The position numbers were made by a program, and so were the translations under genes. Positions 1-64,000 of a stretch of 64,000 bases of DNA are shown here, piece after piece; position 1 is the first letter of the stretch, and every line of letters starts with the position of its first letter. Under the pieces are notes generated by a model, which made no database searches, was not told where the DNA came from, and worked only from the letters and a program-made list of their open reading frames with translations. The stretch lies in assembly GCF_006345805.1 (NCBI RefSeq), contig NC_043006.1, positions 100,006,001 to 100,070,000 of the forward strand, read 5' to 3'. The DNA is from Octopus sinensis (Eukaryota).

Positions 1-90
1 AGAAGGTAACGACACACGAAATACTGCTAAGCATTTCGCCCGGCTCGCTAACGTTTCTGCCAGCTCGCCGCTTAGTGCCAGCTCGCCGCC
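1..90 (-). mobile_element. tRNA-derived SINE family A, 5' portion (runs off window start)
   Basis: Reverse complement GGCGGCGAGCTGGCAGAAACGTTAGCG... matches the head of full copies at 2408, 32461, 46379, 56724; the terminal GCCAGCTCGCCGC is duplicated. Confidence 0.8.
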
Positions 91-127
91 TATTATATAT
101 ATATATATTATATATATATATATATAT

Positions 128-160
<33 letters not shown>

Positions 161-196
161 TGTGTGTGTGGTGTGTGTGTGTGTGTGTGTGGTGTG

Positions 197-250
<54 letters not shown>

Positions 251-278
251 GTGTGTGTTTGTGTGCGTGTGTGTGTGT
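91..278. repeat. (TA)n-(TG)n compound microsatellite
   Basis: Direct reading; explains the ORFs at 75-293 and 108-350. Confidence 0.95.
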
Positions 279-685
279 AAGGGCTGGAGGTAGGTGGAGG
301 TAGCTGGAAGTAGCTAGCTCCAAATTCATAAAATCTTTAGATCGGCACAACCCAGAAGTGAAAGTGTGCTGATGGTGTCAGACACGTAGTGCACCATATA
401 GACCTCACTAGGATTTCTCCCCTTTGAGATATTTGGACCATTGCCGGTTACTAATATCACACCTCGTGTTCCGCAAACGGAAACTCTGATTCAATATTAT
501 TTGTGCTATTTTTCAGTTAATGTATAGAGTACTCACCGTTGAAACCAACGAAGAATCGATTGAAATATTTTTCGTAATTTATTTGTGGGCAATTTGGTTA
601 TTCGTGCTTCTGTATGATGATGTACACATACACACACTCACACTCACTCATTCATACAAACACACATATGATTAAGTGTGAATAT

Positions 686-746
<61 letters not shown>

Positions 747-751
747 TATAT

Positions 752-1217
752 ACAAGAAAAAAGCAACAAGAATGGATTAGTTGTTCAGTACAATTGTTTC
801 ATACGAAGAACAGCTGTATTATAAGCTGCAAATATTGCAGCAAATACAAGTGTCCCGTATTTTATAAAACTGTGCATCATTAGAGAACTTTGGAAGTCTG
901 CTTACAATCTAAATTTGCTTTTTATAGAACTCTCTTCGATACTTCATGAGTGTAGCCTCATCTCCCAGGATGTTTGGAAAACTCATATGTGTTTTGGCTG
1001 ATGAATACGGGACACTTGTATTTGCTGCAATATTTGCAGCTTTTAATAAAGCTGTTCTTCGTATGAAACAATTGTACTGAACAACTAATCCATTCTTGTT
1101 GCTTTTTTCTTGTTTATAATTACCCCATATTATTTTATGGTTAATACCATATAGATTTCTGGTGCATCTAAGTTAAGTACCGCATTCATGTGAATTCATT
1201 GGAACTCACTTGAATCT
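752..1217 (+). mobile_element. Penelope-like pLTR remnant forming an inverted repeat (752-861 / 1004-1113) plus conserved 3' tail
   Basis: ~110-bp arms near-identical in reverse complement; tail ...TTCTGGTGCATCTAAGTTAAGTACC shared with 5630-5717 and 29445-29540; flanked by (TA)n. Confidence 0.75.
992..1082 (+). ncRNA. Type I hammerhead ribozyme motif with extended stem II
   Basis: CTGATGA (998-1004), stem II ATACG/CGTAT, GAAAC-AATT-GTA (1065-1076), wobble stem I TTTGG/CTGAA. Confidence 0.75.
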
Positions 1218-1250
1218 TAATTGCTTTTACTGAAAGTATATATATAATAT

Positions 1251-1286
<36 letters not shown>

Positions 1287-2407
1287 GTGTGTGTGTGTAT
1301 GTGTTTATGTGTGTGTGTGTTTGTATGTATGTATGTTTGTATGTATATATATGTCGTCGTCAGAGATTTAAATACGCTGGTAGAAAATTGGATGGTTGAC
1401 ATTTTACGAGAAAATTCTTCTAACAATTATAAATGATTGTTGTGATTGCTATGGAATCTTTATAACAAAATGACAAATTATTCTTTAATAATTTAAAATT
1501 TTCCCAAGTTGCAAACAGTTGAACGTTCACTATCCATCGATCAACAACACAACTAGACGTGAATATGATGGATTACGAATTATGCCCTCCAAACAGATTG
1601 AAGATTAACCGGATATACGGGCTGATGAAATATGAAATTATTCGCTTCGTTATTTGAATATCCATCAACACCCAAATAGACATGAATTATTCTTAACTTA
1701 GTTACATAATAGCATTACCACTCTTTTATACAGAAATGTAAGCAGCATTGTCAAAAGTTGATGAACCATGCGGCTCAAAGTAATTTTCTGTCGAAGCAGA
1801 AAACTGTTTAATAAGAGAACACATTTCACGTGGAAGAGATATAACTGACGGGTAGCGTGTACGATTGTTCTGCTTATTTCAGGTATGTAGTGGCAAAATG
1901 TCTTCTTGACAACAACCGATAGGGACATCCGATAGGAGCAGCAGGATTGAGACATGTGTATGTCTGAGGGTCGATATACATAAGGCAACGACCAAATTTT
2001 CTTTAATTTAAAACCTCCCATCTGTAAGTGATTAAATATTTTCATTTCACGTATAATAATATGAATAAGAATATCTGTTTCATGGATAGTGAATATCTAT
2101 CTTTCGCGAAATAAATTGTGTTATGTGTGTGTATGTGTCTGTGTGTGTGTCTGTCTGTGTATGTGTATGTGTGTGAATGTGTGTGCCTATCTGTCTCTGT
2201 GTGTATGTGTGTACATATGTGATGAACATCGATGTTTCACCAATTTCGTGCCTTATAAATACGACTTACTTATACATATGTACACACACACACACAAACA
2301 CACACACATATATATATAGACAGCCCCCTCCCACAATTATGTGTGTATTTGCCTCTGTGTGTGTATGTATGTACATTTATATATACATACATTCATACAT
2401 ACATATA

Positions 2408-2640
2408 TATTTCTTTACTACCCACAAGGGGCTAAACACAGAGGGGACAAACAAGGACAGGTAAACGGATTAAGTCGATTCCATCGACCGCACTGCGTAA
2501 CTGGTACTTCATTTATCGACCCCGAAAGGATGAAAGGCAAAGTCGACCTCGGCGGAATTTGAACTCAGAACGTAACGGCAGACGAAATACGGCTACGTAT
2601 TTCGCCCGGTGTGCTAACGTTTCTACCAGCTCGCCGCCTT
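2408..2640 (-). mobile_element. tRNA-derived SINE family A, full length
   Basis: ~230 bp; B-box GAGTTCAAATTCC on the minus strand; highly similar to 46379-46610 and 56724-56957. Confidence 0.9.
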
Positions 2641-2857
2641 TCAAACATATATGCATACATATATACATACAGTGGGAGAAAGTGGGGGGATATGACGAGT
2701 TTTCTTGAGAACGACACATTGATAGGTATATGCTCTTAGGTATCAAGTCTATATGCCACCAAAATTCCAGTTACCATAGCGGTTGAAGTTGTGGTTTTAT
2801 GATAGTCTTGTTCAAAAAACGGTTATACATGGGCATCCCTTTCATACAGTAGGTATA

Positions 2858-3638
2858 GGTTAAAGTAATGACAAAAGGCAAACAGTTAGGAAGTGAAGGC
2901 CAGAGCCATTTCATTTCATTTCATTTCATTTAATAAAATCTAAAATTTAGCAATATAACGAATGGTAAGAATAGTAAAAATACAGTAAAGAATAGTGAAG
3001 ATAGACTCTGACAGCTGTTTCTGGGATATTCCAGCTATTGGAGCACCATGTCGACCGAATTTGCGTGAATATTAACACAACTTTGGAACCGCTAGCCTTC
3101 ATTCTCCCCCCCCTCTCTGGAATGATTACCTTTGAATTTACTGAACAATATACAGTATATCCAATACATACCTCTTACATATGTATATTTTTGTCATAAG
3201 AATGTATCTTTATTTTTCTCAATATTTGCTCAACTTTGGATCTGTTGGCATTCCTTTTCATTTTCCCTGCGTATGGAGTACAGCATAACAATCCTTTCTC
3301 TCTTCTCACCATGCTGTGCCACTTCTCAATACTTTCTAATCATGAATTTATCTAAAGAAGACCCGATCTAATTGGATTTAATTGGTCCCTCTCACCCTCA
3401 TGGATATAATGAACCATAATAGATATCACTGATGATGAACATTTTCCCCCTGTCTTACGTACATATCACCGATGACGGAATACCCAACTCAAAGTGTCAC
3501 CCGTCCATACAATGCTACAATAGCTAGGATGGCCAAGAAACAGCTGCCAGAGACTATCTTTAATATTCTATACTAATCTGTACGATAAAAGGCAAGCAAC
3601 TAGGCAAGTTTAGTTGTTGGCCTTTTATCACTGCTTTT

Positions 3639-3642
<4 letters not shown>
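2858..3642 (+). mobile_element. Degenerate PLE-type inverted repeat with hammerhead relic
   Basis: 2858-3040 is a gapped reverse complement of 3518-3642; C(T/C)GATGA at 3429 and 3469; GAAAC-AGCT-GCC at 3537 (GAAAC-AGCT-GTC in the left arm). Confidence 0.55.
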
Positions 3643-3681
<39 letters not shown>

Positions 3682-4297
3682 GGCGGTGCCCCAGCATGGC
3701 CACAGCTCATTAGCTGAAACTGGAAAAATCGAAATCAAAATCAAAATATATATATATATATATATATATATTGAATCAATCAGCGGTGTGTTTAATATAT
3801 ATCAAGAGAAATTAATTATACTCACGGGTCTGGTTTTAGAACTAATCTCGGCTATAGTTATGTTGCAGTTTTTTTTTTAAATTAAAAATTCTGATGCACA
3901 CTCTACTATCTTTTTACTCATTCGATTTTCGCGCTTCCTTTCTCCCCTCCTCCCCCTCCTGTTTTTTTCTCAATTATTCTATCTCCAATATTATCCTCTC
4001 CCTTCACGCTGCTCTGAATGTCATTCTCTCCCTCGCTTTTCCTCCCTTGATCACGTGGCTCCCACTTGCCCATCGGCCATCTTCTAACTTGTGTTTCTTT
4101 ATTTCACTCCATTGTAGCTGGCTCAATGAAGACGTGTTTTTGTCTATCTCCTGTCCAAGCTTGATTTACACGTTTTGTTTTCTATTTGTGGCTTTCGTTG
4201 TTCGAAAAAATAGTTCTTAATGTACTCGTATACCGTATATTTTGTTGTACACGTTTCCTGACGTCCTGTGCTTGCATATGCATATATATATATATAA

Positions 4298-4393
4298 TAA
4301 CAAAGGGTAAAATTAATTAATTAAGAAGTAATCAATAAATTTCACCAAGTAGAATTCGGTATGAAAAAAGGACCGTTACAGGGTAAATTTTAG

Positions 4394-4437
<44 letters not shown>

Positions 4438-4531
4438 TAAAATTTACCGTGTAACGGTCCTTTTTTCATACCGAATTCTACTTGGTGAAATTTATTGATT
4501 ACTTCTTAATTAATTAATCTTACCCTTTGTT

Positions 4532-4532
<1 letters not shown>
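4298..4532. repeat. Near-perfect palindrome, ~98-bp arms around a (TA)n centre
   Basis: 4298-4395 vs 4435-4532, about 2 mismatches; a diverged third copy lies at ~4617-4710. Confidence 0.9.
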
Positions 4533-4607
<75 letters not shown>

Positions 4608-4869
4608 TATACAATATGCAATAAAGGGTGGAATATAATTAATTTAATAAAATTAATCAATTTCACCTAGTAGATTTATCGGTATGGAAAAGACCATATT
4701 TGGTAAGGGTTATAATAATTATAAATAAGGGTTAAATGCAACAAGTTGCTCAAAACCACATACCGAAAATATTAGAAATAGCAGCCAAAATTGGTCACCA
4801 TTTCCTCTACTAGTAAAAAGTCTCCACAAACAAACACAATTTGTAAGCTATATATATATATATATATAT

Positions 4870-5251
4870 AATGCAGAACAATCCTCAGCTGCACAAAGAC
4901 ATAGAATTTAATAAAATTAGAACAGATGGACACATTACTAAAAATATACCTAAAATCCCCAAGAAGTTAAGGAGATAGACAAAGAACAAGCTTTCAGCGT
5001 GCTTTTTTCGTTTCTTGGAGAATTTAGGTATCATTTATACTCATGTGTCCATTTGTTCCAATTTAATTAAACCCTATATAGGCGCAGGAGTTGCTGTGTG
5101 GTAAGCTGCTTGCTTACCAACCACATGGTTCCGGGTTCAGTCCCACTGCGCGGCATCTTGGGCAAGTGTCTTCTGCTATAGCCCCGGGCCGACCAATGCC
5201 TTGTGAGTGGATTTGGTAGACGGAAACTGAAAGAAGCCTGTCGTATATATG

Positions 5252-5282
<31 letters not shown>

Positions 5283-5715
5283 ATGTTTGTGTGTCTGTGT
5301 TTGTCCCACTAACATTGCTTGACAACCGATGTTGGTGTGTTTACGTCCCCGTCACTTAGCGGTTCGGCAAAAGAGACCGATAGAATAAGTACTGGGCCTA
5401 CAAAGAATAAGTCCCGGGGTTGATTTGCTCGACCAAAGGCGGTGCTCCAGCATGGCCGCAGTCAAATGACTGAAACAAGTAAAAGAGTAAAAGAGAGTAA
5501 GAGTATATCTTTGTGCAGGATCACTCTGCATTTTAAAAAGATGTAATGATTGCATTGTGCAATTAAATGGAGTCGCATGAAACGATCGTACTGCATTACC
5601 TCTGGATATCCTTGTTGCTTATTTTGATATTAATCACGTTACTTTGAAATTGCATAGATAATACCATACTAAATTCTGGTGCCTCAAATCAAGTACCATA
5701 TTCATCTGAATCTAA

Positions 5716-5717
<2 letters not shown>
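4870..5717 (+). mobile_element. PLE pLTR inverted-repeat remnant interrupted by a family B SINE
   Basis: 4870-4990 is the reverse complement of 40810-40915 and of 5010-5075 + 5503-5520; GAAAC-GATC-GTA-CTGCAT at ~5579; conserved tail TTCTGGTGCCTCAAATCAAGTACC. Confidence 0.7.
5081..5502 (+). mobile_element. tRNA-derived SINE family B, full length
   Basis: A-box-like TTGCTGTGTGG, B-box GGTTCAGTCCC, internal (TA)(TG) tract, 3' (GAGTAAAA)n tail; near-identical to 6553-6950. Confidence 0.9.
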
Positions 5718-6082
<365 letters not shown>

Positions 6083-6262
6083 TTAATATAGCTTTTGAAT
6101 TTGTTAATGGGAAAAAGTGTTGAATAATCAAATAAAGCTCCTATTCCATTATGCCGCCTACATCATAATGATAATGACTGGTGAACCAGTTTTGGGGGTA
6201 GCATCCAGCTGCACCGATATAATGTAGAATAAAAGATAGTAATAATAACAATAATCTTTGGG

Positions 6263-6525
6263 TGGAATTTATAATACTTTTAATGCATCACTACGTTCCA
6301 CGATCATACGTCACAATCCGTATTCTTAGGATGGTTACAGCGTAGTCCGTAGTATCGGTAGGTTCCGAGGAGATTCTCTTCATGGTGATAGGACATTAAT
6401 AGATGCTTTCCCACATATACTACGGACTACATCGTAATCATCCCTTTAATACGGCTGTGATCTTATGCGTCATGTGATCTGTGGAAACGCGCGTAGCGAT
6501 GTATTACAATATTGATAAATTCTTT
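6263..6525. repeat. Imperfect inverted repeat (~95-105 bp arms)
   Basis: GTAGTCCGTAGTAT / ATACTACGGACTAC core; GAAAC-GCGC-GTA in the right arm suggests a PLE/HHR origin. Confidence 0.6.
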
Positions 6526-6552
6526 CCAATAATTTTATTTGTTATTATATAT

Positions 6553-6950
6553 GGAGTGGCTGTGTGGTAAGTAGCTTGCTAACCAACCACATGGTCCCGG
6601 GTTCAGTCCCACTGCGTGGCATCTTGGGCAAGTGTCTTCTGCTATAGCCCCGGGCCGACAAATGCCTTGTGAGTGAATTTGGTAGACGGAAACTGAAAGA
6701 AGCCTGTCGTATATATGTATATATATATATATTTGTGTGTCTGTGTTTGTCCCCCTAGCATTGCTTGACAACAGATGCTGGCGTGTTTATGTCCCCGTCA
6801 CTTAACGGTTCGGCAAAAGAGACCGATAGAATAAGTACTGGGCTTACAAAAGAATAAGTCCCGGGGTCGAGTTGCTCGATTAAAGGCGGTGCTCCAGCAT
6901 GGCCGCAGTCAAATGACTGAAACAAGTAAAAGAGTAAAAGAGTAAAGAGT
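6553..6950 (+). mobile_element. tRNA-derived SINE family B
   Basis: Near-identical to 5081-5502. Confidence 0.9.
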
Positions 6951-7751
6951 ATATTAATACACGCACAAATACACACATACACACACATATTGATATTGAT
7001 ATCATTGATGTTTATATTTAATGTGTATACATATGCATACAGATTTGTCGTGCGATATATGTTTTCATAGAATCGTGGAAATCACTCTTTAAGGCCACTC
7101 GGATATTAGACCATAAAGGAATCGAATACATATAGGTATAGTGCAGAGTTCCTCTCATTCAAATTACTTCGTGAGGATTAAATATATTTGGAGCATATCA
7201 TCAGTTACCATGGTGGTAGTGTGATCTTACGAGCTTCCTTTTTCTGTCTGCGTTGATTTGTACATCTATAATTCGATTGTTTAATGTGTAGTATTCATAT
7301 TTGTGCAGACATGTAAACATGATCTATTATACGCTGAAATTATTATTACGTGAACAAGTCCGCGCAACAGGCTTAATCTTATGTATGAAAAGTGGTTAAA
7401 TATATCAAACTCTCATACCTCCTGACTCTTTTATAGCTCATGTATGCACATATTTATGTATAACCTGTGTGTGTTTGCGTGTGTGTGTGTGTGTGTGTGT
7501 GTGCGTGTGCGTGTGCGTGTATGTATGTATATATATATATATATATACATACATACACGCACACACATATATGAATATATATATATATGTATATGTACAT
7601 ATATATATATATATACATATATATATGTACATATATATATACATATATGTACATATATATGTATGTGTATATATATATGTACATATATATATATATATAT
7701 ATGTACATATATATATATGTATATATATATATATGTATATATATATGTATA

Positions 7752-7999
7752 TCACCGTGAACGACCAGGCAATCAGATGTTGCTACACATTGTTTTAGCC
7801 TTCAAAGGACGCCACCCCGCTGGCTAAGCGAGCAGGCTAACAGAAGAAAGAGTGAGAGAAAGTTGTAACGAAAGAGTACAGCAGGGATCGCCGTAGCCTT
7901 ATGGAGCTATAGGTGTTTTCGCTCAATAAACACTCACAACGCCTGGTCTGGGAATCGAAACCGCTATCCTACGACCGAGAGTCCGCTGCCCTAACCACT
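7752..7999 (-). mobile_element. tRNA-derived SINE family C
   Basis: Reverse complement of 36406-36700 (with deletions); A/B boxes AGTGGTTAGG...GGTTTCGATTCC. Confidence 0.85.
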
Positions 8000-8016
8000 A
8001 TACATATATCTTTATA

Positions 8017-9861
<1,845 letters not shown>

Positions 9862-10496
9862 TGTGTGTATATGAATGCCTGCGAGTGGGGTATATATTAA
9901 AATATAATTAAGATTCAGTTAAATTAAGTATTTAAGCACTTTGTTAGGTTGGAGTACGTGCGCACTCAATTAATATTCAGTGTTTATCAAACTTGAATCA
10001 GAAGTGCCAGCACCTGATTTTCTTTCAGTGTATGCAAATAATACGACCCTGCTTTGTGAAGAGATCCTCTCTTCGTTAATCAGACATGTACTTTATCTTA
10101 AAATGCTTTCTATAATATTTGTGAAGCGCAGTTTCCAGGATAGGTGAATAAAGAATAAACGAGTAAAAATAGGTACACATTCATTACGGCCGTTATAAGC
10201 GATTCCTTTAATTGATTAATGAGAACATTACATCATTGCAGAGAAACCGTTTTTGTCAGATGACTGCATGAGCTTCAAATATAATTTACATAGTCGCAAA
10301 TCCGCAGAGCCGAAATATTTACATCGATACATTTTAATATCAACGACACCAAACGGCGGCGGAGGTCTGCACATGAAGCTATATGCCTAAACACAATGGC
10401 ATGCTTCTTCACGATCCAACGATCCAATGTCAGTCCTGATCCAGCATAGGGAAGGTTCCAGGTATGGTGTTTGTATAAAGATTCGTGTTGCTTCTT

Positions 10497-10550
<54 letters not shown>

Positions 10551-10959
10551 TTGTAGATATATATGCGAGTGTATGCGTTTAATAACGTACCGTATGTAAC
10601 ATGTGTTCCTGTATGCAGTGTAAATTAACGAAATAGAAGCACGTGTACAGAGAGACAAGGAATTTTATATTTTACCTTGCAGCCTTGCAACTGCTGCGAT
10701 AATTATTAACCGGTAATGGAACAGCAAATGTGTATGGTTTTAAAGGAAATCAAAATAAAATTTCGTATTGACACTTCACTCATGTCAGTCGACAGGAATG
10801 TACGTGCAAATGTACTTGCGTGTGTTTATATAGTACGTCTGCACTTATGTATGCAATGTAAATTAATCCCCCTAAAATTACGTCGACACTGCTGGGGTCC
10901 CATAATCACATAAAATTTGATTTCATTTGGTTGAGCCGTTTGAGAATGCATTGGGAACA

Positions 10960-11000
<41 letters not shown>

Positions 11001-11191
11001 CAATTTTACTGAACCTTCAGTTGTTTTATATGCTAGACCACTGGTGTGAAATTTATATTAATTAAATTAATATCAAATTTCTTACACTCATTTTAAATTA
11101 TATATATATATTATATATATATATATATATATAGATAGATAGATAGATATACACGCACACCACACACACACACAAACACACACACACACAC

Positions 11192-11224
<33 letters not shown>

Positions 11225-13203
11225 GAATGCACGCGACCTATCAGTTAAGGCGGGTAGCTCGTGATTATACGTTTGTGAGTTCGATTACTGAATCGAGCGG
11301 TGCTGGAAAACATTTTTAATTTTTTTAATTTCAAGTTGCGTCTTGCGATGCCACACAACTATATGTGTTCCAACGTAATGCAGCTCTTTCTGCCTTCGGC
11401 ACAGCACTTTACATGTTTCGATATTTTATCGATATCATCCAGCGAATACATTTGCGACTAAACAATACATTTAACGACAGCATTCTACATAGCTCCATCT
11501 TATATCACCTTCAAGGTGACGGTTGATATTAACGGATGATGAGAGATTGTAGATATGGGTATAATGAAAAAGAGATTTGAAACATGTAACTCTAAGATAT
11601 TAATTAGACCGAAAGCTAGTGTGAGAATTGGTAACTTTATAATAGTGGAACAAAACGAATGAAAATCTCTTCAATTTCTCAGTAAAAGAAGACGTTTGAA
11701 ATATATGATTTGTTTTATGAATGCGTATTCGAAAACATCACGACAGATATCCTCCATTTGAACTCCAGATATCGATTGAATTGGAGACTCTTCATGCTGG
11801 TATATAAACAATTCGATTTATCATCGACTTTCCCTGATGGGCGTGCTTTGATTTCTTTTCAGTTAGACTAGTCTGTTTAATCTTTCCTTGATGTCCTCTG
11901 CCTTTGGACAATTCTGCTGTTATCTATTCCAGAGAGTGTATATTGCTTTGTAAATGACGACGATTAGCATATAGTGGCAAGTCATCAACAGTATAACAAA
12001 CACACTAAAGTAATATCCTATTATTTTAATGCAACTAGTGTTACAGAATTGTTATGGCAAAATTGTAGTGATAGTAGTGAATTTGACGTAATACATAGGC
12101 TGGAGCTCATAGAATATAAGATGGCCGCTCACAATTTATTGCGATATTTACTTAGGCCATTTTGCATTTTAAACTTAGCGTTTTATTATTTTTGACTAGA
12201 TGAAAAACTTCCCAAATAATGGGCTAATATAATCGACTATACCGATGCCTCAAATTTAAAAGGTTATTCTTAAGTAAGCAATTTTATATTATCTGCACAG
12301 TATATTGTCATATAATATTCTCTGCAGATAACTACTTATATCGAACCATTTCGCTTCTAATACTCTCCTTTTTGATGTATTTATCATAAACCGAGATATT
12401 ACTATATGATATTTTATTTACTACATATAGTAAATAAATTGTTACGTTTTGATGAAGGCAAAGTTGAATTTTGCACGTTTTGGCTGCAGTAGAGAATGCT
12501 ATACATGTGGGGACGATAGTAGAAATAAGAGTTAGATGAAGTAACTGACAGAACTTACGTGATGTGGTGTCCGAGATGTCGAATAAATGTCGGTTACGTT
12601 AGAGGGAAAAGGGCGATGAAATGGGCGATGCTTGGAGGTTATGAAGAAAATATGAGGAAACGGGGTTTGAATATTTCACATTGCAATGCATTGTGTTGGA
12701 AGCAAGTGATAAGGATGGTAGGGTGCGTGATGGACAAAGTAAACGAAAATGTGTACAGTGTTGGTGAAAATTAGCCGGTGGTGTTGAGGCAACAGCGGAA
12801 CCAATCAATAGCGAGAGTCAGTAACAATGTGGTTCAACGTATACAATGATACGTCACAGCAGCAAGTGAGAAATGGTGGTGGAGAAAATGTTTGAGATAA
12901 TGAGTTTAATCATGAAAGGGTAGTTTGTGATTCGTTATAAGGTTAGAATATCATAGATACCTTGTGCAGGATAATTTAATGAAGTTGTAATACAATTAGG
13001 TTGTGTGAGTGTAGCGATTGGATGGCAACATATTGTAGAATAGGAATCAACAAACGGAGAAACCAGACTACGAAATATTTAATTACGCTATGCGGAAGAA
13101 ACAGGGAGGAATCTAAAGTCTCGAACAGTGAGCCTTCGAAAGATATACAGCAAAAAAAAATAAATAAATATGGGAAATGAAACAGCAGAAAACAATGATT
13201 TTT

Positions 13204-13246
<43 letters not shown>

Positions 13247-13440
13247 GGATAAATAACTAAATGGGATATGAAAGAGTAGAAATCAATAGAATGATGCTTT
13301 GAAAATACAAATGTGACACTGAAAGAATACAAAGGTGATGACCTGGACACTTGAATAGACATATTCATGTAAGCGGAGACAACTGAATAATATACATTAT
13401 TTACAATGGACGGATATTTGTCCTCATCTTGTTTGTTGTT

Positions 13441-13486
13441 ACCACAACATTTCGGCTGATATACTCTCCAGCCTTCATCAGGTGCC
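13441..13486 (-). ncRNA. Minimal hammerhead ribozyme motif in pLTR
   Basis: CAC-CTGATGA-A-GGCTG-gagagtatat-CAGCC-GAAAT-GTT-GTG. Confidence 0.7.
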
Positions 13487-13580
13487 CTGATAGAATTTTG
13501 AACCTGGTTTCTCATTCCTAAGGTATTTGTTGCTGATATTATTATTATTATTAATATCATTATTATTCATTTGAATGAAT

Positions 13581-13650
13581 TGCCTTGATTTGAACTCGCA
13601 ATCTTGGGGTTAGTAGCCTGCACTCTTAACCATTACGCTATGCTCGTGGG
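13581..13650 (-). other. tRNA-like Pol III head inside pLTR
   Basis: TAGCGTAATGG (A box), GG-CTACTAA-CC anticodon-like arm, GAGTTCAAATC (B box). Confidence 0.7.
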
Positions 13651-15265
13651 CAATTACAGAGTAAATTTTAGGGCTTATAAACTTAATATTTTTGTATTCC
13701 TCTTTAATACCAGTTCACATATTCTACTCCTATCTGTACTTTGTCTGCTTAAGAGGTTACTGAGTGTTAGGAAATGTGCTGTCTCTTTTAGTTTTCGTAT
13801 TTTCCATTGGTGTTCTATGTCTATTATTTTAACTTCATCTCACGGGTAAGGTGGTCTCCGCTTATACATACATTACCTTCTACAACTTACTTTTAAAAAT
13901 CTCCTTGTGTCGCAGCTTTACGATGTTCATCTACCCTTATTTAGAGTGGGCGACATGTTTCGTCTTTTATAACCTACTACAATAGCATGGGATGGAGTAC
14001 ACGCAGTCTTTGGTTATATACTCTTTTATTGGTGGTTTTTCACGAAGGAGATATTATCCAAGTGGTGTATTCTTCCTGCATACCGTACCGATGTTATATG
14101 GACCGCATATCATTTGTATCTTTTCCGAGAGGCCTTTCACATGGGGTAGACAGACTGCGGTCAGTTTATGGGTTTCATTTTCTCTCCTCTTCCTAATTGG
14201 AGTGGATAGTATATTTTGGGATAGTTGTTCTTTAATAGATTGTTACTTAGCTTGATCATTTCTTCGTGGTATGTGTCAGGATTGCTACTTATATTCTTTG
14301 TTCGATGTTTTAGGCACTGAGCAATCCCTCTCTTTACATTGTATGGGTGGTGGGAATTGAAGTTGAAGTATTGTCCAGTGACGTTTGGCTTGCGGTATAC
14401 GGATGCCATGAACCCGTGATTAGTGCGTGTTATTAATACATCCAGGAATGCTAGCTGATTGTCTTTTCCTTTTCCATTGTAAAGTGTATGGAAGGCTTTA
14501 TTCACTTTACATGATCTAGCAGTACTTGGACATGTTCTTGGTGTGGCCAGAGTATAAAAGTATCATCAACGTATCGAAGCCATAGGATTGGATTTATTAG
14601 TGTTGATCCCAAAGCCAAATTCTCAACGTATTCCCTGTATATATTGGCTATTAATGTGTGAAAATGGTGAACCCATAGCTAAACCCTCATCTTGTGGATA
14701 TATATCAGTGTCTACTCTGAAGTAGGTCAACATTCCCATCAGGTTTCCTATTGTTATAATAGTGAGATCTTTTAGATAGGTGTCCGTCACTAGTTTTTCT
14801 TGAATCACTGATAGTGCTTCATCAGTTGGGACTTTGGTGATCAGACATAACATTTAAACTTACCATCTGGTTGAATGCAATGGGGGTAACCTTGATCAAT
14901 TCTGTGAAGTGGGAAGAATTCTTCATATATGATGTTGACTTACCTGCTAATGGGCTGATTATATCCACAAGGAAGCGGCTCAGTAGATGACATGCCGAAC
15001 CTCTACCACTCACGATAGGCCTTAATAGAATACCATGTGTATGGAAAAGTGGAAACCACCTTATCCTTTGGGACGAAGTTCAAATAAGAGACAGATGACA
15101 TCACAGGAAAATACGAAAACTAAAAGAGGCAGCACATTTGCTAGGACACAATAATCACATAAGCAGACCCAGTGCAGATATAAGTAGAATATGGGAACCA
15201 TTATTAAGGTAGGATACAAAAATATTAGGTTTATAAACCTTAAAATTCACTCTGTAATTGCCCAC

Positions 15266-15324
15266 AGGCATATAGTGTAACGGTTAAGAGAGCGGGCTAC
15301 TAACCCCAAGATTGGGAGTTCAAG

Positions 15325-15388
<64 letters not shown>

Positions 15389-15497
15389 TAATAATATCAA
15401 CAAAAAAACCTTAGGAATGAAAACCCAGGGTTTGGTTCAAAATCCTACTAGGACACCTGATGGAGGCTGGAGAGTAAATCAGTCGAAACGTTGTGGT
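15266..15497 (+). ncRNA. tRNA-like head + (AAT)n + hammerhead module, inverted pLTR copy
   Basis: TAGTGTAACGG...GGGCTACTAACCC...GAGTTCAAGA; ACAC-CTGATGG-AGGCTG...CAGTC-GAAAC-GTT-GTG (core A9 mutated). Confidence 0.65.
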
Positions 15498-16858
15498 AAC
15501 AACAAACAAGATGGGGACTCATGTCAAAAATATAGAACAGACCTGCATAATATGTTTGGGCATATGAAATTTGAGGGAAATCTTATATATAAGTGTTCTT
15601 CGTGTATGTTCACCCTTGCATCTATATATCTGCATGAATATACACAGTAAGCATTATTTATATGCACGCATGCTCATATATATAAACGAACACGCGCGTA
15701 TATATATTTCAATGCACAACATTGTACTTACACATGCTTATATATGTATGAATATTATTCATCTGGATAGCATGTATTTGCATTCATAAACATTGCATGC
15801 ATATTAGTATATAAATGTACGCGTTGTACACTTGAAACGCATAAGTGTTTGTGTATATATTTTTGTGTATAAGCAGTGGAGAGGTAACGTGAAGTACACG
15901 CGATGACGTGAATCAGTGTCTGAGGTTTGAGAAGACAATGAGGCTTATTAATGCAAAGGTATTCATTTATGGATGCATGATACGTAGGCTGTATTCAACT
16001 TAAAGAAAAATATTTATAAATAAAGCAAAAGGGAGATAACAAATCTGAAACGTAGACAAGGCTGTAGTGGAAGCCTCAGAAAGGGATGACCAACAGAACT
16101 GAATTAATTAACTTATCGGCTTGAAATCTATTTGACGCAATTCCGTTCTGCTTTCATCCATTTTTTATTCAACACGGTGTATTTGATGCAAACAATTTCG
16201 TAATTCAATGTTTTTTTTTTTCTCTTCTCAAATAAACACGACTAAAATATTGGATTGTATTTTCTTCCTCGGCGACGAATTATATACATGAAAATGTTTT
16301 GAACTCGGTTATTTTTAAGAGTTCATTCTGGAGGAGGATTCTATTTCTAAAACACTTTTCTTCAAAAATTGCTGATTTCGATGCCGTTGATTTTGATCTT
16401 GAAAATCTAGAGATTAACGGCGACATTTGAGAGTCGTAGATATTCCAGAGGATTGACCCACTGTGAAGAGTGTTTTCAAATGCAAAAAAAAAATTATAGT
16501 GAGACAGATATTATGTAGATACAGGGAAAGGGAAATATAGCCTGCCTAATAAGCTTAGGTTGAGCTAGTGTGCATTCAGTTGGCCAATGGGATCAAGAAG
16601 TGAATTTGTGACAGTTATAAAACAAGTAGAGTGACTGGACATCGCGTTTAAATGTTAGAGTTTGAGTAGCTCCATGTATAACACGAGATTTTTTTTTATC
16701 GATGTAGCACTAATGTTTGTAAGCGTTTAACACTTCGATCACAGATGTAGAAAATAGAATTTTTTTACGGGGACATCGCCTGATACCTGTTACTGATATT
16801 GAAGTTATATCAGCAAGAACGGAAGTGGTATACTTTTCATGTCATCCTTAATTAAAAA

Positions 16859-17257
16859 TCTTTATATATAAAAGAGAGGTTGTGTGCTGCCTGTCTCCTA
16901 CGATTTAGATTCCTAACTACGCCCACATTTTGCGGTGCAGTTTAACCAAAACCGGGTATCTTATAATCGTGATTCATATCGAGCCCTTCTGGGTATTAGC
17001 GCGCGTCTACGATGAGTCTACGATTTAAAAAACATTTACCATCATTTTTTTCCATTTTAATGCATTTCTTTCGCTATTATATAAGGGAAGTAACTCTCTA
17101 AAAATGTCTGCGATGTGTCAACGATTTAAAAAAAAAATTACCATAATTTTTTTCCGTTTTTAATGCATTTTTTGCTATTTTTTGGCTATAACTCTCTAAA
17201 AATGCTTATATAGCTATTTCCCTTACAAACCCGAGCAACGCCGGGCGATACAGCTAG
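16859..17257 (+). mobile_element. Non-autonomous Helitron
   Basis: A|TC start, subterminal hairpin CCCGAGCAACGCCGGG, CTAG|T end, no TSD. Confidence 0.85.
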
Positions 17258-17805
17258 TGTATGATATGTTTTGAATTGCTATTCATCATAGACACTTAAT
17301 CGTATGGTATCGAAGTTAATATTAGTTCATTTCGTTTCCTTGTAACTGATTTAAATTTTTGTTAGATAATAAGATTTCAAACAACACCTTTATTTTACGA
17401 AATAATTATTATGAAAAGTGTTTTGATTGTAACCTCATTATTCTCTGAAAGAATATATTAGTCACATAAGTAAACATTTAATAAAACAGAGGTTGAAAAT
17501 AAGTATGGCTTTGTCAGGGTTGGAAGGACTTCGGCAGCATTTTTCTTTGCGAGATGACGCTGCAACAGGTGAGATAAGAGAAATGAAGAAAGAATCCATT
17601 TATCATACCTCATTTTCACATAGGCTTCTTACAGTATTGCAGCTGTAAAGACGTCGCTAACTACACCTACAAATCAGCTGATGTCGACAAACATATGTGA
17701 CATTAATAAGCTCAACTCAGAATTGATAGAGTCCAACTCAAGTCTTCCGGTTCTATTTTTCTCAATCAAGCAAGGTGTGTGATTCTCGTAGGTTTTTAGA
17801 ATAAA

Positions 17806-18317
17806 CTAGCAGTATCGCCCGGCGTTGCTCGGGTTTGTAAGGGAAATAACTATATAAGCATTTTTAGAGAGTTACTTCCCTTATAGATTCCAATTCGGGC
17901 TTTCTTAGCCATTTCTGTTTTGGTGTCTTCAAGCCATGAAGTCGTTGTTCTAAAAGAACGCTGGTCTCCTTGACAACGCTTTACGACGTTGATTTCCTTA
18001 CACCCCTTCCCCACAGCTTCACGGGGGAGGGAAGAAGGGGGAGAAGCAAACAGGTGCAGGTGTGACCATGGACGCCAACTCCGCCGCCATCGACACACGA
18101 AAAATTATGCATTAAAATGGAATAAAAAATAATGTTAAATTATTTTTAAAATCGTAGACTCATCGTAGACGCGCGCTAATACTCAGACGGGCTTGATATG
18201 AATCACGGCTATAAGATACCCGAATTTGGTTAAACTGCACCGCAAAATGTGGGAGTAGTTAGGAATCTAAATCGAAGGGGACAGACACTCACACAACTAC
18301 AGTTTTATATATATAGA
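17806..18317 (-). mobile_element. Non-autonomous Helitron, same family, different internal segment
   Basis: Reverse-complement termini of 16859-17257 (A|TC...hairpin...CTAG|T). Confidence 0.85.
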
Positions 18318-19014
18318 TTTCCAGGAAGTGTCATATGATTGCAAAACAGCCATGTTAATCACACATGGATACGTTTAGTTTCATATTTTGCGTGACGTAA
18401 TATTTGTATGAGAAACGTAGGTAATTGTACAGGATTATGCCTTTTGTTTATTAGTCATAACCTGAATGACAAAACTCCGGACAACATAATAAATATCCAT
18501 TCATTTTATGTCTTCATTGATATATGTGTCTACTCTAGAAGGGAGAATAAATCTATTTTGTTCAAGCAAGTTTCTGTCATGCGCTAATGTCACATCTCAA
18601 GGCAAGTCCCGAAATATAGGCTGACACAATTATAGTTGATGTTTGAAGTTACTGCAACGATTATATTTCATAGCACAGAAACGAAATAGCAAAGCGAATA
18701 ATAGGACTGTGTTATCTGTTCATAGCTCATGAATAAGAACCAGCCATACTTTATTCCGCTTCCTTCGCCTCATTCAGAATTCCCCATTATGTAACAGATC
18801 AACATCAATAAACATCAAGATACTGGCACATTGACGTTGAAGCATATTTAGACATAACGATTCAAGACAAATAGCATCAGACATATACGTCACCACATAT
18901 CACAAGTTTCTACGTAAACAAGGTGAAGCGTAAATAGTTACGTGGTTGAAATACCGGGTAGAAATAGCAGCCAAATCTCATTTGATATGGGTGTCCAATA
19001 TTAGTTCCACAAAA

Positions 19015-19200
19015 CAAAATGCTTGGCGGCATTTCGTCAGTCTTGACGTTCTGAGTTAAAATTTCACCGAGGTCGACTTTGCTGTTTATCAATTCGGGGT
19101 CGATACAATAAGTACCAGTTGAGTACTGAGGTCGATGTAATCGACTTATCCACCCCCACCACCGACATTGCTGGTCTTGAGCCAAAATCTGAAACCAATA
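19015..19200 (+). mobile_element. SINE family A-related partial copy
   Basis: TTCTGAGTTAAAATTTCACCGAGGTCGACTTT...GGGGTCGAT core. Confidence 0.7.
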
Positions 19201-19415
19201 TTAAACTCGACAAATGTCGTACATAGGAAACTAGTCTGTCGGAGTTTCTTCGAATACAATTGTTCAAGTGTTTCGCAAAGATATCGGAATTACAACTAGT
19301 CTTTTATGTCTACACACTGTTAGTTGACCATCAGCCTGTTTTCAGGGTTTGACGAGAATAAGCAGCAACACACACAAATGTACAGACTAGTACATAGATA
19401 TATATGTACATACGA

Positions 19416-19495
<80 letters not shown>

Positions 19496-19514
19496 AAACA
19501 TATATGTAGTTAGA

Positions 19515-19592
19515 TAGGCAGGCAGGCAAGTGCGTTTGTATGTATGTATCTATGTATGTATGCATGTATGTGTATGTATGTAAGTAGGTAGG

Positions 19593-19629
<37 letters not shown>

Positions 19630-19678
19630 GTAGGGAGGGAGGTAGGTAGTTAGGTAAGTATTTATGTAGGGAGGTAGG

Positions 19679-19712
<34 letters not shown>

Positions 19713-19868
19713 TGTAGGTAGGTAGGTATAGGTAGGTAGGTAGGTAGGTATAGGTAGGTAGGTGGGTGGGTAGGTAGGTAGGTAGGTAGGTAGGTAGGTA
19801 GGTAGATAGGTAGGTAGGTAGGTAGGTAGGTACGTACGTAGGTAGGTACGTACGTAGGTAGGTAGGTG
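19515..19868. repeat. (GTAT)n/(GTAG)n tetranucleotide compound microsatellite
   Basis: Direct reading; continues at 20190-20250. Confidence 0.9.
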
Positions 19869-19869
19869 A

Positions 19870-20185
19870 AGGTGCATGTCTCCGTGGTTACAGTGTCGGG
19901 ATCACAATCAGAAGATAATGACTTCTAATCCTGGACAAGGATGTTTGTTGTGTTCTTGAGCAAGACACTTTATTTCACGCTGCCCTAGTTCACTCAGCTC
20001 TAGACATTAGTTACGAAGTCACTGGTGCCAAGCTGCATCGGCCTTTGCCTTTCCCCTGGATAACATCGGTGGCGTGAAGAGGGAACGCTGGTATGCATGG
20101 GTGACTTCTAGTCTTCCATAAACAATTTTGCCCGGACTTCCAGGAAAATTTCTATGGCCATTCATGACCGAATGGTTTTCGTTAT
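19870..20185 (+). mobile_element. Diverged tRNA-derived SINE (family D) within a (GTAG)n tract
   Basis: tRNA-like head followed by TTGTGTTCTTGAGCAAGACACTTTA core typical of CORE/Ceph-type SINEs. Confidence 0.6.
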
Positions 20186-20394
20186 CCTATGTAAGTAGGT
20201 AGGTAGGTAGGTAGGTAGTAGGTAGGTAGGTAGGTAGGTAGTAGGTAGGTATACACAAAGAAACATATTTACATGCACTAATTGAAGCTACAACATGTTT
20301 CCAGTTCACACAGTCATCTCCATCATACAAACGTAAACACATTCATAGAGAGATTCATGAACTTTTAAGTCGTAATTTCTTTAAACATACCTTA

Positions 20395-20790
20395 TAGGGA
20401 AGAAGGCTACTTCCCAACCACATGGTTCCGGATTCAGCCCCACTGTGTCGCACAAGTTCCGGCTGACTTAAGCCCTGTGAGGGAATTTGGTAGATAGAAA
20501 ATGAAAGACGCTCGTCGTATAAATACATATTTATATGTGAGTTTGTGTGTGTCTTTATCTCCACCACCACTTGAAAACCGGTGTTGGTGTGTTTATTTCG
20601 CCATAACTTAGCTGTTCGGTCAAAGAGTTTAGTATCATAAGTAGCAGGTTTAAAAAATGGAAAGAAATACTGGAATCGATTTATTTAAATCACTGAAGGC
20701 GGTGCCCCAGCATGGCTGCAGTCTGATGACTGACACAAGTAAAAGAACAAAAGAACAAAAGAACAAAAGAATAAAAGAATAAAAGAATCT
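20395..20790 (+). mobile_element. Diverged SINE family B
   Basis: CCAACCACATGGTTCCGG...GGCGGTGCCCCAGCATGGC...(AAAAGAAY)n tail. Confidence 0.8.
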
Positions 20791-21949
20791 CCGTCAATTT
20801 AGCAAAATTATAATAATTGTGCTGAGTCTTTTATCTCTGGATGATGACAGGGTGTCATGACATATCGTTAGTTTGAAGTGAATTTGATACTGAGTTTAGG
20901 AGATTGCTTAATGGGCAATATCTCCTTATTTCGCCCTTCCAAACTCACCTTGATGTATAAGCACATTGAATTCAAGAACTCACTTCGAAGATAATAAGAC
21001 GAAAATAGAAACGTGTAGAATGGTTCCCACCTTGCATAATTACATTAATCAGGGTATATATCATGTCACACTTCACCTAGCTTTTGTCATCACCAGGTGA
21101 AAACAACCTTCTGAAGTTTGGCATGAAACTTATCGTCTTTCAGTGTTCCCGAATCATACTCTGCGCTTAGAGAAAGTGTCATTGAAGGTTTAAGGTCATC
21201 GGCTATGCTCCTTGCTTTGTTTCTTCCTCCTGTCAAACTGGATTGTCAAGGTGTAGTAGCTGGTAATATTACAACTGTATGGAGTTATATGAGGGAGATT
21301 TATATTACAGGTAGTGAACAAAATTGGATGTCCGTATGACCACTAGAAATGTTGACTATCATTTACTGCTCTTTCTTTAACATGTTAGACACAAATGCAC
21401 ATACCTACAGCAACGCATCAAAATGATGTTTATATCTAAATATGCATATGCACGAAATAAACATACAATAAATGCCATACATATATTTATTACCATACAT
21501 TTGCACAGGCACATAAGCTCCCTTTCCTTACACACACACATAAATTCAAATTCTGTGTGCATATACATATTATATATATATATATATATATATAAAAGGG
21601 ATGACCACAACATGGACAGCACTTATGCTAGAAGTAGGTCCGCTATGGTCTTACCATTAAGAAAGGTTCTCAAAATGTTTCACCCTCATTATATGTATGT
21701 ATATGCATATATATAAATATACATACATGTGTGTGTGTGTGTGTGTGAATTTGGCTAAATATAGGCCATGGAAAATGAATAGAAAATGGATGAAAATGAA
21801 CGCAGATAGAGACATAGAACGACAAACTTTTACAGCGCATGACTTAAAGTTATGCAAGGTACATCAGACAAACATGCAGAAGCATAGACACATACATTTT
21901 CAAAGAAAACAATGGATGCAAATTGAAAGGATGTAATTTAGCAAGCATT

Positions 21950-23410
21950 TACTTTCAACTTCCAGACATGTTTTGCCGGACTGGTCTTTGTTCTATTTTA
22001 GGGGTACCAGAAGGAATTTCTATGGGAATAAAAACTTGTTTTGAAAGAATTTTCTGAAGCCCCTGTTTATGTTTTATATTTATGTGAGCTTTCTATTTGT
22101 ACTTTGGCCTGAGACACAATCCCTTTCTCCAAACCTTTTCCTTCCAACCGACAAGAGGTCTCATCTTTGAAATTGTAATTCTTCGGATTAGAATCTGTAC
22201 TGTGGTTATTTGTAATTATTCTTGTGTCGGCAAATGAAAGAGGCGAAGATTTTACAAGAATAACTAATCTTCACCTTTCTTCTGTTAAATATTCTATAAA
22301 ACTTATGGTTAAGTTGAAAATGTTTAGAGATTAATTTTAAGAATTCCCCACCTACATTAGTTTATACGGCCATATTAAACCCAGTGTTGAACCACAAAAC
22401 CCTCCTAGTTCTACTTCTACGCGTGATATTACTGCTAGCATTAACTTGGTTGTGCAGGGTTTTCTCAGAGAATCCACTATTCCTTAATGCGTTATTTAAT
22501 AGGGTGCATCATTTTGAAATGCTGTCTCATCCGAAGAAATTGATGATATTCGTCTACCTACATTACTAATTAGGTTCCGAATAATAGCTGGTCGATGAGT
22601 AAATTATTTGCTAATATAAGACATCCTTTCATTAGACATACGGTAAGGTTTGAATCTATCTAACTATCTAACTGTAAATCTAAATTTATATCTAAGAAAT
22701 CTACACTTTTAAGACTACTATCTATCGTAATCCATAACTGTACGGCCGTCATCCCTATATAATCCTGTGTCTATAAACGGGAATTCTAGATATAGAATAT
22801 GCAAAATATAAGCTCCTACGAGCACTCATAACTAAGCCCTGTCGCATGCCCCCATTGGTACATCGAACAGAGAATCGTCACTCTTTTTGACCCGGGTAGA
22901 ATCCTCGAAAAAAAAAATAAGGGATTTCCTCACATGTATGATATTGATTTCCGAGTCATCGATACTGACATACTGCTTGGTGAAATCTAATGCTTTTAGA
23001 AGAAAAGGCCTGGATATTGACGGGTAATATCAAACTGTGTAAATTTGCTCTAATGCTTATGGCCAATCCCTTGAAACCTATCTATTACTGACTTACTGTT
23101 TTTTATCCAAATCCATAAATTTAATTTGCTATTTAACTTAGATAAAATACGATCTAAAATATATTTGCTAATAATATCTATTTCAGTTTTAGCCGGATTA
23201 ATGAATCTACATTTAGGGCTTCTATTAAAATTAGATTTATGGTCTCTTAGGGTAATAAAAGGGTGGTGAGTTGGGAGATATTCTATCCTATCACTAATTT
23301 TAAGATTGTTAGCTATTCTTCTTGCCTCCGAATTCACCGTTTGGTATAAATTTGTATTTCCTTTTTTGTATGTATCTGTGATGTTATCCAATGGGTAGTA
23401 AGGGTCCATC
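21950..23410 (-). pseudogene. Penelope-like (Naiad-type) RT + start of GIY-YIG endonuclease, disrupted
   Basis: FITLRDHKSNF..PKCRFINPAK, FDVPMGA, GLYRDDG, LWFN..F...TNVG..FL.LI.KHF...IFNR..VKISYSC, SCRLEGKGL...HVWKLK. Confidence 0.9.
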
Positions 23411-24857
23411 TCTTTCAGTTGTTTCTTCTTCCTACTTGTGTAGAGTCGCTCAAACTTTCCAAAAAAGGAATGGATTACACCAGAGTAAGCACATAAATGT
23501 AAAACAAGGTGGAAAAAAGGGCACTCATATACCAGAGGTAGAGTAATATGCTTTATTTAAATGAAGCAGAAATATAGCAAAAACCTTTGAAAATGGTGTT
23601 GTTTAATTGGTCCTTTCAACTAACGGTCATAAGCATGCAATGAACAAAATACACTCAGAATAAATTCATCCTACTGTAAAATCACAAAAAACCTGAAATC
23701 GAAGGTGAATAATCGTAAACGAAATATAAGTCAATTTATACATTAAAATTAAAACTTTTCACGCTGTATTGCATATCTTTTCAGCAGTATATACGCATAC
23801 TAGACAATCTATAATAGATATATATATATATATACACCAAAATACACAGATGCATGTACATAGTAATATACACATATAGACATCTAGATGCAAGACATAA
23901 TTATATACACAAATACACATATACATATATACACGCATAAATGCACGCGCACAAAACACACTTGAATACATATACAGGTCAATTATTACGGATGAGAGAA
24001 ATGGGAAGTATCCCTTAAGCAGCGGGAGGAGGGAGAGAAAAAAAGAAATTGAAAAAGAAACAGAGACAGAAACGTAAAAACTAGCAATAAAAAGAGAAAA
24101 AAGAGAAAAAGGAAAGAAAAATGGAGTGTGTTAAGGACGCTAGCAATACATAAGTATATATTAGCATACAAATACACATATGTAATTACGTATATAAATA
24201 TACATAAATATGTACATAAATACATATTCAGAAAAGAATAAGTGTATACGCTTATACACATGTAGTATGTACGTAAATATAAGCATACACGTATACGTAC
24301 ACACATACACAGACGCACACTAAACATACATATGCATGCTTACAATAGACACGTAAACATAAAAACACATCTAGATCCCAACGTATATATACAAACGACT
24401 TTTAAACAAATTGCTCAGTGTATATAAAAATAAAAATCGGATAAAAAATATTTTCAACATCCAGCATCATGCATAGAATTATCTATGAATATAACAATTA
24501 AATAGGTTTGTAAAAATACAATAATATAAAAATAAATAATAAAAGCTTAAACTTGAAAATAATATATATAACAGTCGAAAGTTTTCTTAAAGAACACATC
24601 GAAATACATTCAATGTCGTTGCGATGCGAAACAACCGTACACTACAAAACACGAATTCAACAGTGGCATTGTAAACCATTTCAAGATTCAAAAAAATATA
24701 TAATATCCATATGGTATTTTGTCGGCTGACATTTTAAATTGTGTTCCGTGCCTGCAGGAATTTAGGAGTTCGCGTCCTTGATTCAACGCGCAATTGTCCT
24801 GGAATAAAGAATTTCGCATACGATTATTTACCATAAGTATTTGGAATCTGTTCTTCG

Positions 24858-24917
<60 letters not shown>

Positions 24918-24926
24918 TATATATAT

Positions 24927-25005
<79 letters not shown>

Positions 25006-25179
25006 CATAAACATATTCTACAGGCCAGACCACATATCATAGTGAACTAAAAACACTGAATACGGGGAGAAAATAACTGAGAAGGCAGCATATAGAAGAC
25101 GTAGAAAGTAAAAATCAGAACAGGAATAACGGAAAACGAAAACACGCAAATAAATGTAAATAAGTAAAAGAGCTATCCT

Positions 25180-25580
25180 CCTTAGACCTTATTATAAGGC
25201 TGGTAAGATATCAACAATTCAGTCAGGCAGTCAGGAATAGGCGAAAGTTTCCAATTCTGTGAAATATATTTATACATATGCTTGCAACCCCGGAACATTT
25301 CTGACCTAGATTTCGGTAGAGAGTTAGGTATCTTACATCTGAACAGGATCTGCGCTGTTTCCGTTAAAGAAAGTCTACATTTATTCGATCCATTAACATA
25401 TGGTATTGAGTTCTCAATTATCTTCCACTTAACAACATGTGGTCTTCCATTATCTTTCAAATTCCATACGTAGCTAGACAACCTAGTAGATTTACTTTTG
25501 TCTTTATGTCGGAAGGAGGCTAAGTGATTGGCATTGCGATTTTTAAATTCATCTTCACATAATCTAATATCTCATCTGCT
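25180..25580 (-). pseudogene. Naiad-type PLE GIY-YIG endonuclease C-terminal fragment
   Basis: FK.R.ANH.ASF...TRLSSYVWNLK...VKWKII...PY..GS.KC.L...RSEMFRGCKH. Confidence 0.85.
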
Positions 25581-26299
25581 CCATTATTATATTTAGGATT
25601 TAACAGTTTGTACCCATGGGCACAAACCGCTAAACCCCGCCCAACCAATTTTCTCTCTCTGACTCACTCAAAAATTCTTTCTAATATTTGATAAGATGGG
25701 TACATGGAAGCCGCTTGTATTTTATTAAACATTCTTTAAAATATATTCTCCAAATTTTATTTACATTTTCAACTGAATATATGTTTACATCCTTCCCATT
25801 CTGCATGTACTTCTTTTTTTGGCAATCGAAACTATTTAATTTACCAGCACCTTTTCTATCCTCATTTGCTATTCTTTTAAAAATATGGATTATATTTTCT
25901 GCGAAAAATCTCACATAGATTAAAATCATGTGGAATTAAAATTCGACTTCATGCACATCCTTCGAAACAGTTTGTAGAATAAATATATTTTAAATTACAT
26001 TTTCTCTTATACATTGAACATCAGAACTGGGCTGCAAATATAGTTTCACCAAGCAGTCAATGCATATATTGTCTCACTTGAATTTTGATTCTCAGTATTA
26101 CGATTTCTTCCCGTTTTGTCACGCTTAAATTTGTTCACACACTGACATTTACACATACACAAAGAACTTTTACACATATATGCATACATTTGTATGTGCA
26201 TGGATACATACATAAGTACATGTATATGGAGCGTATTATGTGTGGACCACTAACCTCAACAAGTTTTTTCATTTTCTCTCTTCTTTTATTTCCTCTTAT

Positions 26300-26430
26300 T
26301 TCTTTCTGTCGAAGAGCGTAGGCTGGAAACGTAAAATACTTCTCCATTTTTCCCGAGTGTTAAACTAATGTACTTGATTGTTGTTCCTACACCTGTCTCT
26401 GTGATTGTTTTTTTATTAATTTGAACTGTA
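26300..26430 (+). mobile_element. pLTR-like fragment with degenerate minimal HHR
   Basis: TCGAAGA-GC-GTAG-GC-TG-GAAAC-GTA; downstream tail also seen at 40700-40790. Confidence 0.45.
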
Positions 26431-26509
26431 TATATATATATATATAATATATATATATTATATATATATATATATATTATATATATATATTATAATATAT
26501 ATATATAAT

Positions 26510-29500
26510 ATAATCAAAATAAGCAACAAGAATAACTTCGGTAATTTGGTACGATCGTTTCGCACAACATCATTTTATTAAATGTTGTAAGTATTACAAC
26601 AGTTTTAAAATGCTGAGCACTCATCAGCCATTAATAGAGGTTTTCCATTAATACATAATTTTCATATCAAGTGATAACATTATAGAGAAGGTAGATATAT
26701 AGACAAAGATGTGGATTTAAAATTTAAGAACATTTGAGGTAGTGGAACTTAACAACTGACTGACTAAAATTAATTTGCTCCGAACTACTGTAAGATTCTG
26801 AGAGGAATGTACAAGTGAAAGGATACGACAAAGATTTTCTATTTATAGAAATAGGGGTGAAAGAGATGTCAAAGTTCAACATAAAGAAATTTATGTAGAA
26901 AGAAAAGGATTGTCACATTACAATGCCAATTACTACTATTTGGTAAACAGATTTGGCATTAGGAAAACTAGGTCAATGTCAAATGGTTATAATGACACTC
27001 ATAGAGATTGCAGAGATTTTATAAAACTAAGGAGAAATTATAGACCTAAAATTTATTCAATTTGGAGAAAAGTCTATCACTTATTATGAGTAGTTATAAC
27101 ACTTATTAAATGGGGAAAAAATCTTATTAGTCAAGTGAATATATTAGGGGTCCAAAATATATACTAGGAAAAATGGAAGAGGAGAAATCAAAGAAGAAAG
27201 GTATTCGTAGGTTTAGTAGAAGGTGATTTAATAATATGAAGAGAGGTAATTTAGAAGAGTAAATTATTCAGATTTCATAGATAGTAAGTTGTTATTAATG
27301 AATTAAAATATAGGATCTGTTGGAAATAATATTTACTAACCGCGGAGAAAAGTTAATTAGATAGGTAAAAATATCTTTGGTTAATTATATATTAAGAAAT
27401 GGAAGTGAGATAATCAAGGTGAAACGAATAGTTTCCTTAGGGACATAGGATTTATACTATTTAGTATTGGAGAATATTAGAAAAAGAATAATTTAATTCT
27501 GAGTTTGCAATGTAGTTTTTTTTTATTTATCTATGTGTGTTGAATTAAAAGCCAGTATGGTATATTTATTCTTATTTTGGACCAGACAGTGGCTAGATAC
27601 TAATAATAATAATGGTAATAATTATAATAATAATAATAATAGAAATAATGATGATGATAATAATAATAACAGTAATAACAACATTAATACAAATAGTGAT
27701 AATAACAACATCAATAATATAGGTAGTATAGATAAAAGTATAGTAGGTGATGAAAATGAGGATGGATTAATAACTAGTAACCCCAGTTTGCATAACAATG
27801 TAACTACTATTAGAGAAAATAACACTAATACTAATAACAACTCAAATAACAGTAATGAAAAGGAACTGTCCTTAAATAATACGAGTATGGAAATTATCCC
27901 CCCCAGTGGTAATTGTAGGATCAGTTCGAAATGTCCGGTATCTGGCCGTTGTCTGGTCCAAAACGTGATTTATAAACGTACGATAATAACTTCAAACAAC
28001 AACTATCTTTATTTCAGTTGTTCGGTAGATTAAAAAAAAACTTTAAACAATCATTTTTCCTCCTTTAGGCTCAAACACAAAGCAGGTTGCACAACATTGT
28101 CTAGTTAAATTTGGGAACTAAAAACAAATAATATAGAATTCAACCTGAAATGGGATACAGTAACAAAAGCACGGCCTTATAAAAATAGTAGGAATGGTTG
28201 TCAACTTTGCTGTATAGAAACATATGAAATTTTAAAACATCAGAATAATACAAATCTGTTAAATAACCGTTCGAAGCTAGGAGGATCTTGTATACATCGT
28301 ACAACTCGTACGTTTAAATATTTTAAATAATGATATTGTGAATATTCCTAAATTTTTCAAATTTTTTATTTCTTTATAACCAAATAAGAACGAATATACC
28401 ATACCAGTTTTTAATTCAACATGCATACATTACTAAAAAACTACATTGCAAACTCAGAATTAAATTATTCTTTTTCTAATATTCTCCAATACTAAATAGT
28501 ATAAATCCTATGTCCCTAAGGAAACTATTCGGTTCACCTTGATTATCTCACTTCCATTTCTTAATATATAATTAACCAAATATATTTTTACCTAACTAAT
28601 TAACCTATCTCCGCGGGTAGTAAATATTATTTCCAACAGATCCTATATTTTAATTCATTAATAACAACTTACTATCTATGAAATCTGAATAATTTACTCT
28701 TCTAAATTACCTCTCCTCATATTATTAAATCACCTTCTACTAAATCTACGAATACCTTTCTTCTTTAATTTCTTCTCTTTCATTTTACCTAGTATATATT
28801 TTGAACCCCTAATATATTCATTTGATTAATAAAATGTTTCCCTATTTAATAAGTATTATGTCTACTCATAATAAGTAATATACTTTCTCTAAATTGAATA
28901 AATTTTAGATCTATAATTTCTCCTTAGTTTTATAAAATCTCTGCATTCTCTATGAGTGTCATTATAACCATTTGACATTGGCCTAATTTTCCTAATGCCA
29001 AATCTGTTTACCAAATAGTAGTAATTGGCATTGTAATGTGACAATCCTTTTCTTTCTACATAAATTTCTTTATGTTGAACTTTGACATCTCTTTCACCCC
29101 TATTTCTATAAATAGAAAATCTTTGTCGTATCCTTTCACTTGTACATTCCTCTCAGAATCTTACAGTAGTTCGGAGCAAATTAATTTTAGTCAGTCAGTT
29201 GTTAAGTTCCACTACCTCAAATGTTCTTAAAATTTAAATCCACATCTTTGTCTATATATCTACCTTCTCTATAAAGTTATCACTTGATATGAAAATTATG
29301 TATTAATGGAAAACCTCTATTAATGGCTGATGAGTGCTCAGCATTTTAAAACAGTTGTAATACATACAACATTTAATAAAATGATGTAGCATGAAACGAT
29401 CGTACCAAATTACCGAAGTTTTTCTTGGTGCTTATTTTGATTATAATCACCCGATGAATTTATATGGATAACACCATACGGAATTCTGGTGCATCTAACT

Positions 29501-29539
29501 TAAGTACTATATTCATTTGAATCTAAATTTTGCTGAATT

Positions 29540-29540
<1 letters not shown>
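26510..29540 (+). mobile_element. Naiad-type PLE 3' end with ~1.07-kb inverted pLTRs (26510-27580 / 28380-29444)
   Basis: Long reverse-complement arms; spacer holds Asn-rich linker + GIY-YIG relic (27905-28330: NCRISSKCPVSGRCL...IWELK...KW...ARPY...CQLC...LNNRS...CIH); conserved tail; inserted in (TA)n. Confidence 0.9.
29322..29410 (+). ncRNA. Type I hammerhead motif with extended stem II (antisense copy 26545-26635)
   Basis: TGG-CTGATGA-GTGCT...AGCAT-GAAAC-GATC-GTA-CCA. Confidence 0.8.
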
Positions 29541-29599
<59 letters not shown>

Positions 29600-30277
29600 G
29601 TACACCCCTATACACATTTAAATGCATGAAGATATACAAAGAGCCAGATATTTGATGCAGACACCGTGTCGAACCGATGCTCAGGCTCACTCACTCTTAT
29701 ATGCACACGTACGCATGCATTTGTATATATGCGCGTATGCATAAGTGTGTGCTTGCGTGCGTTCGTGCGTGTGTGTGTGTATGTGTATGTGTGTGTGGCG
29801 GGGATGCGCATGTATACGGCACGAAGAAAAGTTATTGAGTAGTGTCGGCTCGCGAAACACGCTAACAATAATTTTAAATGACGTGAAGAAATGGAAAACG
29901 AAAATACTAGAGAATTCAAATTAAAAAGAAATAAAAAAAAATCTATCAATATATATATATAAAGATTGTGGAATAACTAAATGAATAAAATTACAATGAA
30001 TATTTATCAGGAACTGAAGAAAAAAAAATTAATCATAAATGAAAAATACAAAATAAAAGACCGATAGACAAGATTGGAGAAAAATGGAATTATTTTGTAA
30101 ATTTATAGAGACTTATTGTATTGAAGAATCTGTCTTCCCCCTTATCTATTTTCTATTTTTCTTTACTTTATTATTCTTTTTGTTATTTTTCAGGTTATCA
30201 AATGGAAATTAAAAATTTCAGGACAATGTATTTTAATATCTATATACTTATGTTGTTCTTTTTTTCATTTTTAAGTA

Positions 30278-30343
<66 letters not shown>

Positions 30344-32041
30344 TATATATTCATATATTTTTGTCTACGCTTGTTAATAGTTTTACTTGTTTCTCAGGAA
30401 TCTGTTATTAAAATTTTGTCGCTCTTCCTTTTATTATATTATCATGGTTGCTGCTGTTCTCGTTAAGCCTCATACTGGAAATTAACAGGGAAAGCTATAA
30501 ACAGAGTCCCTCCAACCGTGAACATCCTAAGTTATGTCAGACAATGTATGTTTATTTTGAGGAGTGCGTTATCCATTGTATAATGTCATGGGTTGTGCGT
30601 GGGTAAACTAGCGTTTGCTATTTTTGGCAGACTGGGAGATCACGAAGAGGTTCTTTTGTTCTCAAGATAACATTACTATTTTAATCTCTTAGTTTTTTTT
30701 GTTATTGCTATTTTTAGTGTCATTTAGTTCGTCTTGTCATCGCAAGTTAAAATTCCACCGAGTCTGTGATAACGTGTTCCATTTAAGGACTAGAGTTCAT
30801 GTAATCGATTTCCCATTCAAATACAGACACTGCAGCCATGTGCCAGAATGTTAATCAATCATTATTACTATCAGAATATATTGGGAAATGGATGGAACAT
30901 CGGGGCAAATGCTTTTGCAGTATGCATTGCGGCTCTTTTGCAGTATGCATTCCGGCTTCCGGTTCTGAACCAGAATGTCTCCAACGTCAACTTTACCTTT
31001 CAGCTTTCAAACTGGATAATTATCAATTCAAATATCGTGATCAATGGCATATATTCTGAATTCAAATTTGAACGAGGTCATTTTACATTCCTTCTCGCTG
31101 GGTGGTTGATGTAAGTGACTATCACCCGCCATCAAATTTCCTGTCCTTTTGCCAAGATTAGAAAGTATTTCGGCAATCATTTAATAATCTTATTTTTGCT
31201 GCATGCATTCACTAAACTTCTCAGCGCCTAGGACATCTGCTGTGCCTTATTTTCGTGTTGTCATTTGTGTATTGAGTATATTTGTGTTAAAGGTCTTGTA
31301 TGTAAGAAGTGTGTTGTGCGTAGTAGTACTATGTTTTTCTATATATATAATCGTCAGTCCTGGGGTTTAGGTACTTTGTCAGAATATAGGCGCCATTTTC
31401 TTTTTGGTCTCTACGTAACATGCTGCAACAAATGTAGCTCATTCATTTCGGATTATTTTTGGATTGATGACCACTGATTCCCATAAATCATCTCCTGGAT
31501 ATCATAGTTTTCATTGAGAGCAGTCAGTAAATAAAACGGCGAAAAACTTCTTTGTGAAATCAGCATTTTAAATCAGCGAGCTAAATTATTCTCAGTGATA
31601 CCACTTGTTGTGCAGTCCATTGGACTAAATTTGGAATATCAAAGTACATGACCCCATAACATATGCAATGAGTAAGTCTGCTGTCGTCGTTAGAGATATT
31701 AAACGATACGCATTTAAAATTGATATGAATTTGAAGACGTGATTCCTAAGCGTAAAATACAGACGATCTGGTCCAGCTGGATTTCAGCATTTAGCCAAGA
31801 GCTTAGAATTATTGTTTTTACTCTATATTTAATGTTAGTTTTCTTGTAAGTGTTTTTTACAATGTTAGTATTAATTAGAGTAATAGAACCGCATTCGTTT
31901 CGTATACTGTCGTTGTTTTTCGGCTAGGAAATGTACTTCACGTGCTTTTATATACGCCACAGGACTATTTAAATAACTTACAAAGAAATTCACATGTCAC
32001 CAAAACAAGGTTTTCCACTGAGATTTCTTAAACCAGAAATG

Positions 32042-32129
<88 letters not shown>

Positions 32130-32280
32130 GACGTGCCTTTTTCGGTTTCGTGAAACCAAGTTACTCCCATGGTCATGTTCAACCCGAGGCTATAGTAGAA
32201 ACCATTTGCTCAAGTTAACACGCAGTGGTACTGGAGCCAGATACATGTGGTTGGAAAGCAAGCTTCTTACAACGCAAGCA
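32130..32280 (-). mobile_element. SINE family B 5' fragment
   Basis: Reverse complement of the head (CCAACCACATG...CTATAGCCTCGGG). Confidence 0.65.
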
Positions 32281-32460
32281 TGAAAATCAAATGGAAAAAA
32301 AAAATAATAAAAAAATAGATTTATGCTACGAATCAAATAATTATCGGTAATGGAAAATGTGAACGTAAAACAAATTTCCTGGACGAGGATAATGAGATCT
32401 CCAGTCAGTATGCCGAAAAGTTACAATAATAAGAATAGTCAGATAATGGATAACGATATA

Positions 32461-32692
32461 TATTTCTTTTCTATCAACAAGGGGCTTAAACACAGAGAGA
32501 ACAAACAAGGACAGATAAAGGGATTAAGTCGATTACATCGACCCCAGTGCGAAACTGGTACTTTAATTATCGACCCCGAAAGGATGAAAGGCAAAGTCGA
32601 CCTCGGCGGAATTTGAACTCAGAACGTAACGACAGACGAAATACCGCTAAGCATTTCGCCCGCCGCGCTAACGTTTCTGCCATTTCGCCATT
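32461..32692 (-). mobile_element. SINE family A with 17-bp TSD
   Basis: TAATGGATAACGATATA at 32444-32460 and 32693-32709. Confidence 0.92.
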
Positions 32693-32764
32693 TAATGGAT
32701 AACGATATAAGTTTAAGGCAACCCCATACTAACGTAGTAATATATGCTTTTAGAAAGCATCTAA

Positions 32765-32955
32765 TACGAGGTGGTGCTTCAAAGTTCCTGGCTTTAAGAG
32801 TATCGCGATAGGCCTTGTTGGAGGCCCAACATTCTGAGTTCGTTTACACCCCTTAGAAAACTGAAGGACCGTTGCAATAATTGTGTGAATCTGGGAGGGA
32901 AATAAGTTGAATAAAATCATAATTAACTGTTCCTCTTGTATTTTACTTTACCCAA
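32765..32955 (+). mobile_element. Short mariner-derived non-autonomous element
   Basis: TACGAGG.. mariner-type TIR start, then a transposase C-terminus-like stretch (..KDRCNNCVNLGGK*VE*). Confidence 0.55.
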
Positions 32956-34330
32956 AAACATAAATTTGCGGCTGTAACAAAAAAAAATCAAGCATTAAAT
33001 TTTGTGTTTGCTGCGTAGCTTAAGTTTAGTGTTCATCGGGAATAGCACACTCATGATAATGCGATTCTCAAGCCAATTCCAAAACCAGATATCCCGTTAT
33101 GATCTTGAGCAAGGCACTTCAGGCCACTCAGCTGTAAAAGCGTACCAGCTAGTGAATGTCTTGTTCCCTCCAACTGTAAAATACCAGATGTACACTTGGT
33201 TGAGTGTGAGGAAGCCCGAAATATTCCTTATATCTGCTCAAGATTATAAAAGCTTAACAGATAGCAAAAGCATTTTTCCTATTACCAAATCATATTCAAT
33301 CAACTGCTTATTAATGACTGAGTAACGACTGATTATTAAATCTATTAAATCTATTAAATCTATAAAATTCTACATAACTCTATATACATTTTACATTGTT
33401 GCTTTAAATGTGTTTCTATTGGCCGTTCTTTAATTTAAAAAATCTAATTTCTAAGAACAGTCATATAGAAACTGAACATCAGGGTTTGTATTAAGCGATA
33501 CATATATTACCGTAAACATTTCCTTTGCATGAAACCTTCTATAGGGTTCGACACAATAATCACATCCAATCTATTAGTGGCGAATGGATTTAGTAGTTCA
33601 TTGGAAACTGATAAAATCTTGTCAATAGCGACACGAAATACAAAAGTTGTTTCCAACATATGAACGTATCAGGAGAATATAGGAATGAAATATTGCCTAT
33701 ATTAGTGCAGTTATTAAAACGCCTGTCAACTTCATTACAAAGTATTTGTGAATACATTGGCAATTGAAACAGCAAAATAAAAATAATATCATCAAGAACA
33801 ACTTGTACAATGATACTGGAATATATGCGTACAAACACACACGCACACTTGTATGATTGACGCAACATCGTAGTCAAGAAACGATTGGATCAAATAAAAT
33901 TACACTCACGTACGCCCATGCCTACAAACACACGTACCTGTCATCAGAATAGAATGCGATTAACGGAAATGCTTAAAGCTGTATAATCATCACGAAGAAC
34001 GCAGGAGAAATAACTGAAAACATCACTAACAATTACGCTTCCCTCACAAAAGATATGAGTAGAAAACACTACAACATATAGAAATAAACTGAAAATATTT
34101 TCTGATGTCTTGTAGGGAAGTCTGTGTTGAGAAAGGAAATGAGAATTTTACCAAGATGAGGTTCGTAAAGATTTTTAATGCGACCTATTATTACCTGTAA
34201 CAGGAACGTATCACATAAGGTGAAGTTCATTTGTACCAATGGTATTATTTTGATATCTCGTGATATTGGAATGATTTTTAAGCGGTACAGGATACGCATA
34301 CACACACACACTCACTCACTCTTATATATA

Positions 34331-34906
34331 TAAAATTGAATAAAATAGAGCCAAGAAGGAGTACGGTTAGACAGCTATTTAATAAACACTACACGTTTCG
34401 TTACATGGATCCACATGTACACAGGGTTTAATGTAAGCAACGGTTTACCTGTATAACAGGATCTAGTTGCATCTCCTTAGGAGATATACAGTTGCTGTCC
34501 TGTCAGTAAACCTTTGACTTCGATACTAATTAATCCAACAGGCTCGTTTGAATCTAGTTGTCTTTCCCTTGGTTATTGATGGCGGATGATGGGAATTGAC
34601 ATTTATGCATCTTAAGAACTCATTAGTCTTGTGGTATATTATATATATATATATATATATATTGATAGAAATGGTAAGACAACAAAAGAATGAAAGAGAC
34701 CTCGAGGAATAAATAGAGGAAATTATCTGCATAATATGTGACAAGTATTAGGTAGCCATGATAGAACTCCGAGTTCCGCCCCGACGTCCGAAACTCGGAG
34801 TTTTATCATATATACTGAATAATTGTCACTTATTATATTTACACACACACAAACACACACACACACACACACACACATATTTTTACATATTATATTTACA
34901 CACACA

Positions 34907-34957
<51 letters not shown>

Positions 34958-35186
34958 ATAGCAATAAGAAAATGGAGGGGGTCAATAGGTGGTTCATCAA
35001 CTTTTAGACATTATATCATGTTAACTTATTTATTTATTTACTAAACTGATAATTACAATAATATACATACATATAACATATTGTTCTTTACATATAAGAT
35101 ATAAAATATTAATATATAAGGATGCCAGTAATTATTATAAAATAACAAACATGAATATATGTTGGGATATACGTATATATATATAT

Positions 35187-35236
<50 letters not shown>

Positions 35237-35272
35237 GCACACATACATACACACATACATACACACACACAC

Positions 35273-35371
<99 letters not shown>

Positions 35372-36340
35372 ATATATATATGTATAAGGATCAAAAGGAA
35401 CACGCGAGTTGATATATATGGAAAAAGTCAAGATAGAAAATGTTAAAAGAATTTTATAAAAAACATTTCAGTACCGGTTTCAGTCATTGAGACTTTTTCC
35501 ACTGTAACAATTAAATAATTAAAATTAGAAAAATTAAAAGAAATTTTTTTTCAAAAGAATATTTGTATAGTGTTCAAATACAAGTGGCATTTTCCTTGTT
35601 TCTGCCTGTCTCTGTCTCACCTGTTTACTCTTGTGGGTTCGAGGTCCTTGTAAACTCTTGGTAGGGAAGAAGAAGAAGAAGAAGAAAAAAGGAAGGAGGA
35701 GAAGAGGAAGAATTATAATAATTTGGGAGTGTCATGATAGTAGTATTTTGAATGGTATTGGTTGTGTATGGGTATGTCCATAGATGTAGTTGTGTGTATA
35801 TGTCTGTATGGGTGATTATATGTGCCTGTGGGTATCTCTGAATGTATTTGCGAAATAATAAAATTTAGAATGTACAAGCTAACATGTGAAAGAAAGTGAA
35901 CAGCCACTGCATCAATGCCGAGAATGCCGAGCGTGCAGATGCACGTTGACAGCGACCGGAATGAACTGCCAGAATCTACTAGATTCAAATGAACCTGTTG
36001 GATGTGATGGCATCGACGTCTAAGCTTTAGTAACCGGGCAGCAATTGTATATCACCTGAGAAGATACAACTGGATCTCATTATACAGGTAAACCGTTCCT
36101 TACTTCAAGTCCTGAGTATATGTGGATCCATGCTGTAACGAAATGTGTAGTGTTTATTAAATAGCTGCCTCACCGTACGTACTCCTTCTTGACTCTATTT
36201 TATTCAATTTTATTTTCACACAAGACGAAAGCTTAAACCTAAACTTGTAAGTGTACTTTAATACCACCGGCTATTTGGTAATTCTAAGGGTGAATGCGTT
36301 CTATTTTGTACTCTACTCCGTTCCTAAATGTATTTATTTA
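34331..36340 (+). mobile_element. PLE-type inverted repeat (34331-34558 / 35978-36212) with degenerate long-stem-II HHR; spacer filled by nested repeats
   Basis: Arms align in reverse complement; CAC-CTGAGAA...TGTAAC-GAAAT-GT-GTA-GTG (right) vs CTAAGGA...GAAAC-GT-GTA-GTG (left). Confidence 0.7.
35469..35504 (-). ncRNA. Variant minimal hammerhead motif
   Basis: CAG-TGGAAAA-AGTC-tcaat-GACT-GAAAC-CG-GTA-CTG. Confidence 0.5.
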
Positions 36341-36362
36341 TATATATCTTCGATATACACCA

Positions 36363-36806
<444 letters not shown>

Positions 36807-36876
36807 CATACACACACACATACATACATACATACATACATACATACATACAAACATACATACATAGATAATGGTC

Positions 36877-37593
<717 letters not shown>

Positions 37594-38525
37594 CTGTGTG
37601 TATGTATATATATATGTATTTATATATATGTGTGTATATAGTGTGTATATACCTTGGTCGGCCTATGAACTTTTCAGCCAATCCTCGTATGCACACACAC
37701 ACACATGCACACACATGCACATACATACACACACAACACACACACACATTTAATCCACCACCCGGTTCAACACCATCACTTGACAACATGGGTGACATTA
37801 GGAGAGTAAAAATCGATGCAGATATTGTAGTGAGTCTTCTGAATTTGAGAACAGTCCTACTATTCACCTATTTCGGAGGCCCAATAATACGGCATAGGAG
37901 GGGAGTCAGTGCTTTGACAACAGATGAGACAAAAATGTTTTACTTCTTTTCTCTTCTAGCCAACGCATTCTCCCTCGTCTATTCACATTTTTGGTATATT
38001 CTTATAAATTCATTACTTCTGTTTTCTGTTGCTTAATATATATTTTTTTTAGTTGCTAGGATTTTTCAATCTCTGCAATTCAGCCATTTGTATCGTTCAC
38101 GCTATAATTTATGTTTCCAAAGCTAAAGTATTGAAAGGAAATAACAAATAACTGTTACGAGTTCATCCGTTTGTATTACACCCACTCAGGATGCACAGTA
38201 GGAAATCTTATTTTCCCAAACACAGAATCGTTTCTCAACTCAAATCATATTAGTAATGCTTAAATGATTCAGCTCAATACGCGTATATAAATACGCGTAT
38301 ATAAACACGTGGATGCACAAAAAATGTCTACATCATGTGTGTGTGTTTGTGTGTGTGTGTGTGCATAAATACATACATACTCTTTAATTAATGTTATTTT
38401 AATAGCAAGTATAATTATCAATCTTACTTTCCTAAACATCTTAACACATCTTTTGTTTCTAAGTAGTTCGTTTTTTGTATATATATATGTATATATAAAT
38501 ATACATATATATATATATTATATAT

Positions 38526-38608
<83 letters not shown>

Positions 38609-39055
38609 ATGTATGTATGTATGTATATTTCTTCGCAGATTAATGCTATTTGGTTTATAATTACCTATAGTTCCAAAATTCTTCAGAATTATATTTAATT
38701 TGTAAAAGATATTAGAAGTTCATTTACTAAGTAATTATGTGATTGCCTTGGGTCGTTTCAGCGTTAGGAATTAATATTCATTTATTAAATTTCATTGATT
38801 TGTACGAATGAACCGGAGGCTATGTTATTACTTTCCCCAATCTATGATTGAATCTCACAAAACATTAAGCTGTACGGGGTGTATTGCATACTCTCTTACT
38901 CTCTCTCTCAGGCTTTCTCTCTCCCTCGCTCTGCACACACACATACATACAAACATACATGTGTATATATATATATATATATATATATGAATATATCGAT
39001 GTGTATTGATATACATACACATATACATATACATCTCTCTCTCTCTTCTCTCTCT

Positions 39056-39106
<51 letters not shown>

Positions 39107-39235
39107 ATATATATATACATTTGTACATAGATATATATATATATGCACGTATATATATATATATACATATATACATGTATACATACATATATATATGTAT
39201 CTCTCTCTGTCTCTCTCTTTCTCACTCTCTCTCTC

Positions 39236-39302
<67 letters not shown>

Positions 39303-40809
39303 ATATACACACATATATATATATAGAGATATACGTGTACATACATACATATTATACACACGTACATACATACACACATGTATGCAGTTATATTGAGAGT
39401 CATGAGTACTTGTAAACTGGTAATAATACGTTCTGTCCCGTCAAGTATGCATATGTAAGGGACTTAATTTGTAATAGCAGCCTGCGTTCTTTGAATCTTG
39501 TATTTATTCTTATAAGTGTTATATTCAAATATTCATGCACATCCGAATGTCTGTAATATGTCTGAGAATATCATTAACCAGTTTAATTTTATGAGTAATG
39601 CTATTTACGCTATTTATAATTTCTATATCTCAAACTGATTATATTGATAATCTTCGACATATACTTGAGAATTGGCATCGCGAACGCAATTACACCTGTG
39701 CATGCAGTAATTATATATACGTACGTCATTAGTGCAGGTGTGATTCTCATACCTTTGTAATTCTTTTGTATAAAAGGCAATACCACTGAATACCTAACAT
39801 CAGATTTCATTGTAGTACAATACAATGTAAGTTGATGTATACATTAAATGTATTGTTATCGCTTTGCGACATTTTTGAGTAAATCACACTTCAAGTGTAT
39901 TATGACGAAAATACACTTTCACCGTGGAAATCCGTTTTGCTTTGCGCAAATTTTGAGAAAGATAAGCTAAGTCATCTGTGGGATTTATCATCTTTTGTAT
40001 GTTGGTGTGGACTTTTCATTACATGCGTTCATATACCTATTTATCTGTTTAGCTCTCTATCTGCAATATGTGTATGTGACTTGCTGGCTGTCACTCAACC
40101 ACGTAACTAGCTTCCGTCCTCCACTTCATCAATTCGCTTACCATATATTTCAAATTATGTTGTAACACTTTATATTATATATATATATATATATATAAAC
40201 AAGTACAAGAAATACAGAGAAGCTCAACTCAGGCAGACTACGATTTGTGTATACATATACGGATTCATAGTGATAGAATTGTCTAAATTGTATATTAATA
40301 CGTTCAGAATATAAAGATATAGAAATATAAGAATATATATGAACGTTAAAAATATGCAAGGATAAATAAATATATAGATATACAAATATAATAGAGTATA
40401 GACAAAAATGTAGATAAGAATAATGAAATATAGTCTTACATTTCTTTTAAAAATTCGAAATAAATTATGGAGTGGAGGGAGTAATAGATGTTTAAAAAGA
40501 GTTTTTGGTACCATATTTAAAGGAAATTAAGTATTCCGACGATCGTTTCTAGAGTTCATTCAAAGACTACTCGTGAATCTTACGATTCACTTCTAAGGAA
40601 TGACCACATCATCAGTGAGCAGAAAAGAATAGTGTTTGCGCTAGAACTGTATTAAATGAGTACATGTGATTCTTACGATACACTTCCAAGTCATGTCCCC
40701 AACATCTTTCCGAGCGTCAAACTGATACGCCTGCTTGTTGCTTATACACCTTTCTTCGTCTTTTATTTTTCTCTAAATTTCAACTATTTATATATATTGT
40801 TGTTGGTAA

Positions 40810-41026
40810 AACATGTTCTTTGTCTATATCCTTATCCTCTTGGAGATTTTAGGTAAATTTATACTAATGTGTTCTTCTAATTTAATTAAATTCTATGTCT
40901 TTGTGCAGCTGAAGATTGCTCAACATTTTATATTGATGTAATGAAACGATTGCATGGTTCAATAAAATGGTGTCGCATGAGACCATCGTACTGCATTACC
41001 TCTGGATATCCTTGTTGCTTATTTTG

Positions 41027-41030
<4 letters not shown>
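40810..41030 (+). mobile_element. PLE pLTR fragment with hammerhead relic
   Basis: GTGCAG-CTGAAGA-TTGC...GCAT-GAGAC-CATC-GTA-CTGCAT; same family as 4870-5717. Confidence 0.7.
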
Positions 41031-41076
<46 letters not shown>

Positions 41077-41289
41077 ATGTGTGTGTGTGTATGTATGTAT
41101 GTATGTATATATATAAGCATATGAGGTACATATGAGACGGAGGTAGTTATAACTGTCGTAGATTATTTTTTTGTAGCATATCATTACTATACGCCTAATA
41201 AGCTTACTTGATAACTTTTATCATTCCGGACTTATGAGACGGCCGCCACAACTTTTTCAACGCACCATACAAAAACATTTTTTGTCAAA

Positions 41290-41700
41290 GCGGTATAGTT
41301 TACACATTGAAGTCGGAACGTGAACACAATATGGAAATTCGCTATGCAACTAAAGTTTGCGTTAAACTGAGCAAAAACACTACACACTGACTATAGATTA
41401 ACTTACATGATCGAACACCTCTTTTTAGCTGCTGCGAGGGATTAATATTCCAGGATGATCGAAAGGATGTGAGAGACGATGAAAGGTGTAGAAAGGAAAG
41501 GGCTATCAGAAGATCACAAGCGATTGGAAATATTTTCAATTTTCTGGATGATGGTTGTCGTCTGTCTATAAAGTCAATAGGCATAGAGTTGGGGGTTGGC
41601 GTGTCAACTCTACACTGAATTATTCATGATGATGCATTGGTGACAGCAGAGTGATTGTTGAGCTCATTACCTCCAATCCAAATGTACTTGAGCATTTGGT
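41290..41700 (+). pseudogene. Mariner transposase N-terminal fragment
   Basis: MEIRYATKVCVKLSK...FQDDRKDVRDDERCR...DDGCRLSIKSI.IELG. Confidence 0.65.
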
Positions 41701-41949
41701 TACCTGTGACAAAATCTGAATCTACTGTTTTGATCCATAGGCCGAGAAAGAGCATCCCACTTCCCTCAGAGGAGAAAAGGCCAGGCAAAGCTTGCCCATT
41801 GGGAAGTGCATCATAATTGTCTTTTTGATAGCAAGGGCTTCACCCTCACACATTTGCTTATATGTGGAGATTTTAAGTGAGTTCAAGAAGAGACTTCGTT
41901 GCAAAACCTCAAATCTCTTCCAATCGGGTTAGTGAAACCTGCACCAGAA

Positions 41950-42230
41950 CACTGCATCCAACCAATTTCATCTCTTTTGAGTCTTACATGCGCTATCCTG
42001 GCCTCTTCACACGCTTTCATTCCACTCCACACTTTTGTTCGCCATCCAGCTAGATCTGAAGCAAAGGTTTCTATGTCCTTTGTATCCATTCCAAGTGACT
42101 TCATAGTAGTTTTAATACCTTTCTTAAACCCATTTTTTTAGGTTTACGCTGATAGCGTTTCCCCTCCGCAAGCTCACCATGAAACAGCTGTTTGCGCATG
42201 CGTTCACCCGCTATTCGAACAACGTGTACA
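41950..42230 (-). pseudogene. RTE-clade LINE ORF 3' fragment
   Basis: RMRKQLFHGELAEGKR...KTTMKSLG...ETFASDLAGWRTKVWSG. Confidence 0.75.
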
Positions 42231-42339
42231 TACATATCTAGCGAAGATATTGTATAATGAGATTCGTGGAAAGGATAACTTGAGGCCAAAGAAATAAATA
42301 GCTCCATATATTAAATGCTATAGCCACTCATAATAAGGA

Positions 42340-42640
42340 GCACAGGTTGAATATGCCAAGGAAAATCCCAATAAAATGTAAACAAAATAGGCCTGACATA
42401 GTGATTTCGGAAAGAGAATATAAACTGTGTATAATAGTGGATATCAGCTGTCTAGCGCGTGTTAACATAAAGCTAAGTGTCAATGGAAAAGAAAGCAGCT
42501 GCGCTGATCTCTTCAATGGTCTATTGTTAGTCTATCTGGAATACAAGTTCAGGTTCAGAGCTGTAATTTTGTGGGCACTGGGATATGTAACACATAGCCG
42601 CCTAAGTACCTATCTTTAGAAAATAGGCTTCTGAAAATCA
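42340..42640 (+). pseudogene. Restriction-like endonuclease (RLE) fragment of an R4/NeSL-type non-LTR element
   Basis: IKCKQNRPDIVI...CIIVDISC...K...VILWALG. Confidence 0.75.
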
Positions 42641-42877
42641 GTAAAGAGCCAGTTCATTGGAAAGCATAACATTAAAGTAGATACGTGCGGCATGACATCC
42701 AACTATATGGATAAGAATACATGTAGTCAAACCTACGAATCTGTAAAGCCAATGAATACAAATACTACACACATACACAAACATGTACAAATACTACGCT
42801 GAAGTTAAAATTCTAATAACAGAGCCCTGGATGTTGTAAACCAGCTCTTTCAATATTGGCAAGAAATCTTAAAATAA

Positions 42878-42929
<52 letters not shown>

Positions 42930-43140
42930 ATATATAAAATACATATATACATACATAAGTATCTTCTACTATGTGTGTGCAGATATACATCTGATGCGCA
43001 AGCATCCTACTTCAATAAATCTACCAAGTTTGGAGATTATCCAAATAAGGGTGCGGGTTATTCTGTTAATCAGCTGAAAATGTATTATGAATCATATGTA
43101 CAAAAAGTGAAGGGTGAAAGAGAAAGCGAGAAAGAGAGAT

Positions 43141-43181
<41 letters not shown>

Positions 43182-43228
43182 AAGAATGGTAGAAAGGCTC
43201 AAATATATGCATACAGACATCCATTTAT

Positions 43229-43292
<64 letters not shown>

Positions 43293-43469
43293 GCGCATTA
43301 TCACTAAACCCAGTGAAAACCCATTTCTACCAACGTCTTAATTCTTTCATACACCGGTGCAATACATTTATACATATAAGTGTGTAAGTACACTTCAAAC
43401 GGCACTGGAATTTTACTGCCAAGAGTTAGAGAAAATTTAACACACATGTAAATCCTATAATAATACACT

Positions 43470-43580
43470 ATTTTACATTATTTACATTATTTACATTCGA
43501 CGGATATTTGTCCTCATCTTGTTTGTTGTTAACACAACGTTTCGGCTGACATACCCTCCAGCCTTCTTCAGGTGTCTTGC
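43470..43580 (-). ncRNA. pLTR fragment with intact minimal hammerhead
   Basis: GACAC-CTGAAGA-A-GGCTG-gagggtatgt-CAGCC-GAAAC-GTT-GTGTT. Confidence 0.8.
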
Positions 43581-44404
43581 TTTCAATTCTTGGCCGAACA
43601 CTGGCAATTGCGGCAAGGGTGAAAGTCGATTACATTGACACCGGTGCTCCACTGGCACTTATTTTATCGATGCCAAAACGATCAAAGGTATACTCGACCA
43701 GAATATAATGTCGGAAGAAATCGCATTTTGTCCGTCGCAGTAACGAATCTGGAAGCTACACATTTACATCCAGACATATAAGGACATAAAAACACACACA
43801 ATTGCACACACACACACACACACACACATATGCACTAGGAAATAATACTGCACAATGCCAAGAGACAGTTCGTCCATGCAGTATAACAAGGTAGCCATCT
43901 CAGGAGAATGAAAATGAAAATGGAAGTCGAAGGTCAGACACGGCAACATATGAGCGTCCCTTGTTATTACTTGAACAGACTCTATGAGACCGAATGCATT
44001 ATTGATTAATGAGGGAAATCATATGATTCATGGATATTAAATTTCTTAACTTTTGTATACTAATGTGGAATACATCAATGTCAATCGAGTAGTTTGTGAA
44101 CCACCTGAAACTTATTAATGATGTTTCTGTAATAAAATAAAATCTGACAGCAACGATATACCCTCAATGCTCAAGGGAATATTTCTTAAAGCGGTTAATA
44201 TTTTAAAGGAAGTGCGTTTATCTATTTTGTACCGGAGGAGCAACTAAGATTAGAGGTGAGTTTTATGTATAAATTGAGAAAGTTAGTGTCTTGATTGCAA
44301 TACCTTGGCGTAAATGATTTAATGAAGATCAGTGTCAACTGACGAAATTTCATATATATATATGTATGTGTATATATACCTATCTATATCTATATCTATA
44401 TATC

Positions 44405-44439
<35 letters not shown>

Positions 44440-44624
44440 ACGTTAAGCAGAAGTAACTGGTTACTAATGCACACGTATATCTATACACATACAAAACAAA
44501 AGTACGCATATATTCACTGATGTGTATACGTATATATATATATACATACATACATACATACATATATATATATATGCATATGAATACATTTATTTATTCA
44601 TATTCATACATATGTATATCTATT

Positions 44625-44992
44625 GTTTTATTTGTTTCTGTAATTTTACTGCGGCCATGATGCAGCACCACCTTTAGTCGAACAAATCGACGCCGGGATT
44701 TCTTTTTGTACGCCTTATATTTACCTTTTCGCGGTCTTTTGCTGAACCGTTAAGTCACGGTGACGTAAGCACACCAACATCATTTGTTAAGCGATGGCAG
44801 GGGGGGAGACAAGCACAGACACACAATCGCATACATATACGAGAGGCTACTTTCAGCTTTCGTCTAACAAATCCACTCACAAGGCTTTGGTTGGTTAGAG
44901 GCTATAGTAGAAGACACTTGCTACGCTTTGGGACTGAAATCAGAAACGTGTGGTTGGTAAACAAGCTACGTACCATACAACCACTACTGCGC
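44625..44992 (-). mobile_element. Diverged SINE family B
   Basis: Reverse-complement similarity along the whole length. Confidence 0.8.
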
Positions 44993-45041
44993 CAATAAAT
45001 ATAATACACACACACACATATATATGTATACATATATATAT

Positions 45042-45094
<53 letters not shown>

Positions 45095-45232
45095 GTATGT
45101 ATATATATATATATATATATATCTATATATATATATATATGATGTATGTATGTATGTATATATATATATATATCTATATATATATATATGTGTGTGTGTA
45201 TATATATATATATAATATATATATATATATAT

Positions 45233-45291
<59 letters not shown>

Positions 45292-45777
45292 TACATATAC
45301 ACGAGTGTAAATGGAAAACAGGGAACAGCATTTGGTTCATCTACATTTCAATAATGAGAAGATTATGTTCAAGTTCATATTTATTTGGTATACACTTAAT
45401 TCTTTATCAGAAATTTTGACTTCAATTTCCTTACAGTATTATTCCAATGTCTATTAGTCCATTAACGTTTCGAGACATTTATAATCGCAGTCTGAGAAGA
45501 AATTGATTGTGATGATGCGGACGCGTATTGCAGTAGGTCGTAAATGGTGGTGGCATTATTCTGTAACTGATAAAGTCATCAATCTAAATATTGCAGCGTG
45601 ATATCCTGATATATTTACTCAGGTAATTTCTGTATTGCATTCATTTATGCATTTTCTCAGACCTATTTACCCTGATACTACATTCTGTTGTTCATACATG
45701 TACATGAATGAAACATCGTAAATCATGCTAGCATATGCACAATAGTTCATATCACTGCGAAACTGGGATTTCTAGTA

Positions 45778-46800
45778 ATACTAGGTTGTCAAGAAAGATC
45801 TTGTGGTTTTTAACCTTTGAATTCAGAAGCACATATCTCGGCTCAGACAAAATTTTATTCATCGAAAAAAATAGCATCAGAATCAACACACTTTTGCCAA
45901 CACGAAACAAATTTATTTATGCCAGCAGCGTAAAAATCCTGCGTTATGGTGGCGATGAAGTCGTTGAAGGCGTGTTTGGCATCGTCTCAGTTTTTGAAAC
46001 ATTTCTCATGCAGGAAGTTGTCGAGATGCTTGAAAAAGTGGTAGTCGATAGGCGAGAGATCTGGTGAGTATGACGGATGAGGTAGAGTTTCGTAGCCCAA
46101 CTCATTCAACTTCTGCAGGTAAGTTGTGCGACGTGCGGCCTAGGGATATCGTGGAGAAGAGTTGGTCGTTTTCTATTGACCAATGCTGGCTGTTGTTGTC
46201 GGAGTCACTTATCCATTTCATCCATCTGCTGACAGTATTTCTCCGCCGTAATGGTTTCGCCTGGATCCAAAGAGCTGCGATAGATGAGACCTTCCGCAAA
46301 CCACCAACCAGTCACCATGACCTGTCGGTTGTTTTCATGTCTGTCTCCAGCACATATTTGGAGATGCGGTATCCTCTAAGGTGGAGAGCTGACAGAAACG
46401 TTAGAACGCCGGGCGAAATGCTTAACGGTATTTCGCTTGTCGTTACGTTGTGAGTTCAAATTCCGCCGAGGTTGACTTTGCCTTTCATCCTTTCGGGATC
46501 GATAAATTAAGTACCATTTACGCACTGGGGTCGATGTAATCGACTTAATCCCTTTGTCTGTCCTTGTTTGTCCCCTCTATGTTTAGCCCCTTGTGGGCAA
46601 TAAAGAAATAGGCATCCTCTAGTCGCTGGCCGTGGTCTAACTGACAGTGTCATCATGATTTAAGGAGAGTGATGATTCTGGAATTTCAAGTGATGGCCAA
46701 ACAGATCCGCTTTTTAAGAGACTTTGAAATCAGGAACACCGACTGAGCCTCAGAACACATACGACCTTTCCTCATTAAATTTTGATACATGTTATTACCT
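45778..46800 (-). mobile_element. Mariner relic (transposase C-half) interrupted by a SINE
   Basis: Minus strand ..ILTRSLAYRLPLFQAS.. region corresponds to frameshifted PYSPDL.P.DY.LF; ..RWQKCVDSD.IF terminus. Confidence 0.65.
46379..46610 (+). mobile_element. SINE family A with 11-bp TSD
   Basis: GG(T/C)ATCCTCTA on both sides. Confidence 0.9.
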
Positions 46801-49659
46801 GGAACTGCACGACAAGTCTTGGATTTTTACTTTGAAATTCAGCTTTGTACCGCAGTTTATCTTGCTGACTCAATCTAAATATTCCCAAAGATATTCCTTG
46901 TGGTGGTTGAAACCTTTCGCTTTCAAAAATCAAAAGAAACCGAGCGTGGTTGATTTAAAGCACTTCTTACTACACCATTCTTTTAGATTATCATAGTTAT
47001 TTTTTCATACCCTTTCAAATTTTATGAGGGTCACAAAGCTTATCTTGATTTCCAATATTGACGCCTAAATTAGCTTGATATAATATATCTCTACCTTTGC
47101 ATAACAAAATCAGTGACATTTACTTTTTGCTTTTGTAGAAATTACTCGCACATTGCAGCAGAATGCACTAGATTTATTTAAACAGTTGCTTCGAGATTAA
47201 CAAAATATATGAAAACATTGGTTAGACTATTTTACAAAGATAAACTGCATAAGAGCGATGCTCAATAGTAAGATGCTTCAACTAATCACTGTGCATATAT
47301 TAGAAATATAATTTCGCTTTAGGTTAAAATCCTTATTTGAGGGGTTTCTAATCCGTTGAACAGTAAAAACCTCTTTGGAAAAACTAATATTATCTTTATA
47401 TTTAGTACCCTCAAAGTTTACTCTGAATTCGTTCAAACATTCTTGCCTAAACTATATAGTCTCTTTTGAAGTGCAGGGTAATAGTTTTCTTTTGTTTCTA
47501 CTACTTTTTCCAAACTAAATCACCAACAATTATTTATTCTCTGACCAATAATCGAAAAGATCTTGATCTTCATTTCAAAGGACTGGTAATTATTTGATGT
47601 GAACTTAAGCAGTTAGGCCGTAATAATTTGGATTATTCGCTGTTGTTTATTGGTGTCATCCTAGATTACGCAGGCGTTTAACATTTCTCAGAAACTGAGA
47701 ATCAATTACAGAGATTCAGCATTCGTATCTGCTTTTGACTGAAAGTATTTTGGTTTCTTTGATATTGTTGCCGCTGTCTTCAGCGTTGTTTATCGTCGTA
47801 GTCGTCATCTTTATCGTCATTATCGACATCATAAACGTCATTTTCAGTATCACTAACACTACCAGACATATACGCCATCACCAATAACATTAACACTTTC
47901 GACACCTCTGCATTCAACACATCCATCACCACTAATGATCATTATCATCTTAATCACCATTAACAAAAACAACAAACAAATACGTACAAGTTCTTCGTAG
48001 TTTTCTTGTCAAAATTCGTTCAACTATGTAGGCGGTCAGTGGGGTGAGTATCCACAGAGTAGAACTGCTAGGCCTTATTTAACATGGCTCTCTGTATTCT
48101 CGGTTCAAATACCTCAGGGGTCCATTTTTCCTTTCCTCATTCTAGTATCGCTTAAAAATTATCCGTCCAGTACTGCAGTACTACAGGAATATCGTACATG
48201 TTCAACAATTTTATCTCCTGGTCTTCTGGTGTCTTTAGCAGAGCTATCTAAGGAATTCCATTTATGGGTGCTCTTCAAAAATGAAAGCGTACGACCACTG
48301 AATTTTCCTTAACTGAGCGATAAAAGCACCACGTTCCCTAGATACCATGATATTATAATTTGTTTGATTATTGAGGATAAATATAATATGCAACTTGTGA
48401 ATTCTCAAACACAAAACCAGAAATTTGAAGGGAATGCATACTGAATGTTTATCACTATATTTTTGCTCATTTAAACAATTAAGAAAATGACAAAACACAA
48501 ATGAATGTGATACTATCCTACCTGTTTCCTCCACCCCAAAATTAGCAGAATCGGCAAAATAAAAATAGTGGTAAAACATGGAATCACACTGAGATATCTA
48601 AAGTTTAGATAACACAATCCATTTCATTGCGGATTTTAATACAGAGTAAATTAATTTCTATATGTAATATCTAAAAATCTCTTTTCCTAAATTACCATTA
48701 AATTCGAAAACCAAAACGAAAAATATTTATCTTCGGTGTGCATTTATCAGTTTTATAAAAACAAATAACTGAATATTTCTTTTTAAATTTTAACATAAAT
48801 ATTTCTGAGATTTATTGCTTTTGGTCTTTTTTATATCAACTGACTAATTTTCTTTCGTGCAATGTAAATTATTATTCGGAAAAATATTTGTGTTGCATTT
48901 TGAAGTGTAATGGAATTGCTAACCATTTTTCTTGTTGCATTTCTGTATTTTCTGAGATCAACACAAATAGGACAGTATTTCCTTCCATATTTTGTCTCAG
49001 TTGATTATTCCATCACCAGTCCTGCATTAATACCAATTCCATCAGTTCCAGCGTGGCAATCACCGAAATACCTCAGCTGTATTCCACTTACATCGTCATA
49101 CAAATGCAGATGTAATTTCAGAAGTGAAAAGATTTACTTTCCCAGTCAATCGAAACTTGTGCTTCCCCTCCAACGCATTATTTAAGAGAAAATATTTGAA
49201 AATATATTACGTTATTTGCTTCGGTTTTTCATAATAACTATTTACAGGATCGATGGTCACCTCAGCGGATTTTAATATTATCAAAATATCATAATGCTGT
49301 TCCTCACTGGCGTAAGTCCAGTATTTATTTACTCAGAACAGATTTTGTAGATAAGGCACCATAGTTTCACTAGAGCTTGTATTAAGGTATACATGACAAA
49401 AGAGTGTAGAATATTTCCAAACATCTGACTTATTCTGATTGTGTAACATGCTCGAAGTACACTTAAATGAAAGGTATAATATCTCAAGGGAACGATTGTG
49501 CGAGAGCTTCATCACACATGTTTCTATCCGTAAGTTAAATTTTCGATCCATATTCGATCTATGGTGGAGTATGTATATATATAATAACAATATAATAAAT
49601 AAAACATATGCATATATACATACATATATGTACATATATCTATATGTATATATACATGC

Positions 49660-49985
49660 ATATATGAGTACAGGACGTAGAACACAACGAGAGACGAAAA
49701 CATAAAATCAAACAAGGAAACGAACTTTTTTTAACAACGAAAAAACAGAGTACAGGACAAACAATACAAGGAAAATTCTCCTTCATCAGCTGCCCCTGGT
49801 TCGACTCAATGCTTGTTTCGAAGGTAAGGGCAGAACACGACCCGGCCGAAATAATTCTTCCTGCAAAAGGAATTAAATAAAATTATTTTGCAGAGATGTA
49901 AAAACAAGTGACAAGAACAGGACGTAAAAGCAATACAAATGAAGAAAAAACAGTACAAATAAAGAATATGTTCGATCTGTGGCAT
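49660..49985 (-). mobile_element. Interspersed repeat (pLTR-like), related to 4130-4285
   Basis: Shared terminus GACGTCCTGT.CT..CATATGCAT; contains GAAAC and CTGATGAAGG on the minus strand. Confidence 0.45.
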
Positions 49986-50014
49986 ACACACACACACACA
50001 CACATACACACACA

Positions 50015-50045
<31 letters not shown>

Positions 50046-50090
50046 CACACCACACATATATATTATATATATATATATATTATATATATA

Positions 50091-50137
<47 letters not shown>

Positions 50138-51427
50138 CGAGGGACATTCAATAAGTAATGCCTCTGACCTACTTGCAATTGTTTGATCTAGCTGGAATTT
50201 TGCATGTGCAATTGCGTATATCTCCAAGGATTAAGGGGAAAATCACAGCTCTGAACTAATTGTGGTTTCGGATTTACAGGTGTTTGAACTGAGTCAAGTG
50301 TGAAATGGAGCCTGTTGAGTGTCGAGCAGTGATCCGGTTTTTGTATTTGAAAGGAGGCACACCACGGGAGACTTTTATGAAATGAAAGTAACTTATGGTG
50401 ATGATGCCCCATCATATGACCTTGTAAAACGCTGGCATCGTGAATTCAAAAATGGTCGGAACTCTGTGGAAACAGCTCCCAGATCTCGTCGCTCCCCTTC
50501 TTCCATTGATGAGGTATCTGTCCGTCAAGTTGAGGCTGCCATTTTGGAAGATCGACGCATAACTATTCGCCAAATAGCCCATGAGGTCAAGATTAGTACC
50601 GGGTCTGTGGAAACTATCATTCATGACAATTTGCATATGAAAAAGGTGTCTGCCAGATGGATTCCCAGGTTGCTCACATCTTTCCAGAAGCAAGAACGCG
50701 TCGAGTGCTCGAGGATGAATTTGGAGATATGCCAAGAAGATGAGTCAACTTTTTTCAAAAGACTAATTACACAGGATGAAACCTAGGTCCATCACTATGA
50801 TCCAGAGACCAAAGCCCAGTCAATGCAGTGGAAGCACCGTGACTCACCTCCTCCAAAGAAGGCAAGGGTGCAGCGCTCCGCTGGCAAGGTCATGCTCACA
50901 GTCTTCTGGGACCAGGACGGAGTAGTGATGATATATTTCCTGGCAACGGGTACCACAATTTTAGGAGCCTATTATGCTTCACTTTTGAGGAAATTAAGAG
51001 AAGCTATCAAAATTAAGAGGCGGGACAAGATCAGCAAAGGCATCCTCATCCTGCAGGACAACGCTCCGGTCCACAACTCGCTGTCGCCAGATCAGAAGCA
51101 CAGGCGTGCGGCTATGAACTCCTCCACCATCAGCCTACTCTCCTGACCTTGCACCCTCTGATTTTCACCTCTTCCCAGCCATGAAGCTGTTTTTGAAAGG
51201 AAAGTCTTTTCCAAATGATGCAGTCTTGATTTCTGAAGTCACGTCGTGGATGGAGGACCAAGCTGGGGTCTTCTACAAAAACGGTCTCCAGAGCTGCATC
51301 ACACGATGAGAGAAATGCGTAACTCTGGCTGGTTCCTAGGTAGAAAAAGACTAATAACTGTGCCAAGTTTCGTTGCTCTACTGCTATGGGAAGTGGGTCA
51401 GGGGCATTACTTATTGAACGCCCCTCG
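50138..51427 (+). mobile_element. Near full-length mariner (DD34D) transposon, 1290 bp, inactivated transposase ~50305-51355
   Basis: TIRs CGAGGGACATTCAATAAGTAATGCCTCTGACC / GGTCAGGGGCATTACTTATTGAACGCCCCTCG, TA on both sides; ARWIPRLLT, TQDET*, QDNAP, YSPDLAPSDFHLF; stops and frameshifts. Confidence 0.96.
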
Positions 51428-51864
51428 TATATATATATATGGGGGTATATATATATATATACAGAGAGAGAGAGAATGTGTGTGCGTGCGATGGGTAAAT
51501 TCTCATCATGCTATATGTATAATTTTGTGTATGTGCATTGTCAGTTTTTATCATTTTGTCGACTACACAGTATAGTAGGGTCAGTTGGACGCCTCTTGTG
51601 AGAACAACAGCACCATGACGCAATTCACTCTGTTCACACGTGTTCGTTTTTCTGTTTGTTGATGCAGAAGACTTTCTGGGGATTCCGAAGTTGTCTGGAT
51701 GCTGTGGTTAAATCCAATGGCGATTTGATTCGATAAATTTACTGTTTACTATTTCAGGATATTTTTATGTAACATTGGTAAATATATATGTTAAAATGTT
51801 TTATCAGTGTTATTTTCATTTCTGCGTAATCTAAGCGAGAGTTTATTCACTGCACAGGGAAAGA

Positions 51865-51933
<69 letters not shown>

Positions 51934-53083
51934 TCCATTGGTTGCAATGTATTTATTGTTTCGTAAAATTTTAATTCTTTTCATTAAATTTGGGCTTCAT
52001 GCTACGCAGTCGATAATTTGTGTTTCACACTGCAGGTAAAATTAAAATAGATAGTTATATTACTTATAGAAGCAGTCATCAGTACCAGTACTTGTAAACA
52101 ATGTAGACTTTATCCAGCGCAAGAAGCGATACTACGACGGTAGCTAATAATAAACTTTGTAGTGTCTATAACAGATATCTAAGCTTGTTTTGTCTTTTTC
52201 ACTTTCTTTATATGGTTTTTGTTTTACATAATTATTTAGTTTCAATATATTTTACAACAAATCAATATTTTGTTAACAAACATAATACTTATGCGATAAA
52301 CCTCTAAAAAATACAATGCATTGTGTTTTTAGACATATAAAAAGCTGTCTGTTGATAAAAGAATGAATAGATTTTCTCATGATTTGTAGTCGACGGGAAG
52401 CTTACGCAATATTTCAAAATTTGTTTATCGTTTTTAAATTACATAACTTCTTTCTTTTTAACTACGCAATATTTCAGAAGAGTAACAGTATGGTACATTA
52501 CTAATTCCTTATTCTAATTTACATTTACTTATTTCTATATTATTTACTCTTTACTGTAGAGTATTTTAAGTTTGTTTTTATTATATTAAGTTCCTTTATT
52601 TTATCCATTTTATTTGCTCAACAGGAATTTTCTGAAAGATAACTTAAGCTAAAGAACATTACCTTTTCGATTGTCTCAAGGTAAATGTCTCTCCAATTAT
52701 GTGTGCAACGTTAAATGTTACACTATTGTATTTGCAGCTCTTTACCTTTCATATTTTTACATATTCTCTGTCAATTACCATTGCGTAATTTTATATGCTT
52801 GAAAAACCGTTTGTTCTCAACTTCTTGTACAAAAGGAAATATATTGTATATCTAATTTATATTGAAACAAATCGCTATTGAATCAATACAATCGTATTAT
52901 CAATGATGTATAAAAGTGTATAAAATATTTTTAAAGTAGCCTTAAGATTCTAGTATTAGAGTCTGCGAAAGAGTTAATAATCAACGAGAAATGCTTGTCT
53001 CATAGAAAAGGCATCTTAAAGTAGGACGAAATGCCGCTAAGCATTTCCTCGGTTTGTTACCGAGTCTGCTAGCTCGCCGTTTT

Positions 53084-53118
<35 letters not shown>

Positions 53119-53119
<1 letters not shown>

Positions 53120-53683
53120 GCCCTGATGCAGCCCTGATGCAGTACTAGGCAGTGGCTCTCATGGCTTCTGATCTTAACTGATTGGAAGTGTTATCATGTA
53201 CATTGTTTTGTCTTGGTATAAAAGATGGGCTACAGCAAATATTCTGCTCAATGCCACAGATTTGCTTGTCAGTTGTTTGACCTTAACCAGTTGAGCATGT
53301 CCCTTAGTGGCTGACGATATGTGCATCTCTGATCATGAGCAGAAGTAGTGGGGGAGCATCATAGCCATGTGTTGAGAGGGATTCTTTGGGGTTTGAATAA
53401 TTCACCTCTGGAAACATGGGTGGTTCTTTCAACATCCTTAAACAGCCCTTATTCAGGGGCCTTTTGAGCGGGATGGGCAACTCAACCCGAAGAAAATTCT
53501 AACTGGGCCCCACCTGCAAGGTCATGTGCTGTTTGTCTTGATGTGAGATCACCATGTCGCGCACATATGGTTGTGATGCATGTGCCTGGTGTACCTTTAT
53601 CAGACGGGTAGTCATGATGGGTATATTGGGCTTCGTATATTTTACTCCAGTGTCACTTTGATGGCATGCACTGCTCTCTCACA
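53119..53683. mobile_element. ~560-bp non-coding interspersed repeat (family E) within (AAT)n
   Basis: Second copy with the same two ends at 55778-56300. Confidence 0.8.
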
Positions 53684-53684
53684 C

Positions 53685-53794
<110 letters not shown>

Positions 53795-53805
53795 CAATAA
53801 TAATA

Positions 53806-54281
53806 AAAGAGAAAGCAACCATACTCTGGGATATGCCAATACACACAGATAGAGAAATTAAGGCCAATAGACCAGATATAGTTATCAGACATCATGAAGA
53901 AAAAAATACTTTCTGTTTGATGTATCAATACCAGCAGATGACAACGTGTCTCTAAAAGAATTGGACAAACTTTCAAAATACAAAGACCTGCAAATAGAAG
54001 TAACTCGAATGTGGAATCTAAAAACAGAAACAATTCCTATCATATTAGACGCATTAGGTATGATAAAAAAATATTCAGACAAATACATAACAAAAACACC
54101 AGGACTTACAAACGTATACAACATACAGAAAATTGCACTATTGGGCACTGCACACATCCTACGGAAAACACTTTCAATACAGTAACCATCAGAGCATCAC
54201 ACCAAATCACAGCACATACCCAAGGCACACAGAGCTGCGCTCGATAGTGAAGTGAAAGCGCGCTATAAAAATAAAACTACC

Positions 54282-54283
<2 letters not shown>
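53806..54283 (+). mobile_element. R4/Dong-type non-LTR retrotransposon 3' end (RLE) no.1
   Basis: TILWDMPIHTDREIKANRPDIVI...FDVSIP.DDNV..KELDKLSKYKDL.IE..RMW...QKIALLGTAHILRK*; (AAT)n on both sides. Confidence 0.9.
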
Positions 54284-54349
<66 letters not shown>

Positions 54350-54350
<1 letters not shown>

Positions 54351-54760
54351 GGCGAAAGAATTTGACCAGCTCAGAAAATATAAAGACCTGCTCATTGAAA
54401 TTGAGAAAATGTGGCATCTCAAGGCGGTTACAATACCAGTGATCGTAGGAGCACTAGGAATGATCAAGAAGGGAACCGAAAATTATATGAGAATGATCCC
54501 TGGCTTACCATCCCTGCAAGAAGTGCAACAGATTGTCTTAACTGGTACATGACACGTATTGAGAAGAGCAAAGGCGATGTGTGAACTATTACTACCCATG
54601 TAATTTAATTTAACTTTATTTCTATCAAAAAAAAAAAATGAACGAACTAGTGAGTTTAGTTTAATGGCCTACCAATGTATACTGAGATTCTTTGCCCTAG
54701 GAGTCGGGAAGTACTCGGCAACAAAATGGAAGCAAATTTGAAAGAAGAAGAAAAACCCAT
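54350..54760 (+). mobile_element. R4/Dong-type 3' end no.2 (different family)
   Basis: KEFDQLRKYKDLLIEIEKMWHLKAVTIPVIVGALG...QQIVLTGT*HVLRR; distinct 3' UTR; (AAT)n flanks. Confidence 0.88.
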
Positions 54761-54827
54761 AAATAATAATAATAATAATAAAACTAATAATAATAATAAT
54801 AATAACAACAACAACAACAACAACAAC

Positions 54828-55480
54828 ATGGCAGCACAGGATCAAGCTTTGACCACGATCTGGAGGGTCAACCTTAAGAATGAGCAATCTCCGCTGTGCC
54901 GCCTCTGCAATAGAATGTATGAAACTATTGCCCATATCACGAATGAATGTTCTAGACTTTCCCCAAACCACTACTAGGTGTGGCGACACGACCAAGTAGC
55001 GAAGGTGCTTCACTGGAAACTGTGCAAACAATGAGGGCTAGAGAGAGGTAAGACGGGGTATGGAGTCGGACACAAGCAAAGCATTCTGAAATTTCCTAAT
55101 CCAAATAGATCAGGTGCTAGAGCATAAAAGACCGGACCTAGTGCTGGTGGACAAGGTGCACCACATTTGCTGTATAGTTGACGTTGCATGCCCCTTTCAC
55201 TCACAAATAGTCAAAAAGGAAGGCAAATAGATCGATGCAACTTCCTTAAATACGAAATTGCCCGGCTATGGAACATGAAGATAAAGATAATGCTAATTGT
55301 TGTTGGGTCCTTCCGAACAGTAACAAAAGGCATCGAGAGGAATATAAAGGGAATTGAAATAGAACATCCAGTGGAATTGTTAGAAGAGGTGTACCTCCTT
55401 GGCACGGCCAGAATAAGCGGGAAGGCTGAAAAGAGCGAATAGCAGGGTACCGTAGGCTGCAGGTAGCAAGCCTGCTAAGC
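54828..55480 (+). mobile_element. R4/Dong-type 3' end no.3 with CCHC knuckle
   Basis: AAQDQAL...CRLC...ETIAHI..EC...RHDQVA..LHW.LC...RPDLVL..IVDVACP...LLGTARI. Confidence 0.88.
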
Positions 55481-55489
55481 ATGTGATAA

Positions 55490-55517
55490 AGAGATAATGA
55501 TAATAATAATGATAAAA

Positions 55518-55565
<48 letters not shown>

Positions 55566-55669
55566 GTGATGATGATGGTGGTGGTGGTGGTGGTGATGAT
55601 GATGAGGAGGAGGAGGAGGGAGAGGAAGAGGAGGAGGAGGAGGATGCTGATGATGCCGATGATGATGCC

Positions 55670-55705
<36 letters not shown>

Positions 55706-55777
55706 GATGATTATGATGATGATGATGATGACGATGATGATGATTTTGATGATGATGATGATGATGATGACGATGAT
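55490..55777. repeat. (GAT)n/(GGT)n/(GAG)n trinucleotide compound microsatellite
   Basis: Direct reading. Confidence 0.95.
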
Positions 55778-56300
55778 ACAGTACCCAGCAGTGGTTCTCA
55801 TGGCTTTTGATCTTGAATGATTGGAAGTGTTATCATGTACATTGTTTTGTCTTGCTATAAAAGATGAGCAATAGCAAATCTTCTGCTCAATACCACAGAT
55901 TTGCTTGTCAGTAGTTTGACCATAACCAGCTGAGTATGTCACTTGGTGGCTGACGATATGTGCATCACAAGCAGAGTTTGTGATGCTACCAGCACGTGTA
56001 TACGCAGAGTCGTGTTCTGTTGAAAGGAATGCTTCGGGGTTTGAAGAAATCACCACTGCAAACATGGGTATTTTGTCCGTCATCCTTAAAACAAACCTTG
56101 TTCAGGGACTTTGTGAGCAGGATGGCTGCTCGACGTGAAGAGAGGTCTAGCAGGGTGGATGCTCGACGTGAAGAGACGTCTAGCAGGGTGGTTGCTCGAC
56201 ATGGTGTACCCTTATTAGATGGGTAATAATCTTGGACATGCTGGGTTTCTTATACTTATACCTCAGTGTCACTTTCATGGCATGCGATGCTCTCTCACCC
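55778..56300. mobile_element. Family E repeat, diverged copy with an internal 3x ~30-bp tandem
   Basis: Aligns to 53119-53683; GCAGG..GG.TGCTCGAC repeated at 56117-56200. Confidence 0.8.
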
Positions 56301-56723
56301 AATAAAAATGATAATAATAATAAATCTGTATAACTTCGGTTCAAGGCCAGACATTTTGTGAGGAGATTGGATTATTTGTTTCTATTAACCGGAGTAATTC
56401 TTTATTTTATCCACTCTGAAAGTATGAAGTTAGCGTTGAAGGAACTTGAAATCAGGATTTTGTTAAGGTTACTTCTACAGATATTGTAACCTTAGCAAAA
56501 TAACCATGCAGTAGAACGTGGTACACATTTATAAAATACATTTAGTATACTTTAGAGTTTGTTATATTTGCTTAACGAAGTACCTACAAATCATTAAATT
56601 GAATCCAGAATGTCAAATAACCGCATAGATGCTGCAATGCATTTTCTTCGGTGGTGGAATGATTCCACCAGCGCGTGTCTATTCAGAGGCGTCATCTTTA
56701 CTCAGATTATATAAACCACACGA

Positions 56724-56957
56724 AAGGCGGCGAGCTGGCAGAAACGTTAGCATGCCGGGCGAAATGCGTAGCCGTATTTCGTCTGTCGTTACGTTCCGAG
56801 TTCAGATTCCGCCGAGGTCGACTTTGCCGTTCATCCTTTCGGGGTCGATAAATTAAGTACCAGTTACGCACTGGGGTCGATGTAATCGACTTAATCCCTT
56901 TATCTGTCCTTGCTTGTCCTCTCTGTGTTTAGTCCCTTGTGGGTAGTAAAGAAATAT
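56724..56957 (+). mobile_element. SINE family A with 12-bp TSD
   Basis: ATAAACCACACG at 56711-56722 and 56960-56971. Confidence 0.92.
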
Positions 56958-57099
56958 AAATAAACCACACGTACGCATCTTAGACTATATCTACAATCGG
57001 ACAGCATCTCTCTCACCCTCTTGCTCTCTTTTTCTTCCTCTCTCTCTCTCTTTCTCTCTCTCACCCACTCAGTCCTAAACTCCTTCATTTCAAACATAA

Positions 57100-57790
57100 A
57101 ATAAGTTGATACGGAAAGTACCTCTCTGCAGTTTCTGCTTTACCTTCCCGATCAACTAATGAAGATGACACAACGTGAAGAAACCAGCAGCGCTGATTGA
57201 CGGATCCGTTCTATATGTGAGAACATCTGTGCTACAAATACCAAAATTCATTAATGCTCACGCGCTAAATGAGTTGTTTTCGATGTTCTCCGCATATTTC
57301 GGACTGAACTGACTGAGATATCGTCCGTGCTGTTCGACTTCAACTTGCAATGCATCACAGTAAAGTTTCAACCGAAATTTCCGTAAGTTGTCCGAAGTTC
57401 TAGAGCTACTTGATTCTCATGCGCTTCCACGATTTCCGTAAGATTATCGTCGATCTTCTTAACGGATGCTGACGATCGGCCTATTCAAACGTCATTTCGC
57501 TATTTCCTCACTCGGAACACTCCAGGTTTGCGAGTCGGGACCGACGCATTGGATTTCCAGTAAGCAACTTCTCGTTTTAGTTGTCTCCGAGTCGACTGAG
57601 CATGTCACAAATTTATGGTCTGTGTAGCCGACCGTTCAGATTGCAATCACCTTACATTTTCAATGCCCGTTCACCTCATAAATATTGTCGATATCTTCTG
57701 CATATTCTGAACCAATTGTTCCACGTAAAGTGTGGGATATTAGAGAAAACCGGTTTTCACTAAGTTTTTAAGGTTTTGATTTGTTAAAAA
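57100..57790 (-). pseudogene. Old mariner transposase fragment
   Basis: Minus strand ..GRSSASVK..EIVEA.EN....ELRT..EISVETL..HCKL.. resembles the mariner HTH region. Confidence 0.45.
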
Positions 57791-59329
57791 TGCTTTCACT
57801 ACATTTACACGTTCTCACCAGTGTATGCACTCAAATAGCTGCAGAGTGTTCAGCAGGGTTATCATGTCTTTGATAATCTGTTGGATTTTCTACCTTGTTT
57901 AATCCAAAACAACCATTCCAGTCACTGAACTTCTTTCTTACAGAATATTTCGTTATTTAAAGATATTGTCGTCTTCCCCTCTCCTAGAACTACCACAAGC
58001 TTCCATCTCCTTTACTTTCGGATTGCTACTAACTCTATTCTATGAGGTTCATTGCCTGGCTTTTTGCCTAACTCTTCGAAGCGACTCTAAGATCAAGCAG
58101 CTCAAATTTGGTACCGAAAGTAACGAAGACGTTCTGTCTCTATTCTTCAGTCAGGCAACTCCCGATTTGTGTATAAATGAGCCTTCCACAAGCTTGTATT
58201 TTCGACTATACATATGAATAGAAAAAAGAACTGTTTTGATAATATTTTTAAACCTCCCGTGCCTTGGCCATTTTGACATAGTTATTTGTCTTTCTATAAA
58301 GCCCAAACACCTTTCACATATTTCTATAATGCTATGGCGTCTGATAGTCTGACCACTTAGATGATATAATAGAGACGAGGCCATATACTCTCATGATGTT
58401 CATTTTGTTGTTTCTTGAGGCTAAAATGTGCTGCGATATTGGAACGGCGATGGATTTAGTAATGGTGATAATGATATTCATTTCCGCAGCTTCAATTCGT
58501 CGAATCTTTGCTGAAATATCTGTACGTCCCCTTAAGACAGTAGTTCTGCAAAAATAATTATTGGATCGTTTCATTCCCCCAAAAAGTCTTTAAGTCGTGC
58601 CCCAGGATGGCTGCAGTCTAATGAGTGAAAGATGTAAACGGGAAAAGGGAAAGATATGTATGCTTATGTACGAATGTAAGAATTATTTATATCATAGAAA
58701 ACTCAGTGAAATATCATCGACATGGTTACTACCAAGAAGTTGAAGAATAAAAGCGAATAAATTTAATAATCTAATAATATAAAATATATATTATTGATGT
58801 ATTGAATTTGTTTCTGCTTCCAGAGAAGGTAATGCATTCATCTTGTGGCAATTGGGACTAATTCGAATTTGGGAGAGGAGTAGAATCTCAACAATGAAGA
58901 ATTCTAAAATAATTCTTTATTTCCTTTATCAACAGAATTCTTAATTGCTGCAATTATTTCTCCTTCTGATTTGAAGTTGAGTCGTGTCGCTATCAGGCAA
59001 TTTCCCTGGAAGCAGAAATTATTTCAATAAATCCAGAGCTTATATTGTATTTAATTTATTCGATTGGATTCGTCTGTGTTCAAAAACGTAACTCAGTTGT
59101 TTTCCGTAGCATATTCTCGTGTGTGTCTGTGTGCATGTGTATTTGCATGTGTGTGTACGTGCGTATATCTGTATATATCTATCCTTCTATCTATCTATCT
59201 ATCTCTCTATCTCTCTATCTGTCTATCTATCTATCTGTGTGTGCGTGTGAATGTATGTGTATGCATATATTGTAATCGTTAATGACGGATTTTTATTACG
59301 TCCACTCTGGTATAGCAGAGAAGGTCTAT

Positions 59330-59765
59330 TCTATATTTTTGAGATGAGGAGTTCTGTAAATGATTGAAATTATTTACATTGGACGGATATGTGTCCACAT
59401 CTTGTTTGTTGTTACCACATTGTTTCGGCTGATTTACTTTCATCAGGTGTCCTCGTAGAACTTTGAACCCAACCCTGGGTTCTCATTCCTAAGGTATTTT
59501 TTGCTGATGTTATTATGCACTCGTGCATATAGCGTAATTGTGTAGAGCACAGGCTACTAACTCCAAGATTGCGAGTTCAATTTCAGGCAGTGCCTTGAAT
59601 AAACAATCTTAATAATATCAGAAAAAATACCTTAGGAATGAGAATTCACAGTTGTGTTCGAAATTGTACCAGGATACCTGATGAAGGCTGGTGAGTGAAT
59701 CAGCCGAAACGTTGTGGTAACAGCAAACAAGATGAAGAAACATATCCGTCCAATGTAAATAATGT
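59330..59765 (+). mobile_element. Palindromic ORF-less PLE derivative: antisense HHR arm + central tRNA-like head + sense HHR arm
   Basis: 59368-59515 is the reverse complement of ~59610-59765; tRNA-like 59523-59595; CTGATGA 59678, GAAAC-GTT 59706-59713. Confidence 0.85.
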
Positions 59766-59899
59766 TCTTAGTACTCTTCCCTTATACTGAAGGACGTCAC
59801 CTTATTCATAGCGACTACCATATCCACTCGTCACGTGGGAGGGGTGTACCGTTAATACTATTATCCCCACATCTCCCCTTTAAAATTTTCCTTTTTTTC

Positions 59900-61020
59900 A
59901 TAGGGAATGTCATTTTATTTCTTTTCATAGCAACATTTTTTATTTCACCCCGCTTCCCTTTCTTAGGGTTTTTTTTCTCTTAGTTACTCTATTTTTTGCG
60001 CTTGGCATCCACTTCCAGGAACTCCGTAGATTTTCTTTTTTATACGCATCTACACCTGGGTTCAACCACCTGTTGTGGCGTTGGTACTTGAAAAGTATCA
60101 TATAACCATTCCGTTGGTTCTTCCATCCTCTTGGGTTCGCTCTCAACGAATCTTTTTTTTCCGTTGTTTCATGAATCTCTTGTAACGCATTTTCTACTTT
60201 TTACCAAGTAGGGTATTTTTCCTATGCGTTTGGTAACCCCGCCATCTTCCCAACTCTGTTCTCCATTCTTATAAGAATTTGAAGACCAGGCTGGATATTT
60301 GTTCGGTTTTCTATAACATTTTCTCATAAATAATTTTGTACCATTTTTTAAAAATCTTGCTGTATTTTCCCTTGCAATTACTCTTTTCTTGCTAAGGGGC
60401 AATTTGTCGAAGACTGATTTTATTTACCTTGCAAATATCAGCATCGCTGGTAACATAGCTGCTGGTATATTTGGATTTGGTGCCACACGATATACTCTGA
60501 AGTATTGTTGTAGAGCTACCTCATCTGTCACTTCCTTATTCAACTGTCTTAGCGCTCTGTTGAACGCATCCGCAAAGTGTTCTGTCTGTCCGTTAGATCT
60601 GGGTGGTGTCGCGCTGTAATTACATGTTCTACTGGGAATGTTGCACAAAATGTTATAAATTCAAAAGACAAAATCAATGTTCTATTGTTAGACAGTATTG
60701 CATCTGTGATGCCAAATCTCGCAAACAGCTCATGCAAAAAATGTGTCACATTTGAGGAGGTTAGCTACTTACACTTACAAATTTCTGGCCATTTAGAGAA
60801 ACTATTAACTACCACTAAGTATTATGAACCGTTTAAAGGACCAGCGAAATCGATGTGAAGTCTCGACCATCGAACATGTACTTTTGGACAAGGTTCAGTT
60901 TTTGTCGTCAGTAATTTTGCCGCTGGAGTACATCTTCTACAGCTTTTTACTATATTTTCGATATCTCTATCCATTTCGGCATGTACACGTTGCTACACAT
61001 TAAAGCTATCGTCCCCGTTT
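59900..61020 (-). pseudogene. Gypsy LTR retrotransposon integrase fragment
   Basis: HIDFAGPL...VVVNSFSKWPE...HELFARFG...PRSNGQTEHF...YRVAPN..IF; multiple disruptions. Confidence 0.88.
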
Positions 61021-62959
61021 GTTTTATAGTGTTTCCGGCATCACTATTCTCTGTGCATACCTCAGGACGCATCACAAACTGAAAATAGGTTTACGGCTTG
61101 GTTTGGTTCCGCTCCAATCTTGTTCCTATTTACTTTTCCTGACCACCGTGTTCTTTTCACTTCTGTTACGAATTTGTCCTTTACTGCATTTCGCTTTATG
61201 TCTTCTAGGGTTACCGGTAATTTGCGTAACACATTCCACATTACGTTTTTTATTTCTCTTTCTGCTCTTAAAACTGCGATTACCGTATATTCGAATGGCT
61301 CCTAGCGTTTCAGTATCCGTCTCGCCAAACACTCCGCATGCATCAGTTTTATGTTTACGGTAAATATTTTATTTTGTAGTCATAATTCAATAATGTAGTG
61401 CCCCATTGCTGTAGTCTATTTGCTGTGTGTGTTGGTATTAATTTTTTAGAACCGTATATTGACAGTGGTGGGCGATGACCCGTTTGTAGACAGAAATTTC
61501 TTCCATGGAATTTTTTCATACCGAATATGATTGCCGACGCTTCCTCATCTATCTCAATCTAGCTCCTTTTCAACTGGTAATAAAGATTGTGTTGCCTGGG
61601 TGTACTTTTCAGAATAAATTCAAGTTCCAAAACACACGAGATTCAGTTAAAAATGAGAATGGGTTTAATACGCAGATTGAAGAGAATCATTATAATTTTC
61701 TGATGAATAACTTTTGTAAAAAAAGAATGTTATTTTGTTCATATAATGCTGGAACTGACTTTCTATTAGCGGTTTTAATTTCAAATAAACAGAAATGACA
61801 TAAATAGAAGCAGAATAATGGGAGTTTATTAAAAGTTTGTCAGATACGAAGTATTAGTAGTGCACCTGAAATATAATTCAAAGAAACAATATATTTGAAA
61901 AAACAAATCTAGATTTGAAATAGGAGTCACAAGTAAATCATAAAGAATGAAGTCAGCATTTGTTGGAATTTGAATTTAATTGAATGAAAATTTTATCGTT
62001 GCAGAACTGCTACGTTTGTGTGTGTGTGTAGGCGCATTTCTAAGCGCATGTGTGTGTTGTGGTGGTTGTTGCTGTTTATATTGTTAAATATATACATGTC
62101 TATTCTGCAAATAATACCATTTTGAAGAGGGTTCAAAGGTGAGACAGTGTTAGGGAAGAAAATTAAATATTCAATAAAACATCATTCCTAATTCTGCTAC
62201 GGTTTGAAAGATGTAAATCAACAAGAAATTTCAATATTATATAAAATATGTATATCTGAGGATAATAATAATGTAAAGATTTTGGGTAAGTACTATTTGT
62301 TTGCATACTTTTACTTAGGTACGAAGTCTCTGAGGCTGGTAGCAGGGAGGAGATTTTCCTCACAACAGAGAACACGAGAGTTTACTGCAGAAAAACGCCA
62401 CTAAACCTGCGCAAGAACTATGTAATGATGGTAAACTTTGTAACGGCTTTAGTCTACCACCCAAATGGCCTATGACAGCGTTTTGAATTCAAATGGGAAA
62501 TATTCGCAGGATCGAACTTCATTCAGAGGATGACCTGGCAAAGAAAGACAATGATATCTGGTCTTCTGCAATGAAAAAACGAGAGGATCCAAAAGCTCAG
62601 CTTGGAAGCCATTAAACATTTTTCGATAACGCGAATGCCCCAGCTGAGATGTTCGTCATCATTTATTCCTTTATATCCGATAGTGTTGAAGGCTATGAGT
62701 TTTTCTCTTTAACAAAAAGTGTTTTGTTGGTTGGGCTCTTCTTCATATGGCTGCCGTTGTTCGTCTCCGGCCATTGAATAAGAATTTCAAGACCAGGCTG
62801 GATATTTGTTCGGTTTTCTATAACATTTTCTACCTTTAGAGACATCTGGCGTTATTTATTGCTCTTCAGTGGATTTCAGCCATAAAAATGTTTCGTTCTG
62901 TTCAGTAGCAAATGTGTGATCCACTGCAGCAATTTTCCACAGGTATACAACATCTGCAA

Positions 62960-63001
<42 letters not shown>

Positions 63002-63029
63002 TATTCCGAGATATTTTTTCTTTTGCCAA

Positions 63030-63500
63030 ATAAACACATGCACCATATTATTTTTTTCTTCACTCGTTTGTAACTGTTATTTCATTATTTTAACGCCTGT
63101 CCTTTGTCCGGAAATCTTTCGTCACACACCCTGCCTGTGTGTGCTTTTGCTCAACTTATTCCATTCTGTTCTTCTCTGACGTATATCCTTATATTTTAGG
63201 ACAGGAGAAGCACAATGGTGAGGTTGGGGCTGAGGAGGTCACACTGCTGCTAAAAACTTTGACACACACACAAGCATACACATACTCACGCATGCATATA
63301 CATACACAAACAAGGACACAAACGAATGTGCACCTAAGGATACACATCTTAGAAGAACAGAATGGAGTAAGTGGAGTAAGAACACACACTGACGCGAAAA
63401 GTGTCGCTGAACAGGTCACAGAAATTTCTGGACAATGCACAGGCGTTAAAATAATAAAATAACAGCAATAAATGAATGAAGAAAAGAATATATATTATTT
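63030..63500. repeat. Imperfect inverted repeat (63030-63190 / 63335-63500), probable PLE pLTR relic
   Basis: ATTATTTTAACGCCTGT / ACAGGCGTTAAAATAAT and CCATTCTGTTCTTCT / AGAAGAACAGAATGG. Confidence 0.7.
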
Positions 63501-63675
63501 AGCAAAAAAAAAACACAAATTAAATAGATAAATAAAATGACCATACCGAAATGCAGCAATATCTCTTTCAACACATGATCTCAGATCAGGAACCTTGAAA
63601 AGGGAATTGATATATATGTATACACATATACGTAATTAGAGTGGTGCCTTCCTTCCCATATATATATATATGTAT

Positions 63676-63711
<36 letters not shown>

Positions 63712-64000
63712 TATGAGTTAGAGGTTATGCAATCGTCTAAGGGATAAATATATATGTGGGCACTATTGGTGCATTTCCTCACTATTATAGGCCTTGCTAT
63801 AAGATCAACAGCAAGTGGTAATTTCAATGGTAAAACCCTGGTTTAATATATTCAGATAAGAAAAGAAATGGAGCAAGTAACAATAAAAGTTGATAATTGG
63901 TATTAAGAGGTCATGTTTTCTTTTCCATTTCTTATATGTATGGGTGTGTGTGTGTGTGTGTATTTATACATACATACATGCATACATACATACATATATA

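Follow-up and report, generated by a model that had tools for sequence, protein, structure and literature searches.

The usual view is that Pol II transcribes autonomous retrotransposons and Pol III transcribes SINEs. The closest described relatives of the element analysed here, a PLE of Octopus sinensis, are PAc (Poseidon_Ac) of the green anole (PMC11167929) and Penelope of D. virilis (PMC2377424), which, according to excerpts of these reports, have the same single ORF encoding an RT followed by a GIY-YIG-type endonuclease, likewise carry partial-tandem and inverted pLTRs and a minimal hammerhead overlapping the ORF start, and show two 3′ end sites 30–40 nt apart, insertion without ribozyme cleavage and a promoter in the pLTR (PMC11167929; PMC2377424). 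Where the spacer of Penelope is described as holding an intron and a Pol II promoter that lacks a TATA box (PMC2377424), that of the octopus PLE holds a tRNA-derived A/B-box module and (AAT)n, and the octopus element is set apart from the excerpted accounts of both by the lack of TTTT on its coding strand and by a strong pile-up of 5′ ends at this module. The ribozyme itself is no different from known minimal hammerheads as these are outlined in partial accounts: the core motifs, the long helix II with an extra preceding base, the helix I of 4–5 bp, the palindromic positions 15.1–16.1, the lack of helix III and the occurrence mostly as dispersed single copies are all shared, and those accounts mention no tRNA-like promoter such as the putative one of the octopus PLE.

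In the Schistosoma repeats SM-alpha and Sj-alpha, the available text describes the same order, a Pol III promoter and then a hammerhead, with the promoter of one unit driving the next; these are non-coding tandem repeats whose canonical, active ribozyme frees monomers (PMC6765202), whereas the octopus module lies inside a coding autonomous element and its inserted RNA is uncleaved. TRIMp3 elements (Cassandra, Helenus, Ajax; Kojima 2024, PMC10886601) have a Pol III promoter comparable to the one proposed here, derived from a small RNA and placed in the terminal repeat, with the boxes conserved and the RNA structure lost, but are characterised in the excerpted text as non-autonomous LTR elements of 0.3–1.3 kb with PBS and PPT; membership is ruled out for the octopus PLE, which is coding and has pseudo-LTRs. 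Animal non-LTR retrozymes (PMC7229834; PMC7761336; bioRxiv 10.64898/2026.07.22.740005) are, in the portions available, likewise short hammerhead units related to pLTRs and mobilised by PLEs; they form head-to-tail arrays that give rise to circular RNAs and are said to be promoterless (PMC7229834; PMC7761336), and the words ‘tRNA’ and ‘promoter’ do not occur in the preprint. The short octopus copies are single or inverted, not head-to-tail tandems, and do not belong to this group. The literature searched held no description of such a PLE architecture. The original prediction, made from the letters of the locus alone, knew of no description of the arrangement, which has to be narrowed: Schistosoma repeats already combine a Pol III promoter with a hammerhead behind it (PMC6765202), and small-RNA promoters are known from TRIM terminal repeats (PMC10886601), as far as excerpts of those reports go; the novel part is the coding, autonomous host of the putative promoter–hammerhead module.

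In the 64,000-nt stretch analysed (contig NC_043006.1; hereafter the window), the element is a dead Penelope/Poseidon-type PLE with an inverted pLTR. Its ORF remnant (13675..15055, minus strand; stop codon 13675-13677), RT and then GIY-YIG-type endonuclease, is 5′-truncated and frameshifted, and matches the full-length relative P0007 in five tblastn segments at 38–57% identity. The core of a palindromic hairpin marks the junction of ORF and head (13641..13652; −7 to +5, extending to −14/+10 in the family). On the same strand follow a tRNA-derived head (13576..13645; A box 13630-13640, anticodon-like loop 13610-13616, B box 13587-13595) with a 2-nt deletion close to its start, an (AAT)n spacer of variable length (13535..13575), the ATG with which, in tandems, the following unit's ORF begins (13513..13515), a minimal type I hammerhead (13441..13485; core 13481-13475 and 13453-13446; architecture as in PMC4209133) with no stable helix III and a predicted cleavage site between 13446 and 13445, and the AC-rich 3′ end of the insertion (13392..13440), which stops at the first of two clustered end sites. 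The inverted, 5′-truncated copy on the plus strand (15039..15540) comprises ~230 nt of the ORF 3′ end, a head cut inside its B box (15266-15324), (AAT)n (15325-15397), the ATG (15417-15419), a mutated hammerhead (15453-15497) with the core change A9>G, and the tail to 15540. In both pLTR copies, the minus-strand 3′ pLTR and the inverted plus-strand one, head, (AAT)n and hammerhead share one orientation, as predicted. The window's four heads are completed by a short minus-strand copy that runs from the hairpin and head onward and has lost most of its B box and ribozyme (9190..9530; head at ~9455-9523), and by an inverted pair of short copies (59322..59765), one with ribozyme and tail (59322-59516, minus) and one with head and ribozyme (59523-59765, plus; head 59523-59595). 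A head-less, 5′-truncated copy with an intact ribozyme core lies at 43480..43576 (minus). The window copies are decayed: the catalytic core is kept only at 13441-13485, at 59675-59717 and in the head-less copy.

RVT_1 was found on a family copy (L110, E 3e-11), and the endonuclease could be aligned with the part of P0105 that Pfam identifies as GIY-YIG (E 4e-12); the Pfam GIY-YIG model itself did not match the family endonuclease, where the motif reads CVY-YKG. Two Cys and two His stand in the C-terminal region at the positions expected for a CCHH motif, and continuous frames, both in natural copies and in the column majority (the first of which lacked ~35 endonuclease codons through a deletion in the reference copy and was rebuilt on a second reference), give a single ORF with the RT followed by the C-terminal endonuclease. 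Neptune and Nematis PLEs are described, in the text available, as carrying an extra CX2-5CxxC Zn-finger in the RT–EN linker (PMC8557442); inspection of the linker in the natural L136 frame revealed none. A partial-tandem pLTR was seen in L132, and inverted arms in the window and at many other loci. ORF layout, linker and pLTR form point to Penelope/Poseidon as the probable assignment, the RT tree being one without named reference elements. The closest relatives, P0001–P0010, are 51–68% identical, and a metagenome scan and viral contigs returned no DNA of these. When the genome was searched for other canonical PLE families, 48 of the 50 loci examined were the same head-bearing family. Subfamilies A (known from 5 long copies) and B differ by 34 synonymous versus 23 non-synonymous codon changes, an excess indicating that both were once active.

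The head is not a functional tRNA gene. ARAGORN at default settings reported no tRNA in the window, the Rfam matches listed for the whole-window scan and for the region 13390..15545 included neither a tRNA nor a hammerhead and were otherwise microsatellite-driven miRNA noise only, and a better genomic copy matched the Rfam tRNA model over its full length at 20.6 bits, under the 29-bit cut-off. The column profile and fold show unpaired positions in every one of the T, D and anticodon stems, so that the cloverleaf is broken. A profile made from the genome's own tRNA genes reached at least 8 bits in 41 of 61 family segments. The majority A and B boxes match the consensus TRGYnnAnnnG and GWTCRAnnC at tRNA spacing, with at most one box mismatch in total in 31 of the 61 decayed family segments and in none of their shuffles, and subfamilies A and B differ in the boxes at three positions, all of them purine-degenerate. 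Among dispersed copies box decay (4.8% vs 5.9%) shows no selection beyond neutral decay, as expected of dead copies. No single parent tRNA could be assigned, the best being Gln-CTG (47/76 columns) and Arg-TCT (49/77) in a comparison sample of 12 anticodon classes and only 8 amino acids.

In two 30-locus sets, the ORF-anchored copies with room for a head have it after the end of the ORF in 24/24 and 21/24 cases. Tandem copies are arranged as head-(AAT)n-ATG-hammerhead-ORF, with the head ~50–150 nt before the ATG, and so the head occupies the site expected of a promoter. An exact head 18-mer occurs 5,780 times in the genome and an exact ribozyme 16-mer 5,896 times, as against 0 for reversed controls, which puts the arrangement far beyond chance. 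A PLE ribozyme region lies downstream of 85 of 97 heads, and the other 12 share no common body; candidate direct repeats of at least 8 nt, found by a crude search in ~8 of 21 non-inverted short copies, flank the whole PLE-type insertion. The head therefore belongs, as had been proposed, to the autonomous element itself; a separate tRNA-derived SINE is rejected, no body of its own having been found for one.

The ORF starts at a codon downstream of (AAT)n and upstream of the ribozyme, a point missed in the original prediction, and the ribozyme is thus inside the coding frame; in L200 a continuous natural frame runs from the ATG through the ribozyme into the RT N-terminus and is 47% identical to P0007. 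A column profile of 328 copies shows a conserved core, helices I and II and palindromic helix III positions. Helices I and II form in the predicted fold of the best natural copy, and in both subfamily-A window copies a hairpin downstream competes with helix I. One reading, that of the original prediction, makes the mobile unit a Pol III RNA of 190–300 nt whose 3′ end is cut by the hammerhead; a variant of it takes the head for an independent SINE. The absence of TTTT between head and ribozyme, correctly noted for all four head-bearing window copies and extending to 41 of 50 genomic copies, would suit it, as would an intact ribozyme core in 168 of 327 copies. The 3′ ends do not: 87 of 92 ribozyme-anchored copies continue beyond the predicted cleavage site, most of them ending ~50 or ~90 nt past it at two tail ends (37/92 reach the second), a pattern that a partial account of PAc gives as typical of PLE internal priming (PMC11167929). 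An RNA from head to cut would moreover lack the tail where the RT primes, the short unit was not seen in head-to-tail arrays, and the count of heads with a ribozyme downstream, given above, leaves no SINE body. We regard this reading as barely credible and, for inserted copies, largely refuted; a cleaved small RNA could arise as a by-product. For self-cleavage as the source of the 5′ end of long templates there is a hint only, 5 of 49 long copies starting at −2..+15 of the cut site (P 0.12, not significant). The ribozyme is probably silent in most templates, cleavage needing a dimer or an element protein.

The 5′ ends are concentrated at the head. They fall within −10..+10 of its first base in 51 of 97 unselected head copies, a rate 11.7 times that at −30..−660 (P 7e-24), and the pile-up has a sharp upstream edge at −8, which lies 15 nt ahead of the A box; an excerpted account places the Alu start 12 bp before its A box (PMC4333407). 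Most head-bearing copies (72/97) begin at or after −22 and carry no ORF, short head-to-tail copies of ~250–400 nt forming a large population, and ~26% of short-run copies pass the head. With the consensus boxes, this population is what a short Pol III RNA would be expected to leave, in line with the predicted SINE-like unit within an autonomous PLE though not with its cleaved 3′ end. Among 12 copies that carry the N-terminal part of the ORF and extend to the head, 5 stop at −14..+4, 3 inside the head and 4 pass it; L206 and L207 stop at the head start after at least 2.5 kb of continuous element.

Of all 30-nt hairpins in a scan of 900 nt, the strongest lies right at the head start, so that RT stalling or fold-back of the cDNA could also produce the pile-up. 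The head might then be a passenger, an old tRNA or SINE head caught in the 3′ UTR, and the hairpin, by stopping the RT or letting the cDNA fold back or anneal, would account for the inverted copies as well. One pair of this hairpin, −13/+9, is compensatory between subfamilies (C-G 83, T-A 16, T-G 8, C-A 5; 126 copies), the modal 5′ end, −7, is where the inner stem is completed, and the 59 copies ending at −22..+10 include 7 perfect snap-back and 27 other inversions. The remaining 25, with no detected inversion, have ends spread evenly from −8 to +6, whereas a stall should put ends mostly 3′ of the stem; a passenger also fits poorly with boxes still at consensus beside decayed stems, and leaves the absence of TTTT and the parallel module of the distant PLE L233 (below) unexplained. 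We consider this, the main rival of the promoter reading favoured below, unlikely. Still less probable, and indeed very unlikely, is that the head mimics a tRNA and is cleaved by RNase P or Z, a cut that would free element RNA from host transcripts and set its 5′ end: 7 of 97 copies do start exactly at +1 and the acceptor stem is partly pairable, but 28 copies start at −10..−1, farther upstream than RNase P would cut, only 3/5 of the T stem is paired and the anticodon stem is short, and RNase Z would part the head from the body.

The reading that we favour, at a little under an even chance, is that the head acts as a Pol III-type promoter starting both the short SINE-like RNAs and the full-length ones. 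It is favoured by the boxes, kept at consensus and at tRNA spacing while the cloverleaf decayed, by the pile-up of 5′ ends at the first bases of the head, long ORF copies included, and by the absence of TTTT from the ORF together with the parallel module in L233; the location of the Penelope promoter in the pLTR, as given in excerpts, also counts for it (PMC2377424). Against it, the PLE promoters characterised so far are described in the text available as Pol II-like (PMC2377424; PMC8557442), and an excerpted source holds Pol III to be poorly processive and assumes Pol II for the autonomous partners of TRIMp3 (PMC10886601). It is weakened further by the hairpin at the head start, by the copies that pass the head (~26%; 4/12), by the modest TTTT result, by RNA-seq without discrete starts or ends, and by the five long copies on which subfamily A rests. 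Under the favoured promoter reading, Pol III would start ~8–10 nt upstream of the head. From a 3′ pLTR or short copy, a short RNA would run through the uncleaved ribozyme to the first T-run of the flank; from a tandem master, transcription would continue along an ORF without T4 and on into the head, ribozyme and tail that follow, giving a template longer than one unit. The element RT would then prime internally at the tail, as an excerpted report shows for PAc (PMC11167929), turning short RNAs into SINE-like copies and long RNAs into ORF copies. Translation would have to proceed on an RNA that has no cap, perhaps aided by the A-rich leader, and this is the weakest step. More tentatively, it is possible that an autonomous coding PLE swapped its Pol II promoter for a tRNA-derived Pol III one and lost the terminators of its 2.5-kb ORF, a single promoter yielding the coding template as well as SINE-like short copies by the tens of thousands.

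If true, a coding PLE with a tRNA-derived promoter would blur the divide between Pol II and Pol III transposons, show a route from an autonomous parent to a SINE-like population, and demand translation of an uncapped RNA. Two questions about PLEs, where their RNA starts and whether insertion makes use of the minimal hammerhead, become testable on short natural sequences. Even on weaker readings, a PLE has dispersed thousands of A/B-box cassettes, some of which may wrongly carry SINE annotations.

TTTT is absent from the coding strand of the column majority (807 codons and 117 nt of non-coding sequence), a modest depletion whose P value ranges from 0.005 to 0.09 by null (0.032 by codon permutation, 0.005 by third-position resampling, 0.09 by dinucleotide shuffling). 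GGGG is likewise absent from this strand (2.6 expected), and four non-canonical T-rich words remain in it. L487 and L488 from the genome-wide family search served as controls, and two PLE ORFs of the same genome from outside the family contain 10 and 9 TTTT. In 18 metagenome PLE ORFs, a pool from which L239, L269 and L290 were left out as long ORFs that are not PLE-like, the observed and expected counts were 99 and 76, and one ORF lacked TTTT (L278, which has no head); among 15 distinct spacers from other PLEs, TTTT is present in 12. In three RNA-seq runs from one organism, no pile of starts or ends was seen at the head or the cleavage site; depth was equal in both directions, for libraries of unknown strandedness and a dead family, and its shape mirrors the 3′-heavy abundance of genomic copies.

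L233 is an intact, distant PLE with a tRNA-like unit and (AAT)3 at the same place. The unit scores 9.3 bits, reached by 0 of 2,480 shuffles, and TTTT occurs 77 and 196 nt after the ribozyme core, which disfavours full-length Pol III read-through in this element. These two runs are among the points in favour of a head that serves as a Pol III promoter for short RNAs only (head, ribozyme, tail), a built-in SINE exploiting the enzyme of the element, with the coding mRNA made by read-through or by Pol II acting from the same pLTR. Such a division of labour would also suit the predominance of ORF-less copies starting at or after −22 (72/97), the borderline depletion of TTTT and the Pol II-like nature, in the excerpts available, of all characterised PLE promoters (PMC2377424; PMC8557442). 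It has more difficulty with the 5 of 12 long ORF-bearing copies that also stop at the head start, with the complete absence of TTTT from the unit, and with a spacer that has room for just ~30 nt of further non-coding sequence and lacks a pyrimidine tract, and we judge it unlikely. An A/B-box scan of relatives, run with a positive control, found a tRNA-like module in 1 of 62 segments, the tRNA-like matches at L251 and L295 belonging to flanking elements and not to the PLEs. L233 suggests that tRNA capture at the head site occurred more than once, or that it marks a whole subclade.

Positions 13390-15545 of the window hold a single dead insertion of a Penelope-like element (PLE). Its open reading frame (ORF), 5'-truncated and frameshifted, was recovered on the minus strand (15055-13675) as five tblastn segments against the full-length relative P0007, and is followed on that strand by the tRNA-like head (13645-13576), an (AAT)n run, a minimal hammerhead (13485-13441) and the AC-rich end of the insertion at about 13392. 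A shorter, inverted copy of the PLE 3' end lies at 15039-15540 on the plus strand, and further insertions of the family are found at 9190-9530, 43480-43576 and 59322-59765. The minimal type I hammerhead of the original prediction was borne out in the pseudo-LTR (pLTR), with the standard architecture described in the available part of PMC4209133, and no Pol III terminator (TTTT) separates head from ribozyme in any of the four heads in the window, as had been claimed; two of the four have a damaged B box and ribozyme core.

The head is an integral part of the element. It follows the ORF in all 24 ORF-anchored copies that have the ORF end and room for it (30 loci, window copy included), in 21 of 24 such copies in a second set (30 loci), and is followed by the ribozyme region in 85 of 97 unselected head copies, a sample taken on a single chromosome from the first 100 matches to the head pattern. 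Because the head is tied in this way to both ORF end and ribozyme, it does not behave as an independent SINE; a common body sought among the remaining 12 copies was not found. Of 92 copies anchored on the ribozyme, 40 carry the head no more than 500 nt away; another 33 break off in or past (AAT)n, and the remaining 19 are cut short closer to the ribozyme. In tandem copies, such as the full-length partial tandem L132, about 30 nt separate the ORF stop from the head, after which come (AAT)n, the ATG, the hammerhead, the tail and the ORF, and a natural copy (L200) has a single open frame running from the ATG through the ribozyme into an RT N-terminus 47% identical to P0007, with which it shares the ribozyme-encoded peptide. 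The ORF of the anole element PAc likewise starts in its hammerhead (PMC11167929, partial text), and the promoter of Drosophila Penelope lies within the pLTR, in the same place as the head here (PMC2377424, partial text). The head thus occupies the promoter position. Just 3' of the ATG (window 13495-13512, minus strand) is a small hairpin including a B-box-like word, in which a 6-nt indel between subfamilies keeps both stem and reading frame.

A profile of 256 head copies places the A box at positions 8-18 and the B box at 53-61, with tRNA spacing and with partly unpaired stems; both boxes fit the Pol III consensus quoted in PMC4333407. ARAGORN called no tRNA in the heads at its default threshold and clearly called two when relaxed, the Rfam tRNA score of 20.6 bits fell short of the cut-off (29), and comparison assigned no parent tRNA. 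By sequence, then, the head looks like a promoter and not a tRNA. The three box differences between subfamilies, all A/G at purine-degenerate sites, are weak evidence at n=3.

The 5' ends of copies pile up at the head. Counting from its first base, 51 of the 97 head copies begin within -10..+10 and another 8 within -22..-11, the latter for the most part fold-back arms mimicking upstream sequence; 13 begin within +11..+21 and 25 beyond -30. The rate at the head is 11.7 times that at -30..-660 (P 7e-24). Upstream, the distribution breaks off sharply at -8, which is 15 nt 5' of the A box; Alu transcription starts 12 bp 5' of its A box (PMC4333407). The peak recurs in the ribozyme-anchored set (-10..+10 in 17 of 28 copies reaching +10), and of 12 copies with the ORF N-terminus that reach the head, five stop at -14..+4 (L200, L206, L207, L534 and L546, with L206 and L207 at least 2.5 kb long), three stop inside it and four pass. 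Stalling of RT, or fold-back of cDNA, at a conserved palindrome at the head's start is a real rival explanation, since this junction hairpin is the strongest 30-nt window among 900 nt scanned and has one compensatory pair between subfamilies, and since, among the 59 copies whose 5' end falls at -22..+10, 7 are perfect fold-backs and 27 carry inversions of other kinds; in the remaining 25 no inversion was detected. The upstream flank (window 13638-13659, minus strand; family -14..+10) itself repeats the first 10 nt of the head in inverted orientation, with 2 nt inserted, and may preserve a fold-back junction formed at head capture or be an annealing site of two cDNAs.

Read-through by Pol III is suggested, not proved, by the TTTT content of the unit. 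The column majority has none over 807 codons and 117 nt of spacer, where codon permutation predicts 2.8 (P 0.032) and dinucleotide shuffling 2.2 (P 0.09); third-position resampling, run on a version without about 35 codons, predicts 4.4 (P 0.005). Two other PLE ORFs of the same genome with equal T content have 10 and 9, and 18 metagenome PLE ORFs, after three non-PLE ORFs were left out, have 99 against 76 expected. One of these 18, the head-less L278, likewise has none across 2.1 kb (L278:2104-4247) despite a very T-rich pLTR. GGGG is also missing from the column majority, and four non-canonical T-rich words persist in it.

Scored with a profile derived from tRNA genes of the same genome, 41 of 61 family segments reached the threshold of 8 bits, versus 1 of 62 control segments, many of them redundant. 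The single control match, L233, is an intact 855-aa PLE (P0028) that forms a 2,791-nt tandem. Its stop codon is separated from the ATG-hammerhead by a tRNA-like unit and (AAT)3 (L233:2823-2912), whose 9.3 bits were attained by none of 2,480 shuffled segments. L233 has two TTTT per unit, both shortly 3' of the ribozyme and one within a hairpin loop, and none across the other 2.4 kb of ORF; TTTT is present in 12 of 15 distinct PLE spacers. Its clade is sister to that of the family with weak support (0.41), both within a 25-member clade (support 0.85), and its head bears no more than a loose resemblance to that of the family, which does not establish common descent. An extra hammerhead-like motif lies 5' of the detected one in the L237 spacer (about 4290-4330).

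The original prediction also proposed a mobile short RNA with a self-cleaved 3' end, which finds no support: 87 of the 92 ribozyme-anchored copies run beyond the cut site and 37 reach the second end site, the pattern that priming within an uncleaved RNA should give. Hammerhead cleavage did not set the end of the inserted RNA, and the core is kept in 168 of 327 copies. Five of 49 long copies (L382, L510, L545, L548 and L516) start at -2..+12 of the cut site, a possible, non-significant trace of in vivo cleavage (P 0.12).

Exact genomic matches to a head 18-mer (5,780) and a ribozyme 16-mer (5,896) in the 2.7-Gb genome, versus none for the reversed words, suggest that the family probably numbers tens of thousands of copies. 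It is the dominant canonical PLE family recovered, accounting for 48 of the 50 examined loci that a distant PLE protein retrieved, and long copies have a median identity of 89% to the column majority (108 alignments). Pfam detects its RT domain, its C-terminal domain can be aligned with a region that Pfam labels GIY-YIG, and the linker between RT and endonuclease has no Zn-finger, a combination given for Penelope/Poseidon in the portion of PMC8557442 available. Two subfamilies, A being known from five copies, differ at 69 of 1,472 positions, and their codon differences, 34 synonymous and 23 non-synonymous, indicate that both were active with the head already in place. Other PLE copies of this genome, L487:2744-5069 (minus) and L488:2279-4132 (plus), are about 28% identical to P0007, with open frames of 775 and 618 codons and RVT_1 plus GIY-YIG in L487; neither head nor canonical hammerhead was found 3' of their ORFs.

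RNA-seq from one organism (three 2026 runs and one contig set) covers the element equally in both directions, mainly over the 3' pLTR region, with no starts or ends piled at head or cut site. The pattern is consistent with dead copies being passively read through; a past promoter falls outside such data. On balance Pol III probably made some RNA from the head; that it made the full coding RNA is possible, if somewhat doubtful. Full-text searches of published papers turned up no account of an autonomous PLE with a tRNA-derived promoter; the sequence files that accompany PMC4209133 and PMC8557442 could include the family. The nearest known systems, each from partial text, are Schistosoma repeats with Pol III promoter and hammerhead (PMC6765202), TRIMp3 elements (PMC10886601) and non-LTR retrozymes (PMC7761336, PMC7229834, bioRxiv 10.64898/2026.07.22.740005); the available parts of PMC13282606 and PMC4758252 had nothing further on a head-hammerhead PLE architecture. 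The element is a real variant of a known retrotransposon class, and one that is apparently undescribed.

Elsewhere in the window, long inverted repeats of 562 and 408 nt (26509-27521 and 28435-29445; 96-97%) flank an Asn-rich frame (27503-28033) and together look like a DNA-transposon-type or fold-back element. Fragments at 23050-23556 (minus) and 50319-50786 (plus) resemble, respectively, a further element with reverse transcriptase and a transposase of the mariner type.

Follow-up and report, generated by a model that had tools for sequence, protein, structure and literature searches.

What is a tRNA-like core doing between two hammerhead-like segments of opposite orientation, and which RNA gave rise to such a unit? 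The question is raised by a 437-base palindrome (59329–59765) in the 64,000-nucleotide stretch of the Octopus sinensis genome analyzed here (the window). The original prediction read the palindrome, together with a second short copy, as the product of a Pol III transcript mobilized by the reverse transcriptase (RT) of a Penelope-like element (PLE), i.e. as a PLE-dependent SINE. Retrotransposon-borne short elements are usually explained by a small-RNA head joined to a borrowed LINE tail. Unlike in that explanation, the short unit studied here is the front piece of an autonomous PLE. New in this account are the assignment of the head to the autonomous PLE, the assignment of the arm to the start of the PLE open reading frame (ORF), and the mapping of breakpoints on randomly placed DNA.

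Architecture of the Palindrome

The palindrome is an inverted repeat with arms that are 84–90% complementary. One arm pair (59369–59438/59694–59763) spans 70 nt with 90% complementarity, and a second (59439–59502/59622–59685) spans 64 nt with 84% complementarity, leaving 119 nt between the arms. The tRNA-like core lies in this interval, between hammerhead-like segments in both orientations, as had been proposed. Copies are described here in the coordinates (h) of a 705-position profile of the PLE 3′ end, built from the last ~700 bases of the PLE at 13394–15100 and 29 long genomic copies, in which the tRNA +1 position is h457.

Searches with nhmmer resolved the palindrome into two copies of the PLE 3′ end, each 3′-anchored, which are arranged head to head and meet at 59516 (Table 1). 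The right copy begins 7 bases ahead of the tRNA +1 and reaches the usual 3′ end. The left copy has a complete 3′ end, is 5′-truncated within the (AAT)n tract and is without the tRNA-like head. Since this headless copy carries both its full 3′ end and a tail, it was probably primed from its own 3′ end rather than formed by snap-back. The tail is separated from the left arm by a spacer; in other copies the tail mostly abuts the arm directly. A symmetric fold-back of a single unit was considered and rejected, given a headless left copy (h554–703), a right copy of h450–705, and the additional tail and spacer at the left end. The 5′ ends had been placed just upstream of the tRNA-like head in both short copies of the window, and the profile agrees: the right copy starts at h450 and the 9194–9531 copy at h449, 7–8 bases before h457.

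Table 1. Positions of the palindrome features and of related copies in the window (h, profile position)
Feature	Position	Strand	Basis and remarks
PLE "tail", ~29 bases	59329–59357	−	Left end only; compared with 15 pairs and with tandem copy L019
11-base spacer, tail to left arm	59358–59368	.	By comparison with other pairs
Left inverted partner copy, h703 to h554	59369–59516	−	nhmmer, inverted repeat, arm alignment
Left hammerhead-like core	59422–59446	−	Motif and arm alignment; damaged
Right sense copy, h450 to h705	59516–59765	+	nhmmer
tRNA-derived module	59523–59595	+	tRNA similarity, box motifs
(AAT)n remnant and A-rich leader up to ORF start codon	59596–59637	+	By reading; tract long in other copies
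First ~41 codons of PLE ORF, now stop-interrupted	59638–59765	+	Protein alignment of L182 counterpart, motif; ATG 59638–59640
Right hammerhead-like core	59678–59710	+	Motif; intact; predicted cut after 59713
Second short copy	9185–9571	−	Profile; unit 9194–9531 = h703 to h449
5′-truncated PLE, RT fragments including RYVDD	13394–15100	−	RT matches, profile
Inverted partner of long PLE, h229 to h686	15038–15525	+	Profile; extends beyond head
Stub copy, h610 to h705	43484–43579	−	Profile

Relationship to the Autonomous PLE

The sense-strand 3′ end of the PLE at 13394–15100 runs from an untranslated stretch through the same tRNA-like module and then (AAT)n to the arm found in the palindrome. The same association was found at genomic loci identified with an RT fragment as the query: in nine of these 10 RT-anchored loci the head region follows the 3′ end of the ORF, five of them in one unbroken match (h2–705), and the tenth matches h2–297 only. 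The best-preserved ORF, that of L145 (551 amino acids), stops at ~h375, ~80 bases before the head; it contains a GIY-YIG-type motif, identified by eye, and shares 56% identity along its entire length with P0024, an 847-residue PLE protein. The ORF of another locus, L101, matches RVT_1 (1.4e-10), as does P0024 (5.7e-11), for which GIY-YIG reaches an E value of only 0.23; Pfam searches with the decayed ORFs of L145 and L182 gave no match. The arms of the short unit are thus the 3′ end of RT/GIY-YIG-bearing copies, which upholds the proposed dependence on PLE machinery.

Two further loci bear on the identity of the arm. One is the tandem copy L019, where the tail comes after the arm and leads straight into the N-terminal domain of the ORF. 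The other is L182, in which the reading frame stays open across the arm; from TPKEGWRVYQLKCCVNN on, BLASTP matches it to P0024 beginning at residue 18. The order in L019 and the alignment of L182 with P0024 together place the ORF start codon just past the (AAT)n tract, at 59638–59640 in the window. Judged by these alignments, the segment described as a hammerhead arm is the first ~41 codons of the PLE ORF, and the usual 3′ end of insertions falls ~123 bases into the ORF (~153 with the tail). The description of the unit as ORF-less accordingly holds in that no long ORF survives in it, but not in that each arm holds these ~41 codons. A metagenome scan for relatives of P0024, intended as a test for conservation of the head upstream of the ORF, yielded none that was confirmed, and a search for longer forms of the protein returned only distant or fused ones.

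Because the head follows the stop codon in RT-bearing copies, and because the arm corresponds to the ORF start, the short unit (tRNA-like module, (AAT)n and ORF start) is the PLE's own leader and not a foreign SINE with a borrowed tail.

The tRNA-Like Module

The right copy of the palindrome contains an A-box-like motif at +8 (59530–59540, two mismatches) and a B-box-like motif at +52 (59574–59584, three mismatches), scored against what we take to be the consensus strings of the two boxes. These are the canonical positions of the A and B boxes in tRNAs. Most of the 25 copies examined have zero to two mismatches in the A box and one to three in the B box. When heads of at least 60 bases were aligned to 27 distinct genuine tRNAs of the same genome, 23 of 24 scored above the shuffled mean (z 2.1–8.0), the one failing head being a misaligned row.

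Family-level tools did not recognize the module. ARAGORN reported no tRNA in the window or in 29 related loci, the Rfam tRNA model gave no match in the window (gathering threshold), in the palindrome region (E ≤ 10) or in 20 related loci (E ≤ 1), and minimum free energy folds of three well-kept copies contained no cloverleaf. Box positions and tRNA similarity nevertheless indicate that the head module is tRNA-derived. Our literature search found no description of a tRNA-derived module in a PLE, or of a PLE-borne SINE in cephalopods.

Distribution of 5′ Ends

If the copies were templated by an RNA that starts at the head, their 5′ breakpoints should form a sharp peak there, and mapping of these breakpoints had been proposed as a check. 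We scanned with the profile a random sample of 77 stretches of 10 kb, taken at fixed round coordinates from ten large contigs (770 kb in total), chaining matches across the microsatellite. This yielded 13 3′-anchored copies, with 5′ ends at h440, 446, 449, 451, 460, 469, 472, 483, 487, 502, 574, 645 and 647. Nine of the 13 thus start within a 50-base stretch (h438–487) and none starts further upstream (binomial P = 2.5e-8 versus uniform breakpoints), in line with the predicted peak. The sample also contained two pieces of long copies that lack a 3′ anchor (L092, h2–133; L139, h31–560) and a 3′-broken copy (L086, h463–626).

A second sample consisted of 29 loci picked by likeness to the right arm of the palindrome, and is therefore biased to its subtype. 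Among its 45 arm-anchored copies, 13 end at h438–487, three beyond, 23 at h494–574 and six at h594–622, so that, counted per base, ends are far denser at the head than in the stretches before and after it. Pooled, 22 copies end at the head and three pass it. The 5′ ends that can be fixed relative to the tRNA +1 lie at about −2, −2, −7, −8, −9, −14 to −17 and −18, with others at +4 and −27. The ends thus scatter over ~30 bases (about −27 to +6 around the tRNA +1) and do not fall on one base. In most of the mapped ends, 2–18 templated bases remain ahead of +1, and these agree with the sequence that precedes this point in the PLE itself.

Full-length PLE cDNA could also have been 5′-truncated at random, with starts at the head arising by chance; this would be in keeping with the heavy 5′ truncation reported for PLE insertions (PMC8557442, in the part available to us) and with the many copies that stop in or near the (AAT)n tract. 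Our first sample pointed the same way: at 29 loci covering a 507-base query, 5′ ends fell anywhere between 490 and 1683 of a reference of 2132 bases. That spread, however, follows from the selection of long copies, whereas in the randomly placed DNA most ends lie at the head and among the arm-anchored copies their density peaks there, and we regard chance truncation as very improbable.

Processing of the RNA could also set the 5′ end, either through an RNase P cut of a long PLE transcript or through an RT halt at the tRNA-like structure. The tRNA-derived character of the module would favor such processing. So would some ends inside the module itself (h460–502) and a further group of 5′ ends that falls immediately 3′ of it and in (AAT)n, a place at which a structural block or RNase Z might operate. 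RNase P, however, would cut exactly at +1, and the templated bases retained upstream of +1 in most ends make its action unlikely. The folds of the three well-kept copies, with no cloverleaf, also count against processing, and a polymerase moving 3′ to 5′ along the RNA would meet the 3′ side of the module first. Processing is, in our view, improbable, if somewhat less so than chance truncation.

These distributions support a discrete RNA 5′ end at the head, and we infer that the pile-up marks a real RNA end. Other 5′ hot spots occur at ~h530–575 and ~h586–597, including six copies that start from ~h586 with unrelated upstream DNA, which means that pile-ups can arise without an RNA end.

Copies that bear the ORF start indicate how far such an RNA may extend. 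Among ~27 unique copies of this kind, five or six begin at the head (h443, 444, 450, 453, 460 and perhaps 470) and run into the ORF, and five begin beyond it (h394, 276, 276 or less, 128, and 2 or less). Their ratio of at-head to beyond-head starts differs from that of the short samples (Fisher p 0.03–0.04). The ORF-start-bearing copies that begin at the head imply that head-started RNAs can be long, like a Pol II mRNA.

Template RNA and Candidate Promoter

A true SINE would be a self-propagating Pol III lineage with internal A and B boxes, sharing only its tail with the PLE partner. The position and low mismatch counts of the two boxes in most copies, the resemblance of 23 of the 24 heads to the genome's tRNAs, and 5′ ends that lie mostly 2–18 bases before the tRNA +1 all fit such a lineage. 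So do its numbers, i.e. the 22-to-3 ratio of short to beyond-head copies and the ~46,000 genomic copies (rough range 21,000–74,000) obtained by extrapolation from 13 copies in 770 kb. Against it, RT-bearing copies carry the head between the stop codon and the next ORF start, and five or six ORF-start-bearing copies likewise begin at the head. Nor did short and long copies form separate groups: over ~200 shared bases, 30 of 60 nearest neighbors had the same label versus 32.9 expected (p 0.78), although the star-like phylogeny gives this test low power. Mean distances in the short/long comparison were 0.158, 0.141 and 0.155, and one of 72 head columns differed in frequency by at least 0.4 between short and long copies. 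We consider a true SINE in this sense unlikely. A Pol III SINE reading is plausible, but its strong form, the separate lineage, is not supported, since the head is part of the autonomous PLE and short and long copies interleave.

The TTTT motif is absent from 21 of 24 head-bearing copies. Runs of at least four T residues are, however, scarce across the whole of the last 705 bases, including the 3′ end of the ORF and the untranslated region, and reach their expected frequency in more upstream parts of the ORF. As this scarcity reaches beyond the short unit, the absence of TTTT is uninformative with respect to Pol III. Contigs of four putative RNA runs were compared with L019:700–2100 at 80% likeness, a comparison in which summed contig depth cannot rank the parts of the element and in which starts do not show, so that it carries no information on the promoter.

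Based on the box motifs, Pol III may make the head-started RNA from the A and B boxes of the module, a reading that we put at slightly less than an even chance. Pol II could instead start the PLE mRNA at the head; the short unit would then be the leader of that mRNA, retrocopied from a 5′-proximal start site. This is a serious possibility that we hold tentatively, and a start of the PLE mRNA at the head, combined with RT from a 5′-proximal start site, would leave the same DNA without Pol III. The share left beyond the two polymerases falls to other causes.

The fullest model, which we offer tentatively as well, is that of an autonomous PLE with a predicted tRNA-derived Pol III promoter ~125 bases before its start codon, whose RT, initiating ~41–51 codons into the ORF, would let each source copy give rise to its own SINE-like leader. 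If this is true, parent and parasite would be one sequence, present in tens of thousands of copies in an octopus genome.

Insertion Signature

PLE insertions are described as often 5′-truncated, with an inverted 5′-truncated copy adjacent at the 5′ end and a 30–40 bp tail at one end (PMC8557442, as far as its available text goes). An inverted 5′-truncated partner is likewise common to many of the octopus loci, including RT-anchored and ORF-start-anchored copies. Among 15 genomic pairs, most have a ~30-base tail extension at one end only. We compared the 45 bases outside each outer end of these pairs, and in eight of the 15 the flanks share words of 9–15 bp, versus one of 210 mismatched-flank controls. 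At the palindrome itself no target duplication was found in the flanks, the longest shared word being 5. The 9185–9571 copy has a mini inverted partner (9532–9571) made up of the tail and 7 bases, and is bounded by an 11-bp target duplication (9174–9184 and 9572–9582, 10 of 11 positions identical). The shape of the palindrome is, in short, ordinary for a PLE.

A structure formed at the DNA level, either a fold-back/MITE-type DNA transposon or a local inverted duplication, would also have long inverted arms, and the palindrome has a sub-threshold hairpin microRNA match in Rfam (mir-2300, 39 bits versus a gathering score of 90). Its arms, however, belong to a retroelement with RT, forming its 3′ end and the start of its ORF. 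The inner junctions moreover vary from pair to pair (450/554 in the palindrome; 477/529, 548/554, 549/572, 594/622 and others elsewhere), whereas the outer ends are fixed and the tail is one-sided. Such an origin is hardly credible.

The palindrome is probably one PLE insertion composed of two head-to-head 3′-terminal pieces, the likely route being RT of a short RNA primed on both strands. In an anole PLE, both strands of the target have been reported to be cleaved and extended, with RT initiating internally near the ORF start (PMC11167929, in the portion seen by us). By analogy with that system in vitro, the target would be cut and RT primed on both of its strands. Each RT would start at the internal start site ~123–153 bases into the ORF and run toward the 5′ end of the short RNA. 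The right cDNA may have reached the RNA end just upstream of the tRNA-derived module, the left cDNA may have ended within the (AAT)n tract, and both would then have been joined mid-palindrome. Counted against this reading are the missing target duplication of the palindrome, its 11-base spacer and the uneven divergence of its arms.

The Hammerhead-Like Cores

Each arm contains one occurrence of the motif CTGATGA-N(12–34)-CGAAAC; the 64 kb window has no others, and none is expected from 100 shuffles. By reading, the right arm fits a minimal type I hammerhead core with a paired helix II (CUGAUGA, a bulged A, GGCUG/CAGCC, GAAA, ACGU and U), and is a putative ribozyme. The left arm is without the eight bases GGCTGGTG, which form the 5′ strand of helix II in the arm alignment, and has CAAT in place of CGTT after GAAA, i.e. 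a mutated ACGT. An intact right core and a left core that has lost half of stem II had both been noted, and alignment of the arms with the other copies in the window agrees.

Rfam hammerhead families were not detected in the window at the gathering threshold, in 701 bases at E ≤ 10, or in 20 loci (69 kb) at E ≤ 1. As neither Rfam nor ARAGORN recognizes the elements, the names "hammerhead" and "tRNA" refer to motifs and similarity, not to family models. Matches of microRNA type in Rfam were set aside as hairpin or microsatellite artifacts.

The core is also coding: it lies inside the first codons of the PLE ORF, where it reads T-P-D-E-G-W, and copies extend 52 bases beyond the predicted hammerhead cut, which is thus not where the element ends. 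Conservation across the columns of the arm is nearly flat at ~90%; the core is not more conserved than the sequence around it, and values are lowest at CpG sites.

Divergence and Dispersal of Copies

The right copy of the palindrome departs from the column majority at 27 of 244 positions (11%), the left copy at six of 142 (4%), and 16 of 137 positions differ between the arms. Such uneven divergence may reflect two distinct template RNAs. Arm copies have a median distance of 5% to the majority, which is itself dominated by the biased sample. In a 2026 repeat annotation of Octopus vulgaris, expansion of SINEs and LINEs is placed at a Jukes-Cantor distance of 0.065 and that of PLEs and LINEs at 0.2, and the recently active SINE families are mostly "unclassified" (PMC13282606, in the part accessible to us).

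The copies in the window are dispersed or inverted and never form direct tandems, so the tandem repetition that characterizes retrozymes is absent from this stretch.

Implications and Comparison with Known Elements

Reading the short unit as a PLE leader joins three oddities of PLEs, namely hammerheads, insertions in head-to-head arrangement and an RT that starts internally close to the beginning of the ORF, and would provide a natural source for non-autonomous repeats derived from pseudo-LTRs. If the module does drive Pol III, the octopus PLE would be a rare autonomous element equipped with a promoter for its own SINE. In annotation, octopus repeats called unclassified SINEs or hairpins, tens of thousands in number, would move to a Penelope family.

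TRNA-derived SINEs, OK, OR1 and OR2, are known from octopus (Ohshima and Okada, 1994, via PMC4758252), and OR2 is listed there as a CORE-SINE. The unit described here resembles them as a tRNA-derived short repeat of octopus. It could be OK, OR1 or OR2 under another name, or may already have been named.

[quoted passage not shown] Like the octopus unit, they are abundant and short and combine a tRNA-derived part, theirs being tRNA-Gln-like by tRNAscan, with a hammerhead motif. In contrast to the octopus core, their hammerhead is, in the same text, canonical and was found by an Rfam-based search.

Animal retrozymes have been argued to derive from PLE pseudo-LTRs (Li, Clavereau and Pollet, 2026 preprint, 10.64898/2026.07.22.740005). 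As portrayed in the available portions of that preprint and of de la Pena (2020; PMC7761336), animal non-LTR retrozymes share with the octopus unit a non-autonomous nature, a hammerhead and a relationship to PLE pseudo-LTRs. They are, however, built of tandem direct repeats that give rise to circular RNAs, whereas the octopus units are dispersed, mostly in inverted pairs, and have a tRNA-derived start.

Closer still to the cores themselves are the minimal type I hammerheads of metazoan PLE pseudo-LTRs, which have the same CUGAUGA and GAAA core, a helix II that is longer and has one bulged base on the 5′ side, a short helix I and a tiny palindromic helix III, ACGU in the octopus copy (Cervera and de la Pena, 2014; PMC4209133, in the sections open to us). 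Pairs of these motifs on opposite strands, 100–700 bp apart, were taken in that work as truncated PLEs, and the palindrome has the same arrangement. The octopus core differs from the hammerheads presented there in lying within the ORF, in being carried by copies that run 52 bases past the predicted cut, and in giving no Rfam score.

The most extensive likeness is to the EN+ PLE units covered in the available text of Craig et al. (2021; PMC8557442) and Frangieh et al. (2024; PMC11167929). Common to both are strong 5′ truncation with an adjacent inverted copy, a 30–40 bp tail at one end, a target duplication (here in eight of 15 pairs of the family, though not at the palindrome), a 3′ end determined by initiation inside the element, close to where the ORF begins, and long copies with an ORF for RT and GIY-YIG. 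What sets the octopus PLE apart from the units presented there is a tRNA-derived module between the stop codon and the next start codon, and the fact that most of its copies comprise only ~250 bases, from this module to codon ~41.

5′ Ends and Pairing of PLE Copies

Six copies of the Penelope-like element (PLE; L033, L041, L051, L054, L056 and L057) begin at a near-identical base, at about h586–597 of the 705-position profile of the PLE 3′ end, and the DNA upstream of them is unrelated. This shared start, immediately 5′ of GGGTT..GTTC and ~10 bases past the start codon, is an additional 5′-end hot spot. At a single place (G000:C4:154.07 Mb) two copies, L199 and L201, lie head to head with 5′ ends at h569 and h450; both carry the ORF start, and long copies are therefore possible on both sides of a PLE pair. 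In a first look at the element's own genome, queries with the RT part, the last 507 bases of the PLE, the arm (the segment with the hammerhead-like core) and the N-terminal part of the ORF gave at least 11,246, 4,211, 2,470 and 526 candidates, respectively; these are lower bounds that do not allow valid comparison across query types, and their drop along the element is compatible with heavy 5′ truncation.

Divergence and Surroundings of the Window Copies

The left arm of the palindrome differs from the column majority by 4% and the right copy by 11%, which hints at two different RNAs as templates. Among the arm columns (h561–704, 58 copies), conservation is lowest at CpG sites, such as those within GAAACGTT and CCGTCC, a pattern that methylation-driven decay predicts. 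A sub-threshold Rfam match to mir-2300 (39 bits versus a gathering score of 90) was rejected as the hairpin of the two arms' inner parts.

Features in the window
Feature	Position	Strand or remark
Left PLE copy	59369–59516	−
Right PLE copy	59516–59765	+
ORF N-terminal stretch	59638–59765	first ~41 codons
mir-2300 match	59481–59643	rejected
Microsatellites	59120–59260	immediately 5′ of palindrome insertion
Second short PLE copy	9185–9571	−
Putative transposase remnant	about 9073–9115 and 9583–9700	split by second copy

The microsatellites are GT-rich and of (TATC)n type, with a 36-base register in seven copies at a spacing of 8–12. Read by eye, the putative remnant is of Tc1/mariner type, with the residues W-P-x-S-S-P-D-F-N-P-M-E-H-L.

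Hammerhead-like Core within the ORF Start

The N-terminal ORF stretch encloses the hammerhead-like core, which reads T-P-D-E-G-W. This stretch, also present at L182:1309–2511, is conserved at the protein level with the PLE protein P0024, which shares 56% identity with the best-kept ORF (L145).
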